NCBI GenBank assembly: GCA_044222185.1
Contig: JBGANV010000003.1
Coordinates: 320,001 to 384,000, forward strand
Source: Planctomycetota bacterium
GTDB taxonomy: Bacteria > Planctomycetota > GCA-002687715 > CAIWVZ01
Length of the DNA stretch: 64,000 bases
Direction: 5' to 3'
This document shows, in pieces, positions 1 through 64,000 of this stretch. A program made the translations under genes and the position numbers. The notes below the pieces were generated by a model. The model worked only from the letters and a program-made list of their open reading frames with translations, had not been told where the DNA came from and searched no databases. Within the stretch, counting starts at the first letter, position 1. The number at the start of each line of letters is the position of its first letter.

Positions 1-1
1 A

Positions 2-1936
2 TTCGCGCCGGCGCCCGAGGTTCCAGCGGCACCCGAGGGACTCTCTTCCCCCTCTCCGATTGCGGCCGAGGAATCCGAGCACCATGACGTGCGCGAGGAG
101 GTCCCCCAGCCAACCGAACCCGCGACGACGGACGCGCCACAAGCGGACACCGAACAGCCGGCGGCCGCGCCGTCGGAGGTGCACCCGGACGCGACTTCTG
201 GCGAGGTCACCGCCGGCCCGCCGACGCAAACGGCGCAGCCCGAACGCAAGGAGCGCCGCCACAAGGAACACCGCCCGCCGCCGCAGACCGAGGACGAACT
301 CGTCGTCCGCCTCCGCATGATGCAGCGCACGAGCCGCATCGACCGCGCCGCCCTCGACAAGCTCGCCGAGATGGTCGGCCAGCGCTACGGGCTCCCCGAA
401 GTCACGTGCCAGATCGCACCGCCGTTGATCCGCGAGCGCGATCAGGTCGCCTTCGTCCGAGGCGTGCTGAATTGGCCACACGCGGGCGACCGTGTGCTCG
501 TCGATCTCGCTGACGGCCCGCGCGCCTTCGCGGCTCTCGGCGTGGCCATCGCCCACGCGTTCCCGTGCCTCCGCCCGGAAGTGCAGGTCGAAGACGTCAT
601 CGTCGAGCGCGGACATGGGCTGCCGGTGAGCACGCGACACCTCGTCGCCATGCTGCACTCGCACGAACTCTGGCAGGAGCTGCGCGAGGGCGTCGCTCCG
701 CTCGAACTCACCGAGCAGATGCGACGTGAGCCCCGGCTCCACGCCATCGCCGAGCCCTATCACCGCTTCGTTCGCGCGCTCGACTTCGGCAACCCCGCCG
801 AGACGGCGCGCTGGGCACGCGTGCTCGACGAGCGCCGGGAGCACCTCCGCAAGTTCGGCGGAGACGGGACGCAGCACCCCTACGTCGGCGCGTTGTCGGC
901 GGCCATCTCTCCGTTCGGTCCAGACGAGCCGTGGAGCCATCGCCAGCTCGCGATGGCGTCCAACGCCGTGAAGCGCGGAAACCTCCACCTGGGTGCGCTC
1001 CACGTGCGTGAAGCACTCGTTTCCGGCCTGATCGAAGCCTACGGGCAGAACCCGACGAAGGGCTGGGTCGCGGCGACGCCCGAGGGCGGAGCGCACGACC
1101 GCGTCCGGATGCGGGACGTCATGGCGTGGGTCCTCGGCACCGAGAACGCGGGTGAGTTGGTGCCCGATCTCGCGAAGCTGTGGGAGTGGGTCGAGAACCC
1201 CCGGATGCGGTTCCTGATGTCGTCGCCGGTCACGCTGGATCCGAACCTGCTTCGTGAAGGCGCAACGGCCATCGAACAGATCCCCCGCGTCGCCGGATCG
1301 ATCCTCACCGAGGGCCGCTTCAAGGCCATCGTGGACGCGTTGCCGCTGGAGCGTGCCGTCCAGATCGCCCTCGAGCACGACGCCGTCCGCGCTCAGGCCC
1401 CCCGCGGGCGTCGCGGCTCGCAGTCGGAGGCGCGCGGCGAGCCGAGCGACGGCGGAGCCGACGGCGCGAGCCATGCCGGCCCGCAACAGCCGCGCCCCAC
1501 GCGGAATCGCCCGCCGAGGGACGCTGGCGATCGGCCGCCCCGCCAGGACACGCGCGGACCGCGTGAGGTTTCCGTGCGGCCGCCGGCCGGCCCCGGGCCG
1601 CGTGACGACCACGAACAACGCCACTCGAGCGTGCCTGTCGGCGGTGTGATCAAGGTGGAGCGCGCCCGCTCCGGCCTCGGAAACCTGGGGCTCGCGCTCA
1701 TGAACGCCGGACTCGCACCGGCCCAGAAGCCTGATCGGAACAAGGACCGGGGCAGCAGGAAGGACGATCGGGCCGCGGGGCCACCGTCCGACGCGGACGC
1801 GAAGTCGGCCGACGCGCACCCCTCGGAGCCATCGTCCGAATCGTCGCCACCGCCGCCGGAGCCTGCAGCCGAACCGCCTCCGCCGGCACCCTCGTTCGAT
1901 GTCGCCGGCCCCATCGGCACCGAGCCGGCGGTCTGA
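2..1936 (+). CDS. 5'-truncated protein: divergent CARF/TM1812 (Csx1-like, TIGR02221-like) core flanked by Pro/Glu- and Arg/Pro-rich disordered regions; HEPN motif apparently degenerate
   Basis: Frame is open from base 2 (FAPAPEVP...), so the start lies upstream. The core GDRVLVDLADGPRAFAALGVAIAHAFPCLRPEVQVEDV resembles the Csx1 GDxVxLDxTHGFR...V.V..I motif. RQLAMASNAVKRGNLHLGALHVREALVS resembles the Csx1 helical motif. The family call is by eye. Confidence 0.55.
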   Translation, partial: FAPAPEVPAAPEGLSSPSPIAAEESEHHDVREEVPQPTEPATTDAPQADTEQPAAAPSEVHPDATSGEVTAGPPTQTAQPERKERRHKEHRPPPQTEDELVVRLRMMQRTSRIDRAALDKLAEMVGQRYGLPEVTCQIAPPLIRERDQVAFVRGVLNWPHAGDRVLVDLADGPRAFAALGVAIAHAFPCLRPEVQVEDVIVERGHGLPVSTRHLVAMLHSHELWQELREGVAPLELTEQMRREPRLHAIAEPYHRFVRALDFGNPAETARWARVLDERREHLRKFGGDGTQHPYVGALSAAISPFGPDEPWSHRQLAMASNAVKRGNLHLGALHVREALVSGLIEAYGQNPTKGWVAATPEGGAHDRVRMRDVMAWVLGTENAGELVPDLAKLWEWVENPRMRFLMSSPVTLDPNLLREGATAIEQIPRVAGSILTEGRFKAIVDALPLERAVQIALEHDAVRAQAPRGRRGSQSEARGEPSDGGADGASHAGPQQPRPTRNRPPRDAGDRPPRQDTRGPREVSVRPPAGPGPRDDHEQRHSSVPVGGVIKVERARSGLGNLGLALMNAGLAPAQKPDRNKDRGSRKDDRAAGPPSDADAKSADAHPSEPSSESSPPPPEPAAEPPPPAPSFDVAGPIGTEPAV

Positions 1937-1948
1937 GCGGCGCCGACC

Positions 1949-4900
1949 GTGACGGAGACGCTCCGGCCGGAAGACTTCCCATTCCCATTCCGTGACGACC
2001 AGCGCGCGATCGCCGCGCGCTTCGTCGAGAACGGCCAGGCCGAGCTGAAGGCCACGGGGTCCATGGCCCTGTGGCGAGTGCGCATCAAGATCTTCAAGCG
2101 AACGCTGGAGGCGTGGGCCGAGCGCGACCAGAAGACCGGCAAGCTGCGCTTCGCGTGTGAATGCCCGCACATCGAGAACACCGGCGAGGGCTGCGCTCAC
2201 CTCTTCACGCTTTGCCTCCTGATCGAGCAGCAGCTCTCGCTGTCGGCCGCGGGCGACGAGCCGACGGATCCCATCGCGCTCTGGTGGCTCCTCGAACGAG
2301 ATCGTTCCATGGGGCGTCGCAGCGCGTCGTTTCAGCCGGCCTTGCGCGGCGACGACGGAACCTTCGCGCCCGTTCGCATCACGTCGGAGGTTCTGTCGCG
2401 CGCATTCGGTGACGAAGACCGGCTCCTCAAGCTCTTCGCGCCTTCCGGTGGCGGCCGGCTCCCGCTCGATCGCGGTGGCGGATTCGCGAAGCCCGATGGC
2501 CCATTCCCTCTCGAGGACGACGCGCTCGCCGCCGCGATCGACCTGCTGCTCCGGTCGGGGCGTCTCTTCCTGCGTCGCGCTGACGGCACGACCAACGGAC
2601 CGATCACGGCGGAGTCTCCGTTGCCGTTCCAGCTCGTCATGTCCATCGAACGGCCCGCCGCCGACGAACCGCCTGAAGCCCACCCGCTGCGCGGCGTGCT
2701 CGTCCGCGGATCCGAGCGCGTGCGAACGCGCGACGCAGATCTCGTGGTCGTCGGCCGGCGACCATTCGTCGTTCACCAGGGGCGGTTCGGATGGCTCGAG
2801 ACCTTCGACGCGAGCGACTGGCTCGGCTATCTCCTGAAGAAGGACGGACCGCCGGTCCCGGTGAACGACGTCACCGCCTTCCTCGAGCGGATCGCGGCCG
2901 GCGGGGCGCTGCCGCGCCTGCAACTGCCGGGCGACCCGGAGCCCATCCCCGTCGAGACCGGCATCCCCGAGCCCGTTCTCGCGGTGACGAGAGATCGCCA
3001 GGACGTCGTGGCGACGCTCGCATTCCGCTACGCGGGCCAACTCCTGCGCACGATCGGAAGCCAGTCACTCATCCTCGACGCGCCGAACAAGCGCCAGCTC
3101 ACGAGGGACCTGAAGGCGGAGGAAGCGGCGTTCGCAGCCGTTCGCGACGCGGGAGCCGTCGAGGATCCGGACCAATACGGCCGCCTGCTGCCCCCGACGG
3201 ACAAGCTCGACGTCTTCGCGGCGACGCTCATCGGCAAGGGATTCACCGTTCTCGTCGACGGCAAGCCGCGACGAACGGCCACGTCGAAGACCGTGAACCT
3301 GAAGTCCGGCATGGATTGGTTCGAGGTCGGAGGGGCGGTGACGTTCGGAACGGAGGTCGTGCCGCTCACGGTCGTGTTCGACGCGCTCCGGCGCGGCAAG
3401 CGCTTCGTCGAGCTGAAGGACGGATCAGAGGGGATGCTGCCCGAACAGTGGGCGAATCGCTGGAGAATCCTCGACGATCTGGGAGAGCGCCGGCAAAACA
3501 CACTCCGATTCAATCGATCGCACGCTCTCTTCCTGGAAGCCGTCATCGGTGACGGCGATGACGGCGTGGAAGCAAGCCCTGAGGCGTTGGAGAAACTCCA
3601 CGGCACGCTGCGGTCGCTGACCGATCGACCCCGCACAGCCGCACCGAAGACGTTCACCGGCGAGCTCCGGACGTATCAGCAGGAGGGTGTGGACTGGATC
3701 GCCGCACTCGCCAAGGCCGGATTCGGGGGATGCCTCGCGGACGACATGGGACTCGGGAAGACCGTGCAGGTGATCGCGTGGCTGAGCCTGCGGGCTGCGC
3801 AGAAGCCCGGCGCGCCGACGCTGATCGTCGTCCCGCGGTCGCTCGTGTTCAACTGGCAACGCGAGTTCCAGCGGTTCGCGCCCAAGCTGCGAGTCCTCGA
3901 CTACTCGGGCATCGAACGCGCTGGCGACCGATCCACCTTCGATTCCGTCGACGTCGTGATCACGACGTATGGCATCCTCCGTCGAGACATCGACGTGCTG
4001 GAGAAGGTCCGCTTCGACTGGGCGATCCTCGACGAATCGCAGGCGATCAAGAACAGCGCCTCGCAGAATGCCAAGGCCGCATGCAGGCTCGTCGCGGCGA
4101 ACCGCCTGGCGATGACGGGCACGCCCATCGAGAACCGCGCCGAGGAACTCTGGTCCCAGTTCCGGTTCCTGAACCCCGGGCTCCTGGGCACGGAGGCGGA
4201 TTTCGGTCGCCTCGCCCGCTCGACGGAAACCCGCCCGGTCCTCGCGCGGATCGTGCGACCTCTGATCCTCCGCCGGACGAAGGAACAAGTCGCGACCGAG
4301 CTTCCGCCGCGGATCGAGCAGGTGATCTACTGCGAGCTCTCGCCCGAGCAGGCGACGCTCTATCGCACCATCGCGGATGCGGCACGATCGAACCTGGGCC
4401 CCAAACTGGCAGCCGACGCTGGCGGTGCCGTGAAGCTCCAGGTGTTGGAAGCCCTGCTCCGCCTCCGACAGGTCGCCTGCCATGCGGGCCTCGTCGACAA
4501 GGCGAACGAACAGGCGCCCTCCGGCAAGCTCGAGGTTCTCGTCGACGAGATCGAGGAGGTCGTATCGAGCGGCCACAAGGCCCTGATCTTCAGTCAGTTC
4601 GTGAGTCTCCTGACACACGTGCGGCGCTTCCTCGATGCGACGAAGGTGCCCTACGCCTACCTGGACGGCCAGACACGCGACCGCGAAGCGCAGGTGCAGC
4701 GCTTCCAGCAGGACCCCGAAACACAGCTCTTCCTCGTGAGCCTCATGGCCGGCGGTCACGGACTCAACATCACCGCTGCCGACTACGTCTTCATCCTGGA
4801 TCCGTGGTGGAATCCGGCCGTGGAAGCGCAGGCCATCGCGCGCGCGCACCGGATCGGGCGGAAGGAGACGGTCGTCGCCATTCGATTGGTCGCTCGCGGC

Positions 4901-5026
4901 ACGGTCGAAGAACGGATCCTCGAGCTTCAGGAGCGCAAGCGATCACTCGCCGACGCGCTGCTCGAACAGGGCGACGCAGCGTTCCGAGACCTCAGCGTCG
5001 AGGACCTCATGCTCCTGTTCGCGTAG
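1949..5026 (+). CDS. SNF2-family helicase/ATPase with N-terminal SWIM zinc finger
   Basis: SWIM CECPH...CAH; motif I LADDMGLGKT; motif II ILDESQAIKN; MTGTPIEN; motif VI QAIARAHRIG. Confidence 0.93.
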   Translation: MTETLRPEDFPFPFRDDQRAIAARFVENGQAELKATGSMALWRVRIKIFKRTLEAWAERDQKTGKLRFACECPHIENTGEGCAHLFTLCLLIEQQLSLSAAGDEPTDPIALWWLLERDRSMGRRSASFQPALRGDDGTFAPVRITSEVLSRAFGDEDRLLKLFAPSGGGRLPLDRGGGFAKPDGPFPLEDDALAAAIDLLLRSGRLFLRRADGTTNGPITAESPLPFQLVMSIERPAADEPPEAHPLRGVLVRGSERVRTRDADLVVVGRRPFVVHQGRFGWLETFDASDWLGYLLKKDGPPVPVNDVTAFLERIAAGGALPRLQLPGDPEPIPVETGIPEPVLAVTRDRQDVVATLAFRYAGQLLRTIGSQSLILDAPNKRQLTRDLKAEEAAFAAVRDAGAVEDPDQYGRLLPPTDKLDVFAATLIGKGFTVLVDGKPRRTATSKTVNLKSGMDWFEVGGAVTFGTEVVPLTVVFDALRRGKRFVELKDGSEGMLPEQWANRWRILDDLGERRQNTLRFNRSHALFLEAVIGDGDDGVEASPEALEKLHGTLRSLTDRPRTAAPKTFTGELRTYQQEGVDWIAALAKAGFGGCLADDMGLGKTVQVIAWLSLRAAQKPGAPTLIVVPRSLVFNWQREFQRFAPKLRVLDYSGIERAGDRSTFDSVDVVITTYGILRRDIDVLEKVRFDWAILDESQAIKNSASQNAKAACRLVAANRLAMTGTPIENRAEELWSQFRFLNPGLLGTEADFGRLARSTETRPVLARIVRPLILRRTKEQVATELPPRIEQVIYCELSPEQATLYRTIADAARSNLGPKLAADAGGAVKLQVLEALLRLRQVACHAGLVDKANEQAPSGKLEVLVDEIEEVVSSGHKALIFSQFVSLLTHVRRFLDATKVPYAYLDGQTRDREAQVQRFQQDPETQLFLVSLMAGGHGLNITAADYVFILDPWWNPAVEAQAIARAHRIGRKETVVAIRLVARGTVEERILELQERKRSLADALLEQGDAAFRDLSVEDLMLLFA

Positions 5027-5052
5027 TGCACGCCGGCGCCGACGCGGTCACG

Positions 5053-5415
5053 TCACTTCGCCGCCTGCTGAGCCACTCGCGTCTTCACGAGCTTGCGCAC
5101 GAGTGTCGCTGGGATCGGCTTCTCCGCAGAGAAACGGATCGCCCCCTTGGAGAGCCCGTACCCCTCGAGCTCCCCACCGTGGACCTCGATCGGCAGTGCT
5201 CCCGGGTAGAACGCACAATGGCTCTTTCCCGCTCCGAACGAGAGGAGGTACCGGCCGTTCAGCTTGAACGATGGGACGCCGTAGCTGATGCACTCCTCGG
5301 CCTTCGGGACGGCCGCGTGGATCGCCGCGCGCAGCTTCTGAAGTGCCGCACGCTTGACGGGGTCGAGCGTCGCGAGGAACGCGTCGATGTCCCTTGGTTT
5401 CTTCGCAGCCATCAT
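5053..5415 (-). CDS. DUF1801 (YdhG/YdeI-like) domain protein
   Basis: IDAFLA...LRAAIHAAVPKAEECISYGVPSF...KGAIRF pattern, 120 aa. Confidence 0.85.
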   Translation of the reverse strand: MMAAKKPRDIDAFLATLDPVKRAALQKLRAAIHAAVPKAEECISYGVPSFKLNGRYLLSFGAGKSHCAFYPGALPIEVHGGELEGYGLSKGAIRFSAEKPIPATLVRKLVKTRVAQQAAK

Positions 5416-5457
5416 CGTTCTCCGGTACGAGGGATTGGGCGGAACCGCGACGGGCGA

Positions 5458-6657
5458 TCACGCACGCAGGAACCGATCGATCACCAATGCCGCGAGCTGC
5501 GCGCGCTCGCGAAGCGACCTGAGCGACACCCACTCGCGGTCCGAGTGAATCTCGCCGCCCACGGCGCCGAGGCCGCACACCGCCGGGCAACCGGCATCGA
5601 ACGCGAGCACGGCGTCGCTGCTCCCTCCGCGCGACTCCTCGACGAGTTTGAGCCCCAGATCGTTGCCAGCGAGGATCACCGCTTCGGCCGCCGCGGCGAC
5701 GGCCTCCGTCCGCTCGAGCGCTGGCCGGATCAAGTGCTCCTTGCAAACGGTGCGGATGAGCGGTCGCCCCGTCGGTCCGCGTTGATGCGCGTCGGATGCG
5801 ATCTCGATGATGGCGTCGCCCAGGTCGTCCCCCGTCTGCTTGTCCGGGAATCGGTAGTCGACGGTCATCTCGGCCTCGGCGGCGAGGACGTTGGCGGCGC
5901 TCCCGCCGTGGAACGTACCCACGTTCACACTGACCCTCCGGTCGGGGTCGTGGAGCGCGGCGATCTCCACCGCCTTCTGAGCAAGTTCGAGGACCGCGCT
6001 GCCGGCGCGGGGCCCCTCCAGCCCGGCGTGCCCCCCGGGACCCGTCGCGCGAAGGACCATCCGGCCGACACCACGCCGTGCCGTGACGATGGTGCTCGCC
6101 CCCTCCTCACGCGCGAACCCGCATTCGAAAACGAGAGCGAGCTTCGCCTCCTCAGCCTCCAACCGGATGATCTCCGTGGAATCCGGCGAGCCCTTCTCCT
6201 CGTCCGCGTTGAGGACGACGGAGATGCAGGCGTCCTCGAGCCGCCCGGAGGCCTGCAGCGCCTCGAGTGCGGCCAGCAGGACCACGAGGCCTCCCTTCAT
6301 GTCGGCGACCCCGGGTCCGACGGCGCGGTCCGGATCGCCATCCGCGCGCAGGAACTTCTGGAATGCGCTGTCTTGGGGATAGACCGTGTCCAGGTGCCCG
6401 ATGAGAAGGAGTTTCCTGGACCCGCCGCCGGGCCGGCGGGCGATCAGGTGGCGGCCCCCAACGCCGGTGACCATCACCCCGACGCGGAACCCTGCGCCCT
6501 CCAAGGCGGCCTCGCACCAGGCGCCCACCTTGTCGACCCCCGCCTTGTTGTCGGTGAAGGAGTTCTGCTCCACGAGCGCCGCCAGCCGATCCATGAGCTG
6601 GGACTGGGGCGGAACACGCTCGATGATCGACTGTTCAGTAGGACTGACGGGCATCAT
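5458..6657 (-). CDS. M20 family metallopeptidase (glutamate carboxypeptidase-like)
   Basis: LIGHLDTV, GPGVADMKGG, DEEKGS, GGSSDA, IHSDRE metal-binding motifs; start trimmed to MMPVSP. Confidence 0.9.
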   Translation of the reverse strand: MMPVSPTEQSIIERVPPQSQLMDRLAALVEQNSFTDNKAGVDKVGAWCEAALEGAGFRVGVMVTGVGGRHLIARRPGGGSRKLLLIGHLDTVYPQDSAFQKFLRADGDPDRAVGPGVADMKGGLVVLLAALEALQASGRLEDACISVVLNADEEKGSPDSTEIIRLEAEEAKLALVFECGFAREEGASTIVTARRGVGRMVLRATGPGGHAGLEGPRAGSAVLELAQKAVEIAALHDPDRRVSVNVGTFHGGSAANVLAAEAEMTVDYRFPDKQTGDDLGDAIIEIASDAHQRGPTGRPLIRTVCKEHLIRPALERTEAVAAAAEAVILAGNDLGLKLVEESRGGSSDAVLAFDAGCPAVCGLGAVGGEIHSDREWVSLRSLRERAQLAALVIDRFLRA

Positions 6658-6822
6658 CCACTCCCCGACCGTGTGGTTTGGGGCGAGAATGTAGCACCCG
6701 CCGACGGAGCGTCCGTCCGTCGGACCCGTAACCGAACTCGGCACCCGGGAGACGAGCGCGCCGGCTCACCCGCGTCGCCAACCACGGATGGAAGTCGGAC
6801 CAGGCCGGCGCAGGAGCGAAAC

Positions 6823-8043
6823 ATGAGACTCTCAGTGGACGCGATGCTGTGCTCGGTGGTGATCCTGGGCCTGGGATTCGCGACGGCAAGCGCCAGCGCG
6901 CAAAGCGCGCCCGAACCGGCAAAGAAGTCTTCGCGCGCCATCGTCGTGATGCCGGAGGGTGTGTCCGAGGGAGTTCCCGTCGCACCGCTCCCCCCGAAAC
7001 CGCCGGCGCCACCCAAGGCACCGAAAGCCCCCAAGGCACCTGCGGCTCCGCAAGCACCGAAGGTCTCACAGGGTCTCACGTGGGACTTCGGCGGCAAGCA
7101 CGCCACGGTCGTCGTCGGAGGCGACGATATGCCGATACACGGCCTCAAGGTCCAGGTCGCCGGCTCGGACGACGAGGACGAGTGCGACGACTGTGAAGGC
7201 GACGACGATGGGGCCGCATGCGAGAGCTGCGACGCCGACGACGACGATTCGGACGAGGCCGACGAGGCTGGATTGTTCGAGGTCGTGATGTCGAAGACGG
7301 ACGGCGAGGACGGGTGCTGCTGCTGCTGCGGTGGTTGCGGGAAAGGCGGCAAGGCCAACCCGAAGATGATGATCATGCGCGGCAAGCACGACGGCGCGAA
7401 GGCCACGAAGAAGGCCGACGGCCACGAAGGCAAGCGCGTCATCAAGCGCACGATCAAGCTGGGCGGCGGCAAGACGGCGACCGTCACGATCGAGACCGAG
7501 GGTGACGGCAAGATCTCCATGGGCGGGATGCCCGGACGGCTCCGCGAGGTCATCGGCCACCCGCTGACGGATCACACGTTCAACATCGAGATCCCCAAGC
7601 TCGACCTGGGCGAGATGAAGATCGCCCGCACGGGCCCCACGGGCGAGTTCCACCTCGGCGGCGAGCTGGCCGAGCTCAAGGGACTGGGACCGATGATCCG
7701 CGCCCACGTCCAGGACGCGATGAAGGAAGCGCACAAGACGATCGAACCGAAGGTCCGGGGAATCCTGCGTGATTTCCACGCCGCACACGGGGGCGACGCT
7801 CCGCCGCCTGCCGCCGTCGAGCGACTCAGGGAGCCGCTGGTCGAACGCCTCCAGCTTCGGCGCGGGAACCCTGGCGAAAACGCGTCAGGTGCGCCGCCCG
7901 TCCCAGGCCGCGCGACCCCGCCGGCCATGGCCGACGGTCTGCGCAAGGACGTCGACGAACTCCGCAAGCAGATTCGAGAACTCGAGCGGATGGTCCGAGA
8001 GCTGAAGAGCCGGTTCAACCAGGATCGTCCGAGCAACCGCTGA
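6823..8043 (+). CDS. Exported hypothetical protein with Pro/Lys/Ala linker, acidic Cys-rich segment and C-terminal coiled coil
   Basis: AGGAG RBS before ATG 6823; signal peptide MRLSVDAMLCSVVILGLGFATASASAQ; occupies the 3' part of the long 3730..8043 ORF. Confidence 0.75.
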   Translation: MRLSVDAMLCSVVILGLGFATASASAQSAPEPAKKSSRAIVVMPEGVSEGVPVAPLPPKPPAPPKAPKAPKAPAAPQAPKVSQGLTWDFGGKHATVVVGGDDMPIHGLKVQVAGSDDEDECDDCEGDDDGAACESCDADDDDSDEADEAGLFEVVMSKTDGEDGCCCCCGGCGKGGKANPKMMIMRGKHDGAKATKKADGHEGKRVIKRTIKLGGGKTATVTIETEGDGKISMGGMPGRLREVIGHPLTDHTFNIEIPKLDLGEMKIARTGPTGEFHLGGELAELKGLGPMIRAHVQDAMKEAHKTIEPKVRGILRDFHAAHGGDAPPPAAVERLREPLVERLQLRRGNPGENASGAPPVPGRATPPAMADGLRKDVDELRKQIRELERMVRELKSRFNQDRPSNR

Positions 8044-8086
8044 TCGGCGGACTCGGCGTGCCGGCCGGCCGGCATGCACTCGACCG

Positions 8087-8124
8087 GAGACGGCCGCTTC
8101 GCACGACGTGCGAGCGGCCGTTTC
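8087..8124. terminator. Strong hairpin between convergent genes, probable (bidirectional) terminator
   Basis: GAGACGGCCGC-T-TCGCACG-A-CGTGCGA-GCGGCCGTTTC inverted repeat between stops at 8043 (+) and 8145 (-). Confidence 0.6.
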
Positions 8125-8144
8125 GCTAGGCGCCGAGGTCGCGT

Positions 8145-9716
8145 TCAAGCGCACGCAGCGGCTTCCGCCGCGGGAATCGGCAGCCGCACCGTGAACGTCG
8201 ACCCGCGCCCGGGGATCGACTCGACGGAGATCGTGCCGCCGCTGGCGTCCAGTTCCTTGCGGCACGTTCGCAGGCCGATGCCGATCCCTTCGAGCGGAGG
8301 CTTCGTCGTGAAGAACGGCTCGAACAGGTGTTCACGCACCTCGGCCGTCATGCCGCAGCCCGTGTCGACGACGTCGATCACGACCTGATCATCCTCCATC
8401 CGCGCCGCCACCGTGAGCTTGCGGATCTCCGCCGCCTTCATGGCCGCGATGGCGTTGTTCAGGAGGTTCAGCAGGACGAGTTGCAGCCGCTGCCGGTCGA
8501 TCTCGGGCGTCGGCAGTTCCTCCGGAACGACCATCTCGACCTCGATGTCCGCGGCACGAAGGTCGTACGTCTTCAACGAGAGCGTCTCCGCGATCACGCA
8601 CGAGACGGAGCTCGAACCACGCGGGCCAGCGGAGCGTCGCGCGAATCCCAACAGGTTCTGGATGATCACGCTGCAGCGCTGACCTTCGCGGAGGATGTCG
8701 TTGACCCAGCTCTTCTCCGGCTCGCGCTGAACGGCATCGCTGAGCGTCAGCACCTGCGCGAACCCGAGGAGTGCCGTGAGCGGGTTGTTCAGCTCGTGGG
8801 CGACTCCGGACACGAGCTCACCGACGGCGCGCTGCTTCTGTGTCTGGATGAGCTTGGCTTCGGCGCGGTCGCGCTCGAGGATCGAACGCCGCAGCTTCTT
8901 GTTCTTCGCGCGGATCGCCTGGTTCGAGCTGCGCAGGAGCACCATGTGGCTCGCGATCCCCGCGAGAAGCCCCACCGCCTGCAACGCCTCGGCGTCGAAC
9001 GGAGTGGCCGCGGCGATGCGACGCATGACGAAGACGAGCCCGATGGGATGGCCGTTCGCCACGAGCGGAACTTCAAGGACGGCGCCATAGCGGTCGCCGA
9101 GCGGGCCATGGCCACAGTGATCGACGATCGCCCCTTGCCCGGCGGCAAGCATGGGCAGGCCGCCGTCGTCGAGGAACCCGTTCCAGTTCTGGCACTGCGC
9201 GTCGAGCTGCGGGTCCTTGCGGTCCGCGCTTTCGGTGGCGGCGGCGATCATCAATCCGTCCGGACTGCGGAGGACGACGAGCGCAGCATCCGCGGCCGCG
9301 AGCGCCTCGGCCTCGGTGGCGAGGGCCATGTAGAGGTCTTCGAGAAGGTCCACGGATTCGAGCCGGCGACCCGCCTCGAGCACGGCGCTCAGTTCGCCCA
9401 CCTGGCGGATCAGGCGGATCCGCTCGGTCTGGTGCTCGATCGCAGCCGGCCGCGGGCCGCGGCCTTTGAGCGCGGCTCGCGTCGCCCACCACGCTAGCCC
9501 GATCATCACCGTCGCGATGCCGAGTCCCGTCACGAGGATCGCAGCGTCGTCGAGCCTGATCGCGACGACGACGGCGAGCGCGCCGACGGTGAAGGCCGTG
9601 AGCAATTGAATGGCGACGGGCGCGACGACTCGGGGCATACGCTTGGACGGAGGCGGCGAAAACGGCCCCGTCCTGCGCCGTGCACTCGATGGCGAAGGCT
9701 CAATGCTGGTCGGCAT
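8145..9716 (-). CDS. Membrane sensor histidine kinase (2 TM, GAF, HisKA, HATPase_c)
   Basis: H-box VAHELNNPL, N-box LLNLLNNA, G1 DTGCGM, F-box LFEPFFTTK, G2 GIGIGL; alternative start 9638. Confidence 0.92.
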   Translation of the reverse strand: MPTSIEPSPSSARRRTGPFSPPPSKRMPRVVAPVAIQLLTAFTVGALAVVVAIRLDDAAILVTGLGIATVMIGLAWWATRAALKGRGPRPAAIEHQTERIRLIRQVGELSAVLEAGRRLESVDLLEDLYMALATEAEALAAADAALVVLRSPDGLMIAAATESADRKDPQLDAQCQNWNGFLDDGGLPMLAAGQGAIVDHCGHGPLGDRYGAVLEVPLVANGHPIGLVFVMRRIAAATPFDAEALQAVGLLAGIASHMVLLRSSNQAIRAKNKKLRRSILERDRAEAKLIQTQKQRAVGELVSGVAHELNNPLTALLGFAQVLTLSDAVQREPEKSWVNDILREGQRCSVIIQNLLGFARRSAGPRGSSSVSCVIAETLSLKTYDLRAADIEVEMVVPEELPTPEIDRQRLQLVLLNLLNNAIAAMKAAEIRKLTVAARMEDDQVVIDVVDTGCGMTAEVREHLFEPFFTTKPPLEGIGIGLRTCRKELDASGGTISVESIPGRGSTFTVRLPIPAAEAAACA

Positions 9717-11580
9717 GGACGCGGTTTCGTCCTTTCTCTTTCGCCCGGTAGAGCGCATGGTCCGCACGGAACACGAGCGCGTCGACTTCGCACGGGTAGG
9801 TCGTCGTCGAGGCCACGCCCACGGACACCGACAGCGAGAAGTCGTAGCACGACTCCCGCATGATCGATCCCAAGCTCTCCACTTGCGATCGAACGCGCTC
9901 TGCGAACGTGACGGCCTGTTCGGCATTGCACCCTGGCAACGCGACGATGAACTCGTCACCGCCGTAGCGGCCGATGAGGTCGCCTTGGCGGGCGCAGTCG
10001 CGGATCACCTTCGAGACGTCGCGCAGCATGCGATCGCCGACCTGGTGGCCGTAGGTGTCGTTCCACGACTTGAACCGGTCCACGTCCAGCATCACGAGCG
10101 ACAGCGGCCTGCGATAGCGATTGGCGGCACGGACCTCGGCCGCGAGACGTTCGAAGAAGTGACTGCGGTTCAACAGGCCCGTGAGGCCATCGACTGCGAT
10201 CCGTTCGGCGACGAGGAACGATCTTCTGCCGAGCTGAAGCGACTCCAGCGCCTCGCCGAACACGCCAGCGACGAGGCCGAGCGTGGACGCTGCAGCCGGC
10301 GTGAGCACGGGGCCGGGCTCGGGCACGATCACGAGCCCGACGGGCTTCTTCGCCACCTGCAGGGGCACCGCGAGCAAGCGCGTCGCCTTGAAGATCGAGA
10401 ACAGCCCCTGGTCCGGGGGCTGCGGATCGTAGATCGCCGCACGCCCCTCGCCGTGGACGCGCTTCCAGAACTCGTCCACTCCGGCGGTCGTCCGAGCCGC
10501 CTCCCCCAAGCGGAGGAAGAACGGTCGGTTCGTGGGATGTCCTTCGAGCATGCTCTCGCCGGGCTCGTCCAGAAGGAGGATCAGGGATCCGACTCCCGGC
10601 AGGTCGCGCACGGCTCGAACGAGGAGCCTGACGGCCTCGGGTTCGTTCGTCGCCTGGCGGATCGTCTGCAAGGCGTGCAACGTCGCCGGGGCAAGTCCCA
10701 CGGGCGGTAATTCGGGTGGAACGCGGTCGACGCTGACCCGTGCAAAGTCGCGATCGAGCGTCTCCAGGCTCAGTGACGGTACACCCAGGAGGATGCCGAG
10801 GATGAGGAGACCGTCGGCGACTTCGCGCGTGGCGCGATCGTGCGCCAGGTCGGCGAGGACCTTCACGCGCTCGGGCACGGACTCATCCGCCCCGGCGGCA
10901 TGGACGTCGTCAGGGTCGAGCGGCGCGAGAAGCGTCGCGATCCGATCCGCCATGACCAGGACGGATGCCAGTTCGACGACGGCCTCGGACTCCAGGGCCT
11001 CGATGGCCCCGTGATGGAGCGCGACGGCGCGCACGATGGAATCGGGAAGTCCGGCTCGGTGCAGGAGGCGCGCAGCGCGCAGCGCATGCCGGCCCTCCAC
11101 GTCGTGGCCGACACCGGGGATCCAAGCGGCGATGTCGTGGAGGACGCCCGCCGTGCGCGCCATGCTGACGTCGACCGTCTCGAGGACGCGAGCGAGCGTC
11201 CCGGCGATCAACGACGTCATCAGCGCGTGTTGGAAGAGGCGCATCGGCGAGCCGCCGCCCCGAATCGAAGCCGTCGACAAGAGGTCGCTGATGCCCGTGC
11301 GGAGCGTGTCCCGTCCCAAGACCTGGAGCGCCGCGGGAACGGCGCCGATCGTGACACCCGTCGGGGCGACGGCGCGGTTTGCGTCCTGCAGGAGCCTGTA
11401 GGTGAGCCCGGCGTCGGCCTGAACGAGGTCGGCGATCTCCGCGCTGCGGTCGCTCGTCTCCTCCAGAAGTGCGAGCACGCAGCGAGCGATGACGGGCATG
11501 CAGGGTACGGGCCAGCTCACCGCCTCCGAGTCGGTGAGGAGCGTGGACCACGAAACTGGAATCCCTCTGCTTTGGGTCAC
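9700..11580 (-). CDS. Diguanylate cyclase, HDOD-GAF-GGDEF
   Basis: HDOD (IADLVQADAGLTYRLLQDAN...GVLHDIA); DGLTGLLNR; DVDRFKSWND; intact RYGGDEF with RQGD I-site; start uncertain (GTG 11580, alternatives 11658, 11520, 11499). Confidence 0.9.
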   Translation of the reverse strand: MTQSRGIPVSWSTLLTDSEAVSWPVPCMPVIARCVLALLEETSDRSAEIADLVQADAGLTYRLLQDANRAVAPTGVTIGAVPAALQVLGRDTLRTGISDLLSTASIRGGGSPMRLFQHALMTSLIAGTLARVLETVDVSMARTAGVLHDIAAWIPGVGHDVEGRHALRAARLLHRAGLPDSIVRAVALHHGAIEALESEAVVELASVLVMADRIATLLAPLDPDDVHAAGADESVPERVKVLADLAHDRATREVADGLLILGILLGVPSLSLETLDRDFARVSVDRVPPELPPVGLAPATLHALQTIRQATNEPEAVRLLVRAVRDLPGVGSLILLLDEPGESMLEGHPTNRPFFLRLGEAARTTAGVDEFWKRVHGEGRAAIYDPQPPDQGLFSIFKATRLLAVPLQVAKKPVGLVIVPEPGPVLTPAAASTLGLVAGVFGEALESLQLGRRSFLVAERIAVDGLTGLLNRSHFFERLAAEVRAANRYRRPLSLVMLDVDRFKSWNDTYGHQVGDRMLRDVSKVIRDCARQGDLIGRYGGDEFIVALPGCNAEQAVTFAERVRSQVESLGSIMRESCYDFSLSVSVGVASTTTYPCEVDALVFRADHALYRAKEKGRNRVHADQH

Positions 11581-11612
11581 GAAGCGCGGCTGCCCTTTCG
11601 GCGTTTCCGTCA

Positions 11613-11640
11613 GTATCGGAACGAACCCCGGCGCGCTTGA
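11613..11640 (-). promoter_or_regulatory. Possible sigma28 (FliA)-type promoter of the diguanylate cyclase
   Basis: Minus strand reads TCAAG-N15-TCCGATAC, close to the TCAAG/TAAAG-N14-GCCGATAA consensus. Confidence 0.4.
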
Positions 11641-11707
11641 CGTGGTGGAACACGCCATCTCGCGGAGGAATCACGGGCGGACGGCGTGTGCACTCGCAGC
11701 GCGATCC

Positions 11708-12730
11708 TTGGCCGAAACGGGGCTTTTTGGCACGCTCGCCCGCTCATTTGCGCCGACCGAAGACCCCACGAGCCACCCCCTGAAAGGACGCTTCACAACC
11801 CGCCTCGCCCCCTCGCCGACCGGCGCCATCCACCTGGGGAACGCGCGGACGTTCGGGATCACCTGGTGGTGGGCCCGCGCGTGCGAAGGTCGGCTCGTGC
11901 TTCGAATCGAAGACATCGATTCACCGCGCAAGAAGCCCGGTGCCATCGAAGAGCTGCGAGCCGACCTCGCCTGGCTCGGACTGGACTGGGACGCGGAGCT
12001 GCCGATCCAGTCATCGAGGCAATCCCGTCACGCGGCGATCCTGCGCGACCTGCTCGCCCGCGACCTCGTCTACCCCTGCGCGTGCACGCGGCGCGACGTG
12101 GAGGAAGCGCAGAGCGCTCCCCACGAGGCGCCCGGTGATCTCGTGTATCCGGGGACGTGCGCCCTCACGCCGCGTTCGCTCGATGAGGCACTCTCGCTCG
12201 GAGACCGCCCGGTCGCTCTGCGCTTTCGATCCCCGCGTGAACCGATCACGTTCCGCGATGCGATCCATGGGGACGTCACGATCGACCTGGCGTCTCGCAG
12301 CGGAGATTTCGTCGTCGGCCGGGCGTGCCGGGGCGGCGCGCTCGAGCCGGGTTACCAACTCGCCGTGGTCGTCGACGATGCGGATGACGCCGTCACGTCG
12401 GTCATCCGGGGTGACGATCTGCTGATCTCCGCTGCACGCCAGATGGCGATCCAGCGAGCGTTGGGGCTGCCTCCCGTCACCTACGCCCACGTCCCGTTGG
12501 TGGTCGGCGCCGATGGCCGCCGGCTGGCCAAGCGCCACGGCGACACGCGCCTTTCGACGCTTCGCGCGTCCGGCGTTTCCGCCGAACGGGTTTGGCGGTG
12601 GATCGCCGGCACGCTTGGCCGTCCGTTCCAGAGCGTGCAGGAGCTTGTCCACGGAGGGTTCGATCCGGCGTGGGTCCCGCGCGCTGCGGTCGTCACCCCG
12701 GCGCGGAGTGACGGCACGATCGCGATCTGA
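11708..12730 (+). CDS. gluQ: tRNA glutamyl-Q(34) synthetase GluQRS
   Basis: RLAPSPTGAIHLGN (HIGH), LRIEDID, YPCACTR/YPGTC Zn ligands, YQLAVVVDD, RGDDL, RLAKRHG; lacks the GluRS anticodon domain; start approximate. Confidence 0.88.
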   Translation: MAETGLFGTLARSFAPTEDPTSHPLKGRFTTRLAPSPTGAIHLGNARTFGITWWWARACEGRLVLRIEDIDSPRKKPGAIEELRADLAWLGLDWDAELPIQSSRQSRHAAILRDLLARDLVYPCACTRRDVEEAQSAPHEAPGDLVYPGTCALTPRSLDEALSLGDRPVALRFRSPREPITFRDAIHGDVTIDLASRSGDFVVGRACRGGALEPGYQLAVVVDDADDAVTSVIRGDDLLISAARQMAIQRALGLPPVTYAHVPLVVGADGRRLAKRHGDTRLSTLRASGVSAERVWRWIAGTLGRPFQSVQELVHGGFDPAWVPRAAVVTPARSDGTIAI

Positions 12731-12747
12731 CGGATCGCGGCTCCGAC

Positions 12748-13746
12748 TCACCGCCCGCGATAATTTCGGGAGCTGGCCAGTGCCGACTCGAGCTCGATGC
12801 GCTGGCGGGTCCTGCGAGCCATGGCGTCGGCGGGATCGACGGCGATCGCGCGATCGACCCAGGACAGCGCCTGCACGTACGAGTTGCGGCCCGAGTACAG
12901 GCTCGCCAGCTGGAGATGCGCACGCACCAGGTCGGCCCGGAACTCGGAGCGCACGGCCTCGACGTCGCGCGTCTCGTCCTGCGTCAGCGAGGCACCCCGA
13001 ACCGCCGCATCGACGCTGGAGAGGGCGGCGCCCAGGTCCGCGATCGCCTCTTCGTATTCGGCGACGGCCACCCGGAGGCTCTTCGCGGACTCGAGGCCGC
13101 GCGTCACGTGTTCGTGGCTCTCGGCGTGCTTCTTCTCAGCCGACGCGAGTGCGCGGCGGAGGTTCGTGCTCGCCGCGGTCATGGTGCGCGGCGGTGCCGT
13201 CGCGGCACGGCGTGCGCTCGCGAGCCTCGGCGAAGCCTCGGCCGCGGCGGGAGTCTCGGGGAACTCGGTCACGATGGACGTGAGCAGCCTCTCGAACTCC
13301 GGGAGATCCCCTCCACGGGACGCGGCCTCCGCTCGCGCCGCGAGACTCCGCGCGGCGGCCTCGTCGACGGACCGCATGGCCGACGTCACGCGGTCCGCGA
13401 GACGGGGATCGGCCTTGAGCGCGAGATCGTAGTGCTTGCGAGCCGCCGCGAAGATCTCGGCGCGCAGGGCAGCGTCACCGACGGCGAGCTGTGCCGGCGC
13501 GTCGCCTGCGGCCGCCTTGCCCGCCATCAGCCGGTACAACGTGCGTGGATGAAGCTCGGAGTACCGCACCGTTCGGCGGGCCTCGCCGCCGGTCCCCGAG
13601 AGTCTCACGACGACGGACGCGCCGTCATCCTTCACGAGACGCCCGGAGATCGCGGAGCCATCCGCGAGGAGGATCATGTCCTGGCTGAGCGCGAGCGGCG
13701 TCGCCAGAAGCACGAGCCCAATGGCGAAGGATCTGGGGTGACTCAT
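12748..13746 (-). CDS. Exported helical/TPR-like hypothetical protein
   Basis: Signal peptide MSHPRSFAIGLVLLATPLALSQ, then DMILLADGSAISGRLV and TPR-like helices; ATGA overlap with upstream gene. Confidence 0.75.
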   Translation of the reverse strand: MSHPRSFAIGLVLLATPLALSQDMILLADGSAISGRLVKDDGASVVVRLSGTGGEARRTVRYSELHPRTLYRLMAGKAAAGDAPAQLAVGDAALRAEIFAAARKHYDLALKADPRLADRVTSAMRSVDEAAARSLAARAEAASRGGDLPEFERLLTSIVTEFPETPAAAEASPRLASARRAATAPPRTMTAASTNLRRALASAEKKHAESHEHVTRGLESAKSLRVAVAEYEEAIADLGAALSSVDAAVRGASLTQDETRDVEAVRSEFRADLVRAHLQLASLYSGRNSYVQALSWVDRAIAVDPADAMARRTRQRIELESALASSRNYRGR

Positions 13747-13997
13747 TGCGCGCCCTCCTCCGGATGGACTTCGAGCGTACGGCAGACGCAGGTCTCGTGA
13801 CCGCAGTCGCGGCCGGTCCTGGCGCAGCAGTCGGGCGACGTGCAGCCGTAAAGGTCGGAGTCCGGGCTTCCGCAGCAGTTGGCCGAAGCGGTGGCGTGAG
13901 TCGCCCGGTCCGCGCGGTTCGCGGACCCGTCGTTCCCGGCGCACCCGGCCGCCACGAACAGGGCGGACAGGAACACCATTCGCGCGAGTGATCTCAT
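13743..13997 (-). CDS. Small Cys-rich lipoprotein (84 aa)
   Basis: Lipobox LFVAAG-C; 8 further Cys; 4-nt ATGA overlaps with both flanking genes support a real gene. Confidence 0.7.
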   Translation of the reverse strand: MRSLARMVFLSALFVAAGCAGNDGSANRADRATHATASANCCGSPDSDLYGCTSPDCCARTGRDCGHETCVCRTLEVHPEEGAQ

Positions 13998-16900
13998 GGG
14001 TTCTTTCTCGTCTCTGCCGCTCCGAGTGCCGCGCGGAGCCGTGTCGCCAGGTCCGTCCGCCCTGCCGTCTCGCAGGCGCGAACGAGCTGATCGACGGGCC
14101 TCCGCACGATCTCCATCGGGCGGCTGTCGAGCCCTTCGATGCCGCGGATCACCGAAGGGAACACGTCGCGCGCCTCGTCCTCAGGTCCACGCGCGAGCAG
14201 CGACTCACACAGCAGCGCACGGAGTTCCAGGACGGACGTCTCGCTGACCGGCGTCCGGACCTCGGCCACGCGGAGCGCCTCACGTGCCGAGACGATCGCG
14301 TCGCCGTGGCGCGAGCCCTGCACGAGCACGCGCGTGCGGATCACGAGGAGCGCAACGCGCTCGGCCTCATTCTGCGGAGCCACCTCGCCGTGGATCCGGA
14401 GCGCCGTCGTGATCTCGCGCAACGCTTCGTCGGTCGCGTTGCGTCTGCCGAGGACGGACGCCAGGTTCCCGTGGAACGTCGCCGCATGTGCGCTCGCGGG
14501 ACCGGCGACGGCATCGGCAATGCGGACGGCCTCGCGGAACGCACGCTCCGCGACGTCGTCTTTCTGCCGCCGGCGTGCGACGGCGCCGACGTTGTTCCAC
14601 GCGAGCGCTGCATCCACCGTGCTCTCGCCGATGCCTCGGCGCACGATCTCGAGTGCCTCCTGGGCCGCGCTCTCGGCCTCCTCGAGCGCGCCCACGGCGA
14701 GGCATGCAGCCGTCAAGTTCTGCAGCGGTCCGGGGAGACGAAGCCGATCGTCACTGGGGGCGCGTCGCAGCAGGTCGACGGCGCGGCGCGCGTGGGTCAT
14801 CGCTTCAGCGTAGGCCCCGCGTCCATGGCGCAGCGCACCGAGCGTGCTGACGGCCTCCGCGAGCCGCGGGTGGTCGCGGCCGTAGGTGGCCTCCAGCGCC
14901 GCGATCGCCTCTCGTATGAGCGACTCGGCCTCCGTTTCCCTCCCCAGGGCCATCAGCAGCCCGGCGAGGTTCGTCATGTCGCCGGCCAGAACCGGGTTCG
15001 TCGACTCGAGTGTCCGGCGGTGGATCTCGAGAGCGCGACGATACTCACGTTCGGCGTCCGCGAGCTTTCCGCGTGCGCGCAGGATCGCGGCAAACGTGGA
15101 GCTCGCCGACGCGAGGACGGGATCGTCAGGTCCACAGAGCGCCGCCAGGATTCCCATCTCTTCGCGCGCAGCGGCCTCGGCGTCGTCGAGTCGTCCGCGC
15201 ACACGGCAAAGAGTGGCGAGAAGCCCGCACGCCTGGGCCCGAAGCCGGCGCCCGTCGCCGGGCAGTCGGCGGGATGCCTCGATGGCGTCGCGAAGGCGGC
15301 GCTCCGAGTCATCCCATGCGCCGGTCCGTTGATCGACGGACGCCAGGTGGATCCTGACCAGGATGGAGCGCTCGCCATCCTCGCCATCCAGATCCCGGAA
15401 GATCGCGCCCGCACGCTCCAGCAGCCGTCGCGCCTCTTCGTAGTTTCCGTCCGCATCCTCCACCAGGGCGAGCGTGTGCAAGACCTCGGCGAGCTGCTGA
15501 CGATCCATCGCGGGCAGCTCGTCCATGATCTCGAGAGCCTTCTGCAACTCTCGACGGGCGCGATCGCCGTGCCCCAGGCTGCGATAGGCCATCCCGAGCG
15601 TGGCACGAAGGGTCGCCTCGGCCTCACGGTCGACCATGACGTCGCGGTCGAATCGCCGCGCGAACGAATCGAGAAGCTCGATGACGGTGAGGTTCTTGCC
15701 GAAGCCCCGGTCCGGCGTGCCATCCTTGAGGAGGCTGACCAGCAACGCGAGGACACTCTTCGCGCGCGCCGCATCGCGCCGCGCGGCGGTCGCGCTCGCG
15801 ATCGCCGCTGCCTTCTGCTCGTCCGCCTCGCGCCGCGCCTCGCCCTCGAGCTCGCGGAAGTGTTTTTCGTTCTTCTCACACGTCCGTGCGAACTCCATCT
15901 CGCGCCGCGCCGTGGCTTCCGCTTCCATGGCGCGATCACGCTGGTGATTGGCCTCGATCAAGCTGACGGCGGCGATTGCCAGTCCGCCGACGAGCGCGGC
16001 GAAGGTGATGAGCCCGGCCGCGATGAGCATGCGATGACGGCGCGCGAACTTCCCGATCCTGTACCAGGCTCCCGGCGCTCCGGCCTCCACTGGCTCGTTG
16101 CGCAGATGACGGGAGATGTCGTCGGCGAGGGCATCGGCGGTCTGATACCGGCGGACGCGATCCTTCTCGAGACACCGCATCACGATCCAGTCGAGTTCGC
16201 CCAGGAGCGCGCGCCGCAGCCCGGCCGGATCGACGCGCCGATTGTGCGCCACGGCCTCGGAGGTCGTCCGGTCCTCATGGCGGCCCGCCGTCGAAGGCAT
16301 GGCCAACGTCGCGATTCGGCGGCTCGGCGTCGGTGGGTCGACCTCGCGAATGAGCCGCTGCATTTCGGAGAACACGAGGCTCTCCAGCTCGGCTTGACGC
16401 AGCGGCGTCGTGCCCGTGAGGAGCTCGTACAGCAGCACGCCGAGCGAGTACACATCCGTCCGTGTATCGATGTCGAGCCCGGACATCTCGGCCTGTTCGG
16501 GACTCATGTACGCCGGTGTCCCCAGCAGCTGGTGGAAACCGGTCAAGTGGGGCTGGACCGCCGTCCCGTGGTTCACCGCCTTGGCGATTCCGAAGTCGAT
16601 CACCTTGGGCACGGGAACGCCATCGTGGATCGCGACGAGGACGTTGCTCGGCTTCAGGTCGCGATGGACGATCCCCTTCATGTGCGCGTGTTGGACGGCC
16701 TGGCAGACCGGGAGGAAGATCTCGAGACGCTCGCGCGCAGTCAGCCTCGCCTGGTCGCAGTACTGGGTGATCGGCAGCCCGCGAACGAGTTCCATGACGA
16801 AGTACGGGCGGCCGTCGGGAGTCTCTCCGGCATCGAGCACGCGAGTGATGTTCGGGTGATCGAGGAGCGCGAGCGCCTGCTTCTCGACTTCGAATCGCGC

Positions 16901-17278
16901 CGTGACCTCCTTCGAGTTCATGCCGGACTTCAGGATCTTCAACGCCACGGCGCGACGCAGGGGAACGGTCTGCTCGGCGAGGTACACGGTGCCGAAGCCG
17001 CCTTCGCCGATGACTTCGACCAGGCGGTACGGCCCGATGACGTCCGGGTCGCCCGGGTGAGACCGCGGCGTTCCCGCCCCCCGAAGGTCGGCGATGTCGC
17101 GAAGGACGGGCTCGAAGTCCACGGGTTTCTCGGCCCCGGCAAGGAGGCGCCGGACCTCGCGCGCGAGCTCCAGATCGCCGCCGCACCTCAGCTGCACGAG
17201 CGCCGTCCGCTCGGATGCTGGGACGTCTCGGAGTTCGAGAAAGAGGCGGGCCGCTTGCTCGAAGCGCGGATCGCTCAC
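13994..17278 (-). CDS. Hanks-type Ser/Thr protein kinase with TM segment and TPR repeats
   Basis: IGEGGFGTVY, VALKIL, HRDLKPSN, DFGIAK, GTPAYMSPEQ; TM LIAAGLITFAALVGGLAIAAVSL; TPR repeats; GTG start overlaps the ECF stop (GTGA). Confidence 0.95.
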   Translation of the reverse strand: MSDPRFEQAARLFLELRDVPASERTALVQLRCGGDLELAREVRRLLAGAEKPVDFEPVLRDIADLRGAGTPRSHPGDPDVIGPYRLVEVIGEGGFGTVYLAEQTVPLRRAVALKILKSGMNSKEVTARFEVEKQALALLDHPNITRVLDAGETPDGRPYFVMELVRGLPITQYCDQARLTARERLEIFLPVCQAVQHAHMKGIVHRDLKPSNVLVAIHDGVPVPKVIDFGIAKAVNHGTAVQPHLTGFHQLLGTPAYMSPEQAEMSGLDIDTRTDVYSLGVLLYELLTGTTPLRQAELESLVFSEMQRLIREVDPPTPSRRIATLAMPSTAGRHEDRTTSEAVAHNRRVDPAGLRRALLGELDWIVMRCLEKDRVRRYQTADALADDISRHLRNEPVEAGAPGAWYRIGKFARRHRMLIAAGLITFAALVGGLAIAAVSLIEANHQRDRAMEAEATARREMEFARTCEKNEKHFRELEGEARREADEQKAAAIASATAARRDAARAKSVLALLVSLLKDGTPDRGFGKNLTVIELLDSFARRFDRDVMVDREAEATLRATLGMAYRSLGHGDRARRELQKALEIMDELPAMDRQQLAEVLHTLALVEDADGNYEEARRLLERAGAIFRDLDGEDGERSILVRIHLASVDQRTGAWDDSERRLRDAIEASRRLPGDGRRLRAQACGLLATLCRVRGRLDDAEAAAREEMGILAALCGPDDPVLASASSTFAAILRARGKLADAEREYRRALEIHRRTLESTNPVLAGDMTNLAGLLMALGRETEAESLIREAIAALEATYGRDHPRLAEAVSTLGALRHGRGAYAEAMTHARRAVDLLRRAPSDDRLRLPGPLQNLTAACLAVGALEEAESAAQEALEIVRRGIGESTVDAALAWNNVGAVARRRQKDDVAERAFREAVRIADAVAGPASAHAATFHGNLASVLGRRNATDEALREITTALRIHGEVAPQNEAERVALLVIRTRVLVQGSRHGDAIVSAREALRVAEVRTPVSETSVLELRALLCESLLARGPEDEARDVFPSVIRGIEGLDSRPMEIVRRPVDQLVRACETAGRTDLATRLRAALGAAETRKNP

Positions 17279-17856
17279 GTGGCGCGCTCGGGCATCAACC
17301 GCGAAGCGAGCCACGCGCGCGCGATGGCCCAGTCGTCCGCGACCGTCGACCGAGCGACCTCGAGGACCTCGGCGACTTCGTCCACCGTCATGCCTGCGAA
17401 GACACGGAGCTCCACCACGCGCGCGCGGCGCTCGTCGATCGCGGCGAACTGCCTCAGGAGTTCGTCGAGCTCCAGCACGTCGAAAGGCTCGTGGCCGATC
17501 TCCGGGTCACTCGTCGTGATCCCGCGACGGGGCTTGACGCTCCCCCGCTTCAGCGCGCCGCGGCGGCGCGCCGAGTCCACGAGGATGCGCCGCATGGCGA
17601 CGGCAGCCGCCGCCATGAAGTGCGCCTTGCCCTTCCACGCCTGACCCGACGGGGCAAGCCTCAACCAGGCTTCGTGCACGAGGGCCGTCGGCTGGAGCGT
17701 ATGCCAGGCGCGTTCCCGCATGAGATAGCGCGCCGCCAGGTCCCGCAGGTCCTGGTAGACCTCGTTCACCAGCGCCGCGCCGTGGGGAGCCGGGCTCGCG
17801 CACGCCTCCGGGCCGATTCTCACGGTCGTGAGATGTTTGATGCTGTGGGGCTGCAT
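17275..17856 (-). CDS. ECF-type sigma factor of the kinase-associated class (TIGR02999-like)
   Basis: VYQDLRDLAARYL, HTLQPTALVHEAWLRL, AMRRILVDSAR, VVELRVFAGMT...DWAIARAWL. Confidence 0.92.
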   Translation of the reverse strand: MQPHSIKHLTTVRIGPEACASPAPHGAALVNEVYQDLRDLAARYLMRERAWHTLQPTALVHEAWLRLAPSGQAWKGKAHFMAAAAVAMRRILVDSARRRGALKRGSVKPRRGITTSDPEIGHEPFDVLELDELLRQFAAIDERRARVVELRVFAGMTVDEVAEVLEVARSTVADDWAIARAWLASRLMPERAT

Positions 17857-18163
17857 GGTGGCGCCGAGGCGGACTTGCACCTTGGATGCACGAGCCGGCC
17901 GGGGGGTTACAGGTCGCCGCCGCATTCCGGCGGGGCCGGATCCGGGAATGACGATGCCGCCCCAAGCCGCGGGGCGGCCCGGTTGGACCGCGGCCGATTG
18001 CGGCACCCCACCGTCGGAGTCGCTACCGGCGGGTAACCCCCGTCGGCGGATCGGCGCGGGTGGACTCGGCCTCGTCGACGCGAGTCCGCGTCTGAACCCG
18101 CAGGGCTGGGCAAATGGCTCGCGGATTGCTTTCCCGGCGGCCGGCACACGGAAGGGATCCATC

Positions 18164-20737
18164 ATGTCGCACCGGTCGGTCTTGATCTGTCTCGCTCAGC
18201 TCGTCGCCCTCGCACTCCCCGCTCGATCCCAGGGGCCGCTGTTTCGCGCCCTCGAGCTCCCGATCCCGCCGGATGCGGGCAGCGTGGTCGCCACCGCCGA
18301 CTTCGACGGCGACGGCGACGTGGACATCATCACGGAGGGCGTGCCGCCGAGCCTGTTCCGGAACGATGGATCGGGACGATTCACTCGGGGCCCGACGTTC
18401 GCGGGCACGCCGTTCTCCGCGAACCTCAACTCCGTGGTCGCCACCGGCGACTTCACGGGAGACGGACGACCGGACGTGATGTTCGTCGGCAATCCGCCGG
18501 CGTCGTTGATCCTCACCGTTGCGGTCAACGGCGTCATGACGACCATCACCCCGACGACCCCGGCTACACCGCCACCGGGCGGGACGCTCGGAGCCTTCCC
18601 CACCGAGGCGACGGCCGCGGACGTCGACGGCGATGGAGACCAGGACCTGGCCGTCGCGTTCGCTGTGTCGCAGGTCAACCATCACACCGGTCCGGCCCAG
18701 GTGCGCCTATGGATCAACGTCGGCGGCAACGTCTTCGTCGACGCGACGGCGACGAACATGCCCGCGCTGGTCCTCACGAACTCGCTGGGGCTGTTCACGC
18801 TCGCCGACGTCGACCTGGACGGCGACGCGGACCTCGTCGCCTCCGATACCTATCCGGGCTTCGTCTTCTCGACGCGCGTGGCCCGAAACAACGGCTCGGG
18901 CGTCTTCACGTTGGCTCCCGCGATTCCCGGCGCAGCCCCGGGTTCCCAGGCTGGTGCCATGGCGATGACGGACCTGGACGGCGACGGCCTGCCCGACCTC
19001 ATCGGAGTCGCGGCGACCGGCTCGAGCCAGGAGGCGATCTGGAGGAACCTCGGGAACGCGACCTTCGCGGCCCCGCTCGTGACGCCGATCGCGTCCCCCC
19101 CGATCGCCTACTCCGCGGGAGACCTGGACGGCCTCCCGGGAAGCGAGGTGCTGAGATTCCGCGTCGGCACGACGGAGGTCGCGAGGTTCGTCCCCGGGTC
19201 GGGACTCGCGGCCCCGACCCAGTCGTTCCCCATGGGCATCAGTGCATACTCCCGAGTGACGGGCCTCCGGGATCTCGATGGCGACAACGACCCCGACGCG
19301 TTGGTTCGCGGCACCACCGGGTTCCGCGTCCTCTTCGACACGGCGGGCGGCGTTCTCGTGCCGACGCCCACTCCGCGGGCCGGCACGGCCGGGTACGCAG
19401 GTCTGCAGCTCGGCGACGTCAACGCCGACGGTCGCATGGACGTCCTCGCGCTGGAACTCGGAGCGACGGGCTACCGCCTCGCCGTCGAGCTGAACGACGG
19501 CACCGGTGCGTTCGCCGCGGGTGCGGCGGCGACGACGCCTTTCGGGCTCGGCACGTTCGGCGCCGGGCAGGTGGCGTTCCACGTCTTCGATGCGGACGGC
19601 GACGGAGACGCGGATGCCTTCGTGGCGCCGGGCCTCTACTCTGCCGGCACGGGTGCGACCTCGACCGGGCTCCTTCTCCGGAACATCGCCGGCACGTTCA
19701 CGGCTGCGGGAACGGTCGTCCTCCCGCCCGCGTGTCGCGCGGTCGCGAGTGGCGACCTCGACGGGGATGGCGACCTGGACCTCGTCGTCGGCGCCACGAG
19801 CCCGCCCGCGAGCGGCGGGGGAACCGGCCCGAGTTACGTGGTGTTCAATCTCGGCGGCGGCGCGTTGTCCGCGGCCGTCGCGCTCCCCGCATCGCACTTC
19901 ACGTCCGCGATCTCGGTCTTCGACGCTGACGGCGACGGAGACCTCGACATCGTGGAGGCGAACGGTGGCGGATTCCTCCCACCGACCGACGCGTCCGCAC
20001 TGTTCCTCAACAACGGCGCCGGGGTGTTCACCGCGAGTGCGAACCTTCCCGCCATTCCCGCGATCACGACCCTCGCCGCCGACATCGATGGCGACGGCGA
20101 TCGCGACCTGATCCTCGACGGCGTGATCCTCAGCAACGACGGCGCCGGGGTCTTCACGCAAGTGGCCCAGCTCCCGACGCCCTTGCTGGGCTACTTCGGG
20201 TCCACGGTCGCCGCGTTCGACGTCGATCTCGACGGTGACCTCGACATCGTCGAGTCGGGCGGATCGCTGTACGTGAACGCCGGGCTGGGAGCCTTCGCGA
20301 CTCCGGTCCCCGCGGCCAACGGGCAGTTCGGCATCGACGCGCGCGCGGTCGCCGACCTCGACGGGGACGGCGACCTCGACATCGCCGGCCCGGAGATCTA
20401 CTTCAACACGACCCGCCAACTCGCCCGAGGCGCGCTCGCTCGGCCGGGACGGGTGGCGTCTCTCGACGTACACGGCCCCGCGGGCGCCGCCTGGTTGTTG
20501 TTCGCCTCCCTGGGTCCGGCGTCCGTCGCCGCTCCACCCTATGGGACGATCCTCATCGATCCGGCGACGACCGTTCTCGTGACGTCGGGCATCTTCTCGC
20601 CGTCGGGTACGGCCACGTTCAGCGCGCTGGCGCCTGCCGGTCCCGGCGCCGTCGGCGTGAGCCTCACATGGCAGGCGTTCATCGTGGGACCGAACCGGCT
20701 CACGGGACGCAAGGTGACGACGGTGACGGCGTACTGA
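18164..20737 (+). CDS. Exported FG-GAP/VCBS repeat protein with C-terminal beta domain
   Basis: Signal peptide MSHRSVLICLAQLVALALPARSQ; many DxDGDGDxD repeats. Confidence 0.88.
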   Translation: MSHRSVLICLAQLVALALPARSQGPLFRALELPIPPDAGSVVATADFDGDGDVDIITEGVPPSLFRNDGSGRFTRGPTFAGTPFSANLNSVVATGDFTGDGRPDVMFVGNPPASLILTVAVNGVMTTITPTTPATPPPGGTLGAFPTEATAADVDGDGDQDLAVAFAVSQVNHHTGPAQVRLWINVGGNVFVDATATNMPALVLTNSLGLFTLADVDLDGDADLVASDTYPGFVFSTRVARNNGSGVFTLAPAIPGAAPGSQAGAMAMTDLDGDGLPDLIGVAATGSSQEAIWRNLGNATFAAPLVTPIASPPIAYSAGDLDGLPGSEVLRFRVGTTEVARFVPGSGLAAPTQSFPMGISAYSRVTGLRDLDGDNDPDALVRGTTGFRVLFDTAGGVLVPTPTPRAGTAGYAGLQLGDVNADGRMDVLALELGATGYRLAVELNDGTGAFAAGAAATTPFGLGTFGAGQVAFHVFDADGDGDADAFVAPGLYSAGTGATSTGLLLRNIAGTFTAAGTVVLPPACRAVASGDLDGDGDLDLVVGATSPPASGGGTGPSYVVFNLGGGALSAAVALPASHFTSAISVFDADGDGDLDIVEANGGGFLPPTDASALFLNNGAGVFTASANLPAIPAITTLAADIDGDGDRDLILDGVILSNDGAGVFTQVAQLPTPLLGYFGSTVAAFDVDLDGDLDIVESGGSLYVNAGLGAFATPVPAANGQFGIDARAVADLDGDGDLDIAGPEIYFNTTRQLARGALARPGRVASLDVHGPAGAAWLLFASLGPASVAAPPYGTILIDPATTVLVTSGIFSPSGTATFSALAPAGPGAVGVSLTWQAFIVGPNRLTGRKVTTVTAY

Positions 20738-20749
20738 CGGCGAGCGCGG

Positions 20750-23749
20750 TCACTTCATCTCGAGCCGTCGCGGTTTCGCTTCCCGCGACGGACCGTCGAC
20801 CGTGATGACGTCGGTCGCACCGAGGCCCGAATCCGTCTTCGCCTCCAGCGTGAAGCGCCCCTTCGGGAGCGAGAGGCCGTAGAGCTGAATGCGGCCCCGA
20901 TCGAGCGCAGGTCGCGTGAGGCGACCGACCTCCCACACGACGGCACCCGACTCGTCGCGCGCCACACACGTCACCACCGTCCACTTCGTGTCCGACTCCG
21001 GAAGCACGAGGTACGCATCGACCTCGAAAGCCGCCTCGCTGTGGATCTCCACGCGCCGGGTTTCACCGGCGACGAGTTGGATGTCCTGCGCGCGAATGAA
21101 GCGGGATCCCGGTGCTGCGCCGAGCCTCCACGTGCCGGGCGCCAGGTCCGCGCTCCGGAAGATGGATCCGTCGCGTTCGAAGCTCACGGTTCCGTGTCCG
21201 TCGCGATTCAGCCACGGGCGGAAGTCCTCGGGGGCGACGCCGCCGACGAGCACGACCTCGATCCGACCGGGCTTCTCGATGGACAGCGTTCCCGCATCGA
21301 CGGTCGCACCTGCAGGAACCTCGATGACCGGACTCGTCAGGAGGGTCATGCCGCCGCGGATGACCTGCAGCGTGTAACGACCGGCCGAGACGTCGCCGTG
21401 GTCGAAGGCTCCCGTGGCCTCCTCCATGTCGACGAAGAGTCCCTGGTTGCCGCCCACGGGGCGGATCGTGAGCTGCACGTCTTTCGGCGGCCGCCCGGCT
21501 TCGTCGACGACGCGACCTCGGACGCGGCCGTCGGCGAGCGCGGTGTCGGTGACGACCAGCACGAGGTCGCGTGTTCGCGGCCGCAGGCTCTTTCGCTCGG
21601 CGCGCGGGGGGATCGGCACGGAGCGCGGCGCCGCGACCGTCACGTTGTAGCGGTACTGCTCGTCGAGGTTCGCGAGGACGAACCCGCCGTCCTCGCGAGT
21701 CTCCGCCTGGCGCGGGTAGGTCATGCCATAGGGATCGGGGTCGGCGTAGACCTTCCAGCCACGCAACGGGTGCCCGTCCTTGTCCTGCACTCGCCCTTCG
21801 ATCGTCGCACCCGGGTCGAGCTTCAGCGTGACTTCCGTCGTGCGACCTGCGGCGCATTCGGCCTTCACGGTCGCGCGGCCGAGATCGGGGCGCTTTCCGA
21901 CGCGGCCGTTGAGCTCGCGGAGGCCTGGCGGGACCCAGCGAAGCGTGAAGCCTCCGTCGGCATCGGTCACCGCACGTGGCGCCGGGAACGCGTCGAAGTG
22001 CCAGCCTCCCTGATGCTCCACGGATTCGACGACGTTCGCGCCTGGCACCGCCGCGCCCGAGGCATCGACGACGCGCCCCACGATCGTCGCCGGCGTCTCC
22101 AGGGCGATCTCCATCGTCGCCGTCTCGCCTTCCTTCACGGCGACCGAGCCACTCCAGTTGGGCCAGCCGCGCGCCGTGACGGAGACCGGCTGGTCGCCCG
22201 GCGGCAGCGCACCCGGGTAGGTGAACCGACCGTCGGCATCGGTGATCACGGCGACCGGTTGTGGCGCCGTGCCCCGCACGCCGCTCGGCAGATCGATGAT
22301 GTGCCCGCCGCGTGGTCCGACCTTCACCTGGGCCCCGGCGACGGGCGCGCCAGCGGGATCGACGACGCGCCCCGCGACGGCGCCGCCTGGAGGCCCGAGC
22401 GTCAGGGTCACCGTCCGGACGCCCGCTGTATCGACGGGCATCTCGCCCACCTGGAACAGGGTCGACGGCTGGAACCCCGCGGCCCGTGCGCCGATCGAGC
22501 GGCGCGCGTTCACGTCCCGGATGAAGAATGAGCCATCGGCACCGGTCCGGCCTCGGATCGGGCTGACGTCCGCGACGAGCGTGTCGGAGACGAAGATCGA
22601 CGCGTCGGCGACGGGTCGGCCATCGGAGTCGACGACCTTCCCCGCGACGCCCTCCGCCTTCGGCAGCGTCAGTTCGACGGTGCGGGTTTCGCCCGCCTTC
22701 ACGTCCGCTTCGAAGCGCGGGCCACGGTCCGAATCGATGCTCACCGCACCGGCGAACAACGTGTCGAAGTGAGCCTCGCCGGCGTCATCCGTCCGGGCGT
22801 GGAAGCGCTCGTCTCGGGGTGCCGGGTCGCCCACACACTGAACCACGAGCGCGATCGCGCCGGCAGCACTCCCGTCCGACCACTTCAACTTCACGGTCAA
22901 CGCCCCCGTCGCGGGCTGGGTGTCGGCACGCGACTCCGCGGCGTCGCCCGGGTGGAACGGCTTCGGCACGACGGCGTTGCCCCCAGTCGACGGCGATGCG
23001 CGCTCCGCGGTGGGCGTCGGAACCGCATGGGGAGCGGAGGGAGTGGCCACGGGAGCGGGCGTGAGCAAGCCGCGCCACCAGACGAGGGCACCGACCGCCA
23101 GCACGACGAGGACAGCGACGACCTGTTTCATGACGAGTGCTCCTCCCACCAACCCGGCGCCCGATGCCGCACCCGACGCGCTTGCGACGCTGACCGCTGC
23201 ATCCCGACCGAGGGCGAGCGGGAGCAGCGACGCGAACCACGCCTCTCGACGGCCGCCGAAGCCCGCATCCAGCGCGACGCGCAGCCGCGCAAGTCCACGG
23301 GCGAGACGGGTCTTCACCGTCTTCACGGGAACGCCGCACCTCACCGCGATCTCCGTGGGCTCGAGTCCCTCCCAGTGACGCAGGTAGATGACGCTCCGGT
23401 AGGGCTCGGGAAGCGCGAGGACGCACGCGACGAGTCGCTGGCCCACCTCCATCTGCTCGACCCCGCCGTCCTGGGGAGCCACACCTTCGGGACGAGATGT
23501 CGTCCGCTCACGCGCGACGCGACGTCCCGACGCACGGCGTCCATCGCTGGCCAGGCGCCGCATCACGGTCGCGAACCAGCCCCGCACGGCGCCGGCAACG
23601 CGCGGCGGCCTCACCAGGTACCGGGCACAGGCATCCTGAAGCAGGTCGTCGGCGTCGTGCTCGCTCCCCACCAGGTGCCGCGCGAGGCTGCGCAACGACA
23701 CGAGGTGCCGCGAGAGTTCCACGAAGGTCGGGGCGTCGGAGCTGGACAT
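20750..23749 (-). CDS. ECF sigma factor fused via a TM segment to carboxypeptidase-regulatory-like (Ig-like) repeats
   Basis: N-terminal LRSLARHLVGSEHDADDLLQD...LPEPYRSVIYLRHWEGL...TVKTRLARG; TM VVAVLVVLAVGALVWW; repeated GRVVDxxGxPVxGA...TDADGxF. Confidence 0.88.
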   Translation of the reverse strand: MSSSDAPTFVELSRHLVSLRSLARHLVGSEHDADDLLQDACARYLVRPPRVAGAVRGWFATVMRRLASDGRRASGRRVARERTTSRPEGVAPQDGGVEQMEVGQRLVACVLALPEPYRSVIYLRHWEGLEPTEIAVRCGVPVKTVKTRLARGLARLRVALDAGFGGRREAWFASLLPLALGRDAAVSVASASGAASGAGLVGGALVMKQVVAVLVVLAVGALVWWRGLLTPAPVATPSAPHAVPTPTAERASPSTGGNAVVPKPFHPGDAAESRADTQPATGALTVKLKWSDGSAAGAIALVVQCVGDPAPRDERFHARTDDAGEAHFDTLFAGAVSIDSDRGPRFEADVKAGETRTVELTLPKAEGVAGKVVDSDGRPVADASIFVSDTLVADVSPIRGRTGADGSFFIRDVNARRSIGARAAGFQPSTLFQVGEMPVDTAGVRTVTLTLGPPGGAVAGRVVDPAGAPVAGAQVKVGPRGGHIIDLPSGVRGTAPQPVAVITDADGRFTYPGALPPGDQPVSVTARGWPNWSGSVAVKEGETATMEIALETPATIVGRVVDASGAAVPGANVVESVEHQGGWHFDAFPAPRAVTDADGGFTLRWVPPGLRELNGRVGKRPDLGRATVKAECAAGRTTEVTLKLDPGATIEGRVQDKDGHPLRGWKVYADPDPYGMTYPRQAETREDGGFVLANLDEQYRYNVTVAAPRSVPIPPRAERKSLRPRTRDLVLVVTDTALADGRVRGRVVDEAGRPPKDVQLTIRPVGGNQGLFVDMEEATGAFDHGDVSAGRYTLQVIRGGMTLLTSPVIEVPAGATVDAGTLSIEKPGRIEVVLVGGVAPEDFRPWLNRDGHGTVSFERDGSIFRSADLAPGTWRLGAAPGSRFIRAQDIQLVAGETRRVEIHSEAAFEVDAYLVLPESDTKWTVVTCVARDESGAVVWEVGRLTRPALDRGRIQLYGLSLPKGRFTLEAKTDSGLGATDVITVDGPSREAKPRRLEMK

Positions 23750-23873
23750 GATCCGTCGGAGGAGCTTGGCCCTCCGCAGCAGAAGACGCCGCCGGTGGCC
23801 GTGCGACCTCATTCTGCCTGGGAAAACCCTCGCGGGAGCTGGACGCCCCGAAACCCGAGGCCGTTGGGGATGC

Positions 23874-25028
23874 ATGACCCTCGCAGCCTGCACCCGATCG
23901 CGTGCCCCCATCCGTCTCGCGATCCTCACCCTGTCGGTCGCTTTCGCCTGCGGTTCGCACGCCCAGTCACCGAAGCCCGCACCGAAACCGGGCATGGGAA
24001 AGTCCGTCGCCCAAGGCGTCATCGAGGGCGACGTGGGGCGCGCGCTGGACGCATCCGTCATGCGTTTCGACTCGGATGCCGGCGGGTTCTGTGGCACGGT
24101 GCTCGTCGCCGCCGGAGGCAAGGTCCTCCTCGAGAAGGGATATGGGATGGCCGACGCGGCCGCGAAGAAGGCCATGCCGTCGGATGCGCTGTTCGACTGG
24201 GCCTCGGTGACCAAGCAGTTCACGGCCGCCGCCGTGCTCCGCCTCCAGGACAAGAAGAAGCTGAAGCTGGACGACACGCTGGCCAGGCACTGGAAGGACG
24301 CCCCGAAGAACAAAGCGGGGGTCACGCTCCGCCAGCTCCTCAATCACACCTCGGGGATCGAAGCGGGGTTCAAGAAGGAGTGGTCCTTCGACGCGCGGAG
24401 TCGGGAGTCGTTCGAGAAGCTCGCGATCGGACTCCCCATGACGTCGAAGCCGGGCGAGGCATTCGAGTACTCGAACTCGGGTTACGCACTGGCCGCCGCC
24501 ATCGTCGAGCGTGTGAGCGGAAAGACCTGGGAGGAGTTCCTCGTCGACGACCTCTTCAAACCGGCGGGCATGAAGGACGCCTGCTGCATCGGCTGGAAGA
24601 CGCTCGATCGCGCGCGTGTACCGAAGATCGACCGTGGGATGGGCTTCACCGATCGCCCCGCGGACTTCTCCTTCGCCTACGGGAACGAGCTGACCTGGGG
24701 CTACCGGGGATGTGGCGGCGTCGTCGCGACGGCCCACGACATGTTCCTGTGGGATCGCGCGCTTCGCGGCGAGAAGATCCTGTCGAAGGCCGCAAGAGAG
24801 GAGTACTACCGCGTGGGCCTGAAGGACTACGCGCTCGGCTGGGAGGTACGGAAGTCCGACCTCGGCGACCGCGTCGAGCACTCGGGCGGCGTCCTCGGCG
24901 TCGTCACCTACTACCTGCGGCTGCTCGAGAAGGACGTCGTGGTCGCGATCGCGTGCTCGTACTCGCCCAAGGACCACCCGGGAACGTTGGCGGAGGGCCT
25001 GGCGCGCAAGGCGATCGCCGGAGGGTGA
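23874..25028 (+). CDS. Exported serine hydrolase, beta-lactamase/AmpC-like superfamily
   Basis: SxxK (ASVTKQF), LLNHTSG, YSN, HSGG motifs; signal peptide. Confidence 0.88.
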   Translation: MTLAACTRSRAPIRLAILTLSVAFACGSHAQSPKPAPKPGMGKSVAQGVIEGDVGRALDASVMRFDSDAGGFCGTVLVAAGGKVLLEKGYGMADAAAKKAMPSDALFDWASVTKQFTAAAVLRLQDKKKLKLDDTLARHWKDAPKNKAGVTLRQLLNHTSGIEAGFKKEWSFDARSRESFEKLAIGLPMTSKPGEAFEYSNSGYALAAAIVERVSGKTWEEFLVDDLFKPAGMKDACCIGWKTLDRARVPKIDRGMGFTDRPADFSFAYGNELTWGYRGCGGVVATAHDMFLWDRALRGEKILSKAAREEYYRVGLKDYALGWEVRKSDLGDRVEHSGGVLGVVTYYLRLLEKDVVVAIACSYSPKDHPGTLAEGLARKAIAGG

Positions 25029-25115
25029 GCGCAACACCGCGCGGCACACCCGGCGAAAGAGGGAGCCCGACCGCTCGCAGTCCCGTATGATCCGCGGCAC
25101 GTCGCCGGAGGATCC

Positions 25116-26210
25116 ATGCGTTTCACGTCTTTCGCACTCGCCGCGCTCGTCACGCTGACATCGTCGATCGCCACGGGTCTTGCGGGCGCGCAAGGCGGAA
25201 CGCTCGTGGTCCTCAACAAGTCCGACGGGACGGCGTCGCTGATCGACCGGGCGTCCGGGCGGGTTCGCGCCACGCTTCCCGTGGGCGAAGGTCCCCACGA
25301 GGTCGCCACCTCACCGGACGGGCGTCGTGCATTCGCGTGCAACTACGGCACGCAGACGGCACCGGGGAACTCCATCACCGTTCTCGATCTGGTTGCCGAC
25401 GAGGTCGAGGCGACGTGGACGTTCGACGGTTGGACGCGGCCGCATGGGATCGCGGTCTCACCCGGCGGCACCCGCGTGTTCGTGACGTCGGAGGCGACGC
25501 AGACGCTGCGCGTCCTCGACGCCGAGAGCGGCAAGGAGATCGCCGCGATGCCGACGAAGGCGCGGCTCTCGCACATGGTGACGCTCGCGCCGGCGCAGGG
25601 TCGCGCGTTCGTAGCCAACATCGGATCCAACACGATCACCGCCGTGGATCTCGAACGTCTCACGCCGATCCAAAACGTCGCCACCGGCGCCGGGCCCGAG
25701 GGGATCGCCGTCACGCCCGACGGTCGTGAGGTCTGGGTCGGCAACCGCACGGGTGACACGATCTCGGTGATCGATGCCCGCACGCTCGCGCCGATCACGA
25801 CGATCGAGGCCAGCGGTTTCCCGATCCGCGTACAGATCTCGCCCGATGGTCGATTCGCTCTCGCGTCGCTTGCGAAAGCTGGAGCCGTCGCCGTCTACTC
25901 GGTGAAGGACAAGAAGGAGCTGCGGCGCATCCCGGTGGGCGGTGAGGCGAAGAACGCCGAGAGCCGCTTCTTCGGCTCGCAGTTCGGGTCGAGCCCCGTG
26001 CCCGTCGGGCTCGTGATCACTCCCGACGGCAAGGAAGCCTTCGTAGCGTGCGGTCAGACGGACCAGATCCTCGCCATCGATCTGGACACATGGTCCGTGT
26101 CCCGCGAGATCCGCGCGGGAAAGGAGCCCGACGGGATGGCGTTCGCGCCGTCGCCCGCGGCCGGTTCCCGTTCCGAGTCTCGCGCCACGAGCCGACCGAC
26201 CGGCCGTTGA
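25116..26210 (+). CDS. Exported YVTN/YncE-family beta-propeller protein
   Basis: GGAGG RBS, signal peptide, repeated PHGIAVSPDG-type blades. Confidence 0.87.
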   Translation: MRFTSFALAALVTLTSSIATGLAGAQGGTLVVLNKSDGTASLIDRASGRVRATLPVGEGPHEVATSPDGRRAFACNYGTQTAPGNSITVLDLVADEVEATWTFDGWTRPHGIAVSPGGTRVFVTSEATQTLRVLDAESGKEIAAMPTKARLSHMVTLAPAQGRAFVANIGSNTITAVDLERLTPIQNVATGAGPEGIAVTPDGREVWVGNRTGDTISVIDARTLAPITTIEASGFPIRVQISPDGRFALASLAKAGAVAVYSVKDKKELRRIPVGGEAKNAESRFFGSQFGSSPVPVGLVITPDGKEAFVACGQTDQILAIDLDTWSVSREIRAGKEPDGMAFAPSPAAGSRSESRATSRPTGR

Positions 26211-26400
26211 CTCCGATAACCGGCGAGGCCCGAGGGCGTTACGGATCGGAAACGACCGGCGCGATCCACCGCTTGCGTTTCACGTGCGTTCCGCACTCGG
26301 CACAGCCGTTGCGAACACGCGCCCGCATCGCCGGCGTCCCGTCGCGACGCACCACCGTGTGCGTCCTTCGGGTCTCCGGCCGTGTCACGGAGAAAGCGAC

Positions 26401-28905
26401 ATGCGTGCCACCGTCGTGCTGCTCTCGAGTTGGATCCTCGTCGGGATCTTCGCCACGTCCGGATCCCCCGGTCAGGGCCCCAGGCTCTCGTCGCTCGGCG
26501 AGGCCGGCGCGCTGCCGAAGCAGGGTGTCTACGGGCCGACGGCGCTCGCGGACTTCAACGGCGACGGCGCCCCGGACCTGCTGCGCACCGACGGGGTCGT
26601 CTTCAACGACGGGCACGGACGGTTCTCGGTCGCGGGCAACGCTCCCGGCGGGCTCTTCTCGACGGCTTATTTCACCGCGGTTGCGGACTTCGACGGAGAT
26701 GGCGACCTGGACGTCTTCGCGCCGTCGAGCGCGAGCGGGGTCGCGCTCCTCCTGAACGGCGGAGCCGGTGTGTTCACGGCGGCACCGATCGCGCCGCCGG
26801 TGCCAGGCGGCGCATCGCTCGCAACGATCTACCGCCTGGTCGCAGCAGACCTGAACGGCGACGGAGCGATGGACGTCGTCGGCGAATACAGCGCTGGACC
26901 TACGTTCGGCCTTTGCGCGTGGTTGAACTCCGGCGGCGGGACGTTCTCGGTGCTCCCGTTCAATCGGCCGCTCTCGTGCTACCTCGTCGACGTCGGCGAC
27001 GTCGATGCCGACGGCCGAGCGGACGTGGTGTTTGCCGAGGGCAATCTCGGGGGACCGGGGAATGTCGTGCGATCCGCAGCGCTCGCGAGCGGGAGCCTCG
27101 TCGTCAGCGGTTTCCTCACCTCCGTCGGGCCGAACGGTGCGATCTACGGAGCCGTCGCCGACTGGAACGGCGATGGATACGCGGACTTGATGGCGACCAC
27201 GCCGGTTTCGACGTCGAGTTCCAACGCGCTGTACACGTTCCTGCCGGGCGGAGCCAGCGGACTCGGCGCCGCGACGACATCCGCGATCACGACGACTTTC
27301 GCCTCGCGCATCCTGCCTTTCGACCTCGACGCCGCGACGCCGGCCGAGGTGCTGTGGGAGACGCCACTCGGAATCCAGATCCACGCCGTCAACCCCGCTG
27401 GTGGAACGGTCGTCGTCGCCACGCTCCCCCACACGTCGTACGGCAGCAGCCCGATCCTGACGGGCGACGTCGATTCCGACGGCGACATCGACGTGATCGG
27501 ACTGACCCCAGCGTTGCGCTCGCGCGTCTGGTTCAACGCCGGCGGCGTACTCGTCGACCCGTCGCCCGGTCTCGACGCTGCACTCCGCTCCGTCGTCTGC
27601 GCCGCCGACATCGACGGTGACGGCGATCTGGACCTCGTCGGTGACGCGCTCACGTCCCTCGAGATCAACGACGGCATCGGACATTTCGCGCACACCGCGA
27701 CGCAGCCGCCCGTGCCATTCCTCTCGCTGCCTGCGGGGTGCGTCGCAGACTTCACGGGCGATGGCCGCGCGGACCTCTTCGTCGGCGCAACGCAGGCGAC
27801 GGGCAACCATCTCGTCGCCTACGTGCCGGCGGGGACGAATTGGGCGACGTCGACGACGGCGACGAGTCCCCTTTTCTATTGCAAGCGTGCCGTCCCAGCG
27901 GACATCGAATTCGACGGCGACGCGGACGTGGTGGTCGTCGGGGACGTCGGCCCCGCGATCACGTCGCCCGGTGCAACGCCCGTTTCGCGCATCGACGTCC
28001 TGAACAACAACGGGGCCGGATCCCTGTCGCAGACCGCCTCGTTCGTCGGCCATCACTTCACCGACGTCGCCGTGATGGACTTCGACGGAGACCTGGATCT
28101 CGACATCGTGGCTTCGTGTCTGCGGGCGACATCGGTGCCAGATCCCTCGGTCGTCGCATTGAACGTGGGAGGGACGTTCGTCGTGACGCCGCTCCCGTTC
28201 ACTGTCGAGGCAGCCACGGTCGCGGCCGCGGACCTGGATGCCGACGGCGACGTCGACCTGGTCTTCGACGGTGTGGCCTACATCCGGACCGGATCGAACT
28301 GGACCGTGTCCCCCAACGTGGCGCAGGCTCCTCTCGTCGGCGGCTTCAGTCCGCACGACCTCGCCGATCTCGACGGCGATGGACGACCCGAACTCCTCAC
28401 CCACCATGGCTGGCACATAGGCCTGGGGCCTGCAGGTTTCGGCCCGGTCACCCCTTGGGAGTACGAGGCGTCCTTCCCCGGCGCCTATCCGTTCGGGCTC
28501 ACCGTCGGAGACTTCGACCGCGACGGAGACCTCGACGTTCTCACCAGCTGGTCCGTGATTCACTGGAACCTGCGCCGCCACCTCGCACAGCAGGCTCCCG
28601 TACGTCCAGGCCGCCCCGGGTCTCTATCCATGTTCGGCGCACCCGGGGCGCCATACCAGCTCGTCTACTCGTCGGCCGCAGCCCAAGCGCCAATCCCCGT
28701 TGCCGGTTGGGGGACGATCTTCATCGACCCGGCGAGCGCTGTCCTGGTCTCCCCGGCTTTCATGGATCTCGCGGGCAACGCAACTCTCACTCTCCCCTGC
28801 CCGAACAACCCGGCGTTGGTCGGACAGACGATCTGGTGGCAGGCGGCAACGCTCAACGAACTGAAACTCACCGGCGCAGTGAGGATGCAGATACTCGGGC
28901 TTTGA
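26401..28905 (+). CDS. Exported FG-GAP/VCBS repeat protein with C-terminal beta domain
   Basis: GGAG RBS; hydrophobic N-terminus; many DxDGDGDxD repeats; paralog of 18164..20737. Confidence 0.88.
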   Translation: MRATVVLLSSWILVGIFATSGSPGQGPRLSSLGEAGALPKQGVYGPTALADFNGDGAPDLLRTDGVVFNDGHGRFSVAGNAPGGLFSTAYFTAVADFDGDGDLDVFAPSSASGVALLLNGGAGVFTAAPIAPPVPGGASLATIYRLVAADLNGDGAMDVVGEYSAGPTFGLCAWLNSGGGTFSVLPFNRPLSCYLVDVGDVDADGRADVVFAEGNLGGPGNVVRSAALASGSLVVSGFLTSVGPNGAIYGAVADWNGDGYADLMATTPVSTSSSNALYTFLPGGASGLGAATTSAITTTFASRILPFDLDAATPAEVLWETPLGIQIHAVNPAGGTVVVATLPHTSYGSSPILTGDVDSDGDIDVIGLTPALRSRVWFNAGGVLVDPSPGLDAALRSVVCAADIDGDGDLDLVGDALTSLEINDGIGHFAHTATQPPVPFLSLPAGCVADFTGDGRADLFVGATQATGNHLVAYVPAGTNWATSTTATSPLFYCKRAVPADIEFDGDADVVVVGDVGPAITSPGATPVSRIDVLNNNGAGSLSQTASFVGHHFTDVAVMDFDGDLDLDIVASCLRATSVPDPSVVALNVGGTFVVTPLPFTVEAATVAAADLDADGDVDLVFDGVAYIRTGSNWTVSPNVAQAPLVGGFSPHDLADLDGDGRPELLTHHGWHIGLGPAGFGPVTPWEYEASFPGAYPFGLTVGDFDRDGDLDVLTSWSVIHWNLRRHLAQQAPVRPGRPGSLSMFGAPGAPYQLVYSSAAAQAPIPVAGWGTIFIDPASAVLVSPAFMDLAGNATLTLPCPNNPALVGQTIWWQAATLNELKLTGAVRMQILGL

Positions 28906-29000
28906 GGCGGGAGACTCCCGAGGGCTCCGAGCCAACAGGGTCAGGACCGATCGCGTCAGCACGCCCGTTGCGTAGGATCGTCGCCTTCGCGCAGGCCACG

Positions 29001-29474
29001 ATGATCGCACCGAATGCTGCACCCGAGAGACCGGTCCACGCGGGCATCGCTCACGCGGCGGATGCGTGGCTGCCGTGGGTCCTGCGTTCGCCGTGGCGCG
29101 ACGCGATCCTGCTCGTCGTGATGGCCGGCGCCTGGTGGATTCCCGAGACGGCGATCGACGCGGGCCCCGCGTTGTGCAACTTCCGCCGCTGGACGGGACT
29201 CCCGTGTCCGGGTTGCGGCTTCACGCGCGCGTTCGTTCACATGGCACACGGACACGTCGTCGACGCATTCGCGGCGAACGCGTTCGGGCCGCTGTTGTTC
29301 GTCGTGGCCGTGGGCGTCGTGGGCGCAGACGCGATCGCGTGGGCGCTCGGGCGACGGGTCTCACTCACCGTCGTCGCGCGGCGCGTGAGGAAGCCAGCGC
29401 TGGTCGCCGCCGTCGCCTGGGTCGTCTGGGGAGTCGCGCGTGCGGTCGCCGTGGCGATCGGACGCGCAGGCTGA
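29001..29474 (+). CDS. DUF2752 domain membrane protein
   Basis: LCNFRRWTGLPCPGCGFTRAF signature followed by TM helices. Confidence 0.85.
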   Translation: MIAPNAAPERPVHAGIAHAADAWLPWVLRSPWRDAILLVVMAGAWWIPETAIDAGPALCNFRRWTGLPCPGCGFTRAFVHMAHGHVVDAFAANAFGPLLFVVAVGVVGADAIAWALGRRVSLTVVARRVRKPALVAAVAWVVWGVARAVAVAIGRAG

Positions 29475-29478
29475 TCAC

Positions 29479-31101
29479 TCAGGGCAGGAAGTTGATGCGC
29501 AGCGCGTTGGAGAACCCGACGCCGGACGTCGCACCGGGGTCCAGGATCGCGCACTGCGCGTAGAGCGAAAACGGGCCGCCGCCGCCCGTCACCGGCGTGG
29601 TGAACCCACCGGCGGCGTTGGTCGCGAACGGCCCGATCAGCGTCGTCGGGTTCGGAAGAACCGTCCCACCGAAGAGGATCCCGAAGGACTGCGTGAACGA
29701 GATCCCGCAGAAGAACGTGGCGTTCGGCGGCGCCGAGACGAGCGCGAGTGTGCCGGTGTTTCCGCTGGCGAGCAATCCGCAGACGGTGAACCGTGGGAAG
29801 ACGCCCCCGGTACCGAGCTTGCCGAAGCCGAGATCGACGGCGGCCGTGTTGCATCCGAGTGGCCCCGGAAGGATGAAGTCCGCGACCACCGGGTGGTGAT
29901 CCGAGGCCGTCGAGCCGGCCGTGGACGGCGTCGGGTAGCCCACGAGCTCCGGCGGAAGCGCCGTCGCAGGCGCGATCGTCGAGGGATCGAACACGAACGC
30001 ACGCCTCAGGGCGACGATGCTGTCCTGCCACGCCACGTGATCGAACTTCACGTTGCCGATGGTGATTCGGCTTCCCGTGAACGGGTCGGTCGCGGCGTCA
30101 TAGGTCATGTCGGTGCGGTTTCGATCCGTTCCGTCGGTGCCGCCCGACGTCTCCGGTGAGAGAGCCTTCGTCAGCCACTGCGCGGGCCCGACGGTGGCGC
30201 CGTTCGTGAGTTCGTCCTCGTTCCAATCGCCGCCGATGATCACGGGTGTCTCGGGGCCGAGGATCGAGGTTGCAACGGGGTTGTCCGCGACGAGCCCGCC
30301 CGGGTCAGGCATCGTCGTCCCGAGGCCGTTGAACATCGCGTCGATGTAATAGGCGACGTTCGCAGCGGCCGTGACCCGCTGCGTGTGGTCCGCGCCCGCA
30401 GACCCGGCCTTCAAGTGCGCCGTTCCGATGACGAGGTCGCCGGCGTAGGTCGCGTTCGGCAACGCGATCTCCGCGAACGCGAATCCGCGGATGCCACCGT
30501 TGCCACCGGGCGCGTAGCCGCTCGCCGTCACGTTCGGGATGTCGTTCAGCGTCGAGCGCGTGTCGCCGTTCAGATCCGCGAACGGGAAACGGCTCAAGAT
30601 GCAGTTGCGGTTGAAGCCGTCGCTCACCGAACTCACGAGCATGTACGGGAAAGTGAAGCCCGGAGCATAGAGCTGCACGTAGGCCGTGACGGGCGGGTTG
30701 CCGGCCTTGAACGTGTCGTTGCCGCCGTTCAGGAAATAGCCGAGAGTCGTCGTGAGGTTCGCGACGCTGTCGACCCCGGATCCGGTCCCGTTCCCCGAAT
30801 TGTCCGCCGTCTCCTGCAACATCAGGATGTCCGGCTTCATCGACGCGACGATCCGCGCACACGCCGCCCAGTTGTTCGCGCCGGCGACCTTGTTGTTCGA
30901 CGTGCAGAGCGTGTCACGCACGTTCCAGGTCATGACGCGGATGTCGTTCGGGCTCGTCTTCCCCCACTGCCCGACCGCCGGGTTCCACTGAGCCGCGACC
31001 GGATGCGACAGCAGGAGCAGGCAAGATAAACCGCCGACGCTTCCAAATAACGACTGGCGCAGCGCCGCACGGCGCGCGTTCACTGTGGGTGTGGATGTCA
31101 T
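29479..31101 (-). CDS. Exported endonuclease/exonuclease/phosphatase (EEP) family protein with C-terminal beta domain
   Basis: RVMTWNV, PDILMLQE, AHLKA, IIGGDWN, FDHV, ASDHHPV; signal peptide ending VAAQ; alternative start 31116. Confidence 0.88.
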   Translation of the reverse strand: MTSTPTVNARRAALRQSLFGSVGGLSCLLLLSHPVAAQWNPAVGQWGKTSPNDIRVMTWNVRDTLCTSNNKVAGANNWAACARIVASMKPDILMLQETADNSGNGTGSGVDSVANLTTTLGYFLNGGNDTFKAGNPPVTAYVQLYAPGFTFPYMLVSSVSDGFNRNCILSRFPFADLNGDTRSTLNDIPNVTASGYAPGGNGGIRGFAFAEIALPNATYAGDLVIGTAHLKAGSAGADHTQRVTAAANVAYYIDAMFNGLGTTMPDPGGLVADNPVATSILGPETPVIIGGDWNEDELTNGATVGPAQWLTKALSPETSGGTDGTDRNRTDMTYDAATDPFTGSRITIGNVKFDHVAWQDSIVALRRAFVFDPSTIAPATALPPELVGYPTPSTAGSTASDHHPVVADFILPGPLGCNTAAVDLGFGKLGTGGVFPRFTVCGLLASGNTGTLALVSAPPNATFFCGISFTQSFGILFGGTVLPNPTTLIGPFATNAAGGFTTPVTGGGGPFSLYAQCAILDPGATSGVGFSNALRINFLP

Positions 31102-31269
31102 GGGTGCTCGCAGCAAAACGGCGGGCCCAGCATAGCGCAGGGTCCGCCGTCGGCGAGCAAGAAAGAGTGCTTGTCTGCGGCGCGATCAAGGCGCGCGCGG
31201 ATCGCGCGAGACGACTCGCGCACCCCCGCGCATCAGCGCACGCCGCGTCTTCAGACGCTCGGAATCAGC

Positions 31270-32313
31270 TCACCAGGCAAGCTGACGGGCAGCCGTGACG
31301 CCGATCACCTGCCCGGCGCCGTTCAACGCGACGCCCGCGACTTCCCAGACCTGTCCGGCGAACACGGACAACGCGCCTGGCGGAAGCGCAAACGGCACCG
31401 ACGGATAAAACCCCGGAGTCGGGTAGGTCCACGCGACCGGGTTGCCCGGCGACGGCGCCGTCGTCACGACGGAGAACACGAGCGGAGTGAGTGCCAGCCC
31501 GAACACGGGGCCACGACCGAGGATCGGCGCGGGCAACGTGCTGATGACCGTGAAGCCGAGCGAGGTCGCCGCCGGGACGTTCGCCATGGCGAGGACGAGG
31601 TCACCCTGGCCACCGCCGCCGGTGAACGCCGCGAGATCGAACTTGGTGCTCGCTCCGAGGGTGTACGTCAGGTTGATCACCGGCGCGGCATCCGAGTTCG
31701 CCGTGTTGCCCGCGGTCGCGGTCGCGCTCGACGCGTGGCCGTTGCGTGCGCCCCACGCCGTCGGGAACTGGCCATCGACGATGAAGCCCGCGGCCGGATT
31801 CGGACCCGGCAGCGTCAGCTCGACGAGGATGTCCAGCTTCTGGACCGGGTCGAACTCGAACGGCGTCTGGAACGGGATGTGGATGTGCCACGGAGCCGGC
31901 TGCCCCGGCGAAAGCGTGGTTCCGGCGAACGGAAGGATCGTGATCGGCCCCGTGTACACAACGGTGTAATCGGGTCCCCGATTGTTGGCGAAGATGCCCG
32001 ACATCGTGTTGTGGTTCGGTGACGCCAGCGTCGACATCGCGACGGTCGCGTTGGGGAACGTCCCGCCGACGAAGGCGGCCCCGGTCGACCGGCGGAATTC
32101 GATCTGCGTGATCGTGACGGGGCACTGATGCGTCATCTGCGTCCAGTCGTATGCGAACTGCCAGAGCTGCGCGGCTGCCGTGTTGAACGGAAGGCTCGTG
32201 GCGTAGTTCCCGTCGAGCGTGTCGTAGCCCTTCGGCAAGGTCGCGGTGAATTGCGCCTGAGCGGCGACGGAAAGTGCAACCGCAAACAGCGCGGCATGTG
32301 TCATGGATTTCAT
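31270..32313 (-). CDS. Exported hypothetical protein
   Basis: AGGAG RBS; signal peptide MKSMTHAALFAVALSVAAQAQ; C-terminal domain similar to that of the upstream gene. Confidence 0.8.
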   Translation of the reverse strand: MKSMTHAALFAVALSVAAQAQFTATLPKGYDTLDGNYATSLPFNTAAAQLWQFAYDWTQMTHQCPVTITQIEFRRSTGAAFVGGTFPNATVAMSTLASPNHNTMSGIFANNRGPDYTVVYTGPITILPFAGTTLSPGQPAPWHIHIPFQTPFEFDPVQKLDILVELTLPGPNPAAGFIVDGQFPTAWGARNGHASSATATAGNTANSDAAPVINLTYTLGASTKFDLAAFTGGGGQGDLVLAMANVPAATSLGFTVISTLPAPILGRGPVFGLALTPLVFSVVTTAPSPGNPVAWTYPTPGFYPSVPFALPPGALSVFAGQVWEVAGVALNGAGQVIGVTAARQLAW

Positions 32314-32338
32314 GGTTGTTTCTCCTGTCAGTCGTCGC

Positions 32339-33733
32339 TCAGAAGCGGACGCGAGCCACCGGCGAGTAGTTGATCAACAGCGACGCCCCGTCCAGGTAGA
32401 CGACGACGGCATCCATCGAGACGCCAGCCAGTGCCGACGCGCTGCCGCTCGGGAGGATGAAGGGAGCATCCGGGTAGAGGCCCGGAATGCCGACGTTCAG
32501 GAAGTGGAACGGGCTGCCCGCCGCGGCCGGCGTGTTCGCGAACGAGAACGTCGTCAGATCCGGGTACAGGCCGAGGAACCAGCCCGCGCCTGCGAGCGCG
32601 TTCGTGTCGAACGAGAACAGCGTATAGCCGTGGATCCAGCCCGTCGGCGGGATCGGTGCGGCGAGATACACGTCACCACCGCCGCACGTCGCGAACGTGA
32701 ATCCGGCTGCCCCGACGCTGATGTAGTTGATGTAGGTTCGCGTCGATTGCGTTGCGCCGTCGGAGACGGTGAGACTCACGGTGTAGCTGCCGGGAGCCTG
32801 GTACGGATGGCAGGGGTGCTGCGTCGTGTCGTCGACGAGCGTGTCGCCGTCGAAGTCCCAGGCCCATTGCGTGATGCCCGCGGGGCTGGGTGTCGTCGAC
32901 TGATCGGTGAATTTCACCAGGAGCGGCGCGCTCCCCGAGAGCCGACTCGCGGTGAAGTTCGCCTGTGCCTGGGGCGGCGCGAGCTCGGTGTTCATGCCCG
33001 CTTGGATCTGGGCCTGGGAACGCGCTTCGCTCCAGAAGCGGAACTCGTCGATCGATCCGTTGAACGGGTCGCCAGCACCGACGACGCCGCCGAGCATGAA
33101 GTTCGTTCCGATGGCACCGGGCGCGGCCGCCTGCTGCTGATCGAGGTTGCCGTCCACGTAGCCCGTGATCGTGCTCGCCGCGGCGTCGAAGACCAACGCC
33201 AGGTGATGCCAGTTCTGATCGCAGACGTTTGCGAGCGGCGCCGTCGCTGAACCGGAGGTGGCCGAGGCACAGGCGCCACAGAGGTTGCCCGTGTTGCCGC
33301 CGAGGTAATGGGCTCCGGGACCGTACCACCCGATGTAGCAGCGGAACGTCGCCGTGGAGTAGTCACCGAAGAGGCGACCAAGCTGCCCGCCGGTGTAGGT
33401 GAAGTTCGTCTTCATCCAGCACTCGATGGTGTAGCTCTGGCTCAAGTTCGTGGGGCCGTTGCTCAGGAGGCGCTGCCCGCCGACTCCGCCTGGATTCCAG
33501 GCGCCGGTCCCGAGACGCGGCGTCGCCGTGTTCCAGTTCACGGGGATGATGGCCGACTCGAAGCTCGGCGCGGCCGGATTGCCACCGCCCTGGGGGATGG
33601 CGTAGTTGACGACCTGATTGCCCGCGCCCTCGTTGAACTTGTAGTAGTAGACGTCTGGATAGGTCAGCACGCCCTGTGCTGCTGCGACGCCTGCGAGAAC
33701 GAGCATGGCTGAAAGCACGTGTCTTCGTGACAT
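32339..33733 (-). CDS. Exported LamG-like jellyroll + PKD domain protein
   Basis: GAGGAG RBS; YYKFNEG, YTIECWMK, WHHLALVFD, GSIDEFRFW (LamG); GSAPLLVKFTDQS...WAWDFDGD...YQAPGSYTVSLTV (PKD). Confidence 0.88.
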   Translation of the reverse strand: MSRRHVLSAMLVLAGVAAAQGVLTYPDVYYYKFNEGAGNQVVNYAIPQGGGNPAAPSFESAIIPVNWNTATPRLGTGAWNPGGVGGQRLLSNGPTNLSQSYTIECWMKTNFTYTGGQLGRLFGDYSTATFRCYIGWYGPGAHYLGGNTGNLCGACASATSGSATAPLANVCDQNWHHLALVFDAAASTITGYVDGNLDQQQAAAPGAIGTNFMLGGVVGAGDPFNGSIDEFRFWSEARSQAQIQAGMNTELAPPQAQANFTASRLSGSAPLLVKFTDQSTTPSPAGITQWAWDFDGDTLVDDTTQHPCHPYQAPGSYTVSLTVSDGATQSTRTYINYISVGAAGFTFATCGGGDVYLAAPIPPTGWIHGYTLFSFDTNALAGAGWFLGLYPDLTTFSFANTPAAAGSPFHFLNVGIPGLYPDAPFILPSGSASALAGVSMDAVVVYLDGASLLINYSPVARVRF

Positions 33734-33940
33734 GCGAAACTCCTCATCAGAATCGACGGCGGAAACGCGGGCGTCCGGAAACGGCCCTTCCAGAGGGGCG
33801 CAACGGCGCGAATGGCGCGTTCGGCGGCTCCCCACGACGAAGCCGGGGAAGCCGAGCGGCGATCATACAGAGGGGCGCGAACCGTGGACAGTGCGAGGAT
33901 GCCCGCCGGCGTCGACCCCGGGGCTGAGCGTTCCCGTGCC

Positions 33941-35935
33941 TCAGTAGTCCTTTCGAAGTCGAGTCCCACCCACGATTTCGACGGATTCGAAGGGCGGTTC
34001 GCCGCCCCCGGGCAGCAGCACCAGCTGGCCCTCGCGGCGAAGCAGGCGAACCCGCCATCTGCCCGGCCGAAGACCCCGCAGAAGGTAGGTTCCCGTCGCG
34101 TCGGTGGCGGCCTGCGCGATCGGGGGCTGATCCTCACTCGAGTCGAAGACGGCAAACACGGTCGCCGCCGTGTCGAAGGTCCCGTCCTTCGCCTGCACGC
34201 GGCCGAACATCGCGCCAGCCCGTTGCAGAACGATCGTGGGCACCTCGTACGAGGCGATGACACCCGTCGAGAACTCCGTCGTCGCGAGACTCACGTGATC
34301 AGGATGCTCGACCTCGACCCTCACGTTGCCCGGTGACGTCAGAAGCTCGAACCGCCCGTCGTCGTCGGTGCGCTCCGTTTCCGCTGATCCCGACCGCGGC
34401 ACCACGCGAAGGTCTTTCGGGCCGGACGGATCCCGACGGTGAACGAGGACGGTCGCATCGGGAACGGGCCGCCCCTGGTCATCCAGAACGCGGCCGACGA
34501 GGAGCATCCCCGTCGGGACGGAGATCTCGATGTCGGAACGCAGCTCGCCACGTCCCACGTCGAAGGGCCCCGCCGCGAACAACGGATGCCCATCCGTGGA
34601 CACGACGATGAAATGACGGCCAGGACGAACGTTCGCGAAGTGGAACGTGCCGTCCGCGGACGACACGTAAAGGCGACTCAACGGAACGCCCAGGTTCGTG
34701 TCGGGCGATGCCGACAGCCACGCGGTGTACGCGGTGATCGGTTTTCCAGTGGCCTTTTCCAGAACGCGGCCGGCCAGTCCGGCCTGTCGCGGCATGCGGA
34801 TCACCACCATTTCCGTGGGCGGCGAGCCCGAGCCTTCCCGGGCGACGTGCGCCGACGCGATCGCCGAGCGTGCACCGTCCTCGACGCGCGCGACGAGCCT
34901 GTACAACCCGGGCCGGAGGTGGTCGAAGCGGAACGTCCCGTCGCTTCGCGTCTCCACCGTCAGGGTCGGCAGGTCGGGGTCGACGCTCTCGCCGTCGGAT
35001 TCGAGTTGCACGACGTCCAGGTCGACCATGGCGCCCCCGACGCCTTCGTCGCTCCCCTCGCGCTTCACGGTGCCTTCGAGCGGTGAGCCTGAGAACAACT
35101 CGATGCCGATGGGGCCCGCTTCGCCCCGCGCTGGAATCTCGACGATGGCGCGTCCGCCGGGCGCCAGGTCGGCGGCGATCGCTCGCACGGTCTTCCGTCC
35201 CGCCGCGAGATGATCGATCACGAACGTTCCGTCCACCGCGGTCGTCGCCGAGCCTTCGGCAACGAGGTGGAAGCTCCTCGAAACACCGGCGTAGACGGCG
35301 ACACGCGCTCCGGCGACCGGCGATCCGCCGAACGTCACCGTGCCTCGCAGCTTCGCGCCGCCATCGAGTCGAACGTCACGGACGAGCGCGACCTCGTCGC
35401 AGGGCTCGATCCCGCCGACGTCTCGCGGAGCGAAACCTGCGGCGCGCGCGGCCAACAGGAAGCGCGCGTGGCGCGGGAACCCCTCGATGAAGTACCGGCC
35501 GGCGGCGTCGCTGTTCGCCCGGCCGGCGATCGGGCCCGGCAGCGGTGTCAACGGCGTCGATCCCAGGTCGACGTGCAGCGTCAGCTCGACATCCGCGAGC
35601 GGCTTCCCGTCTGCATCCTGAACCTGCCCGGAGAGCGTTGGCGGCGGAAGGAGGTCGCGCCGGACCCGCGGCGCCCTCGGGACCTTCCTGGGCTCCGTGC
35701 GCCGCGCAGCGTTGGCGTCCGCGTCCGGCCCGCTTACACCGTGCGACTCCGAACCGTCGGCTGCGCGCCCGACGGGGTCCGCGACATCGGGGCGGACCGT
35801 CGGCGACGTGGAGGACGGCCCGTCACGATCGCTCACGAGCGTCGTGACCCAGACGACGGCCGCTCCGACACAGAGCACGATGGCGACCGCACCGAGCGTC
35901 GAGGCGATGGAACGCATCACGGCAGAGGCTGGCAT
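33941..35935 (-). CDS. Membrane-anchored carboxypeptidase-regulatory-like repeat protein
   Basis: N-terminal TM, then repeated G.V.D..G.P..A.V...TD..G.F...L.PG units. Confidence 0.8.
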   Translation of the reverse strand: MPASAVMRSIASTLGAVAIVLCVGAAVVWVTTLVSDRDGPSSTSPTVRPDVADPVGRAADGSESHGVSGPDADANAARRTEPRKVPRAPRVRRDLLPPPTLSGQVQDADGKPLADVELTLHVDLGSTPLTPLPGPIAGRANSDAAGRYFIEGFPRHARFLLAARAAGFAPRDVGGIEPCDEVALVRDVRLDGGAKLRGTVTFGGSPVAGARVAVYAGVSRSFHLVAEGSATTAVDGTFVIDHLAAGRKTVRAIAADLAPGGRAIVEIPARGEAGPIGIELFSGSPLEGTVKREGSDEGVGGAMVDLDVVQLESDGESVDPDLPTLTVETRSDGTFRFDHLRPGLYRLVARVEDGARSAIASAHVAREGSGSPPTEMVVIRMPRQAGLAGRVLEKATGKPITAYTAWLSASPDTNLGVPLSRLYVSSADGTFHFANVRPGRHFIVVSTDGHPLFAAGPFDVGRGELRSDIEISVPTGMLLVGRVLDDQGRPVPDATVLVHRRDPSGPKDLRVVPRSGSAETERTDDDGRFELLTSPGNVRVEVEHPDHVSLATTEFSTGVIASYEVPTIVLQRAGAMFGRVQAKDGTFDTAATVFAVFDSSEDQPPIAQAATDATGTYLLRGLRPGRWRVRLLRREGQLVLLPGGGEPPFESVEIVGGTRLRKDY

Positions 35936-35986
35936 CGGCGAGCCGACAACGCAATTCGCGGACCGGGGACGCCAGCGCCCGGGCGA

Positions 35987-37063
35987 TCAAAGGTCCAGGC
36001 TGGCGATCTGGCGGGCGGCGAGGGTCACCGTCGCCTCGGGCCTGGACTCGCGTCGCCCGCTCCCCCCGTCCGGAGTCTCACCCACCAATCGGGCTTCGAG
36101 CCGGAACTGGCCCGGTGGGAGATCCGGAAGGTCGTAGCTGCCGTCGTCACGCACGTTCCCCCAGTGACGCAGCAGCAGCGGCTCCGCGCGGCCGTCGTCT
36201 CCGAGCCGCGTTGCACAGACGCGGAAGCGTGCGCCGGGGGTCGACGCAGTCGACACGTGGCCGAGAACGCGGCCCGCCGGCTCCATCACGATGGGTGCGG
36301 CGAGCGACATGGTGGACGACGCCGGCTTGACGGTGAAGTGCCTGGTCACGACCGTCGCGAACCCGGGCGCGACTGCGATGACCGCGAACGTCCCCTCCGG
36401 TAGGTGCGGGAATCCGAAGCATCCGTTCGCATCGCACCGCAGGAATCGCCGCTGCGCCCGGGACTGCGCGAGACATTCGTCCCGCTCCGGCGTCGATTCA
36501 GCTCCCAGGCGCCTGGGCTCGATCGCAACGGAGACCCCGGCGACGGGAGTACCGCCCTGATCCACGACGCGTCCCATCACGAGGCAGCCGCGCTCGAGAT
36601 CGATGCGGAACTCCGCGACGCTTTCGTTCGCGCACAGCCTGACCCGACGCCCCAACGCAGGCGCGAAGCCCTCCGCGGTGACGACCGCCCACACCTCGCC
36701 TGGCGGGTTCTCGAACGCGAATTCGAACCGCCCGCTCGCCCGAGACTCGAACGTGCAGGACTCGATCAGCGAGAGTTCCCACTCATCGCGCTCGTGTGAC
36801 ACCGACACGGTGAACGCCGCGGGGGCGCCCGGCTCCGCGCTCTTCACGGAGCCCGAAAACCGGGCCGGGCCGCGCGCGGGCGGCGCTGGTGCAGGGCCGG
36901 TGCCGAGCGGCGGCGTGGTCGCGTCGGGTGGCGACGCAACGGACGCCGGGCGAGAGAGCCAGGCGTCCGCCGCAAGCACGACGGCCACCAGGAAAATGGC
37001 ACCGGAGGCGAGATGAAGCCGGTTGTAGCCAGCCGGAGTCTCGTCAGCAGGCCGGTCACTCAT
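35987..37063 (-). CDS. Membrane-anchored carboxypeptidase-regulatory-like repeat protein (short)
   Basis: N-terminal TM; GRVVDQGGTPVAGVSV, DGSYDLPDLPPGQF. Confidence 0.75.
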   Translation of the reverse strand: MSDRPADETPAGYNRLHLASGAIFLVAVVLAADAWLSRPASVASPPDATTPPLGTGPAPAPPARGPARFSGSVKSAEPGAPAAFTVSVSHERDEWELSLIESCTFESRASGRFEFAFENPPGEVWAVVTAEGFAPALGRRVRLCANESVAEFRIDLERGCLVMGRVVDQGGTPVAGVSVAIEPRRLGAESTPERDECLAQSRAQRRFLRCDANGCFGFPHLPEGTFAVIAVAPGFATVVTRHFTVKPASSTMSLAAPIVMEPAGRVLGHVSTASTPGARFRVCATRLGDDGRAEPLLLRHWGNVRDDGSYDLPDLPPGQFRLEARLVGETPDGGSGRRESRPEATVTLAARQIASLDL

Positions 37064-37119
37064 GGGCGACGGCGGCCCGCGAGCCGCCGGACGTCAGGGA
37101 CGTGCGTGACGGCGCACAA

Positions 37120-39240
37120 TCAGAGGTCGACTTCCTTGACCTCGCCTTCGCCGAGCGTGAACACCGCGGACGACGAAGCACCATCCTTGGCTTGCTTGAG
37201 GATCGACGCGAGGTCGATCGTGCCGTTGCGCTGCGCGACCGTCACGCGATAGGTGCCGATCGAAAGCCCGGTGACCTCGAAATGCCCCTCGGCATCGGTG
37301 TACGCCGTGCGCTGGGAACCGAACCCGGCACCGTTCGTCGCCACCGGAGCCACCTGCACCATGGCCTTCGGATCGGGCTTTCCATCGGTGGAGACGCGGC
37401 CGCGAATCGTGCAGCCGCGCGAGAGCTGCAGGTCGGGCGCCGAGACCTCGCCGCCCTTCGACACGACGACGGGCGAGCTCGTCAGAGGTCCGAACGTCGG
37501 ATGGCGCACGGAGAGCGCGTACCGCCCTTCGAGCAGGTTCGGGATCGTGTAGTTGCCCTTGCTGTCGGTGCGGCCTTCCTTCATCTCGCGGCGCATGTTC
37601 GCCTTGATCAGGCTCAGGAAGGGATTGTCGGGCTGGCCTTCAGGCTGAGCACCTTCTGCAGTGACGATCGCGTCGGCGACGCCCTGGCCCTGATTGTCCA
37701 CGACGCGTCCTCGAATCGTCGCGCCCCGGTGGAGGCGGATCTCCACGTTCTCGCGACGCTCGCTCTGGTTCATCGTGATTTCCTCGCTCTTGCCGCCGGC
37801 GTATCCGGGGGCTTCGGCGAGGAGCCAGTACTTGCCAGGGCGGACGTCGATGTACTCGAACTTCCCGTCCGTGAATCGGGGAGCGCTGAACGATCGCTTC
37901 GTGTGGGGCGCGATGTAGGTGTCGTCGGGCGTCGTCGTGAATCCGATGGTGAATGCGAGCACGGGCCTCCCGGTCTCGTCGTCGACCACCCGGCCCAGCA
38001 CGCGGCCGTTGGACACGAGCTGGAAATTCACGCCGTCCGAGCCGGTCTCGGCAGTCTGCTGCGGAGCCTGCATGTACCCGCTCGCCGCGACGGAGACGAC
38101 GTAACTGCCGCACTCCAGTCCCGGGAACTCGAATCGGCCGTCGTCGCCCGTACGGACCGTCTCGCTGAGCATGGCGGGCGGGGCAACGGGCGCCGTGATC
38201 TTCACGGACGGATTGACAGCTTCCGCCTCCTCGCCGGCGGCGGCGCCGTCGTCGTCACCCTTGCCCTGCTGTGCACGGAGTTTCGCCCGCACTTCACGGG
38301 CCGCGAGCTTCGCCTGCTCGGGGTCGAGCTTGGGTCCGACGGCGAGCGGGCGAGCCGTGACGAGCGCGCCGCCGACGGCCGTGCCGGTCTCCTGCGACGT
38401 GATCAACCCGCCGAGCTTGCAGCCCTCGCCCATGATGATGTCGACGTGTTCGACGTTCTTGTTCGCTTCGACGTTGACCGTCTGGCGGCCGTTCGTCGCA
38501 AAGCCGACCTGGCGCGCCATCAGTTTCTTCACGCCGGGCTTCAGGTTCGAGACGACGTAGTTGCCGGTGGCATCCGACGTGGCGACCTTCTCGACCGCGC
38601 CGAGCGGATCCCAGGTGTTCGTGTTCAGGTCGTACGCCGTGATGGTGACACCGGCGAGTGGCGCACCGCTCGCCGTGTGGATCGTCCCCGAGATCGCTGC
38701 CCCCGTCGTCAGCGTGACCTTCAGGTTGCCGCTCTTGGGATCCTTCAGCTCGACCGGGAAGTAGCGCTCCATGGAGTATTCGGGGTGCGACACGCGGAGC
38801 ACGTAGCGCTCGGCCGTCGAGAGATCCTGGCGCGCGAAGAAGAAGAGGCCGTCACCCTTCGTCGTGCATTGGGCGCGGACGTCGTTCTCCTGGGGCTTGT
38901 TGATCAGTGCCGAGTTGTCGACCACGAGTTCGCAAAGGGCCGAGTCGACGGCGGCGCCGCTGCTGTTCTGGACGATGCCCATCACGCCTGAATCGATGTT
39001 CCCCATGTCCTCCTTGGCGTTGAACGTGGAGACCTTGACCGGGGCAGCGCCATCGGTCTTCGGAGCCGCCTTGTGGTCGACCTGCGGCAGCGTCGGTCGG
39101 TCCTGGAGCGGACCCGCCGTGTCAGCGCGCCCGGGCTTCACGGGGCCCGACCCGCCGTCGCCCGCGACGAGGAAGTACCCGACGCCGATCCCGGCGAGGG
39201 CGAGGAACGCAACGACCGCAATGACTCCGGTTCGGTTCAT
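37120..39240 (-). CDS. Membrane-anchored carboxypeptidase-regulatory-like repeat protein
   Basis: Start MNRTGVIAVVAFLALAGIGVGYFLV; about six Ig-like repeats. Confidence 0.82.
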   Translation of the reverse strand: MNRTGVIAVVAFLALAGIGVGYFLVAGDGGSGPVKPGRADTAGPLQDRPTLPQVDHKAAPKTDGAAPVKVSTFNAKEDMGNIDSGVMGIVQNSSGAAVDSALCELVVDNSALINKPQENDVRAQCTTKGDGLFFFARQDLSTAERYVLRVSHPEYSMERYFPVELKDPKSGNLKVTLTTGAAISGTIHTASGAPLAGVTITAYDLNTNTWDPLGAVEKVATSDATGNYVVSNLKPGVKKLMARQVGFATNGRQTVNVEANKNVEHVDIIMGEGCKLGGLITSQETGTAVGGALVTARPLAVGPKLDPEQAKLAAREVRAKLRAQQGKGDDDGAAAGEEAEAVNPSVKITAPVAPPAMLSETVRTGDDGRFEFPGLECGSYVVSVAASGYMQAPQQTAETGSDGVNFQLVSNGRVLGRVVDDETGRPVLAFTIGFTTTPDDTYIAPHTKRSFSAPRFTDGKFEYIDVRPGKYWLLAEAPGYAGGKSEEITMNQSERRENVEIRLHRGATIRGRVVDNQGQGVADAIVTAEGAQPEGQPDNPFLSLIKANMRREMKEGRTDSKGNYTIPNLLEGRYALSVRHPTFGPLTSSPVVVSKGGEVSAPDLQLSRGCTIRGRVSTDGKPDPKAMVQVAPVATNGAGFGSQRTAYTDAEGHFEVTGLSIGTYRVTVAQRNGTIDLASILKQAKDGASSSAVFTLGEGEVKEVDL

Positions 39241-39430
39241 GTCTGGAGCTCGGATTGGATGCAAACGACCCGCAACGGCGCACGACCGTGCTCGGGGCGA
39301 CCTCTTCGACGTGAGACTGTATCGGCAAATTCCCAGAGGGCCGAGCGGCGCCATGGCCTGGGATGGAAATCTCCGCCGCGGGACGGGTTATCTGTCGAGC
39401 GAGGTGGCTGGCGGCGGCCGCGAACGCGCG

Positions 39431-41509
39431 TCAGAAGTCCGCGTCGACCGTCCCGCCCTCGACCACTTCGATGGACCTGGTGGCCCCGCTGGGCCGGTCG
39501 GGGTGGACGATGGGGCCCAGGTCGATGGTCCCCTCCTTCATGGTGACGCTCAGGCGGTAGGGCCCCGCTGGGAGAGATGCGAAGACGTAACCGCCGTCTG
39601 CGTCAGTGGTCGCGATCCGTTGGGGCTCGGCACGTCGCGCCGGGTCCATGGGGACCAGCTCCAACCGCGCCTTCGCGTCGGGTTCGCCGCTCTTCGTGCG
39701 GACCTTTCCCCGGATCTGACCGGCCGCGCGCATGAGGATGTCGGGGTGGCGAAACTCGGCGCCGGCGGCAATCGTGAACACCGGGGTGATCTCCGTCGCG
39801 AACGACGGGTGCGACGCCGTGAGGCGGAACTCCCCCGTCATCACGCCCGCGAGGCGGAACGTTCCATCGGCCGCCGACTTCGCAGTGAGGATTGCCTTGC
39901 GCGCCTGCCCCTGTGTCAGGCCGATGAACGGGTTGTCGGCCCGGGAGTCGGTCATGCCCACCTGGCTGACGGCCACTTCCGCATCCGCGACGGGTTTCCC
40001 CGACCGATCCACGAGCCGCCCGAGGACTGCAACGCCGCGGACGACGCGAACCTCCACGCGCTCGCGCCGCTCCCCTTCGGCGAGGGTGATCTCCGCGCTT
40101 CGACCTCCGGCCCAGCCCTTCGCCTGGACGAGCACCCAGTACCGCCCTGCGGGAAGGTCGACGAGTTCGAACGAACCTCCGATGGTGCTGGGGGGCGCGA
40201 AGATCCGGCGCGTCTCGGGCGGGATCAACGTGACCTTGGGGTTCGTCACCACGCCGATCTCGAAGTGCGTGAGGGGCCGACCCGTCTCGTCGTCGACGAC
40301 ACGCCCGGCGACGGAGCTGCTCGGCGACAACGCCAGGATCACGTCCGGCACCCCTGCATCGACGTTCCGCTCGACCTGCGGCGATCTGAAGCCCGGCGCC
40401 GACGCCGTCAGCAGGTAGGGCGCGGTCTCGACGCCCTCCACGAGGAAGTGGCCGGTCTCGTCGGTCCTCACCGACAACGGAAGGAACGCGCTCTTCTTGG
40501 GTTTCACGTCGGGCCCGGCTCCAGGCGTCCGATCGCGGGCTGCGGCCTGCGGGTCGCGCACCTTGGGCGCTGGACGCGCCGTCACGAGAGCGTTGGCGAT
40601 CGGCGTCCCCGTGGCCCCCGAGAGGACGACGCCGCCGATCGACGCGCCATCCTGGAAGATGAAGTCGACGAACTGAAGGGACTTGCCCTCCTGGAGCTCG
40701 AGCGCAGCGCGTCCCGTGACCGCGAGGCCGGGATAACGGGCGAGGATGCGCTTCGTCCCGGGCCGCAGACGGTTGAGGACGTAGCGGCCATCCCGATCGG
40801 TCATCGTCTCCGTCTCGAAAACTCCATCCGGCGCCGAGTCCGTGAACTCCGAGTAGTAAGCCGTCACCCGGACGCCGCCCAGGACCTGGCCGGTCTCCCG
40901 TTTCGCGACACCCGTGATCGAGAACCCCGGCTGCATGAGCGCCAGCAGCCGTCCCGCGCGCCGGCCGCGCGGATCGACGAACGGCAGCCGCTCCGGAGCG
41001 TAGTCGGGATGCGTGACGCGGATCACGTAGCGCTGGCCGGCGACGACGGTCGGCGGGCCGAAGTGGAATTCACCGTCGGCCCCCGTGATGAGAGTCTCGA
41101 CGGTCGGGCCTTCCTGCGTCTTCGCCGGGATCGTGCTCGTGTCGAGGATGAGCGCGCAGCGCGCTCCGGCGACGGGGCGTTCGTCGGGACCATGCACGTG
41201 ACCGCGCAACGTGAGCTCGGACTCCGGCTCCGCCACCACGGGCTCCGTCTCGGCGAACGGCTTCGGCACGAGCTCGCCACCGCCGGACGAGCCGCGCGTC
41301 GTCGAGCGCGTCGCCGTGCCAGCCTCGGTCAGGGCCGGAGGTGGAACCGGGTCGCGGCGTTGATGTTCGCCGTCGCCGCTCGTGAGCTTCAGAATCAGCG
41401 CGACGACGCCGACGAGAACGAGGAGAGCTCCGAATGCCGCGGCCTTCCCGCGCGAGGCTCCGGACGTGGCGGACGTCGCACGGCTCGGCTCTGGATCGGT
41501 TGATGTCAT
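39431..41509 (-). CDS. Membrane-anchored carboxypeptidase-regulatory-like repeat protein, paralog of 37120..39240
   Basis: Shared GRVVDDETGRP, GG(K/R)SxEIT, DNPF and GTIDL segments. Confidence 0.82.
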   Translation of the reverse strand: MTSTDPEPSRATSATSGASRGKAAAFGALLVLVGVVALILKLTSGDGEHQRRDPVPPPALTEAGTATRSTTRGSSGGGELVPKPFAETEPVVAEPESELTLRGHVHGPDERPVAGARCALILDTSTIPAKTQEGPTVETLITGADGEFHFGPPTVVAGQRYVIRVTHPDYAPERLPFVDPRGRRAGRLLALMQPGFSITGVAKRETGQVLGGVRVTAYYSEFTDSAPDGVFETETMTDRDGRYVLNRLRPGTKRILARYPGLAVTGRAALELQEGKSLQFVDFIFQDGASIGGVVLSGATGTPIANALVTARPAPKVRDPQAAARDRTPGAGPDVKPKKSAFLPLSVRTDETGHFLVEGVETAPYLLTASAPGFRSPQVERNVDAGVPDVILALSPSSSVAGRVVDDETGRPLTHFEIGVVTNPKVTLIPPETRRIFAPPSTIGGSFELVDLPAGRYWVLVQAKGWAGGRSAEITLAEGERRERVEVRVVRGVAVLGRLVDRSGKPVADAEVAVSQVGMTDSRADNPFIGLTQGQARKAILTAKSAADGTFRLAGVMTGEFRLTASHPSFATEITPVFTIAAGAEFRHPDILMRAAGQIRGKVRTKSGEPDAKARLELVPMDPARRAEPQRIATTDADGGYVFASLPAGPYRLSVTMKEGTIDLGPIVHPDRPSGATRSIEVVEGGTVDADF

Positions 41510-41581
41510 GTGATGGCGGAGGTTGGACGACGGTTGGCGTTCAGGATTCCAAAGGTGCGCGTGAAGGTATTATCGGTCGCG

Positions 41582-43678
41582 ATGAGGGCACTTCGACAGC
41601 TGGCGATCCTCGCCGGGGTCTCCGCGGTCGTCGGAGCGCAGTCTCCGGCAGATCCAGGGTTCCGAGTCTATCTCTGGTTGGAGGGCGCCTTCGACCTCAC
41701 GGCGACGAGCGTGGCGGCGATCCGGGACCTGGGGTTCGGCGGCGTGAACGCGGAGAGCCCGGCGGACGTCGAGCGGGTCGGGCCGACGGGAATGCCGTTC
41801 TACGTCGACCACGCCGTGCCGAAGGGTTTCCTCCACATCAGGCCCGAAACCTTCACCAGTGCGCGCGATGCGTTCCGCAAGTCCCCCGGCGCCGCGACGC
41901 TGGGTCGCCCCACCTGCCTTCGGGACCCCGCGGCACTCGCAGACGCCGAGGCCGCATTGAAGCGCGTCGCACAGGTCTGTCGGACGTTCCGGCCGGACTT
42001 CGTGTCGCTCACGGACGAGCCCTCCGCGACGCGTGGGATCAACCCGATCGACTGGTGCCAGGACGCCCGGTGCGTGACCGCACTTCCGGCCTTCCTCACC
42101 GAGCGCTGGGGGGACGCGCAGCGCGCGCGCGAGGTCTGGGGGACGCATTGGCCCGCGAACGCTCCCCCGGTTCCCGTGGATACGGAGGACGCGCGGCGCG
42201 CAGCGTTCCACGCCATCGGTCCACCTTCGTTGATCGCCGCATGGAACGACACGCGCAGCTTCGCCGACCAGGCCTTCATCGACGCCGTGGCGCACCTCGC
42301 GAGCGGCCTGCGGCGTGAGCTTCCCGGCGTGCCGGTCGGGCTGAACGGCGTGTCCATGCCAAGCGCCTTCGGGGGCTTCGACTGGGAGCAACTCGCGCCC
42401 GTCCTCGACGCCATCGAGCCCTACGACAACGGCGCCGCGCGAGACCTCATCGAAGGATGCGCGCGACCGGGAACGTCATTCGCTCACACGTACTTCCCGG
42501 AGAGTCGAGATGCGACGAGTCTCGCGCATGAGCTGTGGCATTACTTTCTGAAGGGGGATCGGGCCGCGATCTTCTTCAGCACGCGCCACTGGCTCATGGC
42601 GAACGACCCCAAGCGCCCGACGCCGCTACTCGAGGCGGTCGCGCCCCTGCTGAAGGAACTGGCGAGCGATGCGCTGGCACCCTGGCGTCGGTCGCGGCGC
42701 CTTCGGCCGCAGGTCGCGATCCTGCACTCCATGGCGTCGACACGCGCGCATTGGCTCATCGACACGCGACACGACGGAACGAGCTGGTTCAACCGCCTCA
42801 GTTCCTACGAGGACGAGAACTCGTCTGAAGCCGTCAACCGCGCCGCATGGACCGCGTTGCTTGCGGACCTGGGGCTCTCGTATCGGTTCGTATCGACGAT
42901 GGATCTGCGCAGCGGCGCGTTGGCGAAGAGCGACGTCTCCGTGCTCGTGCTCCCGCGAACCATCGCGCTCAGCGACACCGAGGCACGCGCCATCGAACAC
43001 TTCTCGCAGGCACACCTCGTCCTCGCTGATCGGGACATCGGGCTGTTCACGCACCGCCTGGAACGCCGACAGAAGCCCGCCCTCGACGACCTGTTCGGCA
43101 TCACGCGCGCGGGCCCCGTCGACCTCTCGACGCTCGGGGATCTCACCGTTCGTGGTCCCACGCCGGCGACGCCGCACGAACGTGCGATCACGGCCGCGGG
43201 CGCAGAGAGCGGAGCATCCATCGATGGCGTCCCCGTCCTTTTCGCGCGGGGTTCCGCCGGCGGGCGAGCCGTCTATCTGAACCTTCGCATCGGCAGCTAC
43301 TCGAAGGACCGGGTGAGCGACCCGGACCGCGCCGCGCGCCTGCGCAACTGGATCCGCCCGCAGCTCCTGGGGAGTCAGATTCGCGCCAGGGTCGACCTCC
43401 TCGAACGGGCGACGGGGCGACAACCCCTCATCACCACTCACGTCCGGACGGATGGCGACGACCTGCTGGTGGCGTTCGAGGCGCCGCTCCCAGCCACCGA
43501 CTCCCGTCCTGGAAGTGAATCCCGGCCGCATGCCGCGCCCGTACCATTCGTCGCCCTCGTCCCCGGGACCTTCCAGTTCACGGACGCCGTCAGTGGCGCC
43601 GAGCTCGGCTCCGGGAACCGGATCGAATCCACGACCAGCCCCGATCGGCCGAGAATCGTCCGTCTCCGCCGGCGCTGA
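41582..43678 (+). CDS. Exported glycoside hydrolase-like protein (GH42-like TIM barrel + beta-galactosidase trimerization domain)
   Basis: Signal peptide; LTDEPS and DAIEPYD candidate catalytic Glu; FLTERWG; PQVAILHS...VLVLPRTIALSDTE trimerization-domain pattern. Confidence 0.7.
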   Translation: MRALRQLAILAGVSAVVGAQSPADPGFRVYLWLEGAFDLTATSVAAIRDLGFGGVNAESPADVERVGPTGMPFYVDHAVPKGFLHIRPETFTSARDAFRKSPGAATLGRPTCLRDPAALADAEAALKRVAQVCRTFRPDFVSLTDEPSATRGINPIDWCQDARCVTALPAFLTERWGDAQRAREVWGTHWPANAPPVPVDTEDARRAAFHAIGPPSLIAAWNDTRSFADQAFIDAVAHLASGLRRELPGVPVGLNGVSMPSAFGGFDWEQLAPVLDAIEPYDNGAARDLIEGCARPGTSFAHTYFPESRDATSLAHELWHYFLKGDRAAIFFSTRHWLMANDPKRPTPLLEAVAPLLKELASDALAPWRRSRRLRPQVAILHSMASTRAHWLIDTRHDGTSWFNRLSSYEDENSSEAVNRAAWTALLADLGLSYRFVSTMDLRSGALAKSDVSVLVLPRTIALSDTEARAIEHFSQAHLVLADRDIGLFTHRLERRQKPALDDLFGITRAGPVDLSTLGDLTVRGPTPATPHERAITAAGAESGASIDGVPVLFARGSAGGRAVYLNLRIGSYSKDRVSDPDRAARLRNWIRPQLLGSQIRARVDLLERATGRQPLITTHVRTDGDDLLVAFEAPLPATDSRPGSESRPHAAPVPFVALVPGTFQFTDAVSGAELGSGNRIESTTSPDRPRIVRLRRR

Positions 43679-43699
43679 ACCGCCTCAGATCCGGACCAA

Positions 43700-43746
43700 G
43701 CACCACATTTGGGCCAGGTCACAGCCACACCCACCACATCTTGGGC
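43700..43746. promoter_or_regulatory. Tandem NrdR-box-like operators, 31 bp apart
   Basis: gcaCcAcATtTgGgcc (43700-43715) and ccaCcAcATcTtGggc (43731-43746) match all invariant positions of acaCwAtATaTwGtgt; spacing matches known NrdR box pairs. Confidence 0.5.
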
Positions 43747-43806
43747 GTCGCGGACTGCCGCAAACCGCCACCGCCGCGCTTGCAACAGGCCTGTGGAGTT
43801 CTTGCG

Positions 43807-43834
43807 TTGACCACCCCCCCGGTAGTTCTATAAT
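43807..43834 (+). promoter_or_regulatory. Sigma70-type promoter
   Basis: TTGACC-N16-TATAAT, near-perfect consensus in a GC-rich background. Confidence 0.75.
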
Positions 43835-43840
43835 CCCCGC

Positions 43841-44039
43841 GCTGTCGACGGAGAGCGTCTTGTTCACGTTGCCAGCGGCGCCCGAAGAACACCGGGTCCG
43901 CACCCGCCGACTTCCGGCTCGACGCAAGACAAAGCTCGGATTTGGCCACGATTGGAAAAGGTCCCGTAACTCCTGATCCGTCCCCGATCCGACTTCCGAG
44001 ACCCCCGGTGCCTTCAAGTGCCGGGGGTCTCGTCCTTTT
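43841..44039 (+). ncRNA. Candidate structured small RNA (~190-200 nt) of unknown family; alternatively mRNA for a 38-aa basic peptide (43860..43976)
   Basis: Bounded by promoter and terminator; GACGGA (43847-52) pairs with TCCGTC (43977-82); long hairpin GAGC-GTCTTG...CAAGAC-aaa-GCTC; second hairpin 43938-43964. Confidence 0.5.
43997..44039 (+). terminator. Intrinsic terminator
   Basis: CGAGACCCCCGG-tgccttcaagtg-CCGGGGGTCTCG perfect 12-bp stem followed by TCCTTTT. Confidence 0.75.
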
Positions 44040-44206
44040 CAGCGACCACCTCAGCTCGTCGCACACCCGCGCCCGCAACGTTCACGGCGCCGCCGGCAAT
44101 CGATCGGCGGGTGCCACTCCCGCCGGCGAAATAGTTCCCGCGCCCAAATGAGTCCCCTAAGATGCGTGCCGACTCTCGTGCGAAGGCACGGCGCCAGTTC
44201 CCGTTG

Positions 44207-46150
44207 ATGGTCTATCTGCTGCTTCAAAACGAAGTCCTCGAGAACGTTCCGTTCGACCTCACGCGTGAGCTCGTTCTCGTTGGCCGGGGCGCCGACGCCC
44301 ACATCAAGGTCGACCACCCGAGCGTCTCGCGGATCCACGCGCGGATCGAGCGAACGAGCGACGCGCTGCTCGTCGAGGATCTGGGGAGCCGCAACGGGAC
44401 GTTCGTGAACGACCGTGCAGTTGCATGTCCCACGGCGGTCCACCCCGGTGACCGCATCCGCTGCGGTGAGGTCGTGTTCGTCGTTCGCGAGCGCGACGCC
44501 GCGCCGGGGGTATCCGCCGCGGCACCGGCGCTCACGCGACGCACGCTGGTCGGCGCGGCCGTCGTGATCCTCGCTTGTTGCGCCGCAGCCGCGTTCGCAT
44601 TCACGCGAACGCGTCATGAGGAAGACCGCTCTCCCGCGCCAGTCGCCACGGCGCCAGCCGAGCCGGTCACGAACGCGAGACCCTCGAACCACGCAGCGAT
44701 GCAAGAGCTTCCGGTGGTCGTGGAGCCGCAACCCGAACCTCATTCACGCCCGGTGATCGTCGAGGCCCCGCCAGTTCCCAAACCCCAGCCGCCGACGGAA
44801 GTCGTCGAGTCGCCTCCTGCGCCGACGGCAGCGGCGACGCTGACGCCGATGGAAACGGCCGCGCCCAAGCCGGCTCCCGCGACCGAGGCGCCGTTCCCGG
44901 ATCGACTCGCCGAGGCCCGCGCGGCTGGCTTCGAGGCCGTATCGGCCCTGCTCGCCGATTGCGACCGCCGCGCCCTTCACGACGAAGCCGACCGAACGCT
45001 CGCCGTCGCCCTGGAGATGCGCCCCGAGGACGCCACGCTCCGTGCGCGCATCGGAGACCGCCGATACCTCGGTCGCTGGCGATCTCACGCCGACCTCGTG
45101 AAGCTGGGCGTGCTCGATGACGCCGGAAAACTGCGTGGATCCGACACCGACCGAGCCCGCGTGCGCCGCCTCTACATCGACCTGGTCGGACGCACGCCGC
45201 TTCTCACCGAGCTTCCGACCGCCCTCGCCATGAGTCGCGAGGAGATGGTCGACAAACTCCTCGCGTCCGCGGAGCACGCATCACTCTGGTACGAGGACGA
45301 GCTCTTCTACTTCCTCCTGCTCGACGATTTCCGCCCGTCCGAGGACCGGCTGAACGACCTGCCCGGGCGCCTCGCGGCGGCACAGGTCACCGTCAAGGAC
45401 GGGATCGGCGAGATCGTGAAGTCCCAGTTCTTCAACGCCCGCAATCCGGGGAACGACACCTACGTCACCGTGATCCTCGAGCAACTGCTCGGCATCACGG
45501 TGCAGAAGGACCCGCGACTCCTCGAATCCGGGAAGAAGATGTACGACGGCTACGCGACGTCGATCTTCGGGAAGCGCGGCGCGTCGCAGGGTGACTTCGT
45601 CGAGATCTCCATGCAGCAGCCGGCGTTCTCGTCCTTCTACGTGGCGCGCGCCGGCCGGCGCCTCTTGGGCCAGGACCTCCCGAAGAAGGAACTGGACCGC
45701 CTGGCGGCTCAGTTTCATGGCGAGCCGCGCACGTTCCTGGCGATCGAACGCGAGATCGTCCTGTCGGCGGCCTACACGGAAACGTGCAAGACGCCGCGCA
45801 AGAAGACCGATCAGCAGTTCGTGCGCACCCTCTACCACGACCTTCTCGCGCGGGCGCCGACCTACCAGGAGCTGCGCAACATGCGCAACGCGACCCAGGC
45901 GCTCGCCGACCCGGTGGGGATCCGCTCCGTGATCATCAAGGCGATCCTGGAGTCGGAGTCCGTGGCACCGCCGCCGAAGAACGAGATCAAGCCCGCGACC
46001 TGGATCCCCGATCAATTCCTGCACATGCTGGGACGATCGCCGAGTCCCGCGGAACTCGAGACGTTCCTCGACGTCTGGAAGACGCCCGCGTGCCGCCCGT
46101 CGACGATCCTGCATGCCATCCTCACGAGCGCCGAATATCAGCACTACTGA
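44207..46150 (+). CDS. FHA domain-TM-Pro-rich linker-DUF1549/DUF1553-like helical repeat protein
   Basis: FHA VGRG...SVSRIHA...DLGSRNGTFVN; TM TLVGAAVVILACCAAAAFAF; repeats RRLYIDLVGRTP, RTLYHDLLARAP, DQFLHMLGRSP; ORF ATG 44162 overlaps a TAAGAT -10-like hexamer, so 44207 preferred. Confidence 0.75.
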   Translation: MVYLLLQNEVLENVPFDLTRELVLVGRGADAHIKVDHPSVSRIHARIERTSDALLVEDLGSRNGTFVNDRAVACPTAVHPGDRIRCGEVVFVVRERDAAPGVSAAAPALTRRTLVGAAVVILACCAAAAFAFTRTRHEEDRSPAPVATAPAEPVTNARPSNHAAMQELPVVVEPQPEPHSRPVIVEAPPVPKPQPPTEVVESPPAPTAAATLTPMETAAPKPAPATEAPFPDRLAEARAAGFEAVSALLADCDRRALHDEADRTLAVALEMRPEDATLRARIGDRRYLGRWRSHADLVKLGVLDDAGKLRGSDTDRARVRRLYIDLVGRTPLLTELPTALAMSREEMVDKLLASAEHASLWYEDELFYFLLLDDFRPSEDRLNDLPGRLAAAQVTVKDGIGEIVKSQFFNARNPGNDTYVTVILEQLLGITVQKDPRLLESGKKMYDGYATSIFGKRGASQGDFVEISMQQPAFSSFYVARAGRRLLGQDLPKKELDRLAAQFHGEPRTFLAIEREIVLSAAYTETCKTPRKKTDQQFVRTLYHDLLARAPTYQELRNMRNATQALADPVGIRSVIIKAILESESVAPPPKNEIKPATWIPDQFLHMLGRSPSPAELETFLDVWKTPACRPSTILHAILTSAEYQHY

Positions 46151-46164
46151 GATTGGACCCCGTC

Positions 46165-47349
46165 ATGACACGATCGAAACTCAACCGACGCGACTTCCTG
46201 CTGGCGACGGGCGTCGCCATGGGGACCGCCGCCGCGGCGCGGGCCGGAGTGACGCTTCCGTCGCGGGAGCTGCTTCTCCCGACGCGAGCGCCATACAAGA
46301 CGCAGCGGGTGATCCTCGTGGCGTTCGCGGGCGGTGTTCGCAGCCGTGACACGATCGGCGCGCCGCAGAACGTCCCGAACCTCATGAAGATCGCCAAGGC
46401 CGGCGTCGTGTTCCCGAACACGCGTTGCTCGAACCTCGGCCACTTCGGCGCCGCTCTCTCGATCTTCACGGGTGTCCAGGACTACGCGGGCATCCGCGAG
46501 AACGACCGCGGCGACTACCCGACGATGTTCGAGTACCTGCGCAAGCAGCTCGGGCTCTCGGCATCCGACGTGTGGCTCTCGGCGACCGGCGGCGTCCAGC
46601 AGCAGAACTTCACGTACTCCTACCACCGCGGCTACGGCCAGAAGTACGGCGCCAACCTCATCTCGTCGGACGGGATCTTCAACGCAGAGTTCCAGGGCAT
46701 CCTGAACTCGTTCGGCAAGGTCCAGATGCCGACGGAACAGGAGAACGACGCGCTCCAGCGCCTCCGCACGGCGATGACCGCGGAAGCGAAGGACCGCGGA
46801 CTCGCCGGAGCGGACCTGAACTCGCCGGAGGCTCTGCGCTCGATCGAGAAGTTCATCCTGGAGGAGCTCAACCAGGACACGGCGCGGCTGACGGGGCCCG
46901 GATCCGGCGACGCCAAGACCATGCGCGTCGCATCGAACCTCTTCCGCGGCTTCAAGCCCAAGGTCCTCGGCGTCGTGCTCCAGCAGGCGGACGTGGCGCA
47001 CGGGTCCTACAACGGCTACGTGGAAGTCATCCGGCGCAACGACGACGAACTGGGCAAGCTCTGGCAAGGGATCCAGAACGACAGGGCGCTCCGCGACACG
47101 ACGTCGATCTTCATCCTCCCCGAGTTCGGCCGAAACAAGGACCTCAACGAACGCAACGGGCTGGACCACGGCGACGGAAGCCTCGATCTCCAGAACATCG
47201 CGCTCGTCGCGGCAGGCCCGGACATCAAGGCGAACCAGATCGTGAAGAAGGACATCCACGCCACGGACGTCTGCCCGACGATCTGCGAGATTCTCGGCGC
47301 CAAGCCCGAGCTCGCGAAGGGCAAGGTCATCCGCGATGCCCTCGTGTGA
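46165..47349 (+). CDS. Tat-exported DUF1501-like / alkaline-phosphatase-superfamily protein
   Basis: Tat signal SKLNRRDFLL; VILVAFAGGVRSRD, DVAH, ILPEFGR, GLDHG, LVAAGPD. Confidence 0.75.
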   Translation: MTRSKLNRRDFLLATGVAMGTAAAARAGVTLPSRELLLPTRAPYKTQRVILVAFAGGVRSRDTIGAPQNVPNLMKIAKAGVVFPNTRCSNLGHFGAALSIFTGVQDYAGIRENDRGDYPTMFEYLRKQLGLSASDVWLSATGGVQQQNFTYSYHRGYGQKYGANLISSDGIFNAEFQGILNSFGKVQMPTEQENDALQRLRTAMTAEAKDRGLAGADLNSPEALRSIEKFILEELNQDTARLTGPGSGDAKTMRVASNLFRGFKPKVLGVVLQQADVAHGSYNGYVEVIRRNDDELGKLWQGIQNDRALRDTTSIFILPEFGRNKDLNERNGLDHGDGSLDLQNIALVAAGPDIKANQIVKKDIHATDVCPTICEILGAKPELAKGKVIRDALV

Positions 47350-47416
47350 GCCCTGACGCCGCGCCACCGACGCCCGGCTCGCTGATGGGGCGCGGCCCGA
47401 TGCGAACTTCCAACCC

Positions 47417-50400
47417 ATGACGACCTCGCCCGAGCTCGCATCGACTGGGATGATCCGGCCGGTCCTCGCGGCAGTCGTCGTGGCGGCGATCGGTGCAGTC
47501 CTGCTGCCCGGTCCGGCGGGTTCCGTCGTCGCGCGCCCGACCGACGGCCCGCACGTTCGCCCTGGAGCGGAAAGCTCGGGATGCGAGACCTGCCACGCCG
47601 GAATCGAGGACATGCATCCCGCGTTCGCGCTGACCTGCGTCGACTGTCACGGGGGCAACGGCACGGCGACGACGGCGGATGGCGCACACGTCAAGCCCGA
47701 GCGCGCGCTCCCCAACGACGAACGCATCGTTCCCCTCGACTACGACCTTTCGTTCCGCCGCTTCGTGAACCCCGCTGACCTGCGCGTCGCGCAGCAAGCC
47801 TGCGGGGGCTGTCACGCAGGGATCGTCGCGGACGTGAAGAAATCGCTCCACGGGACGACCGCGGGCCATCTCTCCGATGGCTTGTTCGAGAACGGCGTCG
47901 TCAAGAAGCGTGGGACGTCCTTCTCGATCTTCCCCGTCGCGCACGAGAGCACGCCCAAGTCCCCGCACGGGCTGAAGGAGCTGTCGCCGGTTGGCGGCTT
48001 CCAACCCTCGGCGCCCGCCGACGAAATCCCGACGCACTATCGCGACGTCGTCCGCAAGAACTGCATGCAGTGCCACCTGTGGTCCCGCGGACGCGCGGTT
48101 CGCGGTCGGTTGGGACTGGACGGCGACTATCGCTCGGAAGGCTGCGCAGCGTGCCACGTCACGTACTCCGATACCGGGTTCTCCACCTCGGCGGACACGA
48201 AGATCGACCACAAGGAACCCGGTCATCCGTTGAAGCACGCGATGACGAGCAAGATCCCCACGGACACGTGCACGCGCTGCCACTACGGCGACGCACAGAT
48301 CGGGCTGTCGTTCCGCGGACTGGCGCAGCTCGTTCCCGGCCAACCAGCCGGCCCCGACGTCCCGGGAACCACCGCCAAGCGCCTCAACGGAAACTTCTAC
48401 GTTCGCGACGATTCGATCACGCCGCCGGACGTCCACCACCAACGCGGCATGCACTGCATCGACTGCCACACGTCCCGTGACACCATGGGCGACGGTGAGA
48501 TCTACCCGGTGATGGATCATGCGGTCGAGGTGGAGTGCTCGACCTGCCACGGGACGATCGAGGCGGAGGCGGACCTCAAGACGGCAGCCGGTCGGTCCAT
48601 GAAGAATCTCGTCCGCGAGGGACAGGAAGTCTTCCTCGTGTCCAAGGTCACGGGTGCGCGCCACCGCGTCAAGCAGGCGAAGAACGTCGTCGACGCCCTC
48701 CATCCGGACTTCCGACCGATGGCCCGCGAAGCGATGACGAAGGAGCACGGGAAACTCGAGTGCTACGCCTGCCATGCCGGCTGGACCGTGAACTTCTACG
48801 GCTTCCACTTCGACCGCAACGAGTCTTTCACGCAGCTCGAGCTCATCTCGGGCCAGCGCACGCCCGGCCGCGTGAACACGCTCGAGAAGGTCTTCGCGAC
48901 GTTCAAGCAATTCCAGCTCGGTTTGAACCACGAGGACGCATTCAGCACCTACGTGGTCGGGTTCAGCACGTTCTGCACGGCCTATGACGCCACCGGAAAG
49001 GTCGTCATCGACCAGCGGATGCCGAAGAGCGCGAACGGGTTGTCGGGGATGACCCTGATTCACCATCAGACGCACAGCACGAGGCCCGAGGCGCGATCCT
49101 GCGTCGAGTGCCACCGCTCCGGCTCCACGTGGGGGTTGGGGTCGGGTTCGTTCCGGCTGGGACGTGGCCTCGTCGCCAGCGCGACGCCCAAGGGTGTGGC
49201 CCTCGTCGCAACCGATCGCAAGACGATCGCCCAGTCCGTCGCCATGGCGGAGGTGCCCGTCGAGAATGCGCGGGACGTCGCCGTCGTCACGGATCCCATC
49301 AACGGCTTCACCGAGACGATCTACGCGGCGACGGCCCAGGGCATCACGGTCATCTCGACGGCGAACCCGGCGTTCCCCGACGTGCGGGCGAAGATCGCCG
49401 TGGAGGGAGGCGTCCGCGCCGTGCTCGCGACCGACCGCACGCTCTACGCCGCGAGCGGCCGTGGCGGCGTCCTCGTCTACGAGCTGAAGGATCGCCTCAA
49501 ACCCGAACTCGTCGCCCGCGTCCCCGTGCAGGATGCGCGCGGCCTCGCACACGGCTCGCTCTGCCTCTTCGTAGCCGACGGTGTGAACGGGCTCACGACG
49601 CTGGACGTCGCCGACCCGCGCAATCCGTCCATCCTCTCGAACCTGAAGCTCGGCCGTGTGTCGCCCACGGACCCGCCTGACGCGGGCTGCGAACGCGTTG
49701 CCGTGTTCTTCCAGTACAGCAGGCCCGCCATCGGAGACGCGCCGCGGTCCCGAGCGCGCCATCTCGCCGTCGCTGGGGGCCTGGGGATCGGGCTTCACCT
49801 GATCGACGTCACCGAGCCGACCCGGCCATTCATCATCAAGTCGTTCGGCGGAAAGAACGCGCTCGAGGGGATCAACAACGGCCGCCTCGTCGGCGTGGAG
49901 ATCGTGAGCAAATACGACCTGGGAAGCGCGGGCGGCGGCATCCCCTCGGTCGAGAACGACTACGTCTATGCCGCCATCGCCGGTGAACGGAACAGCGTCC
50001 AGATCCTCCGCGTGTCCGATCCGCGCAAGGCCGAGCGCGTCGAGACCATCCGCCTCGACGCCCGCCCGACCGGCCTCGCGACGCTTCGCCTGTACAACCC
50101 GCCGTTTCTGGTTCACGACCTCGTCATCCCCACGACCAAAGGCCTGCGCATCGCCGACGTGACTCGCTCCGAGCAACCGGCGATCGTCGCCAAGATGGAC
50201 GATCTCGTGTGCTCGGGCGGCGTCGCCGTCGAATCCATGCCGTTGGATCGGGTGATCACCGAGGAAGGGATCCAGTTGAAGGACATCGCCCACGAACACG
50301 CCCGCTACGTGACCGCCGCAGAGCTCCGGCGCATCCTTCGGACGCGGATCCCGTACAATGCCCCCGACCCCGCAGACGACCAGCCCGACGAACTCCCGAA

Positions 50401-50422
50401 CAAGGAGAAGCGCCCAAAATGA
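47417..50422 (+). CDS. Multiheme c-type cytochrome (10 CxxCH) with C-terminal LVIVD-repeat beta-propeller
   Basis: CETCH, CVDCH, CGGCH, CMQCH, CAACH, CTRCH, CIDCH, CSTCH, CYACH, CVECH; then LFVADGVNGLTTLDVADPRNP-type repeats; N-terminal signal/TM. Confidence 0.9.
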   Translation: MTTSPELASTGMIRPVLAAVVVAAIGAVLLPGPAGSVVARPTDGPHVRPGAESSGCETCHAGIEDMHPAFALTCVDCHGGNGTATTADGAHVKPERALPNDERIVPLDYDLSFRRFVNPADLRVAQQACGGCHAGIVADVKKSLHGTTAGHLSDGLFENGVVKKRGTSFSIFPVAHESTPKSPHGLKELSPVGGFQPSAPADEIPTHYRDVVRKNCMQCHLWSRGRAVRGRLGLDGDYRSEGCAACHVTYSDTGFSTSADTKIDHKEPGHPLKHAMTSKIPTDTCTRCHYGDAQIGLSFRGLAQLVPGQPAGPDVPGTTAKRLNGNFYVRDDSITPPDVHHQRGMHCIDCHTSRDTMGDGEIYPVMDHAVEVECSTCHGTIEAEADLKTAAGRSMKNLVREGQEVFLVSKVTGARHRVKQAKNVVDALHPDFRPMAREAMTKEHGKLECYACHAGWTVNFYGFHFDRNESFTQLELISGQRTPGRVNTLEKVFATFKQFQLGLNHEDAFSTYVVGFSTFCTAYDATGKVVIDQRMPKSANGLSGMTLIHHQTHSTRPEARSCVECHRSGSTWGLGSGSFRLGRGLVASATPKGVALVATDRKTIAQSVAMAEVPVENARDVAVVTDPINGFTETIYAATAQGITVISTANPAFPDVRAKIAVEGGVRAVLATDRTLYAASGRGGVLVYELKDRLKPELVARVPVQDARGLAHGSLCLFVADGVNGLTTLDVADPRNPSILSNLKLGRVSPTDPPDAGCERVAVFFQYSRPAIGDAPRSRARHLAVAGGLGIGLHLIDVTEPTRPFIIKSFGGKNALEGINNGRLVGVEIVSKYDLGSAGGGIPSVENDYVYAAIAGERNSVQILRVSDPRKAERVETIRLDARPTGLATLRLYNPPFLVHDLVIPTTKGLRIADVTRSEQPAIVAKMDDLVCSGGVAVESMPLDRVITEEGIQLKDIAHEHARYVTAAELRRILRTRIPYNAPDPADDQPDELPNKEKRPK

Positions 50423-51342
50423 ACCGCCTGCTCATCGCGTGTGCGCTCCTCGTTGCGACGTCCGCGGCGCCTGCGCAGGACACGCCGGCAAAGACCGCGG
50501 ATGCGGTCATTCGCAAGTACGACACCAACCACGATGGCTACGTCGGTTACGACGAGCTGAAGGACCCCGAACTCCTCAAGAAGTACGACAAGAACGGCGA
50601 TAGGCGCATCACGGCTGCGGACTTCCTGGCGGCCGAAAAGCTCGGTGGCGGCAAGAACGAGATGATGATGACCCTCGCGCTCGAGTACGAGGGATTCCAA
50701 TCGATCACCAAGTTCGACACGAACAAGGACGGAAGCTTCGACGCCGCCGAGTTGCGCTTCCTGTTGTTCACCATCTGCAGCCGCGATCGGGATCAAGTCA
50801 TCACCGAACGCGAGGCGCGGGTGTCCCCCGTCCCACCGGCGGCCGGCGCGCTCCTGACCGAGGGCTGGTTGTTTCGCGAGTTCAAGGCGCTCGACGGCGA
50901 CGGGGACGAACTGATCACGATGAAGGAGTTCCGAGTCCCCGAAGCGTGGATGAAGGCCCTCGACAAGAACCGCGACGGGAGGATCTCGTTCGACGAGTTC
51001 GCGCACGCGCAGGTCGACGCCATGGGCGGCTACATCGCGAAATACGGTGAGCTGTTCGTGGCTCTCGGGCAGCGGCAGAAGGTCGATCGCGCCAATTGGA
51101 CGGGCGACGTCGCCATGTTCAACCGGATGGACGAAAACAACGACCAGGTGGTGACGCTCCAGGAGTTCGACCGATACGCGCGAAGCCTCCGGACGGTGCT
51201 CGGGCTCGCATCCGACTTCGTCACACGCTTCGACATCGACGGGGATGGCAAGGTCGCCCGAATCGAGTTCCCAGGCAATGACACCATGTTCAGCAGGATG
51301 GACCGCAATGGCGATGGCTTCATCGCGGCGAACGACCGCTGA
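50419..51342 (+). CDS. Exported multi-EF-hand calcium-binding protein
   Basis: ATGA overlap with the cytochrome; signal peptide; about 8 DxNxDG-type loops (e.g. DTNHDGYVGYDE, DKNRDGRISFDE, DIDGDGKVARIE). Confidence 0.85.
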   Translation: MNRLLIACALLVATSAAPAQDTPAKTADAVIRKYDTNHDGYVGYDELKDPELLKKYDKNGDRRITAADFLAAEKLGGGKNEMMMTLALEYEGFQSITKFDTNKDGSFDAAELRFLLFTICSRDRDQVITEREARVSPVPPAAGALLTEGWLFREFKALDGDGDELITMKEFRVPEAWMKALDKNRDGRISFDEFAHAQVDAMGGYIAKYGELFVALGQRQKVDRANWTGDVAMFNRMDENNDQVVTLQEFDRYARSLRTVLGLASDFVTRFDIDGDGKVARIEFPGNDTMFSRMDRNGDGFIAANDR

Positions 51343-51424
51343 ACTGCCGCGCCTCGCGTCCACGTCCGGGCTCGGCGCGCGGCGTACCGGAGAGACTCTC
51401 GTGCATTCACGTCCCCGCGCAGCC

Positions 51425-52741
51425 ATGCTCTTCCTCGCGCTCGCAACGTCATGGGCGACGCTGGCACAGGATCCGGGCGTCACGACCTCGGAAGACGTGG
51501 GCACGGCAAGAGTGGTCGTCGTTTGCGCGCCGACGCTCCCGAAACAGGCGCTCTTCGCCTGCCTTCCGATTGGGCTCCTCACCGACGATGCGGGAGCCGC
51601 GCAGTTCGCTCACCTGCTGGAACACATGTTGATCCGGTCGGTCGATCCGGGCGGCCTGGAGGTCGACGGCCAGGCCATCAACGGGGAGACGAACGGATCC
51701 CTCGTGCGATTCGAAGTGATCGGCCCTCCGTCCAAACTCACGGAGATGGCCGGCCGGCTTCACCGATGGCTTGCGGCGCGCGAGTTCTCGCCGCGCGTCC
51801 TCGAGACCGAGAAGCTCCGGATCCAAGAGGAGGAGCAGTCGACGGTCGCGGGGGGATTTGCCGCGAAGTGGGCGTCCGCGGCCTGGTCGCAGGTCGTGCT
51901 CCACGGGCGATCCCACGCCGCCGTTCACGGAGACGTCGCGCAGGCGTCGGCTCCGGCGCTCGCCGCCTACGCTGCCGCACGCGTCCGCCTCGATCGGCCA
52001 TTCACCATCCTCGCCGTCGGACCGTCCCGCCACGACGAGGTCGTCGGAGCGATCCGGTCGGCGTTCCCGCCGGCGGATGCCCAGCCCGGGCGGGGCGCCG
52101 TCGATGCCGAATCTCGCACCGCGACGCGACCGGAAACGCGACCCACGCGGACCGCCATCGCAGCCACGTGGGACCTGGACGTCCGCCACCGCCTCGATTG
52201 GATCGTCGTTCGAGTCGGGTCGGCCGCAGATCGCCTGGCGGCGGCGGCCGTCGCGCAGGAACTGCAGCGAATGGCCGCGATGCGTTCACGCGCGGGCAAT
52301 GCTCCCATGATCCTCACTTCAGCCGACGCGTTCGCGCCCGACCGGATCCTCCTCGCCGCGGGCGCGAGCTATCGGACCGACGCCGAGGGTGATTCGATCT
52401 CCACCCGCCTCGCGTCGCTCGCCAATGCGTTGGGGAAGGTCGCGAAGAGCACCCTCTGGAACGGCCGGGCCGAACTGGTGCTGAAAGAGGTCGCCGGACC
52501 AGATCTCACACTCGCGGCCTCATCCACGGCTCTCGCCTCGATGCCGAAACGGGTGCGCGACCTCGCCGGCATCAACATGGCCCTCGGCGCGATGGTGCCC
52601 TATCTGGGAGTGGGTGCGACGCCCGCGACGCGCTCGGGTGTCGATGCCGCAGACGTTGCCGCTGCCATGAAGGCCATCGCAGCGGATTTCGCGTCGGCCG
52701 AGTCACGTGGCTCGTTGACGCTCACGCCGGTCGGCAAGTGA
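51425..52741 (+). CDS. Exported insulinase (M16)-like protein, divergent
   Basis: AHLLEHM inverted Zn motif, INGET, ETEKLRIQEE; alternative GTG start 51401. Confidence 0.65.
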   Translation: MLFLALATSWATLAQDPGVTTSEDVGTARVVVVCAPTLPKQALFACLPIGLLTDDAGAAQFAHLLEHMLIRSVDPGGLEVDGQAINGETNGSLVRFEVIGPPSKLTEMAGRLHRWLAAREFSPRVLETEKLRIQEEEQSTVAGGFAAKWASAAWSQVVLHGRSHAAVHGDVAQASAPALAAYAAARVRLDRPFTILAVGPSRHDEVVGAIRSAFPPADAQPGRGAVDAESRTATRPETRPTRTAIAATWDLDVRHRLDWIVVRVGSAADRLAAAAVAQELQRMAAMRSRAGNAPMILTSADAFAPDRILLAAGASYRTDAEGDSISTRLASLANALGKVAKSTLWNGRAELVLKEVAGPDLTLAASSTALASMPKRVRDLAGINMALGAMVPYLGVGATPATRSGVDAADVAAAMKAIAADFASAESRGSLTLTPVGK

Positions 52742-52796
52742 CGCGGCCCAACCGTCGCCCTCGTGCCGCCGCGGCCGCGGCGTATGATCTCGCCCC

Positions 52797-53759
52797 GTGG
52801 AACCGATCTTCCCGCGTGCGCTGAAACCCGGTGACAAAGTCGCCGTCGTCTCCCCCGCCGGCCCGCTCCGCGAGCGCGAACCGCTCGACGCCGGCATCAA
52901 GCGCCTGAAGAAGTGGAACCTGGAACCCGTGCTGATGAAGCACGCCCTGGACAGCTTCGGGTACCTGGCGGGACAGGACGCAACCCGCATCCTCGATCTC
53001 CAAGCGGCGATCGACGACCCGAAGATGCGGGCCATCTTCTGCACCCGCGGTGGCTACGGAATCACGCGGCTGCTCGGCAAGCTCGACCTCACGGCGCTGC
53101 GCACCGACCCGCGCCCCGTGATCGGCTACAGCGACATCACGGCGTTGCTCCTGGCCATCCGGCAGATGACCGGTCTCGTGTCGTTCCACGGACCCATGGT
53201 CGCGACGGGCCAGGGCTGGGCCTTCGACGCGAGGACGGAGGAACTTCAGCGAAGCCTCCTGTTCGATGCCCAGAAGGAACGCGTGATGCCGCTCGATACG
53301 ACGGAGCCGGCACCGCACGTCATGGTGCGCGGAATCGCAGAGGGACCGCTCGTCGGTGGCAACCTGTCGCTCCTCGCGGCTCTTCAGGGAACGGCATGGG
53401 CGCCGGACATGGCAGGTGCCATTGCCTTCATCGAAGACACCGAGGAGGCTCCGTATCGGATCGATCGCATGCTCACGCAGCTCATCCAGACGGGCTTCTT
53501 CAACCGCGCGGCGGGCGTGATCCTGGGGGACTTCCACAAATCCGATGCGCCCTCCGGGACGGAAGCCACCGACTTGAAGTGGGTTCTGCAGGACCGCCTG
53601 GGGACGCTGAAGATTCCTGTCGCGTACGGATTTCCATTCGGGCACCGGGGGCGCGCGTGGACGATCCCGGTCGGCGTCCGCGCGACGCTCGTCGCGAACG
53701 ATCCAGCCCGTCCCCCGCAGTTGACGCTGACGCAGGCCGCAGTCCAGACGCGTCGGTGA
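52797..53759 (+). CDS. ldcA: LD-carboxypeptidase (S66, LdcA/MccF family)
   Basis: LKPGDKVAVVSPAG, TRGGYG, IGYSDIT (catalytic Ser), GGNLSLL, FIED, FGH. Confidence 0.9.
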   Translation: MEPIFPRALKPGDKVAVVSPAGPLREREPLDAGIKRLKKWNLEPVLMKHALDSFGYLAGQDATRILDLQAAIDDPKMRAIFCTRGGYGITRLLGKLDLTALRTDPRPVIGYSDITALLLAIRQMTGLVSFHGPMVATGQGWAFDARTEELQRSLLFDAQKERVMPLDTTEPAPHVMVRGIAEGPLVGGNLSLLAALQGTAWAPDMAGAIAFIEDTEEAPYRIDRMLTQLIQTGFFNRAAGVILGDFHKSDAPSGTEATDLKWVLQDRLGTLKIPVAYGFPFGHRGRAWTIPVGVRATLVANDPARPPQLTLTQAAVQTRR

Positions 53760-54006
53760 CCGCGCTGCGGACGTGCCGCGCACGTCACCATGGCCGGACG
53801 CGATCTCATGTCCGCGAACAGGAAACGGCCATCGACGTCCGATAGCTCTCGCATCAGGCGTTCGAGCGAAAAGCGGCCGATGTTGGCTCAATTTCGCGCA
53901 CTTTTCCCGTGGTAGTCTCGGTCGATCGCGCGTCGGCACCCCATTGAGGACCGGTGTGTGGCCGCGGCTCGCCGCGGCACCCCGCACAACTCGGAAGTAG
54001 TTTTTC

Positions 54007-55857
54007 ATGAGAGTTCTCCTCTCGCACTCGGACTTTGCGCCCGCATCGCTGGCGCTCGTCAACGTGAAGGGGTTCGCGCTCGCAGATGCACAGGTCCGCG
54101 ACGCTACTTCGATCGAGATCCTGACGTCGCACGTCTCGGAGGACCCGACGGCGTACGTCGAGCGGTTGGCCGACGTGGCCCGTCGTCACGCCCCGGACGT
54201 CGTCGGGCTCTCCGTCTACATCTGGTCGCGCGACCGCATGTACGAGGCCACGCGCCGCGTGCGCGAGATCCTCCCCGACGCCTTGATCGTCTGGGGAGGG
54301 CCGGACGTCTCCGACGCCGACTACGCGCTGGAGCTGATGCAGGAGAACCCGGGCGTCGACGTGATCGTCCGCGACGAAGGCGAACAGACGTTCCGCCGCC
54401 TCCTCCGTCACCGGCTCGGGGTCGGCTCACCGCTCGCGGAGATCCGAGGGATCACGTGGCGTGATCGCGCGACGGGCCGGATCGAGTCCACCGGCACCGT
54501 CGACTTCCTCCAGAACCTGGACGAGATCCCATCGCTCATGGACTCGCCGGACATCGACGTCAGCAAGGTCGACTCGCTCGCGATCGAGACGTTCCGCGGC
54601 TGCTACATGGGCTGCAACTACTGCTACTGGGGCGGGACCACGCGGCGCGCCTTCTCCGATTCGCGCGTCTACTCCGACCTCGGCAGGATTCTCGCGCTCC
54701 CGAACGTCAAGAACCTGTGGTTCTTCGACTCCATGTTCGGATACAAGAAACAAGCGGCGAAGGACATCCTGCGCTTCATCATCGCCCGAAAGAGCCCCGG
54801 GCTCTCCATCACCTTCTTCCCGAACCTCGACTTCCTCGACGAAGAGCTTTGCTCTCTGTTCCGCGAAGCCAACGTCTACATCGAGGTCGGCATCCAGACG
54901 ACGAACGCGGCCGCGTACGAGAACCTGAACCGCAAGTGGGATCGCCCGTTCCTCGACAAGAAGATCCCTCTCCTCGAGCAGTACGGCCTGAAGTCGAACG
55001 CCCAGCAACTGATCCTCGGCCTCCCGGGCGACGACCTGCGCGGGTTCCGCGCGTCCATCGACTACGCGTTCGCCACCAACCCGGAGTGCATCTACGTCTT
55101 CCCGTTCTCGCTGCTGCCGGCGACCGGTTTCTGGCGAAGGCGGAACGAGTTCGGACTGAAGATCGACGGTCAATTCCGGATCGTCTACGAATCGACGACG
55201 TTCAGCGAGTCCGACATGATCACTGGCGGCCTCATCATGGTCGGCGCCAAGTGGTACGGGAGATTCCCCGGCCTCGCTCAACGCGCAGTGAAACTCCTCG
55301 GCGTGAGCGCCTCCGAACTGTTCGAACGGTTCGGGATGACGTTCGCGGCCGACGTCTGGGGGTTGCCGCTGAAGCCGGAGCACTCCCCAGCGCTCCGGCG
55401 AAAGCTGCTCCTCCAGGCGTTCCCGGAGCATGACGAGCAGTACCTCGTCGCAGAAGCCCTCCGGCGCACGGTGGCTCGATACTTCGGAGGACGCGGGTTC
55501 GAAGCCGTGATCGACGAGATGATCCGGCACGAGCAGTTCCTGAACACGGATCAGATCCTCGTCGACGGCGTCTCCGATCCGGCGTCGGTCACGGCCGCGA
55601 TCGAGACCTGGCGCTCGCACCCCGACGCCGCGCCTCTGACGGAGGTGGCCCTGGACGTGTTCCACCCGCAGCCCCCCGGGCCGGCGGCACCATCCCCGTG
55701 GGCGCCGATCCACTTCCTCGCCTACCCGCTCCCGGCCCCACGCGACTTCTTCAAGAAGGACCGCCCCAGGTATCAGATCGTCGTGTTCCGAGACGGCCCG
55801 CCGTCGACGATCACGCGAACGCCACGACGGCGCGCGGTTCCGGCACGAGCCCGGTGA
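54007..55857 (+). CDS. B12-binding domain radical SAM protein
   Basis: PDVVGLSVYIW...IVWGGPDV...DEGE cobalamin-binding domain; ETFRGCYMGCNYC CxxxCxxC; EVGIQT; LILGLPGD. Confidence 0.9.
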   Translation: MRVLLSHSDFAPASLALVNVKGFALADAQVRDATSIEILTSHVSEDPTAYVERLADVARRHAPDVVGLSVYIWSRDRMYEATRRVREILPDALIVWGGPDVSDADYALELMQENPGVDVIVRDEGEQTFRRLLRHRLGVGSPLAEIRGITWRDRATGRIESTGTVDFLQNLDEIPSLMDSPDIDVSKVDSLAIETFRGCYMGCNYCYWGGTTRRAFSDSRVYSDLGRILALPNVKNLWFFDSMFGYKKQAAKDILRFIIARKSPGLSITFFPNLDFLDEELCSLFREANVYIEVGIQTTNAAAYENLNRKWDRPFLDKKIPLLEQYGLKSNAQQLILGLPGDDLRGFRASIDYAFATNPECIYVFPFSLLPATGFWRRRNEFGLKIDGQFRIVYESTTFSESDMITGGLIMVGAKWYGRFPGLAQRAVKLLGVSASELFERFGMTFAADVWGLPLKPEHSPALRRKLLLQAFPEHDEQYLVAEALRRTVARYFGGRGFEAVIDEMIRHEQFLNTDQILVDGVSDPASVTAAIETWRSHPDAAPLTEVALDVFHPQPPGPAAPSPWAPIHFLAYPLPAPRDFFKKDRPRYQIVVFRDGPPSTITRTPRRRAVPARAR

Positions 55858-55938
55858 CACCAGGGCGCGCGTTCTGAGGTCCTCGACCGCGGACACGCGC
55901 GCCGAGTCCAAAGCGCAAGCCCCGTTATGATCCCGCCC

Positions 55939-55986
55939 ATGTTCCGCACTCCCGCCCACGCGAACGGCCGAGCCCGGACCTCGTGA
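55939..55986 (+). other. Putative leaderless 15-aa upstream ORF coupled to the glycosyltransferase
   Basis: TATGAT (55926-31), 7 nt, ATG; MFRTPAHANGRARTS*; its TGA overlaps the downstream GTG (GTGA). Confidence 0.35.
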
Positions 55987-57482
55987 CGGCGCCGCAGCCC
56001 AGAGACTCCAGGGCGATCGCATCCAGCCGAGCGATCGTCCTCGCCGCCGTGCTCCTCGCGACCGGACTCGCGCTCCATGGGATCTCGGACGCCTGGGAGG
56101 AGGGTTTCCGCGGCATCAACGGCGGCTTCTACCACGGCAACTTCGTCCGCCATTACCTCGAAGCCGGTCTTGCGGCGACGCACGGCGCCGCCGCGATCAA
56201 GTCGATCCCGGGCAATCCGCCCACGCTCTTCTTCGACCATCACCACCCCACGGGTTATCCGCTCGCGCTGGCCGCCGCCGCAGCCGTGTTCGGCCTCTCC
56301 GAACTCACGCTGCGGGTTACCGCATTGCTGATGTTCCTGCCGGCCGTCGTCGGCCTTGCCGCCCTCGCGCGGCGATTCGGCGGCGGGCAGCGCTCGGGCG
56401 TCGCGGCGCTCCTCCTCGTGCTGTTCCCGCTCGGTGGCTACTGGGGGCCCATGGTGAGCGCCGACGGCGGCGTACTCTCGGCAGGCCTGTGGACGCTCGT
56501 GCTGTTCGTCGACCAGGTGCGCGCCCCAGCCCGGTGGCGCGGCCTCGCACTCGCGCTCCTGTACGTCGTCGGCGGCTCCCTCGACTGGGGCTATCACTTC
56601 TTCGGCGCCGCCTGCTTCCTCATCGCCTGGTTGCTGCCCGAGCGACGGCGGGCGCTGATCACGGTTGCCGCGCTCGCGGTCGTGAGCTGCGTCCCCATCG
56701 GCATCTGGGCCGTCCAGGGAATCGCCGTGTACGGTTCGGTGAAAGGGCTGGGGGCAGCGCTCGAAACCATCTTCGACCACTCAGCACGAACGAGTCCGAC
56801 GCTCGGAGTCTTCGCCGGAACGGTGGGAGGGTACGCGTGGAAGTGGATCACGTGGCCGGGCCTGGCGGCGCTCGCGCTGGGACTCGTCCTGGGCTGGAGG
56901 CGACGGAGTGACGGGACTCCCGATCCATTGCCGCGGCTCGCAGCCATCCTGATCGTGCCCGGCGTCCTGATGTGCACGTTCCTCCCCGGACACGCGGTGG
57001 TGCACGACTTCTGGATCCTGCACTCCCTGCCGGGCGTGGCACTGTTCGCGGCGTGCGGCATCGACGCCGTCGCCCGACGCTTCGGAGCGCAGGCGACGAC
57101 CGTCGCGATCGTGCTCACGCTCGCAGCCGGCGTACCGGGCGGCGTCCGCACCTGGGTGGCGGTCGAGGAACACAGGACGACGCGGTTTCGAGACACGGCC
57201 GCGCTCGTCAGCAGTCTCCTCGAGCCCGGCGACATCGTCTGCACGACGGCGTCATTCGACATCGAGAGCTACTACATCCCGACGTTCGTCTTCCCATTCC
57301 AGCAGACGGTCGAGGCATTCGATTTGGCCGTGAAAGGGCTGGCGCTCCTGCCGCCGGGCGTGAAGCGGATGGTCTACGTGATGGGGCCCGAATGGGCGGG
57401 GAGCGCGCTCGACCAGTCGATCGCAGCCCGCTACCCTCGCGAAGTCCATGGGGGATGGATCGTCTACAGGGTCCCCCGCTGA
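55983..57482 (+). CDS. GT-C fold membrane glycosyltransferase (ArnT/PMT, GT39/83-like)
   Basis: Polytopic TM protein; FFDHHHPTGYPL...FGLSELTLRV first-loop signature. Confidence 0.7.
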   Translation: MTAPQPRDSRAIASSRAIVLAAVLLATGLALHGISDAWEEGFRGINGGFYHGNFVRHYLEAGLAATHGAAAIKSIPGNPPTLFFDHHHPTGYPLALAAAAAVFGLSELTLRVTALLMFLPAVVGLAALARRFGGGQRSGVAALLLVLFPLGGYWGPMVSADGGVLSAGLWTLVLFVDQVRAPARWRGLALALLYVVGGSLDWGYHFFGAACFLIAWLLPERRRALITVAALAVVSCVPIGIWAVQGIAVYGSVKGLGAALETIFDHSARTSPTLGVFAGTVGGYAWKWITWPGLAALALGLVLGWRRRSDGTPDPLPRLAAILIVPGVLMCTFLPGHAVVHDFWILHSLPGVALFAACGIDAVARRFGAQATTVAIVLTLAAGVPGGVRTWVAVEEHRTTRFRDTAALVSSLLEPGDIVCTTASFDIESYYIPTFVFPFQQTVEAFDLAVKGLALLPPGVKRMVYVMGPEWAGSALDQSIAARYPREVHGGWIVYRVPR

Positions 57483-57492
57483 AGGAGTCGCC

Positions 57493-58257
57493 ATGGCTTT
57501 CGTGACCGGGCCCAGTGGAATCCCCATCGCCTACGACCTGGACCTGGGCACCGCGGATCCCTCGACCGGGATCGTGTTCCTTCACGGCTTCGCTTCGATC
57601 CGACACGGCGAGAAGGCCGCCCTGTTGCGAGACCGCTGCCGGGTCCTCGGGTGGTCGTGCCTCGTCTTCGACGCCCGGGGACACGGCGAATCCGGCGGAA
57701 GCTTCAAGGACTTGACGGTCAGTGGCTATCTGGAGGATGCCAGGGCGGTGATCGCCGGTCCGGGAGCCGGACTCAGGCGCATCCTTCTCGTGGGATCGAG
57801 CCTCGGCGGCCTCGTCGCCCTGCACCTGGCGGCACGAACGCCGGGCGGGTTTGCGGGGTGCGTCGCCCTCGCCCCCGCCCTGCGATTCGCTGAGCGACAC
57901 CTTGCAGCGGCCGGTGCCGAAGGTGCCCGAAAGTGGCGCGAGTCGGGGGTCCGCCGGCTTCGCAACGATTGGATCGAAGTCGACGTGGGCTGGGAGTTCA
58001 TCGCGGACGGCCTGTCGTTCAAGGAAGACGAGCTGGTCGCGAAACTTGCGACGCCGACGCTCATCATCCACGGCATGCAGGACGAGGTGGTCCCCGTGCG
58101 CGGGTCCACCGACTTCGCGCTCCGGTTCGCGCGCCCCGGAGTCGACCTCGTGCTGATCGGAGAGGGCGACCACCGACTCAACACGGTGAAGGCTCGGGTC
58201 CAGTCCATCATCGAAGAGTTCGCGCACCGGCTCTTCGCCGATCCGTCCTCGCGATGA
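57493..58257 (+). CDS. Alpha/beta hydrolase
   Basis: AAGGAG RBS; FLHGF, DARGHGES, GSSLGG nucleophile, HGMQDEVV, GDHRL. Confidence 0.9.
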   Translation: MAFVTGPSGIPIAYDLDLGTADPSTGIVFLHGFASIRHGEKAALLRDRCRVLGWSCLVFDARGHGESGGSFKDLTVSGYLEDARAVIAGPGAGLRRILLVGSSLGGLVALHLAARTPGGFAGCVALAPALRFAERHLAAAGAEGARKWRESGVRRLRNDWIEVDVGWEFIADGLSFKEDELVAKLATPTLIIHGMQDEVVPVRGSTDFALRFARPGVDLVLIGEGDHRLNTVKARVQSIIEEFAHRLFADPSSR

Positions 58258-58403
58258 CGGCCCTCCGTGAAGCTGATACTCGCAGCCTCGTACCGCGCAC
58301 GACGTCGCCGCATGCCAAACCCCGCGGCGTCGTCAATAGGTCGGAGCGACTTTCCATCCGAGAGCGAGCGCGTGATTCCCCGCATTTTTCCATGAAAACG
58401 GGC

Positions 58404-58432
58404 TTGCCCTCCTTGGGGGACCGACCCACAAT
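58404..58432 (+). promoter_or_regulatory. Sigma70-type promoter for HU
   Basis: TTGCCC-N17-CACAAT upstream of the HU gene. Confidence 0.45.
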
Positions 58433-58487
58433 CTGCGCGTCCAGCCGGGAAAACCGGTGTTTTCTGCTGCCTCGAAAGGGAGACGAA

Positions 58488-58805
58488 ATGGCCAACGATG
58501 GAAAGAAGCCGCTGACGAAGTCCCAGTTCCTGAACGCCCTCGCCGAGCCCACTGGGCTCTCCCGCAAGCAGGTCGCGGGCCTGATGCAGGAGCTCGGGAA
58601 CCTCATCGGCAAGCAACTGAGCAAGAAGGGTCCCGGCATCATGACGATCCCCGGCCTGATGAAGGTCAAGGTCGTTCGCAAGCCGGCGACGAAGGAGCGT
58701 GAAGGGATCAACCCGTTCACGAAGGAGAAGATCACCATCAAGGCGAAGCCGGCGCGGAACGTCGTCAAATGCGTTCCCGTGAAAGCCCTGAAGGAAATGG
58801 TCTGA
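58488..58805 (+). CDS. HU family DNA-binding protein
   Basis: LTKSQFLNALAEPTGLSRKQV...IPGLMK...REGINPFTKEKITIKAKPA; GGGAG RBS. Confidence 0.93.
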   Translation: MANDGKKPLTKSQFLNALAEPTGLSRKQVAGLMQELGNLIGKQLSKKGPGIMTIPGLMKVKVVRKPATKEREGINPFTKEKITIKAKPARNVVKCVPVKALKEMV

Positions 58806-58830
58806 TCCCCAGGAATTCCTGACGGAACTC

Positions 58831-58875
58831 GAGCGCGCCGGTCACGCAGATGCGTAGCCGGCGCGTTTGTGTTTT
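58831..58875 (+). terminator. Intrinsic terminator after HU
   Basis: GAGCGCGCCGG...CCGGCGCGTTT stem followed by GTGTTTT. Confidence 0.65.
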
Positions 58876-58894
58876 CGGGCCGGGTGGCGTGCGA

Positions 58895-59425
58895 TCACTC
58901 GACGAGGATCACGCCCACGTCGTCGCCTGCGAGCACGACATCGCGCGGGTTCGTCTCGACGACACCGTCCGGACCCGCTGAGATCACCCAGAGCCGATCG
59001 CCGCTCCGGATCGCGCGCAGATTCACGAGGTACGAGCGGCCCCACGGATCGATGGGCACGGCGTCGAGGTACGGACCCTTCCACGCGGCGCCGAGTCCGA
59101 AGTCGTCGCGCACGAGCAGCGACGAGATGGGCCGGGTTCGAGAAGCCACGAGAGCGCGGCCGTTCGGCGTGACGCCCGGGCCATAGAGCACGTCGGGCCA
59201 GGACTCGCAGCGGGCGACGTCCGTGCGCGCGTCGCGCAGCGCGAACCGCATCGAGAGTCCGATCTGGTTCAAGTCCGCGAGCGCGCGGCGGCGGGATTCG
59301 GATTCGGTATCCCCGCCCAGGGTCGGGCCGACGATCGCTGCGACGACGCACGTCGCCAGCGCGAACGACAGTCCCGGCAGTACCGAGTCTCTGAATTTCC
59401 AGGGCTTCGAAGGGATTCCGGACAT
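58895..59425 (-). CDS. Type II secretion pseudopilin GspG-like protein
   Basis: WKGPYL...IDPWGRSY...ISAGPDG T2SSG C-terminal motif; N-terminal hydrophobic helix. Confidence 0.75.
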   Translation of the reverse strand: MSGIPSKPWKFRDSVLPGLSFALATCVVAAIVGPTLGGDTESESRRRALADLNQIGLSMRFALRDARTDVARCESWPDVLYGPGVTPNGRALVASRTRPISSLLVRDDFGLGAAWKGPYLDAVPIDPWGRSYLVNLRAIRSGDRLWVISAGPDGVVETNPRDVVLAGDDVGVILVE

Positions 59426-59509
59426 GCGCCAGCGCCGACGAACCTGCGCAACGAAGCAGGTTCCTCGCGACTCATCGACGCGGCAGCCGACAGGACTTGA
59501 CCGTCTCGA

Positions 59510-59908
59510 TCAATTCGCGCGCCCCTGGCCCACGAAGAACGCGGTGACGGCATTGGCGAAGCGGAACAGGAGGAAGGCCCACGCCTGGATGCGGTGACGA
59601 CGCAGCATGGGCGCTCCGCGGAGGAGCTTGCGCCCGACGACGACCTGGGCGACCCACAGGATGACGGCGGCGACGGAGACCGCGATGTGAAACTTCAGCA
59701 GCCCGGTCTTCGCGGTGGCGATCTGCTCCACGGCGCTGCGCTGCAGCTCGATCAGCACCACCAGCAAGAGGTCGGTGATGAAGCACCCCATCATGATCCG
59801 CACGTGGAGCTGACGCTGCTTGTGAAGCAGGACACCGACGAGGATCACGACGAACGTGGCGGCACCGGCCACGTCGAAGAACGTGCGAGGGATTCCCAGG
59901 TCCAGCAT
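59510..59908 (-). CDS. DUF420-like small membrane protein
   Basis: Four TM helices with His residues (LHVRIM, KFHIA, RHRI). Confidence 0.7.
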   Translation of the reverse strand: MLDLGIPRTFFDVAGAATFVVILVGVLLHKQRQLHVRIMMGCFITDLLLVVLIELQRSAVEQIATAKTGLLKFHIAVSVAAVILWVAQVVVGRKLLRGAPMLRRHRIQAWAFLLFRFANAVTAFFVGQGRAN

Positions 59909-59990
59909 GAGGCGCGGATGCTAACCCGCGGCGGAGGGTTTCCGCACGCGCGTGCCGCTCTTTTCGACGGGTGGCTGAGGGCCGGTGCGA

Positions 59991-60353
59991 TCAGCGCCGC
60001 GCCTTCTCGGCGCCGTCGTCGGGCGTGAGGATTTCCGTGACGCGGAATCCGTAGCGATCCCCCACCACGACGACCTCGCCTCGCGCGACGAGACGATCGT
60101 TCACGAAGAGGTCCACGGGCTCGCCGGCGGCGCGTTCCAGTTCGATGACCTGACCGGGCACGAGCGACACGATCTCCGAGATCTTCTTCTCCACCGTCCC
60201 GATGCTGACGGTGACCGGAACGCTCACGTCGAGAACCATGTCCAGGTTGGCGACGTCGACACCGCCGTCCCGGTCGCCAGCCGGCGCCATGTCCTGAAAA
60301 GCCGCCGGACTGACCGAGGTGGAATCGGCCGATGGAATCGCGGAGTCACTCAT
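59991..60353 (-). CDS. fliN: Flagellar motor switch protein FliN
   Basis: NLDMVLDVSVPVTVSIG...VIELERAAGEPVDLFVNDRLVARGEVVVVGDRYGFRVTEI. Confidence 0.93.
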   Translation of the reverse strand: MSDSAIPSADSTSVSPAAFQDMAPAGDRDGGVDVANLDMVLDVSVPVTVSIGTVEKKISEIVSLVPGQVIELERAAGEPVDLFVNDRLVARGEVVVVGDRYGFRVTEILTPDDGAEKARR

Positions 60354-60359
60354 GGCACG

Positions 60360-61352
60360 TCATGTCTTCTTCGATGGCGGCGTTGGTTCGGGTTTCGGGG
60401 CCGGCTTCACTGCCGCCGGCCGCGCGACGCGGTAGGTGAAAGAGCCGTTGTGCTGTCCCAGGAAGCCCACGTACTTGGGCTTCCCTTCCACGAGCAGCTC
60501 GCAGCCCTCGTTGATCTGCCGATCGAGGACGATGACGTCGTCCTTCTGGAGGCCGACGAGGTCGCGAAGGCTGAGGTTGGCCGTACCGAGGCGCACCGCC
60601 ACTTCGACGTGCGCGCCGGCCACGTTCTTCAGCAAGTCGCGCTCGAGATTCGCGCGGTTTGGCGGGCTGACGACCGGCCGAGGCTCATGCTGGAGGTGAG
60701 GCTCCAGCCCGCCGAGCGGGATCGCGAATTGGATCGTGGCTCCGTCGGCGAATTGCCCGAGGCGATAGCGGGCCAGGAGCATGATGTCCTCGACGCGGAT
60801 GTCGCGGACGTAACGGGCGACGGCCACGGGGCGGGTCACCTGGGCCTTGAGGGTCGTGTAGGGCTGCCACGCGAAGACGTGTGCGGCGAGGATCAGGCGG
60901 ACGACGTCGTCGAGGACCGCGATCTCCGTCGCCGAGAGCTCGCGCGGCTCACCGGTCGGCTCACCACTACCGCCGAGAAGGCGATCGATCGTGGCGTACG
61001 CGAATGCGTGGTCGATCACGAGGAACCCCGCCTCGCGAAGGGGCGAGAGCTCGATCACGTACCCGCACATGGGTTCGGACAACGAGTCGCGCACGTTGCC
61101 GAAACGCATCTGCTCCAGGCCGTCCAGGCTGACCGTCAGATCGCGGTTGAGGAGCGCCGAGAGGTCGTTCCGCAGGATGCGCGCCGCCTGCTCGTGCCGC
61201 AGTGTCACGGCCTCGAGCGACGACTTCGGCACCCGGGACGGGGTGTCGAGGTCGTAATCCGACACCTCCGCCTGCTCGCCGCCGCCGGCGCGGAACAGCT
61301 CCAGCAGCGAGTCGATCTCCGGGAGTGTCAGGTTGCGTTCGAGCGTCTGCAT
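60360..61352 (-). CDS. fliM: Flagellar motor switch protein FliM
   Basis: LTLPEIDSLL (CheY-P binding motif variant), YDL, IDRLLGG, RELSATE, C-terminal SpoA domain; directly upstream of fliN. Confidence 0.9.
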   Translation of the reverse strand: MQTLERNLTLPEIDSLLELFRAGGGEQAEVSDYDLDTPSRVPKSSLEAVTLRHEQAARILRNDLSALLNRDLTVSLDGLEQMRFGNVRDSLSEPMCGYVIELSPLREAGFLVIDHAFAYATIDRLLGGSGEPTGEPRELSATEIAVLDDVVRLILAAHVFAWQPYTTLKAQVTRPVAVARYVRDIRVEDIMLLARYRLGQFADGATIQFAIPLGGLEPHLQHEPRPVVSPPNRANLERDLLKNVAGAHVEVAVRLGTANLSLRDLVGLQKDDVIVLDRQINEGCELLVEGKPKYVGFLGQHNGSFTYRVARPAAVKPAPKPEPTPPSKKT

Positions 61353-61569
61353 CGTCTGAGAAGGAACGCGAGTTCCCGTCCCTTCGCCGGTCGTATCGTC
61401 TTGTTTCGCGGCGCGCCTTCTGCCCGAGCCGCCCGATCCACCGTCGGATTTTGCGACGGCGTCCGGAATGCGGGCACCGCGGCCGCACGGCAGGCCGCCG
61501 CCGAAGCGGACAGCGAGGGGGAATGCGGCAGCGGAGGTGGCCCTCCGTCGGACGCATCGTGAACCTCGA

Positions 61570-63999
61570 TCAAGGGTCGATCGGGCGTGCCGGCCGGACA
61601 CCGAGGTGCGACTGTTTGTAAGTCGGGTCGCTGTGATCGCGGTAGGAGGAGCGCGCGGGCGTGGATCGCGTGAAGTAGCTGCCTCCGCGGAACACCCGGT
61701 ATGCCGGCGCGTCGCCTGCATCCCGAAGGCCGTCGGCGCGACGCCAGACATCGAGCGCGTATCCCTCGATGAAGCCATCCAGGCACCACTCGGCCACGTT
61801 GCCGTGTACGTCATGCAGGCCGAAGGCATTCGCCGCCAGGCTGCCAACCGGCGCGTGGACGAACCATCCATCGTCCCACGGCTCGAAGCTCCATCCCTCG
61901 TTCTTCGATCGCGCGTAGAGGTCCTGAAGGTTGGCCGCCATCGCCAACCGCTCCGGAGCCTGCCCTGGCCACCACGGCGTGGTCGTCCCGGCGCGGCACG
62001 CGTATTCCCACTGCGCTTCCGTGGGCAAGATCAAACCCAGGCGCGGAAGGCACCCGCGATCGCCCTGGCAGTCGTTCCAGGAAACGAGCTCGACCGGATG
62101 ACGCAGGTCCGCCTTCGACCCCTCGAACTCGACGCGGCACGAGTACATCGCCGGATTCGATCCGGTCGCGCGCAGCCACTGCGCCTGGGTCATCTCGTAT
62201 TTCGAGAGGAAGAACGGAGCGACTGTGACGGTTCGCACAGGACCCTCGTACGAGTCGGCACGGCGGTCACGGTTCGGGCCGTCCTCCGGCTCATCCGGTG
62301 AGGGGGGCTGGGCCCCGATCTGGAACTTCCCTCCGGGGATCAGGACGAAGACGAGGCCCGTGTCCTCCGTGATGATCAGGCGACCGTCGCCGTCGCGCGC
62401 CGGGATCGGGTCGGTTCCAGCCGCCGCCGTCGCGAGGTGGACGAATTCCCAAAGGTGCGAGTGGGGATCGGGGCCGATGGGGATGAGCCCGAGTTGGTAG
62501 CTCAGCCGGAATCCGCCGTACGGGCCCGAGGGTGATTCGGTTGCTGCTTGCGCGCTCTCCCACCGGCTCAGGTACCGACCCCAGGTAGCGCCCTCGACGG
62601 TCTCCGCGAAAGCCAACCGCGCTCGAATCGACGTAGGGGGGCCACGGCCTTCACGCGAATTGACGAGCGCTCGGATGTCACCAACCAGTTGAACCTGCGC
62701 GTTGTACTCGGACTGAAGGTCGGGGTCGCCGAACTTGACCTCGAAAGTACCCCCATCGACCGAGCCCCGTCGTCGCACCGGGACGACCTGGCCCCGCATC
62801 GCAAGCGAGCGCAGCGCCTCCTCATGCTCGGGAAGTCGGGCCACGACCTCATCCGCCCGGCGAATCCACGCACGCAGCGCCGGCACCATCTCTGGACCCG
62901 GAGGAAACAACGTCTCGGCCTCGAGTCGAAGTTGTGCGATGCGGCTCACGTCGCGCTCGCACTCGTACTTGACGAGCGTTCGGTAAAGGTGGATCAAGGA
63001 AGCCACTGAGAGAATCAGCAACAACGACCCCACTCCGATCGCCGCACCCAGTGCCGGGTTTCGCCGGAGCCATCGCACGAACCTGCCAAAGGTCCCCGTA
63101 CGCCGCGCAAGCACCGGCTCCCCGTGGCGCAGGCGCCGAAGGTCCTCGGCGAACGCTTCCGCCGTCGCGTAGCGCCGATCGAGGTCTTTCGAGAGTGCCG
63201 TCGACAGGACGACCTGAAGGTCGCGCGAGCACCGCTGCCGCGAGCGCGCCGGATCGAACGGCTCTCTCTCGAGGATTGCGTGGTACGTCGCGTGGCGCGT
63301 CGGGCCATCGAATGGCCGCTCCAGCCACAACGCCTCGAAGAGCGTGACCCCAAGTGCCCAGATGTCCGCCCGGCGATCGTGGCGTCCAGCCCCACCGCGA
63401 AGCCATTCCGGCGCGATGTAATTCGGCGTCCCCACCAGATCACCCGTCAGGGTCAGGCTCGGGGCCGTCGACTCCACCTCCTTTGCGAGGCCGAAGTCGA
63501 GCACGACGACGGCGTCGTCCGGCGTGATCATGATGTTGCCCGGCTTCACGTCACGGTGGATTACACCGGCTTCATGCGCGGCGTGCACGGCGCGGGCGGC
63601 GTCCTCCACGATCCGGAGCGCTCGCGCGACGCCTGGGTCCTTGATGGAGAGTGCCCGCTGTGGCGCGGGTGCCCCCAGCGATCCCGGCGACGACTCCGCT
63701 CGACGCTTCCGCTCGCGGGCCACCTCGTCCGCCAGCGTTCTCCCCTCGACGAGTTTCATCGCGACGTAGGAGCAATTGCCGTCCGATCCCACGTCGTAGA
63801 TCGGACAGATCCCTGGATGATCGAGGCGCGCCGTCAAGAGGGCCTCGCGTCCAAGGCGTGCGACGTCGGCGCCGATCCCGGCCCGATCCGCCGTGAGCAC
63901 CTTCAGTGCGATGACGCGATCGAGCCACGTATCGCGCGCCCGAAACACCGTGCCCTGTCCGCCCCGCCCGAGTTCGTCGATCAGGACATAAGGACCGAC
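61570..63999 (-). CDS. Ser/Thr kinase-TM-formylglycine-generating-enzyme (FGE/SUMF1) domain fusion, 5'-truncated by window end
   Basis: LGRGGQGTVF (open to window end), HRDVKPGN, DFGLAK; FVLIPGGKFQIG, LPTEAQWEYACRAG, NAFGLHDVHGNVAEWC, RVFRGGS. Confidence 0.93.
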   Translation of the reverse strand, partial: VGPYVLIDELGRGGQGTVFRARDTWLDRVIALKVLTADRAGIGADVARLGREALLTARLDHPGICPIYDVGSDGNCSYVAMKLVEGRTLADEVARERKRRAESSPGSLGAPAPQRALSIKDPGVARALRIVEDAARAVHAAHEAGVIHRDVKPGNIMITPDDAVVVLDFGLAKEVESTAPSLTLTGDLVGTPNYIAPEWLRGGAGRHDRRADIWALGVTLFEALWLERPFDGPTRHATYHAILEREPFDPARSRQRCSRDLQVVLSTALSKDLDRRYATAEAFAEDLRRLRHGEPVLARRTGTFGRFVRWLRRNPALGAAIGVGSLLLILSVASLIHLYRTLVKYECERDVSRIAQLRLEAETLFPPGPEMVPALRAWIRRADEVVARLPEHEEALRSLAMRGQVVPVRRRGSVDGGTFEVKFGDPDLQSEYNAQVQLVGDIRALVNSREGRGPPTSIRARLAFAETVEGATWGRYLSRWESAQAATESPSGPYGGFRLSYQLGLIPIGPDPHSHLWEFVHLATAAAGTDPIPARDGDGRLIITEDTGLVFVLIPGGKFQIGAQPPSPDEPEDGPNRDRRADSYEGPVRTVTVAPFFLSKYEMTQAQWLRATGSNPAMYSCRVEFEGSKADLRHPVELVSWNDCQGDRGCLPRLGLILPTEAQWEYACRAGTTTPWWPGQAPERLAMAANLQDLYARSKNEGWSFEPWDDGWFVHAPVGSLAANAFGLHDVHGNVAEWCLDGFIEGYALDVWRRADGLRDAGDAPAYRVFRGGSYFTRSTPARSSYRDHSDPTYKQSHLGVRPARPIDP

Positions 64000-64000
64000 G

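Follow-up and report, generated by a model that had tools for sequence, protein, structure and literature searches.

Positions 43841-44039 (+) of the window, by which the whole 64,000-nt stretch of DNA that was analysed is meant, are a non-coding RNA gene whose family is absent from Rfam, and the small RNA (sRNA), transcribed from its own promoter, probably acts in trans as an antisense repressor of a Lys-rich, histone-like gene through two loop contacts. The computational evidence concerns the gene and its conservation, the structure and discrete nature of the transcript, its complementarity to one mRNA and the co-evolution of the two RNAs. The features of the unit are as follows.

43807..43834, + strand, sigma-70-type promoter: TTGACC (43807-43812), 16-nt spacer, TATAAT (43829-43834)
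43841..44039, + strand, sRNA transcript of about 190-199 nt, based on fold z and RNA-library contigs
43841..43930, + strand, variable 5' domain, alignable within genera only
43860..43976, + strand, 38-codon TTG open reading frame (ORF), tail of an open frame at 43452-43976, judged to be no gene
43935..43993, + strand, conserved long irregular hairpin: P1 and an inner stem bearing the apical loop
43955..43971, + strand, pairing site 1: GAAAAGGUCCCGUAACU, with the nearly invariant core GGUCCCGUAA (43960-43969), which is the apical loop
43997..44039, + strand, intrinsic terminator: 15-bp stem 43997-44032, loop 44012-44017 and U-tract, the feature reaching to 44039
44009-44016, + strand, candidate pairing site 2: terminator loop region, UGCCUUCA

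A discrete transcription unit

The promoter at 43807-43834 agrees with the consensus at 11 of 12 positions and is the only such site within 43000-45000, while 50 shuffled sequences gave a mean of 0.0. The sequence of 43841-44039 folds at -88.6 kcal/mol (z = -4.51), and an equally good fold was reached by none of 200 shuffles. Both the promoter and the foldable multi-stem region had been noticed in an earlier sequence-only reading and were borne out here. The terminator noticed there is also present at 43997-44032, with a stem counted at 15 pairs rather than 12, 11 of them G-C, followed by TCCTTTT. The minimum-energy and consensus folds both consist of several separate hairpins plus the terminator, and the pairing of the two ends proposed in that reading (GACGGA with TCCGTC) appears neither in the minimum-energy fold nor in the conserved structure. 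The 5' end probably lies between 43841 and 43849 and the 3' end probably falls within the U-tract.

The unit is present as an isolated contig of 151-191 nt in four RNA libraries from four studies, the contigs running from 43848, 43849 or 43854 to 44004, 44036 or 44039 with nothing beyond; such contigs give neither strand, ends nor abundance, and DNA can occur in an RNA library. The flanks of the sRNA had zero depth among these contigs, a value that says nothing on whether the flanks are silent. With a promoter and a terminator of its own, for which the RNA-library contigs add a weak hint, the sRNA forms an independent transcription unit; the unit is real and expressed, with computational evidence for a discrete transcript.

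In the window's own genome the gene occurs once. The Rfam search that had been proposed in the sequence-only reading was run with Rfam 15 on all 64,000 nt of the window and returned no family at the gathering score; at E<=10 there were four chance-level matches only (E 1.5-5.5), all far under their gathering scores. No tRNA or tmRNA was found within the window sequence.

Conservation across the host class

A BLAST search with the 246-nt unit recovered the 3' part in one sister genus, together with short chance matches only, and since the reach of BLAST was limited, covariance models were needed to go further. The first covariance model gave a strong match in 22 of the 23 genomes of the host class, and a model of the 3' domain gave one strong match per genome in all 23. 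At the equivalent place, a promoter scoring 9-11 of 12 was observed in every one of the 23 homologues, and the unit is kept with promoter and terminator in 23/23 class genomes. Covariance-model searches of 144 other Planctomycetota genomes gave no match bearing the motif, and four weak matches outside the class were rejected as terminators without it. The sRNA family is class-wide, belonging to one uncultured group of Planctomycetota. A pattern search of genome contigs gave 23 matches, 8 by chance. A loosened pattern applied to metagenomes returned mostly chance matches, with 4 true ones among the 80 loci listed of 89 stretches, and 2 of these 4 score the same as genomes already in the set. 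The host lineage of the sRNA is known from metagenome-assembled genomes only.

The 5' domain is variable in length, being 71-116 nt in families f1, f3 and f4 and 159-265 nt in f2 (one record interrupted by an N-run was left out), and the conserved part of the RNA lies downstream of it. In P1, UCGGAU (43936-43941) pairs with AUCCGA (43987-43992); over 25 sequences, pairing in P1 and the inner stem stands at 92-97%, with both-side changes at 4 of their 9 pairs. Over all helices, both-side changes were observed in 10 of 19 pairs and 95.8% of cells are paired, values reached by none of 500 shuffles. The loop at the apex of the long hairpin, UCCCGUAA, is nearly invariant. The terminator stem covaries as well, and the terminator is conserved in sequence and not in structure alone, which can be understood if its loop doubles as a seed. 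The earlier view of the unit as a regulatory RNA that is strongly expressed and belongs to no known family is thus supported by conservation in 23 of 23 genomes, covarying helices and the contigs of four libraries.

Two readings of the unit that place its function in cis or in a protein are difficult to reconcile with these homologues. According to the one, which the sequence-only reading had offered as a cis-switch for the downstream operon, the unit would be an attenuator or riboswitch leader governing read-through into the FHA/PSCyt2 gene at 44162-46150. This gene does lie 120 nt downstream on the same strand, families f1 and f3 share this order (13 of 25 loci), and CTCGGA is able to pair with AUCCGA or UCCGAG. 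However, the downstream genes are of three kinds over the four families (f1-f4), f2 having a PA/M28 peptidase there (at 5 of the 6 loci tested) and f4 an aldehyde dehydrogenase, and because the downstream gene differs between families the unit is not a dedicated leader; the neighbour that is shared is an upstream gene of 722 aa, at 16 of 25 loci. The supposed antiterminator pairing of CTCGGA with TCCGAG can form in the window's sequence, but UCCGAG precedes the terminator in only 1 of 25 aligned homologues. With a terminator that is long, G+C-rich and conserved in sequence, RNA contigs that end at it, and no riboswitch family match in Rfam, a cis-acting role is regarded as highly unlikely. It is scarcely credible that the unit is the mRNA of a small basic peptide of 38 aa. 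The TTG ORF at 43860-43976 that had suggested it does exist inside the unit with GGAG upstream of its start, and the same frame holds an ORF of 40 aa in a relative (G003), but G003 and its close relatives G001 and G004 are out of frame with each other owing to a 1-nt indel within the block that is conserved best. The window's frame has no start-to-motif ORF in 9 of the 22 motif-bearing homologues; the other 13 differ in start, length and stop and share only the residues that derive from the invariant RNA motif, and 6 of those 13 have no stop before the transcript end. The comparison of covariation with codon conservation came out on the side of RNA, conservation tracking base pairs and not codons, and since the ORF is not conserved, the unit is not a peptide gene. 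The earlier observation of this unit was confirmed, and its interpretation as a whole was partly supported.

A Lys-rich, histone-like gene as the predicted target

There are 36 occurrences of the 14-mer RRAWGGTCCCGTAA, spread over 22 of the 23 genomes, compared with 5 of the reversed control, and the extra copies lie opposite the 5'UTR of a Lys-rich gene, in antisense orientation. This gene was recovered with its 5'UTR in 21 of 23 genomes; in G014 and G015 contig ends cut the 5'UTR off. In the window's genome it is located outside the window (G000:C7:~591080), 227 kb from the sRNA on the same contig and on the opposite strand, and the distance between the two is 19-30 kb in 11 other genomes.

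The gene is monocistronic, has its own terminator and a leader with conserved hairpins, and encodes a Lys/Ala-rich product of 20-154 aa with AKK repeats and 50-60% K+R. The ORFs are of low complexity and the genes were predicted from sequence. Of 5 proteins tested, 2 resemble Pfam HC2 below threshold, scoring 27.7 and 21.4 bits where the cut-off is 40, and the protein is probably histone H1-like and DNA-binding. A promoter scan of the target gene gave no site at threshold, the promoter being read from alignment A6 only, and an Rfam search of the target locus gave only a sub-threshold match to ctRNA_p42d, which falls on the target's terminator.

Complementarity and covariation at two sites

In the window's genome, site 1 forms 17 contiguous pairs (1 G-U, -28.2 kcal/mol) with the 5'UTR sequence GGUUACGGGACCUUUUC of the Lys-rich gene, where the hairpin loop UUACGGGA is the exact complement of the apical loop of the sRNA. 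In 19 of 21 genomes, no stretch of complementarity joining the 3' domain of the sRNA to the leader of the mRNA is longer than site 1, which measures 12-18 nt. Its flanks show covariation between sRNA and mRNA, position -1 being A:U in 8 genomes and U:A in 6, and position +10 being C:G in 7, A:U in 9 and G:C in 2. The mean flank pairing was 5.6 for cognate combinations and 2.7 for combinations across genera; with one genome per genus the total was 72 pairs against 38.5 +/- 8.1, and none of 20000 permutations reached 72, although related genomes are not independent and the permutation figures for both sites overstate significance. G017 is the sole genome of the 21 in which the canonical site-1 complementarity is lost, with the sRNA loop and the UTR loop both diverged; an alternative 10-bp pairing there (2 G-U) involves a self-complementary GC-rich segment and was not counted as support. 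Because the target of site 1 sits about 35-55 nt ahead of the start codon, site 1 alone predicts no direction of regulation.

In 14 of 21 genomes, site 2 gives 8 or more contiguous pairs across -7..+4 of the start codon, compared with 1.3% for shuffled loops, counted as ungapped stretches on a uniformly defined 20-nt segment. Compensatory differences between lineages were found as GGGAAUUGGC/GCCAAUUCCC, GGGAAUCAU/GUGAUUCCC, GGGACUUG/UAAGUCCC and GCUUUGGC/GCCAAAGC, and 7 of 5000 permutations reached the observed value, a figure overstated in the same way as that for site 1. In the window's genome site 2 is weak, with 8 pairs (2 G-U) that cover the Shine-Dalgarno sequence and not the start codon, and it is weak or absent also in G003, G002, G007, G021 and G009. 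RNAduplex runs on long segments gave meaningless whole-length duplexes and were dropped. When terminator loops were cut automatically and compared by energy, the difference was small (-15.0 kcal/mol cognate, -13.3 kcal/mol non-cognate), and this comparison was replaced because wrong hairpins had been picked in some genomes. As for the seed of a trans-encoded sRNA, two sites were found on one distantly encoded mRNA, with covariation between the RNAs.

Proposed mechanism

With two conserved loops complementary to the leader and the start region of the target, the sRNA most likely turns off synthesis of the protein. If the two RNAs meet in the cell, the 3' domain would present two single-stranded elements, the apical loop and the loop of the terminator hairpin. 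Site 1 would meet the 5'UTR hairpin loop in a loop-loop kiss that may extend to 12-18 bp, and site 2 would cover the start codon and the spacer between it and the Shine-Dalgarno sequence. The ribosome-binding region would then be occluded and translation repressed, possibly with decay of the mRNA, and the sRNA would in this way limit a highly basic, probably DNA-binding protein. Searches of the window's genome, which is 93.8% complete so that absence is not proven, gave no match to Hfq (PF17209) and none to CsrA (PF02599).

The same pair of RNAs could be joined in activation, the binding of the UTR hairpin opening a leader that sequesters the Shine-Dalgarno sequence, in the anti-antisense manner of DsrA and RprA acting on rpoS. 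Such a role, which is judged unlikely, would suit the position of site 1 well upstream of the ribosome-binding site, the ability of the Shine-Dalgarno GGAGG to pair with upstream CU-rich segments (by eye; consensus columns 42-47 with 139-144) and the weakness of site 2 in 6 of 21 genomes, the window's own included. However, in 14 of 21 genomes the second loop is complementary to, and covaries with, the start codon and its 5' spacer, which fits the need of an occluding repressor and not that of an activator. The covariation with the UTR bears also on the improbable reading of the RNA as a protein-binding sponge or scaffold, where the hairpin with UCCCGUAA would be a recognition element in several transcripts and the UTR complementarity a by-product. 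Invariance of the loop, as is often seen in protein-binding sites, and further copies of the motif, in the same sense and at sites other than the Lys-rich gene (17 identical nt in G008/G018, a GC-clamped hairpin in G002, and G000:C16:402669) would agree with a bound protein. Yet the arms flanking the loop covary with the UTR, a second, unrelated loop matches the same mRNA, and CsrA and Hfq were not found in the window's genome. At the main second locus, moreover, the motif is antisense to the gene leader, so that it is not in the mRNA.

Antisense repression of the Lys-rich gene, the preferred reading, gives a whole-class sRNA family a specific and falsifiable target prediction, which rests on inter-RNA covariation at two separate sites, unusually strong for a purely computational call. 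Literature searches for sRNAs in Planctomycetes/Planctomycetota gave no planctomycete sRNA study among the papers listed.

Comparison with known systems

The unit resembles 6S RNA (RF00013) in its length, strong promoter and single copy per genome. The fold of 6S RNA is a rod with a large central bubble, whereas the planctomycete sRNA folds as several hairpins, and a search with the 6S model, taken as far as E<=10, found nothing in the sRNA region. The best 6S match in the genome is a separate candidate at G000:C1:77549-77724 (42.1 bits against a gathering score of 46.4), and the 6S-like size pointed out in the sequence-only reading is coincidental. With terminator-based leaders the unit shares a structured RNA, an intrinsic terminator and a same-strand gene downstream, but it differs from them in having no constant downstream gene, no conserved alternative pairing and a conserved promoter of its own.

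In OxyS-fhlA, two separate loops contact one mRNA, one of them covering the ribosome-binding site. As in OxyS-fhlA and CopA-CopT, pairing of the planctomycete sRNA would start through complementary hairpin loops; unlike in these systems, it is trans-encoded yet complementary over a whole hairpin arm and loop, like a cis-antisense RNA, and one of its contacts is the loop of its own terminator.

Chlamydia and the Planctomycetota hosts both belong to the PVC superphylum. The closest analogue, as far as the abstracts describe it, is IhtA-hctA, in which a trans-encoded sRNA pairs through a hairpin loop with the mRNA of a small, highly basic histone-like protein: in Chlamydia, IhtA has three stem-loops and represses translation of hctA (Hc1), a hairpin loop occluding the start codon through a single region of ~7 nt around the AUG (PMC4355289, PMC3469542). 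Expression of HctA in E. coli is reported to be toxic, and growth to be restored by IhtA (PMC3469542). Start-codon complementarity of this kind was found here in 14 of 21 genomes, with 8 or more contiguous pairs, and is weak in the window's genome. No relationship in sequence or structure to IhtA was seen, on the basis that Rfam 15 gave no match to the planctomycete sRNA. Compared with IhtA as described in those abstracts, the planctomycete sRNA is about 180-360 nt long and matches its mRNA at two places, over 12-18 nt in the 5'UTR and through the terminator loop at the start region. Its target is an AKK-repeat protein and not Hc1, with sub-threshold similarity to chlamydial HC2, and its host, in contrast to Chlamydia, is a free-living, uncultured planctomycete.

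It may be speculated, at rather long odds, that sRNA control of H1-like nucleoid proteins is an old PVC trait, with the planctomycete sRNA and IhtA as its descendants or as a case of convergence, and that a constitutively strong sRNA clamps the mRNA at two loops and is released from it only in a particular growth or developmental state. The Lys-rich protein would then be potentially toxic and DNA-condensing. If true, this would open nucleoid compaction in Planctomycetota to testing for the first time. A histone H1-like target, as predicted here, would tie the sRNA both to the condensed planctomycete nucleoid, which has been much discussed, and to IhtA-HctA, the one well-studied PVC case of a histone-like protein controlled by an sRNA.

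Features of the sRNA gene

The unit transcribed from window position 43841 to 44039 on the plus strand, giving an RNA of about 190 nt, is almost certainly a non-coding RNA gene. The features of this gene, of its neighbours and of its predicted target are as follows.

Features of the sRNA gene, its neighbours and its predicted target (window positions unless stated)
41510-43678, plus strand: gene for a 722-aa protein with no Pfam match, upstream of the sRNA
43807-43834, plus strand: promoter TTGACC, 16-nt spacer, TATAAT, matching 11 of 12 consensus positions
43997-44032, plus strand: terminator with a 15-bp stem (11 G-C pairs), then a U-tract
44162-47349, plus strand: FHA + PSCyt2 (DUF1549) + DUF4214-like protein, then a weakly sulfatase-like (DUF1501-type) protein
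G000:C7:590960-591140 (extracted locus L195, 1360-1560; outside the window), minus strand: monocistronic Lys-rich gene with a 28-aa Lys/Ala-rich product

A 2-kb scan gave this promoter as its sole such site (expected 0.0), and the 199 nt from promoter to terminator folded at -88.6 kcal/mol (z = -4.51), with equal stability in 0 of 200 shuffles. The unit is single-copy in the window's own genome (G000), in which the window spans C7:320001-384000. The sequence-only reading had described it correctly, including the strong promoter and a 38-codon TTG ORF, which exists as an open frame, apart from two proposed pairings and the terminator, which is present with a misjudged stem length.

In the Rfam check which that reading had proposed, no family reached its gathering score anywhere in the window, and a permissive scan of 43600-44250 gave just four matches, all at chance level. 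No tRNA or tmRNA was found at the unit, and identity with 6S or SRP RNA was rejected since the genome's 6S candidate and SRP RNA sit elsewhere. The 6S candidate (G000:C1:77549-77724, locus L032, outside the window) scored 42.1 bits against a gathering score of 46.4, and a divergent 6S RNA may be present in the class.

Four runs from four studies, catalogued as RNA libraries (for one of them the label is a guess of the catalogue tool), each held exactly one contig on a 701-nt stretch. These contigs were 151-191 nt long, started at 43848, 43849 or 43854 and ended at 44004, 44036 or 44039, without loose ends and with none on the flanks, as an abundant, discrete RNA of ~190 nt would give. Since contigs show neither strand nor level and RNA libraries may hold contaminating DNA, this pattern is a hint of expression.

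Conservation across the class

BLAST with the unit reached only one sister genus, where the layout of strong promoter, ~178 nt, terminator and FHA-domain gene is repeated. A first covariance model of the conserved 3' half found the sRNA in 22 of the order's 23 genomes, and a second, built from 22 sequences, gave one strong match in each of the 23 genomes of the class, which consists of this single order with four families (f1-f4). Across 151 sampled genomes of the phylum, strong matches were confined to the 7 class members; weak matches in four of the 144 others (26.9-30.9 bits) were rejected as homologues, being lone terminators that lack the motif. Among 185,579 species genomes, an exact-pattern scan picked up 23 stretches, 15 of them strong by the covariance model (11 Planctomycetota MAGs, 2 uncultured Planctomycetia, 1 Candidatus Kuenenia stuttgartiensis MAG and 1 uncultured bacterium), and a JGI metagenome scan added two new sRNA sequences.

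The consensus structure of 25 sequences aligned to the covariance model has 19 pairs (95.8% paired), comprising a closing helix UUCGGA/UCCGAA, an inner stem and the terminator. Double-sided changes were observed at ten of these pairs, the observed pairing values were matched by 0 of 500 shuffles, and the covariation signal collapsed when partner columns were shifted by 1-3. The inner-stem loop GGUCCCGUAA is identical in 20 of the 25 sequences, with a single-position difference in a further 4. The terminator is conserved at the sequence level in its stem and, unusually, in its loop.

All 23 genomic copies carry the promoter (11 of 12 positions in fifteen, 10 in seven, 9 in one). Its distance to the conserved domain is 71-116 nt in f1, f3 and f4 and 159-265 nt in f2, leaving out one record with an N run; the sRNA therefore has a variable 5' domain and a constant 3' domain. 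The 160-265-nt 5' extension of the f2 sRNAs (e.g. loci L011, L012 and L026) holds conserved elements of its own, namely GUGGAAAA and a hairpin CGUUACC...GGUAACA directly before the conserved domain, which are absent from the window's copy. Taken together, we regard this as a genuine class-wide, expressed sRNA family outside Rfam.

Peptide and cis-acting alternatives

A 38-aa basic peptide had been offered as another reading of the unit. A 1-nt frame-shifting indel falls in the best-conserved block between close relatives, in 9 of the 22 homologues that bear the motif no ORF in the window's frame extends to it, and the residues common to the other 13 are just those imposed by the invariant RNA motif; with the indel and an ORF not conserved among the 22 homologues, a small-peptide gene was rejected. 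The same reading had suggested a cis-switch for a downstream cytochrome operon, acting through an antiterminator pairing. The FHA/PSCyt2 gene does follow the sRNA at 13 of 25 loci, in f1 and f3, but the downstream gene varies by family, since f4 has an aldehyde dehydrogenase there and 5 of the 6 f2 loci tested a PA/M28 peptidase, and the UCCGAG hexamer required for antitermination occurs in just 1 of 25 homologues, so a dedicated leader of the downstream gene was rejected as well. The genes at 44162-47349 are not demonstrably a cytochrome operon and form a pair typical of planctomycetes.

The most constant neighbour of the sRNA is the 722-aa protein gene, with tblastn matches at 16 of 25 loci across f1, f2 and f3. 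Further upstream, 38864-41509 holds long overlapping open frames (879 aa on plus, 692 aa on minus) with domains (CarboxypepD_reg repeats) in the minus frame only; the 879-aa frame is probably an artefact of high G+C content.

A Lys-rich, histone H1-like gene as predicted target

The 14-mer RRAWGGTCCCGTAA of the loop motif occurs 36 times in 22 of 23 class genomes, against 5 for a reversed control. The second copy in G000 (C7:591083) lies outside the window, 227 kb off on the same contig, in an intergenic region rich in A+T. The extra copies lie on the opposite strand to a small gene, within its 5' leader, which therefore holds UUACGGGACC, exactly complementary to the sRNA loop. This complement is presented in a hairpin of its own, and the leader runs from a 5' hairpin through the UUACGGGACC hairpin and the Shine-Dalgarno GGAGG to a UUG, AUG or GUG start. 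The pattern TTACGGGACC(N25-60)TGGCNAA found the leader in 19 genomes, with two further matches judged as chance (control, 2); the diverged leaders of G017 and G009 were recovered by BLAST, and G014 and G015 gave no leader, just coding-region repeats at contig ends.

The gene product has 20-154 residues with AKK-type repeats and 50-60% Lys+Arg, the length range reflecting repeats gained and lost; these repeats break several assemblies at the gene. Two of five proteins tested matched the chlamydial 'histone H1-like nucleoprotein HC2' family in Pfam below threshold. The gene ends in its own terminator, and in G000 it has a structured leader of ~90 nt and a 12-bp terminator. Where both genes share a contig they lie on opposite strands, 19-30 kb apart in 11 genomes and 227 kb in G000.

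Further loop-motif copies away from the Lys-rich gene were observed at L189 (G008, ~1490-1520), L188 (G018), L185 (G002) and G000:C16:402669. Those of G008 and G018 share 17 nt identical to their own sRNA, and that of G002 lies in the loop of a GC-clamped hairpin. Read on the opposite strand, these copies could be additional targets.

Two pairing sites

For site 1, the last 112 nt of each sRNA were compared with the leader of the same genome. The loop was the longest complementary stretch in 19 of 21 genomes (12-18 nt, at most one G-U pair); in G000, 43955-43971 forms 17 pairs with GGUUACGGGACCUUUUC (-28.2 kcal/mol), for which two hairpins (-7.8 and -6.8 kcal/mol) need to open. The sRNA and the leader are thus complementary, and they co-evolve, as outside the invariant core they co-vary: at position -1, 8 genomes have A:U and 6 have U:A; at position +10, 7 have C:G, 9 have A:U, 2 have G:C and 3 a mismatch; and positions +11 and +13 show two Watson-Crick pair types each. 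Flank pairs averaged 5.6 for cognate partners and 2.7 across genera. When each genus was represented by a single genome (n=13), the flank total of 72 exceeded all 20000 permutations (mean 38.5, sd 8.1), a test inflated by the relatedness of the genomes; the double changes in separate lineages are the firmer evidence. G017 alone among the 21 genomes whose UTR was recovered has lost canonical complementarity in both partners, with sRNA loop and leader loop both diverged, and single mismatches occur in G009 (leader) and G006 (sRNA).

For site 2, the 20 nt before the G-run of the terminator 3' arm were compared with start-codon positions -16 to +12. Contiguous runs of 8 or more pairs that overlap the start codon occur in 14 of 21 genomes, compared with 1.3% of shuffled loops, with compensatory differences between lineages.

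Site 2 pairs (sRNA with mRNA start region)
four genera of f2: GGGAAUUGGC with GCCAAUUCCC
genus g5: GGGAAUCAU with GUGAUUCCC
genus g10: GGGACUUG with UAAGUCCC
genus g2: GCUUUGGC with GCCAAAGC

In one-per-genus permutations the observed total was reached by 7 of 5000. Site 2 is weak or absent in G000, G003, G002, G007, G021 and G009; the best in G000 is UGCCUUCA (44009-44016) against the Shine-Dalgarno region, with 8 pairs of which 2 are G-U. The terminator of G009 differs, and another part of its sRNA matches the Shine-Dalgarno spacer over 9 nt, a match that is not relied on.

Proposed mechanism and comparison with known systems

Covariation between the two RNAs supports the Lys-rich gene as a specific, predicted target of the sRNA, which probably pairs with the mRNA of this gene. 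We conclude that the sRNA is a trans-acting antisense RNA: most likely its apical loop forms a kissing contact with the hairpin of the leader and its terminator loop masks the ribosome-binding region, so that translation of the histone H1-like, Lys-rich protein would be repressed. We infer that the two RNAs meet in the cell, which way the regulation runs and what the protein does; repression is the direction we moderately favour, and the main alternative is that the sRNA activates the gene through leader remodelling. Neither Hfq nor CsrA was found in the G000 genome, so pairing would be chaperone-independent or use some other factor, and the long loop-loop complementarity fits the former.

Literature searches on sRNAs in Planctomycetes listed no study of a planctomycete sRNA, and one on H1-like proteins in planctomycetes listed no paper describing such an sRNA/Lys-rich gene pair. 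The sRNA belongs to a known kind, the base-pairing regulatory sRNAs, and its target and two-loop design set it apart in interest. Its closest functional analogue is the chlamydial IhtA: according to two papers (PMC4355289, PMC3469542), one loop of IhtA occludes the hctA start codon (hctA encodes the histone-like Hc1), and IhtA relieves HctA lethality in E. coli. The Rfam scans gave no sign of homology between the two RNAs, and their architectures differ; the planctomycete sRNA would therefore work like IhtA while probably standing outside the IhtA family.
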